Origin: a virus
Taxonomy: Duplodnaviria; Heunggongvirae; Uroviricota; Caudoviricetes
IMG/VR virus record: IMGVR_UViG_2537561618_000005
Length of the DNA: 13,194 nucleotides
Reading direction: 5' to 3' (one strand)
In this document: positions 1-13,194 of the stretch, in pieces
How positions within the stretch are numbered: the stretch's first letter is position 1
Layout of the letters: the number at the start of each line of letters is the position of its first letter
The notes under the pieces: generated by a model
What the model saw: the letters and a program-made list of their open reading frames with translations, nothing else
Database searches by the model: none
What the model was told of the DNA's origin: nothing
Translations under genes and position numbers: made by a program

Positions 1-357
1 ATGTCATCGTTCAGGCACCACTTCCTCCTAAACCGATCGAACGCGGTTATGCCAGTGCAGGGTTACTTGCACGGATCCTGGTCAGCAAATATATGGAACA
101 TATCCCTTTATATCGCCAGTCAGAAATATACGCGCGACAGGGCGTGGAGCTGAGCCGTAATACCATGGTGCGCTGGGTATCAGAAATGGCAGACAAACTC
201 CGTCCTCTGTATATAGCGCTGAATGACTATGTTCTGGAGGCAGGAAAGGTGCACGCAGATGACACTCCGGTGAAAGTACTGGCCCCGGGGAACGGAAAGA
301 CGAAAACGGGTCGTCTGTGGGTATACGTCAGGGATGATCGTAATGCGGGTTCATCCC
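1..357 (+). mobile_element. Remnant of an IS66-family insertion sequence (internal part of the transposase gene only), cut off by IS2 at 358
   Basis: Frame-3 translation from nt 3 (VIVQAPLPPKPIERGYASAGLLARILVSKYMEHIPLYRQSEIYARQGVELSRNTMVRWV...ADDTPVKVLAPGNGKTKTGRLWVYVRDDRNAG) matches IS66/ISEc8-type transposases as I remember them. No IS66 terminal repeat lies in the window. Confidence 0.7.
3..357 (+). pseudogene. IS66-family transposase (TnpC-like), internal fragment; 5' end outside window, 3' end replaced by IS2
   Basis: Open frame with no plausible start in the window. The reading frame runs straight into the IS2 left end and stops inside IS2 at 405-407. Confidence 0.75.
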
Positions 358-448
358 TAGACTGGCCCCCTGAATCTCCAGACAACCAGTATCACTTATT
401 TAAGTGATAGTCTTAATACTAGTTTTTAGACTAGTCATTGGAGAACAG

Positions 449-814
449 ATGATTGATGTCTTAGGGCCGGAGAAACGCAGACGGCGTACCACACAGGAAA
501 AGATCGCAATTGTTCAGCAGAGCTTTGAACCGGGGATGACGGTCTCCCTCGTTGCCCGGCAACATGGTGTAGCAGCCAGCCAGTTATTTCTCTGGCGTAA
601 GCAATACCAGGAAGGAAGTCTTACTGCTGTGGCCGCCGGAGAACAGGTTGTTCCTGCCTCTGAACTTGCTGCCGCCATGAAGCAGATTAAAGAACTCCAG
701 CGCCTGCTCGGCAAGAAAACGATGGAAAATGAACTCCTCAAAGAAGCCGTTGAATATGGACGGGCAAAAAAGTGGATAGCGCACGCGCCCTTATTGCCCG
801 GGGATGGGGAGTAA
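449..814 (+). CDS. insC: IS2 OrfA (InsC) transposase regulatory/HTH protein
   Basis: ATG at 449 preceded by GGAGAA. Translation [56 protein letters not shown]...[18 protein letters not shown] matches IS2 InsC from memory. The ORF-track start at 404 lies inside the IS terminal repeat and is unlikely. Confidence 0.9.
766..772 (+). promoter_or_regulatory. A AAA AAG programmed -1 ribosomal frameshift heptamer of IS2 (insC to insD)
   Basis: A6G run at 766-772 where the insC frame (frame 2) overlaps the insD frame (frame 1). IS3-family elements make the OrfAB transposase by -1 frameshifting at such motifs. Confidence 0.6.
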
Positions 815-1677
815 GCTTAGTCAGCCGTTGTCTCCGGGTGTCGCGTGCGCAGTTGCACGTCATTCTCAGACGAACCGATGACTGGATGGATGGCCGCCGC
901 AGTCGTCACACTGATGATACGGATGTGCTTCTCCGTATACACCATGTTATCGGAGAGCTGCCCACGTATGGTTATCGTCGGGTATGGGCGCTGCTTCGCA
1001 GACAGGCAGAACTTGATGGTATGCCTGCGATCAATGCCAAACGTGTTTACCGGCTCATGCGCCAGAATGCGCTGTTGCTTGAGCGAAAACCTGCTGTACC
1101 GCCATCGAAACGGGCACATACAGGCAGAGTGGCCGTGAAAGAAAGCAATCAGCGATGGTGCTCTGACGGGTTCGAGTTCTGCTGTGATAACGGAGAGAGA
1201 CTGCGTGTCACGTTCGCGCTGGACTGCTGTGATCGTGAGGCACTGCACTGGGCGGTGACTACCGGCGGCTTCAACAGTGAAACAGTACAGGATGTCATGC
1301 TGGGAGCGGTGGAACGCCGCTTCGGCAACGATCTTCCGTCGTCTCCAGTGGAGTAGCTGACGGATAATGGTTCATGCTACCGGGCTAATGAAACACGCCA
1401 GTTCGCCCGGATGTTGGGACTTGAACCGAAGAACACGGCGGTGCGGAGTCCGGAGAGTAACGGAATAGCAGAGAGCTTCGTGAAAACGATAAAGCGTGAC
1501 TACATCAGTATCATGCCCAAACCAGACGGGTTAACGGCAGCAAAGAACCTTGCAGAGGCGTTCGAGCATTATAACGAATGGCATCCGCATAGTGCGCTGG
1601 GTTATCGCTCGCCACGGGAATATCTGCGGCAGCGGGCTTGTAATGGGTTAAGTGATAACAGATGTCTGGAAATATAG
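772..1677 (+). pseudogene. insD: IS2 OrfB (InsD) transposase catalytic domain, interrupted by in-frame TAG at 1354-1356
   Basis: Frame 1 is InsD-like throughout ([20 protein letters not shown]...SSPVE then [41 protein letters not shown]...NRCLEI). Codon 1354-1356 is TAG where IS2 InsD has W (VEWLTDNG) in my memory, immediately before the DNG catalytic region. The track splits it into ORFs 772-1356 and 1411-1677 in the same frame. Confidence 0.8.
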
Positions 1678-1733
1678 GGGCAAATCCAGTATAAGCCATT
1701 ATCAAACCCACCCGTAGATAGGCTTTGTAATGG

Positions 1734-2021
1734 CTACTTCTTCAGAAATGATTCGATGAATTCACGTCGAGGATGACGATAGTTCAGAATATCTTCTGGC
1801 ATCCTCATAAAGCGGTTGTTGCCGTCTTTGGCAGTAACAAAACAGCTGTGAACTCCGCAGACATCCGTTTTGATCGTGTCGCTATACTCAAAAAGCAACT
1901 GAGCCATCTTCTCTTGCCATTCTGGAGGCATAGCCTCCATGAATACTCGCGGCATCACGCAGAACGACGTATGCGTAAGACCAAACCACAGTTGCAGGTC
2001 TTTACGATATTCTTCATCCAT
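1734..2021 (-). CDS. Hypothetical 95-aa protein ([95 protein letters not shown]), family not recognised
   Basis: ATG (reverse complement of 2019-2021) preceded by AAGGT with 6-nt spacing. The ORF-track ORF 1734-2117 continues upstream only because the frame stays open into the IS911 left end. The stop is 45 bp from the IS2 right end. I could not assign a family from memory. Confidence 0.4.
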
Positions 2022-2085
2022 CGTCTTTACCTTTGTTGCAATGATGAAGTGGCACACTGAATTTGGCCACCTGAACAGAGGTGAT

Positions 2086-3284
<1,199 letters not shown>

Positions 3285-3292
3285 CCACTTCA

Positions 3293-4447
3293 TGGATGCC
3301 TGTTGAGCAGGAAGCGCCAACCCAGACTGGCTGGGATTTAACTGGCAACGCAACCGGGATTCTGGAACTCTCCGTGAAGTGCAACATGGGCGATCCGGAT
3401 AACGATTTCTTCGAGCTTCGTGCAGATGACCTGCGTGATGAGCGTTCTTACCGTCGCCGCATCCAGGCATCCGCCAAAAAACTGGCGAATAACATTGAGT
3501 CAGCGATTGCCAAACAGGCAACTGAAATGGGCTCGCTTGTTGTTCACGATACCCGCGCAATTGGTCCATCGACTGGCCTGCCTGGCTGGGATTTTGTGTC
3601 TGATGCAGAGCGACTGATGTTCTCCCGTGAGCTAAACCGCGACATGGGCATCAGTTACTTCCTGAACCCTGACGATTACCGCAAAGCAGGCCGCAACCTG
3701 GTAGATGGTGACATCTTCGGGCGCGTTCCTGAAGAAGCATATCGAAACGGTACTATTCAGCGTCAGATTGCTGGCTTTGATGAAATTCTTCGCTCACCGA
3801 AACTTCCGGCAGTTACCAAGTCAACCGCGACTGGTGTAACTGTTTCTGGTGCGCAGAAGTTTAAGCCGCAGGCATACACCCTTGATACCGATGGTAACAA
3901 AGAGAACGTCGACAACCGTGTTGCAACGGTGACCGTATCCTCCACCACCGGATTTAAGCGCGGCGACAAAATCAGCTTCATTGGTGTGAAGTTCCTGTCT
4001 CAGATGGCGAAGAATGTGCTGACTGATGACGCGACTTTCTCAATCACCCGTGTGATCGATGGTACTCACATCGAAATCACGCCGAAGCCGATTGCGCTGG
4101 ATGACGCGTCACTGACAAAAGAAGAGAAGGCTTACGCTAACGTAAACACCTCTCTTGCTGATACCACTCCGGTAAACGTTCTGAACGTGGCAACAACCAC
4201 CGCTAACGTGTTCTGGGCTGATGACTCAATCCGCCTGCTGTCTCAGCCGATCCCGGTAACCCATGAACTGTTTGCTGGCATGAAAACGTCTTCCTTCAGC
4301 ATTCCAGGTATTGGTGTTAACGGCATCTTCGCAACGCAGGGTGATATCAACACTCTGTCTGGTAAGTGCCGTATTGCTGTGTGGTATTCAGCATGTGCTG
4401 TACGACCAGAGGCAATTGGTGTTGGTCTGCCTAACCAGACCGCGTGA
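3293..4447 (+). pseudogene. P22-type major capsid (coat) protein gene, 5'-truncated by the IS911 right end (about 45 N-terminal codons missing)
   Basis: Translation [16 protein letters not shown]...[33 protein letters not shown]...[39 protein letters not shown]...[34 protein letters not shown]...[14 protein letters not shown] is collinear with P22 gp5 coat as I remember it. The homology starts exactly at the IS911 boundary, with no native start codon or RBS. Confidence 0.9.
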
Positions 4448-4455
4448 TAACCAGA

Positions 4456-4479
4456 GGGAGCTTCGGCTCCCGTTTTTAT
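4456..4479 (+). terminator. Intrinsic (rho-independent) terminator-like hairpin downstream of the coat gene
   Basis: GGGAGC-TTCG-GCTCCC perfect 6-bp GC-rich stem with tetraloop, followed by GTTTTTAT, 9 nt after the coat stop (TGA 4445-4447). Confidence 0.6.
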
Positions 4480-4491
4480 CTGGAGACAAGC

Positions 4492-4716
4492 ATGACACAC
4501 ATGATCTTTCGTCATGGCGACATGAAGAAGTGGAAAGGCGTTGGCTACGACTTTGAAATCGTGAAAGCCGAAGAGCTTCAGGAATATCTGGATGCTGGCT
4601 GGTTTTCACATCCTGATGACCTTTTGAAGGATGTTGCAGAGCCAGAAGAAAAACAGTGTAAAAAGCCTGGTCGAAAACCTAAGGCGGCAGCAGATGAACC
4701 TGACAACGAAGGGTGA
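4492..4716 (+). CDS. Small hypothetical protein (74 aa) between coat and adaptor genes
   Basis: ATG at 4492 preceded by GGAGA. Translation [74 protein letters not shown]. Its 3' end overlaps the next gene start by 23 nt. Function unknown. Confidence 0.5.
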
Positions 4717-5194
4717 TTTAGTTCTTGCGGCATTACGTAAGCTCGGTGTTGCATCAAATGCCACGTTAACCGATGTCGAACCGCAGTCTATGGAAGACGG
4801 CGTCAACGACCTTGAAATGATGATGGCTGAATGGCTTGGCGGTGATGCGTCACCTGGTATCAACGTTGGCTACATTTTTGCTGATGCAGATGTTGCTCCG
4901 GATCCGGGCGATGAGCACGGTTTATCAAATAACGCTATCAATGCCGTCATTTTCAACCTTGCCTGCCGAATTGCTCCAGATTATGCGCTGGAAGCGTCTG
5001 CAAAACTTATAACCACTGCCAGATACGGGAAAGAGCGACTCGTCAAACTGTCTGCAATGGACAGGGCAAAAGCAGCTAAATGTAAGTCCGGTTATCCAAA
5101 CCGTATGCCTGTTGGTAGTGGTAACCAGTTGGCGAAGTGGAATGGTTGGAATTACTTCCACCGAAAGGAACCTTGCGATAACGGGAGCGAATAA
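4694..5194 (+). CDS. Head-to-tail adaptor protein, P22 gp4-like (166 aa)
   Basis: [47 protein letters not shown]...[29 protein letters not shown]...[11 protein letters not shown] resembles P22 gp4 from memory, with the same length and position directly upstream of the gp10 homolog. The stop TAA overlaps the next ATG (ATAATG). Confidence 0.85.
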
Positions 5195-6612
5195 TGCCTA
5201 TTCAGCAACTTCCGCTTATGAAAGGTGTCGGCAAAGACTTCCGAAACGCCGACTATATCGACTATCTGCCAGTGAATATGCTGGCTACACCCAAAGAAAT
5301 CCTGAACAGCAGCGGATATCTTCGCCCATTCCCGGGCATTGCCAAACGTTCTGACGTGAACGGTGTATCTCGCGGCGTCGAGTACAACATGGCGCAGAAT
5401 GCTGTTTATCGCGTGTGTGGCGGCAAGCTGTACAAAGGAGAAAGTGAAGTCGGTGATGTTGCCGGAAGTGGTCGTGTATCAATGGCGCATGGTCGGACAT
5501 CACAGGCGGTAGGCGTTAATGGTCAACTGGTCGAGTATCGCTATGATGGCACGGTCAAAACCGTCTCAAACTGGCCTACAGACAGTGGATTCACTCAGTA
5601 TGAGTTAGGTTCAGTTCGCGACATTACGCGCTTACGTGGGCGTTATGCGTGGTCAAAAGACGGAACTGATTCATGGTTTATCACTGACCTTGAAGACGAA
5701 TCTCATCCTGACCGTTACAGCGCACAATATCGTGCCGAGTCTCAGCCTGACGGCATCATCGGTATCGGGACATGGCGAGACTTCATCGTCTGCTTTGGTT
5801 CATCGACTATTGAATATTTCTCCCTGACTGGCGCAACCACCGTTGGTGCCGCTTTGTATGTTGCACAACCATCGCTGATGGTGCAGAAAGGCATTGCCGG
5901 AACTTACTGCAAAACGCCATTCGCTGATTCGTATGCGTTTATCAGCAATCCGGCAACGGGTGCGCCGTCTGTGTATATCATCGACTCCGGTCAGGTGTCA
6001 CCAATTGCCAGCGCGAGCATTGAGAAAATCCTCCGCTCCTACACTGCTGATGAACTGGCTGATGGTGTGATGGAATCGCTGCGATTTGATGCTCATGAGT
6101 TGCTGATTATCCACCTTCCGCGTCACGTCCTCGTGTACGACGCATCTTCAAGCGCCAATGGCCCACAATGGTGTGTGCTGAAAACAGGTCTGTATGACGA
6201 TGTGTACCGCGCTATCGACTTCGTTTACGAAGGCAATCAGATAACGTGCGGCGATAAGCTGGAATCTGTTACCGGGAAACTGCAATTCGATATCAGCAGC
6301 CAGTACGACAAGCAACAGGAACACCTGCTGTTTACTCCACTCTTCAAAGCGGATAACGCCAGAGTGTTCGACCTTGAGGTTGAATCGTCAACTGGCGTTG
6401 CGCAGTACGCCGACCGCCTTTTTCTCTCTGCAACCACTGACTGCATCAATTACGGGCGTGAGCAGATGATTGAGCAGAATGAACCGTTCGTTTACGACAA
6501 GCGTGTTTTGTGGAAGCGAGTAGGGCGCATCAGGAAAAATGTCGGCTTCAAATTGCGCGTTATCACGAAGTCACCTGTCACTCTGTCTGGCGCTCAGATA
6601 AGGATTGAGTAA
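5194..6612 (+). CDS. Tail hub / tail accessory protein, P22 gp10-like (472 aa)
   Basis: [48 protein letters not shown]...[18 protein letters not shown]. Length and N-terminus agree with P22 gp10 as I remember it, and the gene is in the gp4-gp10-gp26 order. Confidence 0.88.
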
Positions 6613-7409
6613 TGGCTGATTCGAATCTCAATGTGCCGGTAATCATCCAAGCTACGCGGCTCGATACATCAGTCCTTCCACGCAATATCTTCTCGCAGTC
6701 GTATCTGCTTTACGTTATCGCACAGGGCACTGATGTTGGTAACGTGGCTAACAAAGCCAACGAGGCCGGACAGGGCGCTTATGATGCACAGGTCAGGAAC
6801 GATGAGCAGGATGTGATTCTCGCTGACCATGAGCAGCGAATTTCTGCTGCGGAAGCAACGCTTGTTAATCATGAGGAGCGAATCAGACAGGCAGAATCAA
6901 CTCTTCAGGACCATGAAACACGAATAGCTCAGAATGAAAGCGATATTTCGTCGCTTGACACAAGAGTTCAGTCGCTGGAGTCGCAGGTTTCAGACCATGA
7001 AACGCGCATCGATGCTCTGGAGTATGCAACCACACGCAAGAAGTCAGAGGTTGTTTACTCTGGTGTATCTGTAACCATCCCGACAGCGCCGACCAACCTT
7101 GTTAGCCTGCTGAAAACGCTCACACCGTCATCCGGCTCGTTGGCACCATTCTTCGACACCGTTAACAACAAGATGGTTGTGTTCAACGAGAACAAAACCC
7201 TGCTCTTCAAGTTGTCGATTGTCGGCACGTGGCCCAGCGGAACCGCCAACAGGTCAATGCAGCTAACCTTTTCCGGCTCTGTTCCTGACACACTGGTCAG
7301 CAGTCGTAATGCGGCGACAACAACCGACAACATCCTGTTAGCTACGTTCTTCAGCGTGGATAAAGACGGCTTTCTTGCCACAACCATCAAGATAATCGCG
7401 GAGCAGTGA
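6612..7409 (+). CDS. Tail needle protein, P22 gp26-like N-terminus and coiled-coil core with a divergent C-terminal domain (265 aa)
   Basis: N-terminus [68 protein letters not shown] is near-identical in pattern to P22 gp26. It is followed by DHE.RI heptad-type repeats. The last ~110 aa ([25 protein letters not shown]...TIKIIAEQ) do not resemble the P22 gp26 C-terminus. Confidence 0.85.
6825..7020 (+). repeat. Intragenic periodic repeats (about 42 nt / 14 aa; GACCATGA-R units) encoding the trimeric coiled-coil shaft of the tail needle
   Basis: [14 protein letters not shown] / [14 protein letters not shown] / [14 protein letters not shown] / ... / [19 protein letters not shown] or CATGA-containing units recur at 14- or 28-codon spacing. 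Confidence 0.5.
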
Positions 7410-7864
7410 TGATTACATTCAAACCAACGCGAAACATCGACCTGATAGAAGCAGTCGGAAATCACCCTGACATTATCGCCGGGAGCAACAACGGTGATGG
7501 ATACGACTACAAACCTGAATGCCGTTACTTTGAGGTGAACGTGCACGGTCAGTTTGGCGGCATTGTTTACTATCAGGAGATTCAGCCGCTGACATTAGAT
7601 TGCCACGCCATGTACCTGCCAGAGATTCGCGGCTTCAGCAAGGAAATTGGGCTGGCGTTCTGGCGATACATTCTGACTAACACCACCGTTCAGTGCGTAA
7701 CATCGTTCGCTGCACGCAAATTCCGACACGGTCAGATGTACTGCGCAATGATTGGCCTTAAGCGTGTAGGAACCATCAAGAAATACTTCAAAGGCGTGGA
7801 TGACGTGACTTTTTACAGCGCCACACGCGAAGAACTAATCGACTTCCTGAATCACGGGAGATAG
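7409..7864 (+). CDS. Hypothetical virion-associated protein at the position of P22 gene 14 (151 aa)
   Basis: ATG at 7409 overlaps the gp26-like stop (TGATG). Translation [51 protein letters not shown].... Assignment is by position only; I cannot confirm sequence similarity to P22 gp14 from memory. Confidence 0.55.
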   Translation: MITFKPTRNIDLIEAVGNHPDIIAGSNNGDGYDYKPECRYFEVNVHGQFGGIVYYQEIQPLTLDCHAMYLPEIRGFSKEIGLAFWRYILTNTTVQCVTSFAARKFRHGQMYCAMIGLKRVGTIKKYFKGVDDVTFYSATREELIDFLNHGR

Positions 7865-7866
7865 CC

Positions 7867-8475
7867 ATGTTATATGCATTTAAGCTGGGCAGAAAACTGT
7901 GCGGCGAGGAACCTTATTGCCCTGAAAAAGGCGGGAAAGGTGGCAGTTCTGATAAAAGCGCAAAGTATGCAGCAGAAGCCCAGAAGTATGCTGCAGACCT
8001 GCAAAATCAGCAGTGGCAGACGATCATGAAAAACCTTGCTCCGTTCACGCCTCTTGCGGAGCAGTATGTTAACCAGCTTCAGAACCTTTCCAGTTTAGAA
8101 GGTCAGGGGCAGGCACTTAATCAGTATTACAACTCTAAGCAGTATAAAGACCTTGCAGGGCAGGCGCGTTACCAGAGTCTTGCTGCTGCGGAGGCGACGG
8201 GTGGACTTGGTTCGACAGCCACAAGCAATCAACTGGCTACGATCGCGCCGACACTCGGTCAGTCTTGGTTATCAAATCAGATGAGCAATTACAACAATCT
8301 GGCAAACGTTGGGCTTGGTGCGCTGCAAGGTCAGGCAAACGCCGGGCAGACGTACGCCAACAACATGAGCAGCATTGCACAGCAAAGCGCAGCTCTTGCC
8401 AGCCTTTTGGGAACATCAACGCCTTGGGGCGCTGGTATTGGTGCTGGTATCGGATTGCTTGGCTCGTTGTTTTAA
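7867..8475 (+). CDS. DNA-ejection (E) protein, P22 gp7-like (202 aa)
   Basis: ATG at 7867 preceded by GGGAGA. Gln/Asn/Ala/Gly-rich low-complexity protein with a Gly-rich hydrophobic C-terminus (WGAGIGAGIGLLGSLF). Position and composition are typical of the first P22-type ejection protein. Confidence 0.8.
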   Translation: MLYAFKLGRKLCGEEPYCPEKGGKGGSSDKSAKYAAEAQKYAADLQNQQWQTIMKNLAPFTPLAEQYVNQLQNLSSLEGQGQALNQYYNSKQYKDLAGQARYQSLAAAEATGGLGSTATSNQLATIAPTLGQSWLSNQMSNYNNLANVGLGALQGQANAGQTYANNMSSIAQQSAALASLLGTSTPWGAGIGAGIGLLGSLF

Positions 8476-8484
8476 GGGGTAATC

Positions 8485-9816
8485 ATGGCTACTTGGCAAG
8501 GAACAAACGGCGGATTGTTGGCTGGTATCGGCGGCGTCAACTCAAACGCTCCGAGCGTAAATGACATCGGCAATACGCTTCAGCTTATCAGGCAGAACAA
8601 TGATATTGAGCGTTCAGGCGCTAACAATGTTGGGCTGACTGCTTTGCAAGGTCTTTCAGGTATTGCGGGTGTTTTTCAGCAGGAAAAGCAGGCTCAGCGG
8701 CAGAAAGAATTTCAGCAGGCGTACGCTAATGCTTATGCGTCTGGTGATCGCGGTGCTTTGCGTCAGTTGGCTACTCAATATCCAGACCAGATTGAATCCG
8801 TTCGTAAAGGCATGGGATTCATTGATGAAGAGCAGCGTAATTCTATCGGCACCTTAGCGGCTGGCGCACGCCTTGCGTCATCGTCTCCAGAAGCAATGCA
8901 ATCATGGCTGCAAAACAACGCCGGTGAGTTAGCTCGTGTTGGCGTTAATCCTCATGACGTCGCTCAGATGTACCAACAGAACCCGCGGCAGTTCGGCGAA
9001 TTTGTCGATCACCTGGGGATGAACAGTCTCGGGCCCGAAAAATACTTTGACCTACAGGATAAAATGCAGGGTCGCCAGGTTACCATGCGCGGTCAGGATC
9101 TGGATTCGCAAACCGCCGCTCGGAATCAGGCAATCACAATGCGCGGACAAGATATCCAGGCGAATTTAGGTCAGCAGCGCATTAATCTGGACGCAGAAAC
9201 AAACCGCATTAACAACGAAAATAAGCGCCTTGACCGGATGCTATCAGCAGAAACTAACGACCTGAAGCGCCAGGAAATACAGAGCCGCATAGCAGCCAAC
9301 AACCAGCAGTTGCAGCAGAAGCAGCAAGCGCTAAATGATGGCTACAAAGACGGCATCAACACCCTCACAACCAGCATGTTCACTCTGAACGATATCGTTA
9401 GTTCTCCTTCACTTAAGAGCATTACAGGCTTACGTGGAGTAATCCCCAACGTTCCAGGCTCACAGGCTGCAGACACTCAGGCACGACTTGATACCTTTAA
9501 ATCACAAGCATACCTGACAGCGGTTCAGGCCATGCGAGGCATGGGCGCACTTTCTGATGCCGAGGGCAAAAAGCTCGACCAGGCTGTTGGTTCGCTGCAG
9601 AACTCGCAGAGCGAGGAGTCCTTTCGTCGCAACGCTGGCGTCATCCTGAACACGCTCAACCAGAAGCGTAATGAGGCGGTTGGTAAGTACGTTCAGCAAA
9701 ACGGTATCAAGCGAGTGGAAGCGCCTCAGGCTTCTATAGATTACCTGAAGCAGCACCCCGAGCTGTCAATCGACTTCATTAATCGCTACGGATATCTTCC
9801 ATCTTTGGGGCAGTAA
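8485..9816 (+). CDS. DNA-ejection (E) protein, P22 gp20-like (443 aa)
   Basis: ATG at 8485 preceded by AAGGGG. Translation MATWQGTNGGLLAGIGGVNSNAPS.... Gln-rich with internal TMRGQD repeats. Position and size match the second ejection protein. Confidence 0.8.
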   Translation: MATWQGTNGGLLAGIGGVNSNAPSVNDIGNTLQLIRQNNDIERSGANNVGLTALQGLSGIAGVFQQEKQAQRQKEFQQAYANAYASGDRGALRQLATQYPDQIESVRKGMGFIDEEQRNSIGTLAAGARLASSSPEAMQSWLQNNAGELARVGVNPHDVAQMYQQNPRQFGEFVDHLGMNSLGPEKYFDLQDKMQGRQVTMRGQDLDSQTAARNQAITMRGQDIQANLGQQRINLDAETNRINNENKRLDRMLSAETNDLKRQEIQSRIAANNQQLQQKQQALNDGYKDGINTLTTSMFTLNDIVSSPSLKSITGLRGVIPNVPGSQAADTQARLDTFKSQAYLTAVQAMRGMGALSDAEGKKLDQAVGSLQNSQSEESFRRNAGVILNTLNQKRNEAVGKYVQQNGIKRVEAPQASIDYLKQHPELSIDFINRYGYLPSLGQ

Positions 9817-11547
9817 ATGGCTAATTACCGTGATTTGTTAGAGCAGGCTGGCGCACGTTACGGTGTGCCAGAAGGGTTGATGACTGCACTGGGTGCCAAG
9901 GAGTCTTCTTACAACCCTGCCGCAGTAAGCTCCGCCGGGGCTGTAGGATTGACTCAGGTCATGCCTGGGACATGGCGTGATATGGGTTATACCGATGAGC
10001 AAATGCAAAACCCCGAATATCAGGCTGACGCTGGCGCGCGCTATCTGGCAAAGATGTACCAGCAGTTTGGTAACTGGCGTGACGCTCTTCAGGCTTATCA
10101 CGACGGTCCCGGCAACGTTATGAAGGCAAAGCGTGGTGAATATACGCCAGGACCTGAAGGCCGCGGTTACGTTGATGATCGCTTTGCTCAATGGGCTGGT
10201 GACCCGGTGACAGACTCAACAGTCGAACAGCGCGCCACCTCTGCAAAGGTACATCCTCAGCAAGACCCTAACAACCCGTTTGCACAACTGGAAGTACAGT
10301 CATCCGAACAAGTATCGGCATCAGGTGTGCAGTCAGACCCAAATAATCCATTTGCTCAGATTGAGCAGCAGGCAGCCAGTCAGCAGCCACCTCAACCCGT
10401 AAGTTCTGTCGCACCGAAACCTGTTCAGCAACAAACAGTTAATCAGGCCAATAATGCACCAACACGGGAAGAACCATCATTGATGCAACAAGCTGGCGAT
10501 TGGCTCACTGGTGGTCAAAGTGCAGGGCAAATTGCAGAACAGGCTGGTCGTGGTCTGGTAAACATACCATTTGACGTATTGCAGGGTGGCGCAAGTCTGA
10601 TTAATGCAATCAGTCAGGGGCTTGGGGGGCCAAAAGTATTGGATGATGTTTATCGTCCAGTAGACAGACCGACAGACCCCTACGCGCAAGCTGGAGAGTC
10701 AATAGGCGGTTATCTTGTTCCTGGAGCAGGTGTAGCTGGAAACATGGTCATTGGTTCTCTCGCTGACGCGGCGAATCAACGGGGTGATTTTGCCGAAAAT
10801 GCCGCTATTAATGCCGGACTTAGCATTGCTACGCATGGCCTGATAAATGGCGTTACCCGTGGTGTTCGTGGTGCATCAAATATAATTAGTGGCAATAAAA
10901 CATCTGCACAGAGAGCGACCACTGCGCCAACAGAAACATCACCATTCTCCGGTGATGCCGCTGCAGCAACAAATCCTGCGGTTCATGCCGCAGAGGCAAG
11001 AGTAGCACAAGGTGTACCAATGACGCCTGCGACGAAGAACCCAGAGGAAGTCGTTCGCACAGTAGCAGCACAAAAAAGGCCAAATCTCGCTTCATCGCTT
11101 GATGAACTAGATATCAATCCTCAGGCTGAAGTTCTGGAGTCTGCTGAAAGGCTTAATGTTGATTCATTACTCCCTTCACACTTTTCCGGGAACGAGCAAT
11201 ACAAGGCAGTTGAGCAAGCAATCAAGTCCCGTGCGGGTTCTGCTCTACAGGTGCAGGAAAATGAAGCAATCAGGCAGCTAGCACAGGGCGCGGGTGAGAT
11301 AATTGATCGCGTTTCCGGTGCAAAAGATGCTCTTGGTATGAGCGACAAGTTTATTGATACGGTCAATGGAAGAATGTCTGCGCTGATGAAACGAAGCGAC
11401 CAGCTTTATCGCAATGTTGAAAAGGCGATGCCTGCAGGTGCAAAAATTGATGCGCCATCAACAAGGTCAATGCTCAAACAGGTGGCAGAAGATCTTGGCG
11501 GGATGAAAAACCTTGACCCTATTGAAAAGAGAGTTGAGGTAGCCTGA
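9817..11547 (+). CDS. DNA-ejection / internal virion protein, P22 gp16-position, with N-terminal lytic transglycosylase (SLT)-like domain (576 aa)
   Basis: ATG at 9817 directly after the gp20-like stop (TAAATG). The N-terminal ~110 aa carry family-1 lytic transglycosylase motifs ([28 protein letters not shown], then AYHDGPGN). Two DPNNPFAQ peptide repeats occur mid-protein. Confidence 0.8.
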
Positions 11548-11598
11548 GTTTAACGGACACTCCTTCCTGAAATAGAATGGCATCAGAAGGAGCTAATA

Positions 11599-11618
11599 AT
11601 GAGCAGAAAAACCCAACG
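11599..11618 (+). pseudogene. Start of an unidentified gene (AAGGAG RBS plus ATG, MSRKTQR...) truncated after about 7 codons by the IS629-like element
   Basis: AAGGAG at 11587-11592, 6-nt spacer, ATG at 11599. The frame runs into the IS left end at 11619 and terminates 15 codons later inside the IS. Confidence 0.3.
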
Positions 11619-11672
11619 TGAACCGCCCCGGGAATCCTGGAGACTAAACTTCCTGAGAAAGAGGTAAACAGG

Positions 11673-11995
11673 ATGACTAAAAATACTCGTTTTTCCCCCG
11701 AAGTCCGTCAACGGGCAGTCCGTATGGTTCTGGAAAGTCAGGGCGAATATGACTCACAATGGGCGACAATTTGTTCCATTGCCCCAAAGATTGGCTGTAC
11801 GCCGGAGACTCTGCGTGTCTGGGTTCGCCAGCATGAGCGGGATACCGGGGGCGGTGATGGAGGGCTCACCACCGCTGAACGTCAGCGTCTGAAAGAGCTG
11901 GAGCGTGAAAATCGTGAACTGCGCCGCAGTAACGATATCCTTCGCCAGGCTTCCGCTTATTTTGCGAAGGCGGAGTTCGACCGCCTCTGGAAAAA

Positions 11996-11999
<4 letters not shown>
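11673..11999 (+). CDS. IS629-like OrfA (HTH / leucine-zipper transposase N-terminal protein)
   Basis: [108 protein letters not shown] matches IS629/IS1203 OrfA from memory. Confidence 0.9.
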
Positions 12000-12882
<883 letters not shown>

Positions 12883-12924
12883 GTTCACAGATAAAACACT
12901 CTCCAGGAAACCCGGGGCGGTTCA

Positions 12925-13194
12925 GTTGTCGAACCAGTAGTCGAGACACTGGGCGACCGTCATGGAGTTCTCCACCTTCTCTTCAAAATAAGTGCGTGGA
13001 TCCGTTCCTGAGAAATAGAGCTTTCGCAAGTCAGCAGTGATCTGTCTGGCATCCTTCAAAGACAGGGATGGGTATCGACCAAGCCCAAGTCGATTAGGCT
13101 TGCCATGCCAGCGATAGCGGTACTGGAACTGGATGACCCCCTTCGGTGAAATTCGTACGCTGAGGCCATCAGCATCAGCCACTTCTTGTGGGCC
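12925..13194 (-). pseudogene. Tyrosine recombinase (P4-type phage integrase) N-terminal arm-binding domain fragment; 5' end beyond window, 3' end truncated at the IS629-like junction
   Basis: Minus-strand translation ...GPQEVADADGLSVRISPKGVIQFQYRYRWHGKPNRLGLGRYPSLSLKDARQITADLRKLYFSGTDPRTYFEEK... fits the integrase N-terminal pattern (GL.V.V.PKG.K.F.YRYR..GK..R..LG.YP..SL..AR). The frame is open to the window edge. The terminating TGA is supplied by the IS terminus (reverse complement of 12922-12924). Confidence 0.7.

Follow-up and report, generated by a model that had tools for sequence, protein, structure and literature searches.

IS2 is one of five insertion sequences (IS) that have expanded in all Shigella, and Shigella-specific IS2 variants are thought to have spread through pINV plasmids (PMC7373316). 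The catalytic triad of its transposase, OrfAB, consists of D240, D306, and E342 in a catalytic core that covers residues 236-398, and the substitution V301M, close to the W303 site considered below, abolishes DNA binding (PMC3219604). Background transposition of a transposase-null IS2 has been ascribed to chromosomal IS2 copies (PMC3219604). Elements that have both ends and no working transposase are also found among trans-mobilised elements, e.g. bacterial MITEs and eukaryotic full-length defective elements of the Ac/Ds type. Gene conversion that keeps non-functional IS copies was described in Wolbachia (Cordaux 2009, Mol Biol Evol 26:1679, as cited in PMC3205602). Here, we compare with these systems an IS2 copy whose transposase gene is interrupted by an amber codon.

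The window, i.e. the whole stretch of 13,194 nucleotides that was analysed, corresponds over its full length to contig AFHC01000013.1 (assembly GCA_000213475.2) from Shigella flexneri 4343-70, as identified by an exact match to a neighbouring phage protein; AFHC00000000 is given as this strain in PMC5429569. The contig is a mosaic of elements, with the following features.

1-357, plus strand: ISSfl3 (IS66-family) transposase gene fragment, interrupted by IS2 (left flank)
358-1688, plus strand: full-length IS2, IS3 family, 1331 bp (alignment to K-12 IS2A; ends TAGACTGG...CAAATCCA identical)
358-399, plus strand: IRL, left terminal inverted repeat (alignment; repeat length according to PMC3219604)
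449-814, plus strand: orfA (insC), 121 aa, intact (open reading frame; Pfam HTH_Tnp_1)
766-772, plus strand: A6G programmed -1 frameshift site, through which orfA and orfB give OrfAB (in the orfA/orfB overlap; role according to PMC3219604)
772-1353, plus strand: 5' part of orfB (insD), codons 1-194 (Pfam HTH_21 and partial rve)
1354-1356, plus strand: amber TAG in place of Trp (TGG), W195 of InsD, equal to W303 of OrfAB
1357-1677, plus strand: remainder of orfB, untranslated and in frame, with the codons of D306 and E342
1648-1688, plus strand: IRR, right terminal inverted repeat, 41 bp (identical to K-12 IS2A; length according to PMC3219604)
1689-2043, no strand assigned: prophage DNA, 355 bp (right flank)
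2045-3293: IS911
3294-11547: P22-like prophage remnant
from about 11618: IS629

As a reference, we used IS2A of E. coli K-12 (NC_000913.3 381260-382590, annotated insC1/insD1), to which the IS2 of the window is 99.3% identical over 1331 bp, with 9 nucleotide differences. The two elements share their length, ends, orfA, and A6G site; the full-length identity, the two overlapping frames (0/-1) with A6G, and the terminal repeats all identify the window copy as IS2. It is unlike IS2A in that its OrfAB stops at residue 302 and in that it has no target duplication. The IRL of about 42 bp and the IRR of 41 bp, which ends in CA-3', are those of K-12 save for the IRL-internal positions 389 and 399-400, and these differences are common to intact Shigella copies too. 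At its inner end, the IRL contains the palindrome TCACTTA-NN-TAAGTGA, of which positions 399-400 (IS2 positions 42-43) form the loop; they read TT here and AA in K-12, and both forms are present among the IS2 copies of one genome (CP026765.1). From the sequence of these copies, the TT/AA switch has the appearance of a hairpin loop that has inverted repeatedly.

The amber codon lies in the stretch GAG TAG CTG ACG GAT (window 1351-1365), which is translated as E-stop-L-T-D. The sole change in the codon is at position 1355, where the G of K-12 is an A in the window, converting TGG into TAG. In the list of open reading frames, the orfB frame opens at 772 and closes at 1356, and an 88-aa frame at 1411-1677 resumes the same frame. 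Compared with the K-12 InsD protein, the complete frame 772-1677 shows L95I and W195stop as its only differences, so the sequence past the stop is in frame and identical to InsD. The original prediction, made from the window alone, had placed a single G-to-A transition at the Trp position of VEWLTDNG, followed by an in-frame, InsD-like sequence, and the alignment bears out each of these points: the reference has TGG, no residue differs after W195stop, and the transition is also one of only two differences between the window IS2 and the closest intact S. flexneri copies (pINV CP026771.1 26703-28033 and several copies in CP026765.1). The other is the synonymous T/C difference at 1293, the amber position itself reading A in the window and G in the intact copies. 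Inspection for a hotspot that could account for the change at 1355 (a Dcm site or quasi-palindrome correction around CTCCAGTGGAG) gave no predictive motif.

When orfA is read through the A6G site into orfB, the stop corresponds to residue 303 of OrfAB, three codons ahead of the catalytic D306. The codon of the first catalytic Asp, D240 (1165-1167), is upstream of the stop, and those of D306 (1363-1365) and E342 (1471-1473) are both 3' of it. Because the stop precedes both codons, the product is without D306 and E342: the DDE core is thus incomplete, its codons being present in the DNA while translation stops at W303 and D240 alone is kept. The Pfam rve domain, which extends over residues 232-335 in the repaired protein, is cut at 302, and in the shortened protein the match runs up to residue 294 (profile position 65 of 102). 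The stop therefore adjoins the catalytic region, as had been anticipated. The 302-residue frameshifted product keeps the DNA-binding and oligomerisation parts as well as D240 and cannot catalyse transposition. As encoded, the transposase must be inactive as a DDE enzyme, and any movement requires transposase from other copies; the expected dependence of the element on complementation in trans fits a product that lacks D306 and E342. Given that its ends, orfA, and frameshift site are intact, the element should stay a substrate for the transposase of other copies. RefSeq annotation already marks such IS2 copies with 'internal stop'.

The same allele occurs in many other IS2 copies. The exact 194-aa shortened product is encoded on 21 contigs, including at least 4 protein accessions from strain 4343-70 itself, and it occurs on the I95 background on 25 further contigs. 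The intact L95 protein (Q7CE70_SHIFL) is found on 319 contigs. Full-length TAG copies are carried by the complete chromosomes CP026765.1, CP026810.1, LR213452.1, CP026772.1, CP000266.1, and UGYS01000001.1 and by the pINV plasmid CP026771.1 of S. flexneri Y 93-3063, and TAG was confirmed in the DNA of loci L005-L014, L030, L033, and L034. In all, at least 9 genomic sites have TAG, in a number of complete Shigella genomes and on one pINV plasmid. Perfect 5-bp duplications (GGCAG, ACTGC, GGGAT, GCGGA, CCATC, and GTGGC) flank the majority of the TAG copies, and there are 0-5 differences between the full-length ones and the window copy. The original prediction had also called the lesion recent in the window copy, and this part did not hold. 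Since many sites and genomes share TAG, most of them with target duplications, the allele was inherited or copied, not created in the window copy. We consider it likely that the amber codon is a shared allele circulating among S. flexneri IS2 copies, beside intact ones, and that it spreads by the two routes described below.

Outside Shigella, the allele is rare among the records searched. An exact 61-mer containing TAG was found in 1 of 5778 E. coli complete-genome records with an IS2 region, an ETEC plasmid, and in 7 of 2690 plasmids with IS2, namely 5 of S. dysenteriae, 1 of S. flexneri, and the same E. coli ETEC plasmid. An exact 49-mer scan of contigs from a collection with one genome per species, in which Shigella is evidently no separate species, did not retrieve the TAG allele. 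We found no description of a nonsense subfamily of IS2 in Shigella in a limited literature search, which is no proof of absence. Because TAG stands on at least 4 haplotype backgrounds, including a 5'-truncated copy on an S. dysenteriae pINV and the E. coli ETEC plasmid, the mutation may have arisen more than once at this codon. The 5'-truncated copy (S. dysenteriae ATCC 49346, pINV NZ_CP026833.1, about 195647-196528; L023) has TAG on an S. dysenteriae haplotype and adjoins a head-to-head IRL-IRL palindrome centred on a TCACTTAAATAAGTGA hairpin; all 4 full-length IS2 copies of NZ_CP026833.1 have TGG.

The flanks of the window element do not belong to a single insertion site. No contiguous counterpart of the whole window, or of its first 2100 bases, was found in complete E. 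coli genomes or plasmids. The left flank gives a Pfam DDE_Tnp_IS66 match (called gene 93-407) and shows 100% identity with copies of ISSfl3, and the ISSfl3/IS2 junction is that of locus L053 in CP026765.1, where ISSfl3 resumes after the duplication ATCCC and where the codon is TGG; the same junction is seen in an independent draft contig, LAHZ01000241.1. On the right, IS2 borders on GTATAAGCC..., as it does at the prophage site in CP026765.1 (L007) and UGYS01000001.1 (L033), where both copies have TAG. The window element accordingly lacks a 5-bp target duplication (ATCCC on the left versus GTATA on the right), its left flank coming from one IS2 site and its right flank from another. The distance to the right end of IS2 is 335 bp for TAG and 396 bp for 1293T, and on this account we assign both to the prophage-side copy.

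The most likely origin of the hybrid flanks is an assembler that walked through the IS2 repeat and would thereby have joined the left junction of the ISSfl3 site to the right junction of the prophage site; the alternative is a real recombination between two IS2 copies in a differently arranged genome. Carried further, the same idea would make the amber-bearing element of the window a product of draft assembly, i.e. a collapsed consensus or a mis-join, so that TAG does not belong to one physical element with both flanks. We lean slightly towards this reading. In its favour are the missing target duplication, a left site that holds a TGG copy in CP026765.1, a right site that holds TAG copies in CP026765.1 and UGYS01000001.1, and a contig that starts and ends within repeats; in addition, the IS911 of this contig differs by one base in a homopolymer, a difference found in no other copy. 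The two sites are about 1.8 Mb apart and in the same orientation in CP026765.1, so a real recombination between them would delete much of the chromosome; the arrangement in 4343-70 may nevertheless differ from that in CP026765.1, as IS recombination heavily rearranges Shigella genomes. A collapsed consensus should, moreover, give the majority codon, TGG, and at this right junction TAG recurs in complete assemblies made independently. An assembly artefact would in any case concern the flanks and leave the existence of the nonsense allele unaffected. A substitution of this kind is atypical of homopolymer error and the same allele recurs in independent complete assemblies, so the amber allele itself is genuine, though its pairing with exactly these two flanks is doubtful. 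We infer the allele state of the physical IS2 copy or copies in strain 4343-70 from the contig together with other strains.

Other elements of the contig are also disrupted. In IS911, right after the orfA start codon (2119-2125), the window has A6 and the copy at L029, aligned base by base, has A7; the lack of one A throws orfA out of frame at codon 4 and is the sole difference from the L029 copy, and each of the seven remaining copies also aligns by BLAST with a gap of one base. Either the frameshift is real or the homopolymer was misread in sequencing. The orfB of IS629 (11996-12882) is split into overlapping frames of 118 and 222 aa, and from its sequence IS629 appears to be defective in this contig too. 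As assembled, all 4 IS of the window (ISSfl3, IS2, IS911, and IS629) are without an intact transposase gene. Between IS911 and IS629, the prophage remnant (3294-11547) encodes a coat protein without a start, gp4-like and gp10-like head-completion proteins, a tail needle, a DUF2824 protein, and gp7/gp20/gp16-like ejection proteins. Compared with the prophage of CP026765.1 (L007), the window lacks about 6.5 kb, with lysis genes, terminase, portal, and scaffold, from the interval that separates the coat gene from the IS2 flank. In several S. flexneri chromosomes (CP178302.1, CP020339.1, and CP000266.1; L028, L029, and L031, respectively), an intact ISSfl3 borders directly on the terminal 281 bp of IS2, beyond which phage lysis genes lie; this IS2 remnant begins at IS2 position 1051, and its junction with ISSfl3 is in the opposite sense to that of the window.

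At four sites, the codon found in the same IS2 insertion depends on the strain.

hemY site, duplication ACTGC: TAG in CP026810.1; TGG in CP026765.1 and CP026803.1
dcuS site: TAG in CP026810.1 and CP000266.1; TGG in CP026765.1
kdgT site, duplication GGGAT: TAG in CP026810.1; TGG in CP026765.1
IS1-truncated site: TAG in CP026765.1 and UGYS01000001.1; TGG in WACK01000005.1

These 4 orthologous insertions have identical flanks and duplications and different internal alleles between strains, the pattern of concerted evolution. That one insertion site holds TAG in one strain and TGG in another shows gene conversion between dispersed copies. In CP026810.1, the three examined copies agree in haplotype, with AA at 399-400, 1293C, and TAG, and at two of its sites the difference from the CP026765.1 orthologue affects 399-400 as well as 1355, positions separated by 956 bp. 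One route of spread is thus gene conversion that copies TAG between IS2 elements. The situation is like the one reported for Wolbachia (Cordaux 2009, cited in PMC3205602), defective and intact alleles being exchanged among dispersed copies in one genome, and it is unlike it in that functional copies are the majority here and in that the host is a recently IS-expanded pathogen (PMC7373316).

A second route is suggested by the TAG copy on pINV CP026771.1 of S. flexneri Y 93-3063, which is 100% identical to the window IS2 and is flanked by GTGGC. The empty site of this copy, rebuilt from its flanks, occurs uninterrupted in at least 15 of the S. flexneri pINV records listed, among them pCP301 and pWR100, with 99.8-100% identity. 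The insertion, occupied in 93-3063 and empty in these related plasmids, is therefore lineage-specific. By this route, the transposase of an intact copy would move a defective TAG copy, and at the pINV GTGGC site the TAG copy was probably mobilised in trans. Potential helpers are at hand: beside its TAG copies, of which there are at least 3, CP026765.1 contains at least 8 intact ones, and pINV CP026771.1 has one of each, such per-genome IS2 counts being lower bounds. In terms of sequence, the TAG copies have the makeup of non-autonomous elements, with intact ends, no functional transposase, and autonomous relatives in the same genome (CP026765.1 and CP026771.1). The intact S. flexneri IS2 (Q7CE70_SHIFL; CP026771.1 26703-28033), which is the same as the window copy but for 1293 and 1355 and which has TGG and a full 301-aa InsD, is the evident progenitor and the likely helper of the TAG copies, its 319 contigs comparing with the 21 and 25 of the shortened products. 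The TAG copies are like trans-mobilised elements in having both ends and no working transposase and in existing as several copies beside autonomous relatives, one of them at a lineage-specific site with a duplication. They are unlike them in being full length, with one point mutation rather than an internal deletion, and in owing much of their spread to gene conversion, not to transposition; their mobilisation is, in addition, deduced here from sequence.

Could conversion account for the entire distribution? TAG copies would then never transpose, and homologous recombination would write the allele into existing IS2 insertions. The strain-dependent codon at the four orthologous sites fits this account, as do the linked markers co-converted over 956 bp in CP026810.1, and there is a precedent for defective IS copies, at least as it is cited in PMC3205602 (Cordaux 2009). 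The pINV copy of 93-3063 is what makes us regard conversion alone as improbable, because it occupies a site that is empty in at least 15 related plasmids and has the full TAG haplotype (1293T and 1355A) within a perfect duplication. An intact copy could have inserted there and later have been converted at both 1293 and 1355, a sequence of events that is possible and less parsimonious than mobilisation in trans. The TAG copies might, on another account, retain weak autonomy, if the UAG, with C as the next base, were sometimes translated, by read-through or with the help of an amber suppressor of the host, to give a little full-length OrfAB. UAG is leaky in some contexts in E. coli, the frame past the stop is perfectly preserved, and TAG copies are present at many sites. 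An intact frame is expected anyway of a young allele homogenised by conversion, and intact helpers are plentiful; OrfAB already relies on a rare frameshift, so that read-through would make it rarer still, and we find residual autonomy scarcely credible. We therefore retain a shared amber allele that is spread by conversion and, probably, by mobilisation in trans.

Whether the allele confers an effect of its own is a separate matter. The 302-residue OrfAB could poison the full-length transposase or occupy IS2 ends, so that the amber allele would be favoured. The KP P-elements, with their truncated repressor, are a model for an inhibitory shortened transposase, and by analogy with them we hold such a benefit to be conceivable and very doubtful. 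If the TAG product were inhibitory, conversion to TAG would damp IS2 expansion in S. flexneri.

In summary, the window element is an ordinary IS2 with a transposase pseudogene, and it matters little alone. The underlying phenomena are established; what is added is that the IS2 copies of S. flexneri are polymorphic for this amber allele, which they share by gene conversion and probably by mobilisation in trans. In draft assemblies like AFHC01000013.1, IS-internal sequence is not safely assigned to the flanks with which it is printed. As gene conversion alters the allele at a given IS2 site between strains, IS-internal SNPs are poor markers of descent. The IS2 counts of Shigella include copies unable to move alone, so activity estimates that rely on copy number, such as those of PMC7373316, lump defective with autonomous IS2.

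Follow-up and report, generated by a model that had tools for sequence, protein, structure and literature searches.

Features of the locus

The window, by which we mean the whole stretch of 13,194 nucleotides of tailed-phage (Caudoviricetes) DNA that was analysed (IMG/VR record IMGVR_UViG_2537561618_000005), carries near its left end a short island of prophage DNA enclosed by two insertion sequences. The features of this region are listed below, with the basis of each assignment in brackets.

1 to 357: fragment of an IS66-family transposase gene (sequence annotation)
358 to 1688, plus strand: IS2, 1331 bp, with the ORF cassette's 3' end directly next to its right end (ORF list, comparison of ends and flanks)
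1689 to 2044, unstranded: island of prophage DNA, 356 bp (megablast and alignment with intact prophages)
1694 to 1735, minus strand: 3' stem-loop of 8 + 9 pairs overlapping the stop codon (RNA fold)
1734 to 2021, minus strand: complete coding sequence of 95 codons (ORF list, match to PHROG 3527, homologues, dN/dS, AlphaFold)
2022 to 2044, minus strand: remnant of the native 5' leader, 23 nt, with AAAGG (alignment with intact prophages, junction comparison)
2045 to 3292, plus strand: IS911, 1248 bp (99% identity to annotated IS911 copies)

The open reading frame (ORF) in the island runs on the minus strand from an ATG at 2019-2021 to a TAG at 1734-1736, and the C-terminal end of its product is ESFLKK. 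The program-made ORF list gives it as 1734 to 2117, counted from an upstream TTG; from the ATG it encodes a product of 95 aa and 11.5 kDa. Both the list and the sequence confirmed the original prediction of a minus-strand ORF with this start codon and an intact 3' end. The ribosome-binding site, which had been called good, is present as AAAGG at 2030-2034, 8 nt before the ATG, but was rated as fair rather than strong. The left end of IS911 does lie close to the ORF start as described, though at a spacing of 23 nt (2022-2044) and not 24 as previously counted. Within this leader, comparison of junctions revealed a mismatch to the native sequence at position 2043. At the opposite end of the ORF, RNA folding predicted the stem-loop at 1694-1735 to have a stability of -24 kcal/mol (z = -4.5), a value reached by none of 200 shuffled sequences. 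The same hairpin occurs in the intact prophage L001 and is part of the native cassette; the IS2 boundary is located 5 nt past it. As had been recognised, positions 1689-2044 are the sole DNA on the left side of the window that belongs neither to an IS nor to a structural gene, with IS66-family sequence at 1-357 and a coat gene from 3293.

The right end of IS2, ...GGGGCAAATCCA, stops at 1688. Its orfB is in two pieces (772-1356 and 1411-1677), and its genes read toward the 3' end of the ORF, to which they are antisense. On the other side, the left inverted repeat of IS911, TGAAGTGGCACACTG..., begins at 2045 and faces the ORF start, such that the transposase genes of this element are divergent from the ORF. 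The segment 2045-3292 is 99% identical to copies labelled 'IS3-like element IS911 family transposase', and alignment disclosed a frameshift in orfA, where the A7 run that follows the ATG has lost one A (2118-2126). Target duplications were found neither for IS2, which is flanked by ATCCC and GTATA, nor for IS911, flanked by TGA and TGG, and hence each IS joins unrelated DNA. The P22-type coat gene that starts at 3293 is 5'-truncated, with about 48 N-terminal codons missing, and after it come P22-type virion genes, which are on the plus strand, opposite to the ORF.

Family membership and predicted structure of the protein

The ORF had been regarded as an orphan of unrecognised family. The first of these descriptions did not survive a search of the PHROG profiles, where the protein matched PHROG 3527 with E = 4.4e-55 and 188 bits, residues 1-95 corresponding to columns 139-230 of 233. 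Furthermore, when 1.84 billion cluster representatives were searched exhaustively with an HMM, 1,640 clusters were obtained at E <= 1e-3, 696 of them at E <= 1e-10. The relationship is one of direct sequence membership, with all 95 residues aligned; the 233-column profile, however, includes long forms, and the ORF protein represents the C-terminal conserved module alone. Related PHROG families are phrog_33008 and phrog_10794. A genome scan with the profile from alignment A1 located family matches in Gamma-, Alpha-, Beta- and Deltaproteobacteria, and in Verrucomicrobia, Actinomycetota and Parabacteroides MAGs. The second description was correct in so far as the protein has no match in Pfam (E <= 1) or NCBIfam, but it is now placed in PHROG 3527, a family of unknown function. 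A PADLOC scan at E <= 0.1 gave no match to a defence model, and no paper was found in the literature on phrog_3527 or WP_000343116. As an object the ORF is already known, the identical protein having been deposited many times as 'hypothetical protein'.

That the ORF is a real gene is indicated by dN/dS values of 0.02-0.09 against homologues at 86-90% protein identity, from which it differs by 22-40 synonymous and 11-15 non-synonymous changes. A search with the single sequence gave 43 close homologues, and a profile search 907. A chance or non-coding ORF was ruled out by these dN/dS values and by a family of more than 900 members.

Alignments A1, A2 and A5 took the ORF protein as their reference. 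The family is marked by the conserved motifs WFGL, PRV, MPxxWQ and NYRHP. Across the diverse alignment R25, W35 and Y81 are invariant, and the near-invariant positions comprise M39 and V62 together with L9, F13, L15, P24, M31, P32, Q36, L42, L43, P75, R82 and P84; all of the latter set and the three invariant residues occur in the ORF protein. Judging from the alignments, the conserved core is largely hydrophobic and proline-rich and lacks an obvious set of catalytic residues. The pI of the domain has a median of 6.0 and is 5.9 in this copy, which makes it mildly acidic, and a GRAVY value of -0.53 marks it as hydrophilic overall. An AlphaFold model, a check that had been suggested along with the original prediction, was confident (pLDDT 89.7) and predicts a module of about 90 aa that is compact and consists mostly of helices, but this module has no PDB neighbour. 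A sequence profile search of the PDB gave nothing below E = 0.17, which is noise. A Foldseek search of BFVD returned solely uncharacterised members of the same family.

Attention had also been drawn to a C..C.H..C pattern, and the residues concerned are indeed present in this copy as C21, C55, H58 and C60, as expected if the protein were a small zinc-binding protein or regulator. They are not conserved across the family, though. In other members C21 is replaced by L, V or A, C55 by A, E or P, H58 by R, G, D or T, and C60 by V, R or Y, so that all four positions vary in the alignments in which R25, W35 and Y81 do not, and the Pfam scan disclosed no zinc-finger family. As the pattern is not conserved, it is not a zinc site, and the probability left to a zinc-binding function is negligible.

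The native locus is a cassette between lysis and terminase genes

The uninterrupted ancestral locus, which a DNA search had been proposed to reveal, was found in intact lambdoid prophages of Escherichia coli and in the P22-like phage HF4s. By megablast, the island matched 155 of 5,426 complete E. coli genomes, always in the chromosome and over window positions 1689-2042 only, and the DNA common to intact prophages ends exactly at 1689 and 2042/2044. In E. coli EC9682 and O55:H7 RM12579 the gene is located between a truncated Rz gene and a DUF1441-type small terminase gene, on the strand of the late genes. In HF4s the homologue, with 96% protein identity, comes after Rz/Rz1 and is again on the late strand.

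Directly upstream of the Shine-Dalgarno sequence in the intact prophages is an intrinsic terminator, AGCCTCGCATTCGCGGGGCT followed by TTTTT, which ends 24 nt before the ATG. The native unit is a cassette consisting of this terminator hairpin, the Shine-Dalgarno sequence, the ORF of 95 codons and a strong 3' hairpin. The cassette DNA is 96-99.7% identical between the P22-like HF4s and prophages with gpA-type terminases. Diverged viral contigs have the gene at the same position while the flanking modules differ, the upstream neighbours being GH108-type or lysozyme-type endolysins and Rz, and the downstream large terminases being of the gpA, TerL, Terminase_6 and Terminase_3 types.

In L001, the interval from the terminator to the ATG yielded no sigma-70-like site in a simple consensus match. 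As none was found, it seemed likely that the gene would have no promoter of its own in the native phage, and would be read within the Q-antiterminated late transcript through the upstream terminator. The proposal that the native promoter has been displaced in the window can thus be kept only in part: native upstream DNA was replaced by IS911, but what was lost comprises the terminator and the late operon and would not include a dedicated promoter.

Small cassettes inserted between functional modules of lambdoid phages, such as bor of lambda, are known as morons. The unit described here resembles them as it is a short, hairpin-bounded cassette at the boundary of lysis and packaging genes that has been exchanged between otherwise different phages. 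It differs in that no promoter of its own was detected by the consensus scan, in that the family is also present in non-lambdoid phages, e.g. Sasha and Carvaje, and in that a lysogen phenotype is not among its known features.

The ORF is a complete gene

The match to PHROG 3527 being limited to columns 139-230 of 233, the ORF might be the C-terminal part of a gene for a protein of about 230 aa, the 5' portion of which was removed by IS911. Long forms of 130-415 aa that carry the domain C-terminally do exist, for instance in Pseudomonas phages Jeremy and Psp6, and some ORF callers give a 172-aa version in intact prophages (P0045; L010). However, in intact E. coli prophages with DNA 97.7-99.7% identical to that of the window the gene is annotated at 95 aa. 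The intrinsic terminator is situated upstream of the ATG in these prophages, and the 172-aa frame runs through its hairpin; this longer version stems from ORF calling and is an artefact. The majority of homologues have 92-105 aa, stand alone and align from the same Met, among them diverged ones (50-87% identity) from many genera and phages. Stand-alone genes encoding 94-98 aa with the same start are found in Salmonella phage Sasha, Klebsiella phage Carvaje and Vibrio phages ValSw3-3 and Seahorse.

Over the 278 proteins retrieved, the N-terminal extension has a median length of 9 aa. In 83 of the 278 it reaches 40 aa or more, and these long extensions are nearly all mutually unrelated, with clusters of at most 3. 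As the N-terminal parts of the long forms are unrelated to each other, they represent independent fusions and not the ancestral full length. The original prediction had named a hit to the C-terminal piece of a larger known gene as the result that would speak against it; despite the position of the PHROG match, the size of most homologues and the terminator upstream of the gene argue against such a truncation, which we consider extremely improbable. The 95-codon ORF is a real, complete and intact stand-alone phage gene.

Other genomic contexts and fusions of the family

Outside the lambdoid and P22-like phages the gene occupies several positions. In Vibrio phages ValSw3-3 and Seahorse the next gene downstream of it is terS. 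In Sasha and Carvaje a small divergent cluster lies amid the head genes and begins with this gene, and in Sasha-like phages its strand is opposite to that of the head genes. In Pseudomonas phages family members lie in early regions near primase or helicase genes, and the domain forms the C-terminal part of proteins of 243 aa and 344 aa. No conserved partner gene was found beside the family members, and the neighbours differ between phage groups.

Ead and Ea22 are early-left accessory genes of lambda and P22. In enterobacterial contigs, members with 53-55% identity are encoded directly downstream of an Ead/Ea22-like gene on the same strand, near genes for a protein with a dATP/dGTP pyrophosphohydrolase domain and for a DnaQ-like exonuclease, a setting that is typical of lambdoid early-left accessory genes. 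From its orientation the ORF in the window had been compared, as a speculation, with genes of this type. For these distant relatives the comparison holds, but in the intact close relatives of this copy the gene shares the strand of the late genes and has Rz and terS on either side, and no sequence relationship of the family to Ea22 was seen.

Fusions to other domains were looked for in 68 long forms. In two of these (P0196 and P0247) a Lar_restr_allev domain above the Pfam cut-off is present ahead of the family domain. Among the others, one contains DUF4406/DUF7768, one NlpC/P60, and in several the added part is a zinc ribbon of another kind or a coiled coil; in addition, one protein has two tandem copies of the domain. 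Lar, the restriction alleviation protein of the Rac prophage (PF14354), is thus linked to the family by a fused zinc ribbon of its type, and both Lar and the PHROG 3527 family are small phage accessory proteins. The protein of the window, in contrast, contains no Lar domain and has no Pfam match, and the link is one of fusion in 2 of the 68 long forms and not of homology. Another family of small genes, Phage_gp49_66 (N4 gp49 / Sf6 gene 66), presumably follows the lysis genes in Sf6, and we take it to be similar to the ORF in size and in its position in P22-like Shigella phages. The protein of the window is nevertheless not a member, as the Pfam scan (E <= 1) returned no family at all.

Origin of the arrangement in the window and in Shigella

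What survives in the window is the cassette without its upstream terminator, in the 356-bp island. The identical protein is encoded in many chromosomes of 4.4-4.6 Mb, all of which have the same IS2 junction. A related locus from the genome scan, L098, belongs to Shigella flexneri SFBU1023. The DNA beyond IS911 varies by genome and consists of P22 portal, scaffold and coat genes, of gtrA/gtrB, or of phoA/psiF. The exact IS911-ORF junction of the window was absent in a search of one genome per species; the same type of junction is present in L095, which was found via the identical protein. In most other genomes IS911 is reversed, so that 26 nt separate its right end from the ATG and its transposase genes point toward the ORF, and in L098 and L099 a deletion of 18 bp takes out the Shine-Dalgarno sequence.

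Shigella genomes are full of IS-bounded relics. The island would have been isolated by IS-mediated rearrangements of a decaying P22-like/lambdoid prophage. As the intact relatives are co-oriented with the late genes, we infer that the orientation of the ORF opposite to the late genes was produced by such a rearrangement in Shigella. For the identity of the ORF, its completeness and its status as a relic, taken jointly, our confidence is high.

A simple consensus scan, which weak or non-sigma-70 sites or read-through from elsewhere would escape, revealed no sigma-70-like promoter on either strand of window positions 1500-2500. Since the ORF is preceded in the window by the left end of IS911, which offers no sigma-70-like site and whose transposase genes are directed away from the ORF, the gene is here, to judge from the sequence, probably a silent passenger. 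In the genomes with reversed IS911, read-through from this element is possible. The gene might accordingly have been kept in Shigella as a useful domesticated prophage gene expressed in this way, and the identity of the protein across many Shigella chromosomes with different DNA past IS911, the location of both IS ends just outside the cassette, and the prevailing arrangement with transposase genes facing the ORF and the IS end close to the ATG can all be cited in favour. Identity among clonal Shigella genomes is, however, expected without selection, and this prevailing IS911 orientation is the reverse of that in the window and in L095. Moreover, the Shine-Dalgarno sequence has been lost in L098 and L099, a promoter-like site was found in neither arrangement, and the IS911 copy of the window is itself frameshifted. 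Domestication is therefore unlikely, and we prefer to regard the gene in the window as a stranded and probably silent relic.

Possible function of the protein

Its small size and non-catalytic look, the accessory positions in which it would be expressed at different times, the exchange of the cassette and the diverse N-terminal fusions suggest that the PHROG 3527 module would be a non-enzymatic binder of a host or phage macromolecule. It would then act as an accessory factor in host interaction or counter-defence and not as a lysis, packaging or structural protein. This assignment rests on association, the Lar fusions being a thin signal (2 of 68 long forms), and we put it forward tentatively, as one possibility. 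Less probable still is the bolder proposal that the WFGL-PRV-MPxxWQ-NYRHP module constitutes an undescribed fold or domain family, used alone or in fusions with Lar-type zinc ribbons and other targeting modules as a counter-defence or host-takeover effector, the copy in Shigella representing a stranded case; on present evidence this would be doubtful.

The main rival to a binding module of this kind is an accessory factor in packaging, which would work with terminase, for example by aiding terS or the recognition of cos or pac. It is suggested by the location of the gene next to terS, on its upstream side, in the two Vibrio phages named above, and 0.3-1.8 kb upstream of the terminase genes, whatever their type, in many enterobacterial prophages. 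Yet the terminase that accompanies it varies (GpA, TerL, Terminase_6, Terminase_3) and no specific partner is conserved. Some members adjoin Ea22-like early genes, those of Pseudomonas phages are in early regions near primase or helicase genes, and Sasha-like phages carry the gene on the strand opposite to the head genes. Besides, the pI of the domain, about 6, is atypical for a DNA-binding helper of terS. A role in packaging thus appears improbable.

A lysis-related function, as a regulator or accessory of the holin-endolysin-spanin system and possibly anchored in the membrane, would agree with the position of the gene, which in lambdoid and P22-like phages comes straight after Rz/Rz1, and with the transmembrane segment annotated at residues 10-29 by the depositors of phages Sasha and Solent. 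This segment, however, includes P24-R25, which are invariant, and is placed by AlphaFold within a compact soluble domain, in line with the negative overall GRAVY value. Many members are far from lysis genes, and where the gene does follow Rz a terminator stands between the two. The protein is very unlikely to serve in lysis. A binding module with an accessory role remains our preferred, if tentative, proposal, and the explanation as a whole, in which identity, completeness and relic status are combined with this mechanism for the protein, is in our judgement somewhat better than an even bet.

Significance

For the window itself the finding carries little weight, as it concerns a catalogued hypothetical prophage gene that has been stranded by insertion sequences and is probably not expressed. 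The locus does offer a natural series of IS911 junction variants, which may serve studies of target choice by this element. The family is of broader interest. PHROG 3527 is among the larger families of uncharacterised phage proteins and is without a curated domain model or a recognisable fold, and once a partner or an activity is defined, thousands of genes in phages and prophages would be annotated. If the guess of a counter-defence role were true, the domain would be a new module among the counter-defence tools of phages.

IS911 at the 5' side of the ORF

The IS911 copy adjoining the 95-aa minus-strand ORF (family PHROG 3527) was compared at its ORF-side junction (window 2042-2060) with those of Shigella-type genomes (loci L090-L099 and L016), and four junction variants were found.

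Junctions between IS911 and the 5' side of the ORF
Variant (a): IS911 right end, ...GACCACTTCA-TCA-TTGCAAC; the majority of the genomes compared
Variant (b): IS911 left end, ...GTGTGCCACTTCA-TCA-TTGCAAC; the window and L095 (CP034060.1)
Variant (c): TCA absent; L090
Variant (d): IS911 right end joined at 6 nt upstream of the ATG, after an 18-bp deletion that takes in the Shine-Dalgarno sequence; L098 and L099

Comparison of the first two junctions disclosed that IS911 in variant (b) is flipped with respect to variant (a), at an unchanged position and with the identical 3 nt (TCA) kept. Homologous recombination between IS copies leaves each flank on its same IS end, and thus a transposition event is needed for the flip. 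Targeted insertion is a known phenomenon for IS911, and one possibility is that a second IS911 may have inserted beside the resident right end. A paper on targeted insertion is among those cited in PMC2909936.

In the window copy of IS911, the A7 run directly after the orfA start codon (2118-2126) was found by alignment to be one A short (ATGAAAAAAG vs the usual ATGAAAAAAAG). Both orfA and orfAB are out of frame from codon 3 on, such that this copy is probably unable to make its own transposase.

Other IS elements and the virion genes

The IS2 element (358-1688) is inserted in a transposase gene of the IS66 family, and the window holds just a fragment of that gene, at 1-357. The orfB of IS2 is split into two parts, 772-1356 and 1411-1677, in place of a single ORF of about 300 aa, and no 5-bp target duplication was found at the IS2 ends (ATCCC vs GTATA). 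Two further features were located to the right of IS911.

3293-11547, plus strand, P22-type virion gene block
11673-12882, further IS3-family element on the right side of the window, with a 108-aa HTH_Tnp_1 ORF and an integrase-core ORF

The integrase-core ORF of the IS3-family element appears broken (118 aa and 222 aa). In the virion block, IS911 cuts into the coat gene, whose match to Pfam P22_CoatProtein begins at profile position 49. Behind the coat gene lie genes for gp10, the tail needle knob, DNA ejection/transfer proteins and a 576-aa SLT-domain protein, the names being those of E. coli annotations on 94-97% identical DNA. The terminase, portal and scaffold genes are absent from the window, and are in part present beside the same ORF-bearing island in L090, a Shigella-type chromosome locus.

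The ORF and its family

An overlapping frame, also of 95 aa, covers the minus-strand gene almost wholly.

1773-2060, plus strand, antisense ORF

As purifying selection on the minus-strand frame is strong, the most likely reading of the antisense ORF is that it is a by-product of the minus-strand gene's frame.

Unusual architectures were observed among the homologous proteins. The domain is present twice in tandem in P0131 and P0158, while P0196 and P0247 carry a Lar-type zinc ribbon at the N-terminus. P0261 and P0189 have an N-terminal region in common, including a HEFGH motif that resembles the zincin metallopeptidase motif; no Pfam match was obtained for this region.

The 3' end of the cassette and its boundary

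The ORF and an interrupted stem-loop of 17 pairs (z = -4.5) overlap at the stop codon, and the counterpart region of the stem-loop was located in the intact E. coli prophage L001.

1694-1735, minus strand, 3' stem-loop of the cassette
L001 5970-6050, counterpart region of the stem-loop

A classical terminator was ruled out, as the stem-loop has no T-run behind it. Possible roles of the structure are stabilisation of the RNA at its 3' end or marking of the cassette boundary. In the P22-like phage HF4s, a G-U pair of the inner stem is changed to G-C, and the homology stops inside the outer stem.

The Rz gene, which lies immediately upstream of the cassette in the intact E. coli prophages, is truncated there (L001 6415-6564, L002 6412-6564): the L001 annotation marks it as incomplete, and in L002 it is given as a hypothetical protein of 50 aa. 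A separate 'lysis protein' gene lies ahead of it. Between the cassette and terS, L001 additionally carries a fragment of an HNH endonuclease. The boundary region of the cassette in these prophages seems to be prone to rearrangement.

Follow-up and report, generated by a model that had tools for sequence, protein, structure and literature searches.

Insertion-sequence erosion of a P22-like mosaic prophage remnant in the Shigella flexneri chromosome

The stretch of DNA analysed here, a window of 13,194 nucleotides, very probably carries a non-functional remnant of a P22-like (Lederbergvirus) mosaic temperate phage that lies in the Shigella flexneri chromosome, has been eroded by insertion sequences (IS) and is decaying neutrally. 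It is a cryptic prophage of a known kind; its virion module is unable to build or arm a virion, and nothing seen in it points to a role in the cell. Comparison with sequenced phages indicates that the ancestor was itself a mosaic, in which head genes of the APC_JM3.2/P22 type were combined with Sf101-type ejection genes and integrase. The features of the window, and the left boundaries of related loci, are collected in Table 1.

Table 1. Features of the window and left limits of the phage DNA in related loci (positions are those of the window)
Feature	Position	Strand	Basis or remark
IS66-family transposase gene fragment, interrupted by IS2	1..357	+	NCBIfam NF033517 transpos_IS66, profile positions 102-179
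IS2 copy, 1331 bp	358..1688	+	NCBIfam IS2 TnpA/TnpB; RefSeq annotation of matches
Chromosomal segment, 95-aa ORF at 1734-2021 (-)	1689..2043	-	comparison with S. flexneri loci
IS911 (IS3 family)	2044..3293	+	99.0% identity to annotated IS911; ends read directly
5'-truncated P22-type coat gene	3293..4447	+	Pfam PF11651 from profile position 47
GC-rich hairpin then T-run, right after coat stop codon	4456..4471	+	terminator scan
Small ORF, 74 aa, Glu-Pro repeat	4492..4716	+	alignments
gp4 homologue (tail accessory factor), 166 aa, full length	4694..5194	+	PF11650 (P22_Tail-4)
gp10 homologue (tail hub), 472 aa, full length	5194..6612	+	PF11134 (Phage_stabilise) 1-469 of 469
Tail needle (gp26 homologue), Sf6-type knob, 265 aa	6612..7409	+	PF16532 1-152 of 175
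gp14-position gene (DUF2824), 151 aa, full length	7409..7864	+	PF11039
gp7 ejection protein homologue, 202 aa	7867..8475	+	PF25688 (P22_gp7) 1-179 of 230
gp20 ejection protein homologue, 443 aa, full length	8485..9816	+	PF16928 (Inj_translocase)
3'-truncated lytic-transglycosylase (SLT)-gp16 fusion gene, 576 aa	9817..11547	+	PF01464; PF26808 (Phage_P22_gp16), precomputed match
IS600 left 85 bp, right limit of phage DNA	11535..11619	+	100% identity to annotated IS600
IS629/IS1203-type element within IS600	11620..12924	+	RefSeq annotation of matches; NCBIfam; ends read directly
Sf101-type tyrosine integrase N-terminal fragment (nt 52-322)	12925..13194	-	BLAST; translation
Left boundary, L009/L011/L012			portal complete, terminase gene running off locus end; boundary not reached
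Left boundary, L003/L020			portal fragment
Left boundary, L007/L010/L013/L015 and window			coat nt 142 (codon 48)
Left boundary, L004/L006/L008	6595		just upstream of needle
Left boundary, L005	7009		inside needle; genes up to mid-needle gone
Left boundary, L026	10968		inside gp16; only last 567 bp remain

In BLAST comparisons (E=0), positions 3293-11534 align collinearly with the part of P22-like phage genomes that encodes the late, virion genes, with DNA identities of 94-98% to Escherichia phage APC_JM3.2, Sf101, IME10 and Sf6; partial-length matches come from IME10, Dewey, Sf101, Sf6, HK620 and CUS-3. The genes run in the order coat, small ORF, gp4, gp10, needle, gp14, gp7, gp20 and SLT-gp16 fusion, which reproduces exactly the P22/Sf6 late-operon order when set against the annotated APC_JM3.2, Sf101 and Sf6 genomes. 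An earlier note on this DNA, made from the letters alone, had proposed this order, which both the succession of Pfam families and the collinear matches to Lederbergvirus genomes confirm, and had described overlapping or abutting stop and start codons, which the ORF coordinates bear out. It had also set the module at 3293-11547; the start is exact, and at the other end phage homology stops at 11534, the last 13 nt being derived from IS600. By its homologues, their order and their nucleotide similarity to APC_JM3.2, Sf101 and Sf6, all of which are classified in Lederbergvirus, the block is a virion module of that genus with an incomplete coat gene and an incomplete gp16-type gene. As had been claimed, the window contains no gene for terminase, portal, scaffold or tailspike, and IS elements do flank the module, IS911 on the left and IS600 with IS629/IS1203 on the right. 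With packaging, portal, scaffold and tailspike genes absent, 47 codons missing from the coat gene and 338 from the gp16-type gene, this is not a complete particle-forming P22-like prophage; the earlier conclusion that it is a cryptic remnant incapable of making virions stands on these absent genes and the two IS-truncated ones.

The only full-length genes in the module are those for gp4, gp10, gp14 and gp20. The gp4, gp14-position and gp20 products share 99.4%, 99.3% and 99.8% amino acid identity with those of APC_JM3.2, and gp10 is 98-99% identical to its homologues in four phages. The coat gene has lost codons 1-47 of 431 to IS911, leaving an ORF of 383 aa from the ATG at 3296; its match begins 141 nt into the APC_JM3.2 coat gene and is 98.7% identical at the amino acid level. 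The hairpin downstream of it sits where the 'coat' terminator is annotated in Sf6. The small ORF that follows, to which no Pfam family was assigned, has lost one 6-bp Glu-Pro repeat unit; its length among relatives varies between 74 and 88 aa with repeat copy number. This polymorphism was detected by alignment and not by the tandem-repeat scan, which revealed nothing relevant in the module besides short repeats.

Two further lesions are internal deletions. The needle measures 265 aa against 282, and nucleotide and amino acid alignments place a 51-bp in-frame deletion near 7375 that removes approximately residues 257-273 (Sf6 numbering), 17 aa that align inside the knob domain of PDB 3RWN. The gp7 homologue measures 202 aa against 230 as the result of an 84-bp in-frame deletion near 8393, which takes 28 residues from the Gly/Ala-rich C-terminal part; a PDB search with gp7 gave no matches. 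Both deletions are flanked by direct repeats of 7-10 bp. All eight post-coat ORFs have stayed open, and each of the three internal deletions preserves the reading frame. The module thus lacks a full-length needle and a full-length set of ejection proteins, and the description of every post-coat ORF as intact does not survive: although every frame is open, the final gene has lost its 3' end and the needle and gp7 genes are internally deleted.

The SLT-gp16 gene, which encodes 911 aa in APC_JM3.2 and Sf101, retains 573 of its native codons, followed by three codons and a stop from IS600, and the last 338 codons are gone; the SLT domain, at residues 7-110, is kept. An E. coli F1005 homologue is annotated in RefSeq as incomplete, with its end at the same nucleotide. 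A truncation shared with this strain was considered and rejected, since the F1005 DNA continues past the endpoint at 99.5% identity to Sf101, which makes the common endpoint a matter of annotation. The IS629/IS1203-type element within IS600 contains a frameshift pseudoknot at 11954-12070 (Rfam RF01497, 116 bits) and a split orfB. Beyond it lies a further part of the prophage, not named in the earlier note: an integrase fragment that shares 99.6% identity with int of Sf101 and 99.3% with int of APC_JM3.2. This fragment is inverted relative to the late genes, is disrupted by IS629 and runs off the window. A homologous int fragment adjoins sbcB in E. coli O157:H7 strain 9000. One continuous BLAST piece pointed to an IS629-integrase junction common to O157:H7 and the window; reading of the junctions led us to reject it, because the two IS629 insertions lie 26 bp apart and are independent. 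A tRNA scan of the window found no genes, so no att-site tRNA is present there.

The same lesions recur across S. flexneri. The truncated 576-aa protein recurs exactly, down to the tail contributed by IS600, in 573 indexed assembly blocks, and it was seen on 376 contigs. Contig counts for the other shortened products are 343 (265-aa needle), 358 (202-aa gp7) and 161 (383-aa coat fragment), and NCBI or source names for contigs with the exact truncated proteins are Shigella flexneri. The other cluster members listed are all 282 aa in the needle family and all 229-231 aa in the gp7 family. Every one of the 16 distinct related loci checked has the IS600 junction, which would make it the oldest lesion, and 15 of them carry the gp14, gp7 and gp20 genes and the gp16 fragment. 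Over this one common right junction, the left boundaries are nested, each at an IS911 end, and range from the portal gene to within gp16 (Table 1). A tailspike 3' end together with the acyltransferase gene oacB, 91% identical to Sf101 15761-17766, lies near the module in two loci, at a distance of roughly 2.6 kb in L003 and 4.7 kb in L013, and these genes may have been physically linked to it in the original prophage.

On the left, the IS2 copy (99.5% identical to positions 3726-5056 of related locus L006) has an intact orfA and an orfB split into 772-1356 and 1411-1677. In other S. flexneri genomes, the chromosomal segment that follows it is found beside IS2, dnaQ-rnhA and a type VI secretion remnant. 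IS911 meets the coat fragment with its IRR end, which is the left limit of phage DNA; at the same coat nucleotide in four other loci, IS911 is oriented the opposite way. Both the coat fragment (3293) and the flank with the 95-aa ORF (2043) are joined at an identical nucleotide to IS911 IRL or IRR, depending on the genome. Homologous recombination between IS911 copies was rejected on logic as the cause of this flip: recombination within the copies leaves a flank on the same IS end, and so does not explain a flipped IS911. Insertion targeted to the inverted repeats, which has been described for IS30 and IS911 (PMC9333248), gives IRL-IRR junctions and does not obviously explain the flip either. 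We tentatively raise a reading that we regard as rather unlikely, that the S. flexneri copies may record repeated transposase-driven events targeted to the resident IS911 boundary, on the grounds that two unrelated flanks show identical-nucleotide joins to IRL and IRR and that the nested endpoints all fall exactly at an IS911 end. For IS911 and IS30, targeting beside IS ends is on record, though to our knowledge not from natural Shigella populations.

The differing IS911 orientation, the inversion of the integrase fragment relative to the late genes, which marks a rearrangement, and the tailspike 3' end and oacB found a few kilobases away in related genomes could also be taken to mean that the prophage is complete but split, its missing genes having been moved elsewhere in the same genome by IS-mediated inversion, or that the window is misassembled at IS repeats. 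We consider this very improbable. The junction at coat nt 142 is present in 161, and the IS600 junction in 573, index blocks of independent assemblies, complete genomes among them, and the 5' end of the coat gene is on none of the IS911 flanks seen in related loci. Moreover, the lesions in gp16, needle and gp7 would leave the phage defective even with the missing genes elsewhere.

The constraint once acting on these genes appears to have been relaxed. Compared with intact phages, dN/dS is 0.03-0.2 per gene, with an aggregate pN/pS of 0.067; the S. flexneri copies differ by six nonsynonymous, one synonymous and one intergenic change, a 6:1 ratio that, set against a dN/dS of about 0.07 relative to live phages, points to relaxed constraint. 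The seven coding changes come from the window and 12 loci, 13 copies that are not independent of one another; at least six of the seven would be nonsynonymous with a probability of 0.49 if omega=1 and of 0.0012 if omega=0.1. As read from these sequences, the polymorphism within S. flexneri fits neutrality, not the purifying selection seen against live phages. Together with the nested boundaries, the 6:1 ratio upholds the earlier suggestion that the open ORFs reflect recent decay.

That the tail hub, needle and ejection genes have instead been domesticated and are under selection for a host function, such as hindering incoming phages of the P22 type or acting on the cell wall through the SLT domain, has hardly any probability in our judgement: the open frames, the two in-frame deletions, the retained SLT domain and the persistence of gp14, gp7, gp20 and the gp16 fragment in nearly all loci with the IS600 junction speak for it, but the ratio of changes fits omega=1 and not omega <=0.1, the needle has lost residues inside its knob domain, nested deletions enter the module (to mid-needle in L005, and leaving 567 bp of the gp16 fragment in L026), and retention of the right-hand genes is the expected product of one-sided erosion from the left. 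Both non-repeat deletions would be in frame by chance in about one case in nine, which is weak evidence at most against decay. Promoter-like sites number 3 against an expected 7.1 and so are not in excess, and the coat gene is followed by a terminator hairpin. The 6:1 changes, the truncated genes and the loss of the module in some strains separate the block from domesticated elements such as tailocins and GTAs.

Under neutral decay of a prophage, the following history may be reconstructed. A phage would have lysogenised an ancestor of S. flexneri, probably at sbcB, the integration site of Sf101. IS600 would then have entered SLT-gp16 at codon 573, followed by IS629 at 85 bp inside IS600; both insertions are seen in the sequences. 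The downstream DNA, comprising the rest of gp16, the immunity region and the tailspike gene, may subsequently have been lost or moved by IS-mediated events. IS911 would have come to bound the left side, with stepwise loss of the adjoining DNA; the series of boundaries is observed, and deletion is the presumed mechanism. Slipped mispairing at the 7-10 bp direct repeats probably deleted the 51 bp of the needle knob and the 84 bp of gp7, and point changes appear to have built up at the neutral nonsynonymous:synonymous ratio observed in this small sample.

The Shigella genome is known for IS expansion, and by itself this remnant is of little importance, a further case of IS-driven prophage decay in the genus; the block is already public and automatically annotated in hundreds of S. 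flexneri assemblies. Its modest value is that of a worked example, in which a shared ancient IS600 lesion and nested IS911 left ends order the erosion of a prophage in time. The needle, gp7, coat and transglycosylase ORFs described here should be annotated as pseudogenes although they are open. Jakhetia et al. (2014) accounted for the move of oacB from sbcB by proposing an 'IS-disrupted Sf101-like prophage', and the module supplies its structural-gene counterpart.

The best overall match is APC_JM3.2 (MG197996, Lederbergvirus), which covers 3293-11534 at about 97% identity (58% of the window), has an identical gene order and carries a 911-aa SLT-gp16 gene. Unlike the remnant, it is an intact phage of 39.8 kb that has terminase, portal, scaffold, tailspike and integrase genes, and the C-terminal domain of its needle diverges from that of the window (45% amino acid identity). 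Sf101 (KJ832078) shares 98% DNA identity over 7409-11534 (gp14, gp7, gp20 and SLT-gp16), and has a 911-aa 'transglycosylase' gene at the gp16 position as well as the closely matching int. However, the coat, small ORF and gp4 genes of the window are unrelated to those of Sf101 in DNA (23-45% amino acid identity), and the needle tip is of another type. The window coat is 29% identical in amino acids to that of Sf101 and 98.7% to that of APC_JM3.2, so the ancestor was a different mosaic from Sf101. Sf101 is, furthermore, an intact, inducible phage, whereas the window is without oacB, tailspike and packaging genes. Sf101 integrates at sbcB; of 10 S. flexneri genomes, 8 have an Sf101-like Int upstream of this gene, and an IS-disrupted Sf101 prophage has been proposed (Jakhetia et al. 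2014, PMC4159516). Sf6 and P22 have the same gene order, the Sf6 annotation mapping its genes to P22 5, 4, 10, 26, 14, 7, 20 and 16; the needle and gp10 of the window are 98.9% and 98.3% identical to the Sf6 proteins, whereas the coat, gp20 and gp16 homologues are divergent (24-62% amino acid identity), the Sf6 gp16 homologue being just 24% identical to the SLT-bearing gene.

Among degraded prophages, the IS-fragmented cryptic serotype-converting prophages of S. flexneri, for example those of strain Y394 (PMC5596473), have likewise been reduced to cargo genes and fragments by IS elements and deletions; the portions of such descriptions that we consulted (e.g. PMC5596473) centre on gtr/oacB cargo and do not mention the virion-gene block. 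According to Leavitt et al. (2013, PMC3741392), a remnant of a few P22-type genes, an Sf6-type needle gene among them, is present in more than 100 E. coli genomes. The defective prophage EC4113-1 (PMC3741392) is, by its description, the same kind of object as the remnant reported here, in another host lineage and with other boundaries.

When the whole window was searched by megablast against phage genomes, all matches fell within 3293-11534, where the top match, at approximately 97% identity across that interval, was Escherichia phage APC_JM3.2 (Lederbergvirus), followed by phages Dewey, IME10, Sf101, Sf6, HK620, and CUS-3, each over parts of it only. The earlier note had named an absence of collinear similarity to P22-like late regions as grounds for refuting its reading; such similarity is present, including to Sf6, HK620, and CUS-3. 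The P22 late-operon synteny it proposed is borne out by the order of Pfam families (Table), which is also the gene order annotated for the late regions of APC_JM3.2, Sf101, and Sf6; the overlapping or abutting stop and start codons were confirmed. The Sf6 record itself equates its genes with P22 genes 5, 4, 10, 26, 14, 7, 20, and 16. This synteny is real and far beyond chance, and every sequence test placed the module with P22-like late modules. The gp16-position gene of this phage lineage encodes 911 amino acids, an N-terminal lytic transglycosylase (SLT) domain followed by gp16-like sequence, whereas the gp16 homologue of Sf6 has 665 amino acids and is only 24% identical to it. The small ORF in the coat-gp4 gap encodes a Glu-Pro dipeptide repeat of variable copy number that matches no known family.

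Table. Features of the window and of related loci (L numbers) fetched for comparison
Feature	Coordinates	Strand	Remarks
IS66-family transposase gene fragment	1-357		interrupted by IS2
IS2 copy	358-1688		broken orfB
Chromosomal segment, 355 bp	left flank, between IS2 and IS911
95-aa ORF	1734-2021	minus	no match among Pfam and NCBIfam profiles
IS911	2044-3293		junctions 2043/2044 and 3292/3293
ORF 1			P22 coat (Pfam)
ORF 2, small ORF	4492-4716; L009 4535-4765; L001 7200-7466		no Pfam family; 74 aa in window, 76 aa in L009, 88 aa in APC_JM3.2
ORF 3			gp4 (Pfam P22_Tail-4)
ORF 4			gp10 (Pfam Phage_stabilise)
ORF 5			needle, Sf6-type knob (Pfam)
ORF 6			gp14 position (Pfam DUF2824)
ORF 7			gp7 (Pfam P22_gp7)
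ORF 8			gp20 (Pfam Inj_translocase)
ORF 9, gp16 position	9817-11534; L001 12558-15293; L018 11531-14266		SLT-domain protein (Pfam); PF26808 Phage_P22_gp16 among precomputed matches
IS-within-IS	11535-12924		IS629/IS1203 copy in IS600
ALIL frameshift pseudoknot of IS629/IS1203	11954-12070		intact (Rfam, 116 bits)
Split orfB of IS629/IS1203	11996-12352; 12214-12882		two ORFs
Integrase N-terminal part, Sf101-type	12925-13194	minus	99.6% identical to Sf101; directly after IS629
Left boundary, L009, L011, L012	beyond locus end		portal complete; terminase gene runs off
Left boundary, L003, L020	in portal gene
Left boundary, window, L007, L010, L013, L015	coat nt 142
Left boundary, L004, L006, L008	window 6595		just upstream of needle
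Left boundary, L005	7009		inside needle
Left boundary, L026	10968		567 bp of last gene left

Both ends of the module are cut by insertion sequences. The left junction passes from ...GTTGACCACTTCA, the right end (IRR) of an element that shares 99.0% identity with annotated IS911 copies, directly into TGGATGCC, nucleotide 142 of the coat gene, and codons 1-47 of 431 are gone. On the right, the intact SLT-gp16 gene of APC_JM3.2, Sf101, and E. coli F1005 continues from ...AAGAGAGT into CTTTCGGG, while the window reads from ...AAGAGAGT into TGAGGTAGCC. The 85 bp following the phage DNA match the left end of IS600 at 100% identity and are all that remains of it, an IS629/IS1203-type element interrupting at 11620. 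The gene, 911 codons in APC_JM3.2 and Sf101, is thereby reduced to 573 native codons, three IS600 codons, and a stop. RefSeq calls the homologous gene of E. coli F1005 (L002 14667-16385, NZ_OY754353.1) 'incomplete, missing C-terminus', with its endpoint at the nucleotide that borders IS600 in the Shigella copy. A truncation of F1005 at this point was rejected, as its DNA runs on for 1.1 kb at 99.5% identity to Sf101.

The earlier note held that all post-coat ORFs are intact. All are open, but several lengths are unlike those of live phages and of L009, the most complete Shigella copy, and damage affects three of the eight genes beyond the coat, through the 3' truncation and through deletions in the needle and gp7 genes; only gp4, gp10, gp14, and gp20 are full length. 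Alignment with L009 revealed five SNPs and three in-frame deletions: 6 bp in the small ORF, removing one Glu-Pro repeat unit; 51 bp in the needle gene, flanked by CT(T)GCCACAA repeats; and 84 bp in gp7, flanked by TCTTGCC repeats. The needle thus lacks 17 residues within the knob domain (PDB 3RWN; about residues 257-273 in Sf6 numbering), and gp7 lacks 28 residues of its Gly/Ala-rich C-terminal part. In 90% identity clusters, the other listed members are all 282 amino acids (needle) or 229-231 amino acids (gp7), and the short alleles are from Shigella flexneri by source naming. Judged by these relatives, the short alleles are derived lesions and do not represent natural phage variation. That both non-repeat deletions are in frame has a chance probability of approximately 1/9 and was given zero weight.

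The dN/dS comparison with intact relatives proposed in the earlier note gave values of 0.03-0.2 (aggregate pN/pS 0.067), the imprint of their earlier existence as phage genes. Removal of alignment artefacts at indel edges left six nonsynonymous changes, one synonymous, and one intergenic among the S. flexneri copies. With nonsynonymous sites making up 76.6%, at least six of seven changes would be nonsynonymous with probability 0.49 under omega = 1, against 0.018 under omega = 0.2 and 0.0012 under omega = 0.1. Constraint on the module is relaxed, the direction being clear despite the small sample and the non-independence of the copies. Promoter-like sites across the module showed no excess (3 found, 7.1 expected). 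Because a hairpin and T-run (4456-4471) lie just 3' of the coat gene, at the position of the annotated Sf6 coat terminator, read-through from IS911 into the module would probably stop early.

An index of public assemblies lists the identical 576-aa truncated protein, IS600-encoded tail included, in 573 blocks, and it was seen on 376 contigs; the 383-aa coat fragment was on 161. Carriers of both are S. flexneri by NCBI naming, and no complete E. coli genome covering at least 80% of the window was found. The IS600/IS629 right junction is common to the fetched loci. Apart from three loci, each has an IS911 end as its left boundary, at varying positions (Table); together they make a nested erosion series with one old lesion as its fixed point. 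Stepwise loss of DNA beside one IS911 end would fit the sequence that L005, L007, and L010 share beyond IS911. Two loci, L011 and L012, have the same IS600-truncated gp16-type gene and are nearly identical in their outer parts, and differ from window 4637-8400 by 1.5-2.7% across the gp4-gp7 stretch. This divergence between near-identical outer parts suggests recombinational exchange of segments between the dead remnant and other P22-like phages.

Which end of IS911 a given flank nucleotide meets differs among genomes. The window has IRR next to the coat fragment, whereas L007, L010, and L015 have the left end (IRL) next to the same coat nucleotide, the last with an extra CCA. Direct reading showed that the flank bearing the 95-aa ORF meets IRL in both the window and L025, but IRR, at the identical nucleotide, in L021; BLAST coordinates suggest the L021 arrangement in L022-L024 and L026-L028. 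That the switch recurs at this second junction, and in several complete genomes, speaks for a real phenomenon; the window's own coat-IS911 junction, taken singly, may reflect either a transposase-driven event or an assembly problem. Insertion of IS30 and IS911 targeted to inverted repeats yields IRL-IRR junctions (PMC9333248) and is no obvious explanation for the switch. As a cause, homologous recombination between IS copies was rejected, since it cannot change the IS end joined to a flank. Window 358-3292 matches one locus of CP034060.1 at 99.97% identity, and 3296-11534 is one SNP from a second, approximately 64 kb away. The source is therefore a close relative of the CP034060.1 strain, rearranged at both IS911 and IS629. 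The 95-aa ORF is identical across many S. flexneri genomes, always lies between an IS911 and IS2, and adjoins a degraded type VI secretion cluster and dnaQ-rnhA. Beyond the IS911 beside it lie, depending on the strain, the phage module, a gtr serotype-conversion cluster, or psiF-phoA, and this IS911 therefore appears to be a chromosomal rearrangement hub.

From gp14 to the SLT-gp16 gene, as well as in the integrase fragment, the window is 98-99.6% identical to Sf101, an oacB-carrying serotype-converting phage that integrates at sbcB (PMC4159516). The head genes are of the APC_JM3.2 type, unlike those of Sf101, with 98.7% amino acid identity of the coat to APC_JM3.2 versus 29% to Sf101. Because an Sf101-like right half and integrase are combined with such head genes, the ancestor was a different mosaic phage. 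Late genes and integrase point in opposite directions in the window and in the same direction in Sf101; one inversion between two IS629 copies inside an sbcB prophage would give this opposed integrase. In E. coli O157:H7 strain 9000 a homologous integrase N-terminal fragment adjoins sbcB and is also cut by IS1203. A common IS629-family insertion was rejected because the sites are 26 bp apart and the events thus independent, placing two such insertions within one short stretch of integrase. Two related loci, L003 and L013, have a tailspike 3' end together with an acyltransferase gene about 2.6 kb and 4.7 kb from the module, respectively, on the adrA side in L013; this sequence is 91% identical to the tailspike-oacB segment of Sf101. 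The gene oacB has been placed 'upstream of adrA' in most serotypes and an Sf101-like Int upstream of sbcB in eight of ten S. flexneri genomes, and an IS-disrupted Sf101 prophage was proposed by the same authors (PMC4159516).

Every test for a complete P22-like prophage or a domesticated element went against the module. The earlier reading of a cryptic remnant stands with two corrections, namely that three post-coat genes are damaged and that an integrase fragment lies just outside the interval first assigned to it. The remnant belongs to an already known kind: similar small P22-type remnants have been reported from more than 100 E. coli genomes (PMC3741392), and IS-fragmented cryptic prophages are a described feature of S. 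flexneri (PMC5596473).

Follow-up and report, generated by a model that had tools for sequence, protein, structure and literature searches.

The open reading frame at positions 6612-7409 (+ strand) is, with a probability that we put at roughly 85%, an Sf6-type tail needle gene that persists as a decaying relic in a dead prophage fragment of Shigella flexneri. The window, that is, the whole 13,194-nt stretch of DNA analysed here, corresponds to draft contig AFHC01000013.1 of assembly GCA_000213475.2. According to the scenario that we favour, 51 nt of the needle gene were lost between 8-bp repeats, so that strand 6 of the seven that make up the knob, together with conserved residues, disappeared and the knob would be misfolded. 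The neighbours of the gene would be decaying in the same manner, as illustrated by a coat gene truncated by an insertion sequence (IS) and by a deletion flanked by microhomology in the gp7-like gene.

The needle frame runs from an ATG to a TGA and comprises 265 codons. The start codon shares bases with the stop codon of the gp10-like gene upstream (TAATG), and the stop codon with the start codon of the gp14-like gene downstream (TGATG); genes of phage late operons are typically coupled this closely. The location between gp10 and gp14 homologues (PF11134 upstream and PF11039 downstream) is that of the needle gene in the late operon of P22-like phages. When the deduced protein was compared with Pfam, it matched PF16532 (Phage_tail_NK, "Sf6-type phage tail needle knob") with an E value of 1.6e-100 and a score of 334 bits, versus a cut-off of 27, and a comparison with PHROGs assigned it to phrog_1030 ("tail needle knob"; E = 2e-119). 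A sequence search of the PDB divided the protein into two overlapping parts: residues 1-144 matched the P22 gp26 structures 2POH, 3C9I, 4LIN, 4ZXQ and 8EAP (E about 1e-43), and residues 130-258 matched the knobs of Sf6 (3RWN; E = 1.2e-74) and HS1 (4K6B; E = 1.2e-73). Judged by these statistics, the homology lies far beyond chance. Two antisense frames that overlie the gene (7055-7546 and 6669-6872, - strand) had no PHROG family and were judged spurious. Rfam and tRNA scans gave no match in or beside the needle gene and no tRNA; the sole Rfam match was an ALIL frameshift pseudoknot at 11954-12070, within the IS element that closes the remnant on the right.

At the nucleotide level, the gene followed gene 9 of Shigella phage Sf6 collinearly from end to end, and 785 of the 798 aligned nucleotides were identical (98.4% outside the 51-nt gap). 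The differences affected 13 codons, 10 of them synonymously (one being the stop codon) and 3 non-synonymously, the latter resulting in the substitutions T176S, F198L and S234A. The gp10-, gp14-, gp7- and gp20-like neighbours were likewise collinear with Sf6, at 94 to 97% nucleotide identity.

Three regions can be distinguished in the protein. The N-terminal domain (aa 1-60; 6612-6791, + strand) showed 82% identity (49/60) to P22 gp26, 97% to HK620 gp26 and 100% to Sf6 gp9, and aligned with PDB entries 8EAP_B (E = 1.6e-27), 2POH and 3C9I. It is followed by the coiled-coil shaft (aa about 61-139; 6792-7028, + strand), which aligned with the helical core of P22 gp26 (2POH, 3C9I and 4LIN; E about 1e-43), gave weak matches to coiled-coil families of Pfam over residues about 57-145, and was modelled as a single long continuous helix in the undeleted allele P0016, where this stretch is identical. 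By these alignments an alpha-helical coiled-coil shaft is present, its trimeric state being taken as that of the homologues. A gp26-like N terminus followed by a coiled-coil shaft was what an earlier, sequence-only reading of this DNA had described, and this description was borne out. The third region is the Sf6-type knob domain (aa 140-265, equivalent to Sf6 aa 140-282 minus 17 residues; 7029-7406, + strand), which matched 3RWN and 4K6B with E values of about 1e-74.

Similarity to P22 gp26 faded well before the knob. The divergence started inside the shaft, at about residue 73, and identity fell to 26% over residues 73-140 and to 20% over residues 141-265, the latter in a forced alignment. 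[quoted passage not shown] The sequence-only reading had proposed that the C-terminal ~110 residues were wholly unlike those of P22 and formed a beta-rich globular domain. The beta-rich nature and the lack of relationship to the P22 tip stood, whereas the limits had to be revised, the start of the knob moving from residue 155 to about 140 and its length to about 125 residues. The resemblance to the Sf6 needle knob that it had pointed out proved exactly right.

In a working P22-like virion, the needle would be a trimeric fibre whose first ~60 residues close off the gp10 hub channel and retain the DNA. The coiled-coil shaft would reach beyond the tailspikes, and the distal TNF-like jellyroll knob, with three L-glutamates bound, would influence the speed with which DNA and ejection proteins are delivered. 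That the N-terminal domain of the P22 and Sf6 needles plugs the tail-hub channel, and that the needle is released at infection, has been reported previously (PMC3741392, PMC9728967). The functions of plug, shaft and knob are those established for Sf6, HS1 and P22, rather than for the window copy.

Among the characterized needles, Sf6 gp9 (NP_958185; knob structure 3RWN; PF16532) is the closest, sharing with the window protein the three-part architecture and a gene located between those for the gp10- and gp14-like proteins. Apart from the three substitutions mentioned above, the window needle is identical to that of Sf6 over residues 1-255 and over its last 10 residues. In contrast to Sf6 gp9, which has 282 residues, the window needle lacks Sf6 residues 256-272, corresponding to beta-strand 6 and the next turn; moreover, it resides in a defective remnant, whereas Sf6 is a viable phage. 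The needle of the Escherichia coli prophage HS1 carries a knob (4K6B) about 99% identical to that of Sf6, and it matched the window frame with an E value of about 1e-73, but its shaft is longer (16 heptads versus 11) and its knob is intact. For its part, P22 gp26 (2POH, 3C9I) shares with the window protein the hub-plug domain, a homologous coiled-coil shaft and the same genomic position, while its C-terminal tip is unrelated to the window knob.

The feature that sets this allele apart is the in-frame absence of 51 nt, equivalent to the 17 amino acids ATNGSTLTIQSNGASFT, when compared with Sf6, Kapi1 and every other homologue aligned. In Sf6 gene 9, TGCCACAA flanks the missing stretch and occurs twice, first at gene position 765 and again 51 nt further on at 816, while the window retains a single copy at the junction (7376-7383, + strand). 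One copy in place of two is the signature of replication slippage or of a microhomology-mediated deletion, and from this arrangement we infer that the 51 nt were lost by one of these routes. All 22 homologues in the alignment, the most distant with 47% identity, kept the deleted segment, in which A, N, G and S ("LATNGS") and N and G ("SNG") are nearly invariant. The 57 proteins recovered in a knob-domain search of a large protein database were mostly partial, and so were usable for alignment and not for a census of deletion alleles.

In Sf6-type needles, three seven-stranded jellyrolls assemble into the TNF-like trimer of the knob, to which three L-glutamates are bound (PMC3741392). In the model of the undeleted allele, the seven strands comprised residues 144-156, 196-206, 214-220, 226-232, 239-248, 262-267 and 271-281 (Sf6 numbering). 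The deletion takes out the whole of strand 6 (262-267), the turn that follows it and the first two residues of strand 7, leaving the jellyroll without its sixth strand. The residues that contact L-glutamate (E146, K200, S248, D250, L255 and K277, the last of which is K260 here and lies just past the junction) were all kept, as was the S231-R232-N233 triad. The N-terminal plug domain and the shaft are intact in sequence.

To compare the two alleles, AlphaFold2 monomer models of both were built from one 23-sequence alignment, using as control P0016, an undeleted S. flexneri allele that is otherwise identical (it also carries S176, L198 and A234). The control was modelled with a mean pLDDT of 88.1 and seven knob strands, and it superimposed on 3RWN and 4K6B with TM scores of 0.89 to 0.90 and an rmsd of 2.2 Å. 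With the deleted allele, the mean pLDDT dropped to 58.6, residues 84-123 of the model scored below 50, and the comparison with the same structures gave TM scores of about 0.52 to 0.59 and rmsd values of 13 to 15 Å, bearing in mind that monomer AlphaFold2 models from a shallow alignment are weak guides to the consequences of deletions. Given the loss of strand 6 and of the conserved residues, the knob lacking 17 residues (delta-17) most likely no longer folds or trimerises properly. The gene is homologous by descent to the Sf6-type needles, with a knob fold that is probably not intact.

The surroundings of the needle gene point in the same direction. The phage genes form a block of about 8.3 kb bounded by IS elements and comprise a truncated coat gene, a small ORF (phrog_1175) and gp4-, gp10-, needle, gp14-, gp7-, gp20- and gp16-like genes, the coat gene and the series from gp4 to gp16 lying on the + strand. 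The left boundary is an IS3-family element (2044-3293, + strand; HTH_Tnp_1 and rve ORFs), which was inverted in three other loci (L003, L011 and L012). This element truncates the 5' end of the P22-type coat gene (3281-4447), of which about 46 N-terminal residues are gone: PF11651 was matched from profile position 47 of 423, and the full gene, present in locus L004, encodes 431 aa. Next come the gp4-like tail adaptor gene (4694-5194) and the gp10-like tail hub gene (5194-6612), a pair identified by PF11650 and PF11134, the latter gene with 94.4% nucleotide identity to Sf6. Downstream of the needle lie the gp14-like (7409-7864; PF11039), gp7-like (7867-8475), gp20-like (8485-9816) and gp16-like (9817-11547) genes, the last three accounting for the Pfam matches PF25688, PF16928 and PF01464. 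The right boundary is another IS3-family element, IS629-like (11619-12924, + strand), with 25-nt terminal inverted repeats and transposase ORFs. No terminase, portal, scaffold or tailspike gene was found in the 13,194-nt window. An in-frame deletion between TCTTGCC repeats has removed 84 nt (28 aa) from the gp7-like gene in the window but not in L004, and in another locus (L008) gp14 was reduced to 107 aa. Still, the seven phage ORFs from gp4 to gp16 are all open in the window.

Judged by its gene content, the remnant is a fragment of a P22-like (Sf6/Sf101-related) prophage that lacks a complete virion gene set, and not a functional prophage. Because it is bounded by IS elements and lacks essential virion genes, the needle that it encodes could not be part of a virion made by its own locus. 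The entry role that the sequence-only reading had suggested for this domain was, for the window copy, not supported, given the state of the locus and a knob deprived of a conserved strand.

The fullest version of the remnant that we found, L004 (CP037996.1), kept the portal and scaffold genes, a full coat gene and a full gp7, together with the same needle deletion. There, the terminase gene was cut short by an IS element and by the degraded reverse transcriptase of a group II intron, a further IS element followed gp16, and there was no tailspike gene. Since L004 has the needle deletion but full coat and gp7 genes, comparison of the loci places the needle deletion before the coat truncation and the gp7 deletion. 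The remnant adjoined psiF-phoA-iraP-ddlA in four loci (L003 to L006), and in L003 about 5 kb separated it from a gene that shares 99.6% identity with oacB of phage Sf101. At its right end, the window matched the 5' end of the integrase gene of Sf101 with 99.6% identity. In a published account (PMC4159516), oacB resides on a "transposon-like structure upstream of adrA", flanked by IS elements and derived from a disrupted Sf101-like prophage, and the location of the S. flexneri remnant, as read from these flanks, fits that oacB-bearing prophage.

Small P22-like remnants that include an Sf6-type needle gene are known from more than 100 E. coli genomes, an example being the defective prophage EC4113-1 (PMC3741392). 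Like these, the window holds a P22-like fragment of several genes in which an Sf6-type needle gene is retained. Unlike it, the E. coli copies examined retain the 51 nt, and the window remnant belongs to S. flexneri and is associated with oacB and an Sf101-type integrase.

The delta-17 allele was confined to S. flexneri in the collections searched. The exact 265-aa protein, named "tail needle knob protein [Shigella flexneri]", was found on 343 contigs, and the remnant is widespread in this species. The needle DNA, including the junction, was 100% identical in six S. flexneri assemblies (the window and five others, among them the complete chromosomes CP034060.1 and CP037996.1). A 46-nt probe, for which an exact 28-mer across the junction was required, gave no match to the deletion in 5,426 complete E. 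coli genomes (402 of them with the 3' end of a knob gene) or in 50,697 phage records. In the GTDB species-representative genomes, a search for an exact 23-nt pattern of the junction gave no match, and in IMG/VR this pattern matched two contigs, both of them representing the same remnant. The complete identity of the needle DNA among S. flexneri strains points to clonal inheritance and provides no evidence of selection.

These data bear on the alternative that fares best against the relic reading, namely, that the shortened knob is a functional, selected six-stranded variant and that the needle and ejection module is kept by the host or as a reservoir for phage recombination. In agreement with this alternative, the deletion is in frame, the glutamate contacts and the S-R-N triad are retained, the fused C-terminal strand closely resembles the native one over 12 residues, the reading frames are open all the way from gp4 to gp16, and the allele is widespread in S. 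flexneri. Nevertheless, we regard it as improbable. An identical needle sequence in all the S. flexneri loci examined is what clonal descent would leave, every homologue aligned conserves the deleted segment, and model confidence collapses for the deleted allele relative to P0016. Furthermore, no phage genome or intact prophage with the allele was found (phage records, IMG/VR, GTDB species-representative genomes and complete E. coli genomes), and decay also affects the neighbouring genes. Mutants in the glutamate site of the knob are viable (PMC3741392). P22 tolerates a foldon in place of its needle tip (PMC3741392), so a damaged tip alone need not kill the needle.

Even less probable, in our opinion, is that the C-terminal domain is a newly swapped one acting as a host-range or entry determinant at a recombination hotspot, as the sequence-only reading had proposed. 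The gene is indeed mosaic with respect to P22 and HK620: HK620, Dewey and UPF_BP1 matched only nucleotides 1-209/224 of the needle gene (91 to 93% identity) and then diverged. Kapi1 and Louie, in turn, diverged directly after the needle stop codon. Module boundaries thus do exist in this gene family. However, the needle gene and its flanks are collinear with Sf6, and full-length collinearity with a single known needle had been named beforehand as the finding that would speak against a swap. Both types of needle tip, P22 type and Sf6 type, were described along with their distribution by Leavitt et al. in 2013, who found the Sf6-type knob in 69 of 164 P22-like genomes, with differences among those knobs of no more than 4.9% in amino acid sequence (PMC3741392). 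The mosaic relation of Sf6-type needles to P22 gp26 is thus real, family-wide and already published, and by alignment the knob of the window gene is the known Sf6-type domain, not a new replacement. A role in host range is contradicted by the observation that a P22 chimera with the HS1 (Sf6-type) knob infects Salmonella efficiently, the needle tip affecting DNA-delivery kinetics and not host specificity (PMC3741392). In addition, the window copy lies in a dead remnant.

More speculatively still, and with very little expectation on our part, an expressed delta-17 needle might assemble with the needle of a superinfecting Sf6-like phage or take its place, in a dominant-negative, defence-like manner, or its knob might fold with six strands and altered DNA-delivery kinetics. 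If such co-assembly took place, it would yield virions with a defective tip.

The draft status of the 13-kb contig and a junction that consists of a short repeat might suggest that the 51-nt deletion arose in sequencing or assembly. Such an artefact is effectively ruled out by independent assemblies, as the same junction and gene recur in five others, including two complete chromosomes, and in two contigs of IMG/VR, and the exact protein recurs on the 343 contigs mentioned above.

Taken as a gene, the needle described here is an ordinary one: its family, its structure, its mosaicism with P22 gp26 and its lack of a role in host specificity have all been published, and the IS-disrupted, oacB-associated prophage fragment of S. 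flexneri has already been described in outline. What is added is small, consisting of a lineage-specific deletion of 17 aa in the knob, between 8-bp repeats, and a similar deletion of 28 aa in gp7, both in S. flexneri. The two deletions neatly illustrate microhomology-mediated decay of a cryptic prophage. Annotators should bear in mind that the S. flexneri "tail needle knob protein" of 265 aa probably does not function as a needle, and the deletion junction could serve as a lineage marker. Relatives of the knob also occur in large myoviruses, as noted previously by Leavitt et al. (PMC3741392).

The gp7-like ejection protein gene (7867-8475) carries an in-frame deletion of 84 nt (28 amino acids) compared to the same gene in Sf6 and in L004, the fullest version of the remnant (in CP037996.1), with the junction near position 8393. 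In the full-length gene the 84-nt stretch is bracketed by a TCTTGCC direct repeat, and this is the second microhomology deletion within the remnant. Since L004 shares the needle deletion and retains a full-length gp7-like gene, the deletion in the latter is the younger of the two.

Insertion sequences also lie in the left-hand part of the window. The P22-type coat gene has lost its 5' end to an IS3-family element (2044-3293) and is left as a truncated version at 3281-4447, with a Pfam match that begins at profile position 47. This IS3-family element lies in the opposite orientation in L003, L011, and L012, other loci containing this remnant, and the point at which the coat gene is cut varies among other strains (383, 276, and 431 amino acids). 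The inverted element and the differing cuts suggest repeated IS-mediated rearrangement. Further to the left come a fragment of an IS66-family transposase (93-407) and, after it, a second IS3-family element in which the integrase-core ORF is broken into two (772-1356 and 1411-1677). The region from 93 to 1677 looks like a heap of degraded insertion sequences. In L004, the start of the remnant (312-3379 of that locus) is made up of a group II intron reverse transcriptase/maturase with a frameshift plus an IS3-family fragment, both abutting a large terminase gene that is truncated at its 5' end.

At the right-hand side, an IS629-like element of the IS3 family occupies 11619-12924, with 25-nt terminal inverted repeats that are 92% complementary, and a programmed-frameshift pseudoknot of the ALIL type (11954-12070, 116 bits) lies within it. 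The transposase of this element may be disrupted, given that the orfB region reads as a pair of ORFs, 11996-12352 and 12214-12882, which overlap but differ in frame.

Regarding the origin of the remnant, the gp20-like gene (8485-9816) includes ∼177 nt, at about 8824, that are absent from Sf6, and in its coat region and its gp16-like gene the window is closer to phages APC_JM3.2, Dewey, and IME10 than to Sf6. Judging from these sequence comparisons, the parent of the remnant was a mosaic in which Sf6-like modules were combined with HK620/IME10-like ones.

At its right end (12924-13194, minus strand), the window showed 99.6% identity to the 5' end of the integrase gene of phage Sf101. A gene with 99.6% identity to Sf101 oacB, encoding O-antigen O-acetyltransferase B, was found in L003 (635-2620), where it is separated by ∼5 kb from the remnant on its right. 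Carriage of oacB on a "transposon-like structure upstream of adrA" has already been published (PMC4159516), and the remnant therefore seems to be part of that structure.

[quoted passage not shown] Among them were Vi01-like phages as well as T4-like phages whose hosts are Salmonella, E. coli, Dickeya, and Aeromonas, in agreement with the knob relatives in large myoviruses remarked on by Leavitt et al. 2013 (PMC3741392). Several of the myovirus records bear the annotation "tail needle knob," although those phages lack a P22-type needle.

Follow-up and report, generated by a model that had tools for sequence, protein, structure and literature searches.

The gp16-type reading frame at 9817-11547 (+ strand) of the 13,194-nt stretch analysed here (the window) opens with a lytic transglycosylase domain. 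Taken as a whole, the evidence is very probably best explained by a functional-type SLT module at the N-terminus of an Sf101 gp13-type ejection protein, present in this window as a relic.

The reading frame is an incomplete gene for a gp16-type ejection, or "DNA transfer", protein, made up of 573 phage codons, three IS-derived codons (E-V-A) and a stop. Its orthologue is the 911-aa gp13 of Sf101, with 99% identity over residues 1-573 by tblastn. It matches phrog_770 "DNA transfer protein" at E=8.8e-107, and the precomputed Pfam record for the exact 576-aa protein holds both PF26808 (Phage_P22_gp16) and SLT; by its sequence it is a gene fragment of the P22-like gp16 ejection protein family (PF26808). 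The ATG directly abuts the TAA of a 443-aa gp20-type ejection protein gene at 8485-9816 (+ strand; PF16928 Inj_translocase, E=1.1e-67; phrog_2534). Pfam assignments of the neighbouring ORFs, in which the upstream genes match P22_gp7 and Inj_translocase (the gp20 family), give the order gp14-gp7-gp20-gp16 with the needle gene also upstream, and the gp14/needle-gp7-gp20-gp16 order is common to Sf101, P22, Sf6, IME10 and Dewey. Candidate sites for a promoter or terminator belonging to the gp16-type gene itself occur at chance level. The protein contains no cysteine. An antisense ORF at 9838-10191 was rejected as a gene, having no family match.

Some database names would make the protein a tail-associated lysin or tail fibre, or an endolysin of the lysis module, and not an internal ejection protein, a reading we regard as very unlikely. 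It draws on matches to phrog_21143 "lytic tail fiber protein" and, more weakly, to "lytic tail protein" and "endolysin" PHROGs, and NC_027398 is likewise annotated "lytic tail fiber protein". Those PHROG matches, however, come from the SLT domain only, whereas the remainder of the protein matches phrog_770, P22 gp16 and PF26808. The gene is also part of the gp7-gp20-gp16 block, and in Sf101 it precedes the true tailspike; P22-like lysis genes are found elsewhere, upstream of the morphogenesis genes (Kapi1 paper, for the organisation of that genome).

The SLT domain, a family-1 lytic transglycosylase domain (GH23) with a lysozyme-like all-alpha fold, occupies residues 1-125 (9817-10191, + strand), as judged from Pfam, PDB sequence matches, an AlphaFold2 model and Foldseek. 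PF01464 covers residues 7-110 (nt 9835-10146) with E=1.9e-25 and 89.2 bits against a cut-off of 21.3. The preliminary description had placed an SLT-type signature at 9820-10150, that is, residues 2-112; its peptide lies in frame +1 of the gp16-type ORF, and the Pfam scan it proposed as a check agrees with it in both identity and extent. Among PDB sequences, Slt70 (E=1.8e-11) and T7 gp16 (E=5.8e-4) were recovered. The model of residues 1-138 (pLDDT 87, pTM 0.81) matched Slt70 with a TM-score of 0.75 and T7 gp16 (7eyb_I) with 0.72 and an rmsd of 2.7 Å, and Foldseek returned a probability of 1.00 to Slt70, Slt, LtgA, MltE, MltC, MltD and MltF. Sequence and model together indicate that 9817-10191 encodes a lytic transglycosylase domain of functional type, its activity being predicted.

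Glu29, in the motif GAKESS (nt 9901-9903), had already been put forward as the candidate catalytic residue, and alignment bears this out. The Glu29-Ser30 codons (9901-9906, + strand), encoding the predicted catalytic acid and the neighbouring conserved serine of the E-S motif, which in this family closes the second helix, pair with E478-S479 of Slt70 in a phmmer alignment and with E37-S38 of T7 gp16 by BLASTP. Across 83 aligned SLT homologues E29, S30, G44, Q47, Y94 and G97 are invariant, and the GLxQ motif reads GLTQ in the window protein. At the AYNAG motif the window protein has AYHDG, with H95-D96 replacing an N-A pair that is at least 90% conserved among those homologues.

That substitution is one ground for an alternative in which the fold has been kept as a structural element of the conduit, a peptidoglycan-binding anchor or "wing", and cleavage has been lost. 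Two diverged relatives (L182 and L183) also have Gly in place of Gln47 in the GLxQ motif, and the N-domains of T7 gp16 make up the wings of its tunnel. We nevertheless consider loss of cleavage unlikely: E29-S30 is retained even in Hungariovirus-type proteins only 40-57% identical, AYHDGPGN is itself kept throughout the window protein's own phage clade, and the T7 domain of this fold combines a structural role with catalysis. Moreover, dN/dS of the domain among diverged phage copies is 0.02-0.07, reflecting strong purifying selection among them.

Beyond the catalytic-type domain lies an acidic linker rich in Gln, Pro, Ala and Ser (residues ~126-203; 10192-10425, + strand; pI 4.25), defined by composition and ending at a KPVQQQ recombination junction that was located by protein and DNA alignments. 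Model confidence falls below pLDDT 50 from residue 129 onward, which points to disorder in the linker. The sequence DPNNPFAQ[L/I]E occurs in it twice, at nt 10264-10287 and at nt 10336-10359, and no direct DNA repeat was found beneath the two copies, so that the repetition is at the protein level only. The conserved gp16 core follows (residues ~204-353; 10426-10875, + strand) and is common to P22 gp16 residues 53-189, with 81% identity over residues 221-353 (E=1e-67); this identity, together with the gp7 and gp20 homologues upstream, upholds the gp16 position given to the gene in the preliminary description. A hydropathy scan places the protein's most hydrophobic, Gly-rich segments in the core, and all gp16-core homologues returned, which were short fragments only, carry PF26808. 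The phage-derived part closes with the first ~220 residues of an Sf101-type C-terminal module (10876-11534, + strand), which lacks ~338 residues; aligned with Sf101 and two comparison loci (L007 and L022), it differs from the P22-type module.

Comparison with T7 gp16 (internal virion protein D; PDB 7EYB, 7K5C) brings out both likeness and distance. There too, of the three ejection proteins it is the last, and the largest, that bears the SLT domain, at its very N-terminus and with an extended segment after it; the predicted fold and the aligned catalytic Glu agree with the earlier suggestion that an SLT domain is fused to the ejection protein as in T7. Only the SLT domain can be aligned, however, at 28% identity over ~130 residues (BLASTP E=1e-8). 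Other segments give E>1, BLASTP finding no homology to the remaining ~1,150 residues of T7 gp16, and the phrog_342 match covers only residues 3-238 of the window protein. T7 gp16 is also longer, at 1318 aa against 911 aa for full-length Sf101 gp13. These comparisons suggest an architecture analogous to that of T7 gp16 and not membership of its family. In sequence, T7 gp16 is further from the domain than are Slt70 and small bacterial SLT proteins (40-54% identity). A recent origin from a T7-like gp16 was rejected, given 28% identity to it against 40-54% to the small bacterial proteins and 55-63% to the Hungariovirus type. E. coli Slt70 (family 1A, PDB 1QSA/1QTE), the best match in both sequence and fold, has the E-S, GLxQ and AYxxG motifs in common with the window protein. 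Slt70 is an enzyme that the host secretes and that also has a large superhelical U-domain, whereas the ~125-residue catalytic domain here stands alone, without a signal peptide, fused to a phage ejection protein, and has AYHDG for AYNAG.

P22 gp16 (609 aa) and Sf6 gp13 (665 aa) occupy the same genomic position as the window gene, yet neither has an SLT match even at E<=1; their N-termini are modules of another type, 33-57 residues long, and the P22 gp16 C-terminal module is unrelated to the Sf101 type at the BLAST level. (The preliminary description named the Sf6 counterpart gp12; it is gp13, and Sf6 gp12 is the gp20 homologue.) Sf101 gp13 (YP_009153087 / AII27837, Lederbergvirus), in contrast, shares with the window both gene order and the sequence of SLT domain, linker, core and C-terminal module. 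In proteins that are otherwise ~99% identical to the Sf101 type, the ~200-aa SLT module is replaced by an N-terminus of the P22 type (33 aa) or the Sf6 type (~57 aa). Conversely, SLT modules at least 99% identical occur on backbones of the Sf101, IME10/Sf6 and Dewey types, three backbones that are dissimilar in other respects; 97% of the IME10 backbone is common to Sf6 gp13. The gp16 of P22-like phages thus has three alternative N-terminal modules on the same core, exchangeable cassettes of which the SLT module is one. Sequence comparison therefore supports the suspicion, raised at the outset, that domain shuffling sets the protein apart from canonical P22.

The unit that is swapped crosses a gene boundary, a detail that is new. 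Homology breakpoints delimit a mosaic cassette of ~1.4 kb (9022-10420, + strand) comprising the C-terminal ~264 residues of gp20, its C-terminal half, and the N-terminal SLT module of gp16. Similarity to L007, L022 and Sf6 breaks at window position 9021 and returns at 10421-10476; similarity to IME10 is continuous through to 10434. The gp20 C-terminal type and the SLT module were linked in 59 of 59 loci and again in all 50 of 50 independently sampled ones, the share with the module having been assessed by fetching loci and classifying their ORFs.

An N-terminal SLT domain on the gp16-position protein is also found, under the name "DNA transfer protein / transglycosylase", in Hungariovirus C130_2 and in the related lytic podoviruses IME_EC2, Lumpael, Skarpretter, sortsyn and Kosakonia Kc259, where the gene likewise follows gp7- and gp20-like genes. 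These proteins are 55-63% identical to the window protein in the SLT domain and 40% identical as far as the beginning of the core, linker included; they are longer (1021 aa), belong to another genus, and have a C-terminal region without detectable similarity. Because a 40%-identical combination of SLT domain, linker and core exists in the separate genus Hungariovirus, the fusion, on this comparison, is not a recent one-off.

Podoviruses must pass their DNA through peptidoglycan with a tail shorter than the envelope, and T7 uses the gp16 transglycosylase to do so. The N-domain of T7 gp16 is the transglycosylase of the periplasmic tunnel, whose wings it forms, and is required where peptidoglycan is highly cross-linked (PMC8954989). 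By analogy, we propose a model in which the protein of an intact phage would be packaged in the capsid, leave through the tail in unfolded form behind gp7 and gp20, and refold in the periplasm. The flexible acidic Q/P-rich linker (~95 residues) would tether the SLT domain to the hydrophobic gp16 core, and Glu29, acting as general acid, would cleave MurNAc-GlcNAc bonds locally. An opening of the peptidoglycan mesh could then allow the gp7-gp20-gp16 conduit to reach the inner membrane, an activity probably of most use where the wall is highly cross-linked. P22 itself infects without an SLT domain, its virion muralytic activity being ascribed to gp4, and a gp4 homologue is present in the window as well (4631-5194, Pfam), so the SLT domain may be dispensable.

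It is possible, and we offer it tentatively, that the C-terminal ~264 residues of gp20 and residues 1-~203 of gp16 form a co-adapted cassette that gives some P22-like phages a T7-like periplasmic tunnel. The gp20 C-terminus would dock the SLT "wings" and the linker that follows, much as the C-terminus of T7 gp15 docks the gp16 N-domain and its "molecular tape". If so, the mosaic boundaries would mark a protein-protein interface rather than gene borders, and the view that a transglycosylase is missing from P22-like ejectosomes would have to be revised. That view, based on P22, Sf6, HK620 and CUS-3 only, comes from a recent review in which P22-like phages are described as having no transglycosylase function (PMC8954989); they are also reported to have no internal core stack (PMC8954989). 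A minority of P22-like phages, represented by this locus and about 50 viral contigs, do carry an SLT module of this kind.

Within the window, the gene can no longer serve this purpose. IS3-family insertion sequence(s) at 11535-12923 (+ strand), recognised from sequence, ORFs, RefSeq features and Pfam matches in identical loci, interrupt its reading frame after residue 573 of 911, and the last 338 residues are lost. The blastn match stops at 11534 and the protein diverges from residue 574, ending in three IS-encoded residues; over the shared part there are six amino-acid substitutions relative to the complete Sf101 gp13. An IS end, TGAGGTAGCCTGAGTTTAACGGACAC..., lies at 11535, and a second IS3-family element follows, with orfA at 11673-11999. 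RefSeq features beneath 99%-identical matches read "IS3 family transposase" and "AL1L pseudoknot", and identical loci give HTH_Tnp_1/rve Pfam matches. We take the elements downstream of the gp16-type ORF to be IS600 and IS629. The coat gene in the window is 5'-truncated, and portal, terminase and tailspike genes are absent from it. Because the IS has removed the last 338 residues and the packaging and tailspike genes are lost, the gene is a relic, a truncated pseudogene in a decayed, IS-riddled P22-like Shigella flexneri prophage, and in this genome the truncated product cannot serve for ejection. The truncation had been overlooked in the preliminary description, as had the existing annotation of the gene.

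The relic is widespread. The exact 576-aa protein was found on 376 contigs and in 573 blocks of the assembly index, the prophage remnant occurs in hundreds of S. flexneri assemblies, and the species-level genome scan contributed S. flexneri and E. coli representatives only. Such breadth, along with an intact SLT reading frame and a dN/dS of 0.09 relative to Sf101, might be taken to mean that S. flexneri has retained the IS-truncated allele for its own benefit, for example as an extra periplasmic remodeller of peptidoglycan. We judge this extremely improbable. The N-terminus has no signal peptide-like character, promoter-like sites are not above chance, and the low dN/dS is accounted for by divergence between phage lineages before decay, with only 26 substitutions separating the copies. 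Wide occurrence is compatible with clonal inheritance in a young, IS-rich lineage, and the adjoining phage genes have decayed differently from strain to strain.

The SLT feature as such is already known, GenBank and RefSeq using the names "transglycosylase" and "lytic transglycosylase domain-containing protein". Explicit description of the module in the literature was found only as mentions in gene tables, and Casjens & Thuman-Commike 2011 and Casjens & Grose 2016 may contain one. Cultured phages with the module include Sf101, IME10, Dewey, Huey, APC_JM3.2 and phiKp_30. Near-isogenic natural pairs with and without it (911-aa versus 743- and 767-aa proteins, the 743-aa allele being equivalent to an SLT-deleted form) are well suited to study of the role of a virion transglycosylase in infection and of the gp20-gp16 interaction. 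For annotation, the Shigella copy is best recorded as a truncated pseudogene, the name "lytic tail fiber protein" misleads, and "lytic transglycosylase" has been over-propagated to Sf6-type proteins that have no SLT domain.

The ORF at 9817-11547 (+) translates to a 576-residue protein that contains the peptide quoted in the preliminary description, including AYHDGPGN. The SLT-type domain proposed there is confirmed by the Pfam scan that it called for, which matched PF01464 (SLT) to residues 7-110 (nt 9835-10146; E=1.9e-25) at 89 bits, the curated cut-off being 21 bits. Among PDB sequences the top match is to the E. coli Slt70 catalytic domain (E=1.8e-11), and T7 gp16 also matches (E=5.8e-4). 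The suggestion that the Glu of GAKESS is the candidate catalytic residue holds as well, as this residue, Glu29, aligns with Glu478, the catalytic acid of Slt70, in the PDB-sequence match and by BLASTP with Glu37 of T7 gp16. AlphaFold2 modelled residues 1-138 with confidence (pLDDT 87, pTM 0.81) and with disorder from residue 129. Foldseek hits for this model include Slt70 (TM 0.75), Pseudomonas Slt, LtgA, MltE, MltC, MltD and MltF, as well as T7 gp16, both as part of the core stack and as part of the ejectosome tunnel (7eyb_I, TM 0.72, rmsd 2.7 Å; 7k5c_B).

When 83 diverse SLT homologues are aligned, E29, S30, G41, A42, G44, Q47, P50, A72-Y76, Y94 and G97 are invariant, and the sole departures of the protein are His95 and Asp96, where at least 90% of the aligned sequences have Asn and Ala. 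The fold may serve a structural rather than a catalytic role, although we do not favor this reading; it is supported by AYHDG in place of AYNAG and by the loss of Gln47 in two relatives. The invariant E-S motif speaks against it, as does the selection pattern, which is strongly purifying for the domain when diverged phage copies are compared (dN/dS 0.02-0.07; dS is partly saturated). The two relatives, L182 and L183, have SLT modules (nt 2221-2595) that are 92-94% identical, with Gly at the otherwise invariant Gln47 (GLxQ) and with E29-S30 kept.

A 95-residue linker follows the SLT domain and is acidic, rich in Gln, Pro, Ala and Ser, and predicted to be disordered. It carries two DPNNPFAQ[L/I]E peptides (10264-10287 and 10336-10359), and no DNA-level repeat was found behind the two copies. 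The most hydrophobic, Gly-rich segments lie just past the linker in the conserved core, and the whole protein contains no cysteine. Residues 221-353 are 81% identical to residues 53-189 of P22 gp16, and the precomputed Pfam record of the exact protein lists SLT and PF26808 (Phage_P22_gp16). Assignment to the gp16 position is borne out by this core identity together with the gene order, a P22-type morphogenesis block on the + strand comprising an N-terminally truncated coat gene (3278-4447), gp4 (4631-5194), gp10 (5194-6612), an Sf6-type needle (6612-7409), gp14 (7406-7864), gp7 (7867-8475), gp20 (8485-9816) and the ORF itself.

The idea that the protein is a shuffled variant is likewise supported. 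Neither P22 gp16 (609 aa) nor Sf6 gp13 (665 aa) has an SLT match even at E≤1, and classification of the complete ORFs on 80 viral contigs encoding the conserved gp16 core revealed three alternative N-termini: the SLT module of ~200 residues (11 loci), a P22-type module of 33 residues (MMKVTANGKTF...) and a module of ~57 residues (MAKAWKDVIASPQYQ...) that Sf6 gp13 likewise has at its N-terminus. Three proteins, of 911, 743 and 767 residues, share ~99% identity over everything from 'VQQQTVNQ...SLMQQAGDW' to the C-terminus, and differ in the N-terminal module alone. Conversely, SLT module residues 1-183, at least 99% identical, occur on three backbones: the Sf101 type, the Dewey/Huey type (875 aa) and the IME10/phiKp_30/ECO26.1 type (797 aa), the last being 97% identical to Sf6 gp13 from residue ~207. 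Of 47 viral contigs with this module, about 33 have the Sf6-type backbone, 11 the Sf101 type, four of which are the truncated Shigella allele, and 2 the Dewey type. Since the P22-type core is encoded in 445 stretches, the SLT form is in the minority, at a tenth or so by a very rough estimate. In phage IME10, the 797-residue ORF at the gp16 position, an SLT module on an Sf6-type backbone, is unannotated (4001-6394 of its locus; NC_019501 31064-33457).

Judged by sequence comparison, the exchanged unit extends across the gp20/gp16 boundary. DNA homology of the window, or of Sf101, to Sf6 and to two further SLT-less relatives stops inside gp20 at 9021 (gp20 residue ~179) and restarts at 10421-10476 (gp16 residue ~202-220). 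With IME10 and Dewey, by contrast, it is unbroken from gp14 to 10434 or beyond. The unit is thus ~1.4 kb, comprising the C-terminal ~264 residues of gp20 and the SLT module. When the last 240 residues of gp20 were clustered at ≥70% identity, all 59 SLT-bearing loci (some contigs being counted from both scans) fell in one cluster that held no other N-module type, and another cluster held both SLT-less modules mixed. In a second, independent sampling of loci by similarity to the window's gp20 C-terminal half, all 50 with at least 76% identity had the SLT module next; in four of these both parts had co-diverged (gp20 C-terminal half 76%, SLT 82-85%). Only three outliers in the sampling, at 34% identity, were without the module. 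The association fits simple linkage, because there is no conserved sequence for recombination between the gp20 N-domain and the gp16 core. It also fits a co-adaptation of interacting parts, by analogy with T7, where the gp15 C-terminus interacts with gp16-N (PMC8954989). As far as we have checked, this cassette linkage is undescribed in the literature and is a modest addition.

The fusion itself did not arise recently: the protein at the gp16 position of Hungariovirus C130_2, 1021 residues long, shows 40% identity through the SLT domain, linker and start of the core. A set of lytic podoviruses carries SLT modules 55-63% identical, annotated 'transglycosylase / DNA transfer protein'. Ejection proteins with an N-terminal transglycosylase are a classical kind, exemplified by T7 gp16. 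The architecture seen here resembles T7 gp16 without membership of that family, since T7-like gp16 proteins are 28-30% identical with nothing in common beyond the SLT domain, whereas identity to small SLT proteins of bacteria is 40-54%.

The window copy is a pseudogene fragment, the truncated remainder of the gene in a prophage that is itself defective. Its nearest phage protein, Sf101 gp13 (99% identity), has 911 residues, and the match ends at residue 573; phage sequence gives way at 11535 to the end of an IS, beyond which lie transposase genes of the IS3 family, and the stop lies three IS-encoded codons past the junction. Further IS elements flank and interrupt the window, which has no portal, terminase, scaffold or tailspike gene and terminates in an integrase fragment. 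The remnant also occurs in complete S. flexneri chromosomes, where it adjoins psiF-phoA-iraP-ddlA, with upstream decay varying by strain. The exact protein is found on 376 contigs as 'lytic transglycosylase domain-containing protein [Shigella flexneri]'. Domestication of the allele by the host is not supported: clonal inheritance accounts for its frequency, the protein has no signal peptide, and no promoter signal stands above chance.

Other damage was also observed. The integrase fragment (12924-13194, -) is 99.6% identical to Sf101, directly follows IS elements and is inverted relative to Sf101, which indicates that the tailspike/O-acetyltransferase region has been partly deleted and rearranged. 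The 5'-truncated coat gene has a Pfam match from profile position 47 and phage homology from ~3293, and is abutted by an IS3-family element (orfA/orfB, 1939-3284); another strain's copy of the prophage has portal and scaffold genes. An in-frame 84-nt deletion in gp7 (gap at ~8400; 202 versus 230 residues), relative to Sf101 and other S. flexneri copies, is common to some S. flexneri chromosomes and absent from others. The needle, with its Sf6-type knob, has 265 residues versus 282 in other S. flexneri copies, and since its match to the knob profile stops at position 152 of 175, the C-terminus is probably damaged.

By analogy with T7 gp16, the intact ejection protein would follow gp7 and gp20 out of the capsid in unfolded form and refold in the periplasm, where the tethered SLT domain could cut glycan strands locally, allowing the conduit to reach the inner membrane; the core and the C-terminal module would act there. 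The SLT contribution is probably conditional, since in T7 the transglycosylase makes a difference where cross-linking of the peptidoglycan is high (PMC8954989) and P22, whose virion muralytic activity has been ascribed to gp4, manages without the domain. In the window the mechanism cannot operate, because the C-terminal 338 residues are missing and the prophage is unable to form virions.

The SLT ejection protein is real and biologically sensible, if unsurprising. It is already known at the annotation level: the window sequence corresponds in essence to Sf101 gp13, which was entered as 'transglycosylase' in 2014, and RefSeq names the E. coli and Shigella copies 'lytic transglycosylase domain-containing protein'. 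In the accessible literature the feature goes unremarked: the Sf101 paper mentions no SLT domain or transglycosylase ejection protein, genome papers place the protein in gene tables only, and a recent review (PMC8954989) describes P22-like phages as lacking a transglycosylase function. The same RefSeq-style name is attached in Salmonella phage VSe13 (2276-4273 of its locus; MT932212) to a 665-residue Sf6-type gp13 homologue with no SLT match at E≤1, and appears to have propagated from SLT-bearing relatives sharing the backbone. Designation as a 'lytic tail fiber' or endolysin is contradicted by synteny and gp16 homology, such names being driven by the SLT domain. The best-matching PHROG, phrog_21143, bears the name 'lytic tail fiber protein', and at 576 its profile is exactly as long as the IS-truncated Shigella allele, so the model may reflect truncated prophage copies.
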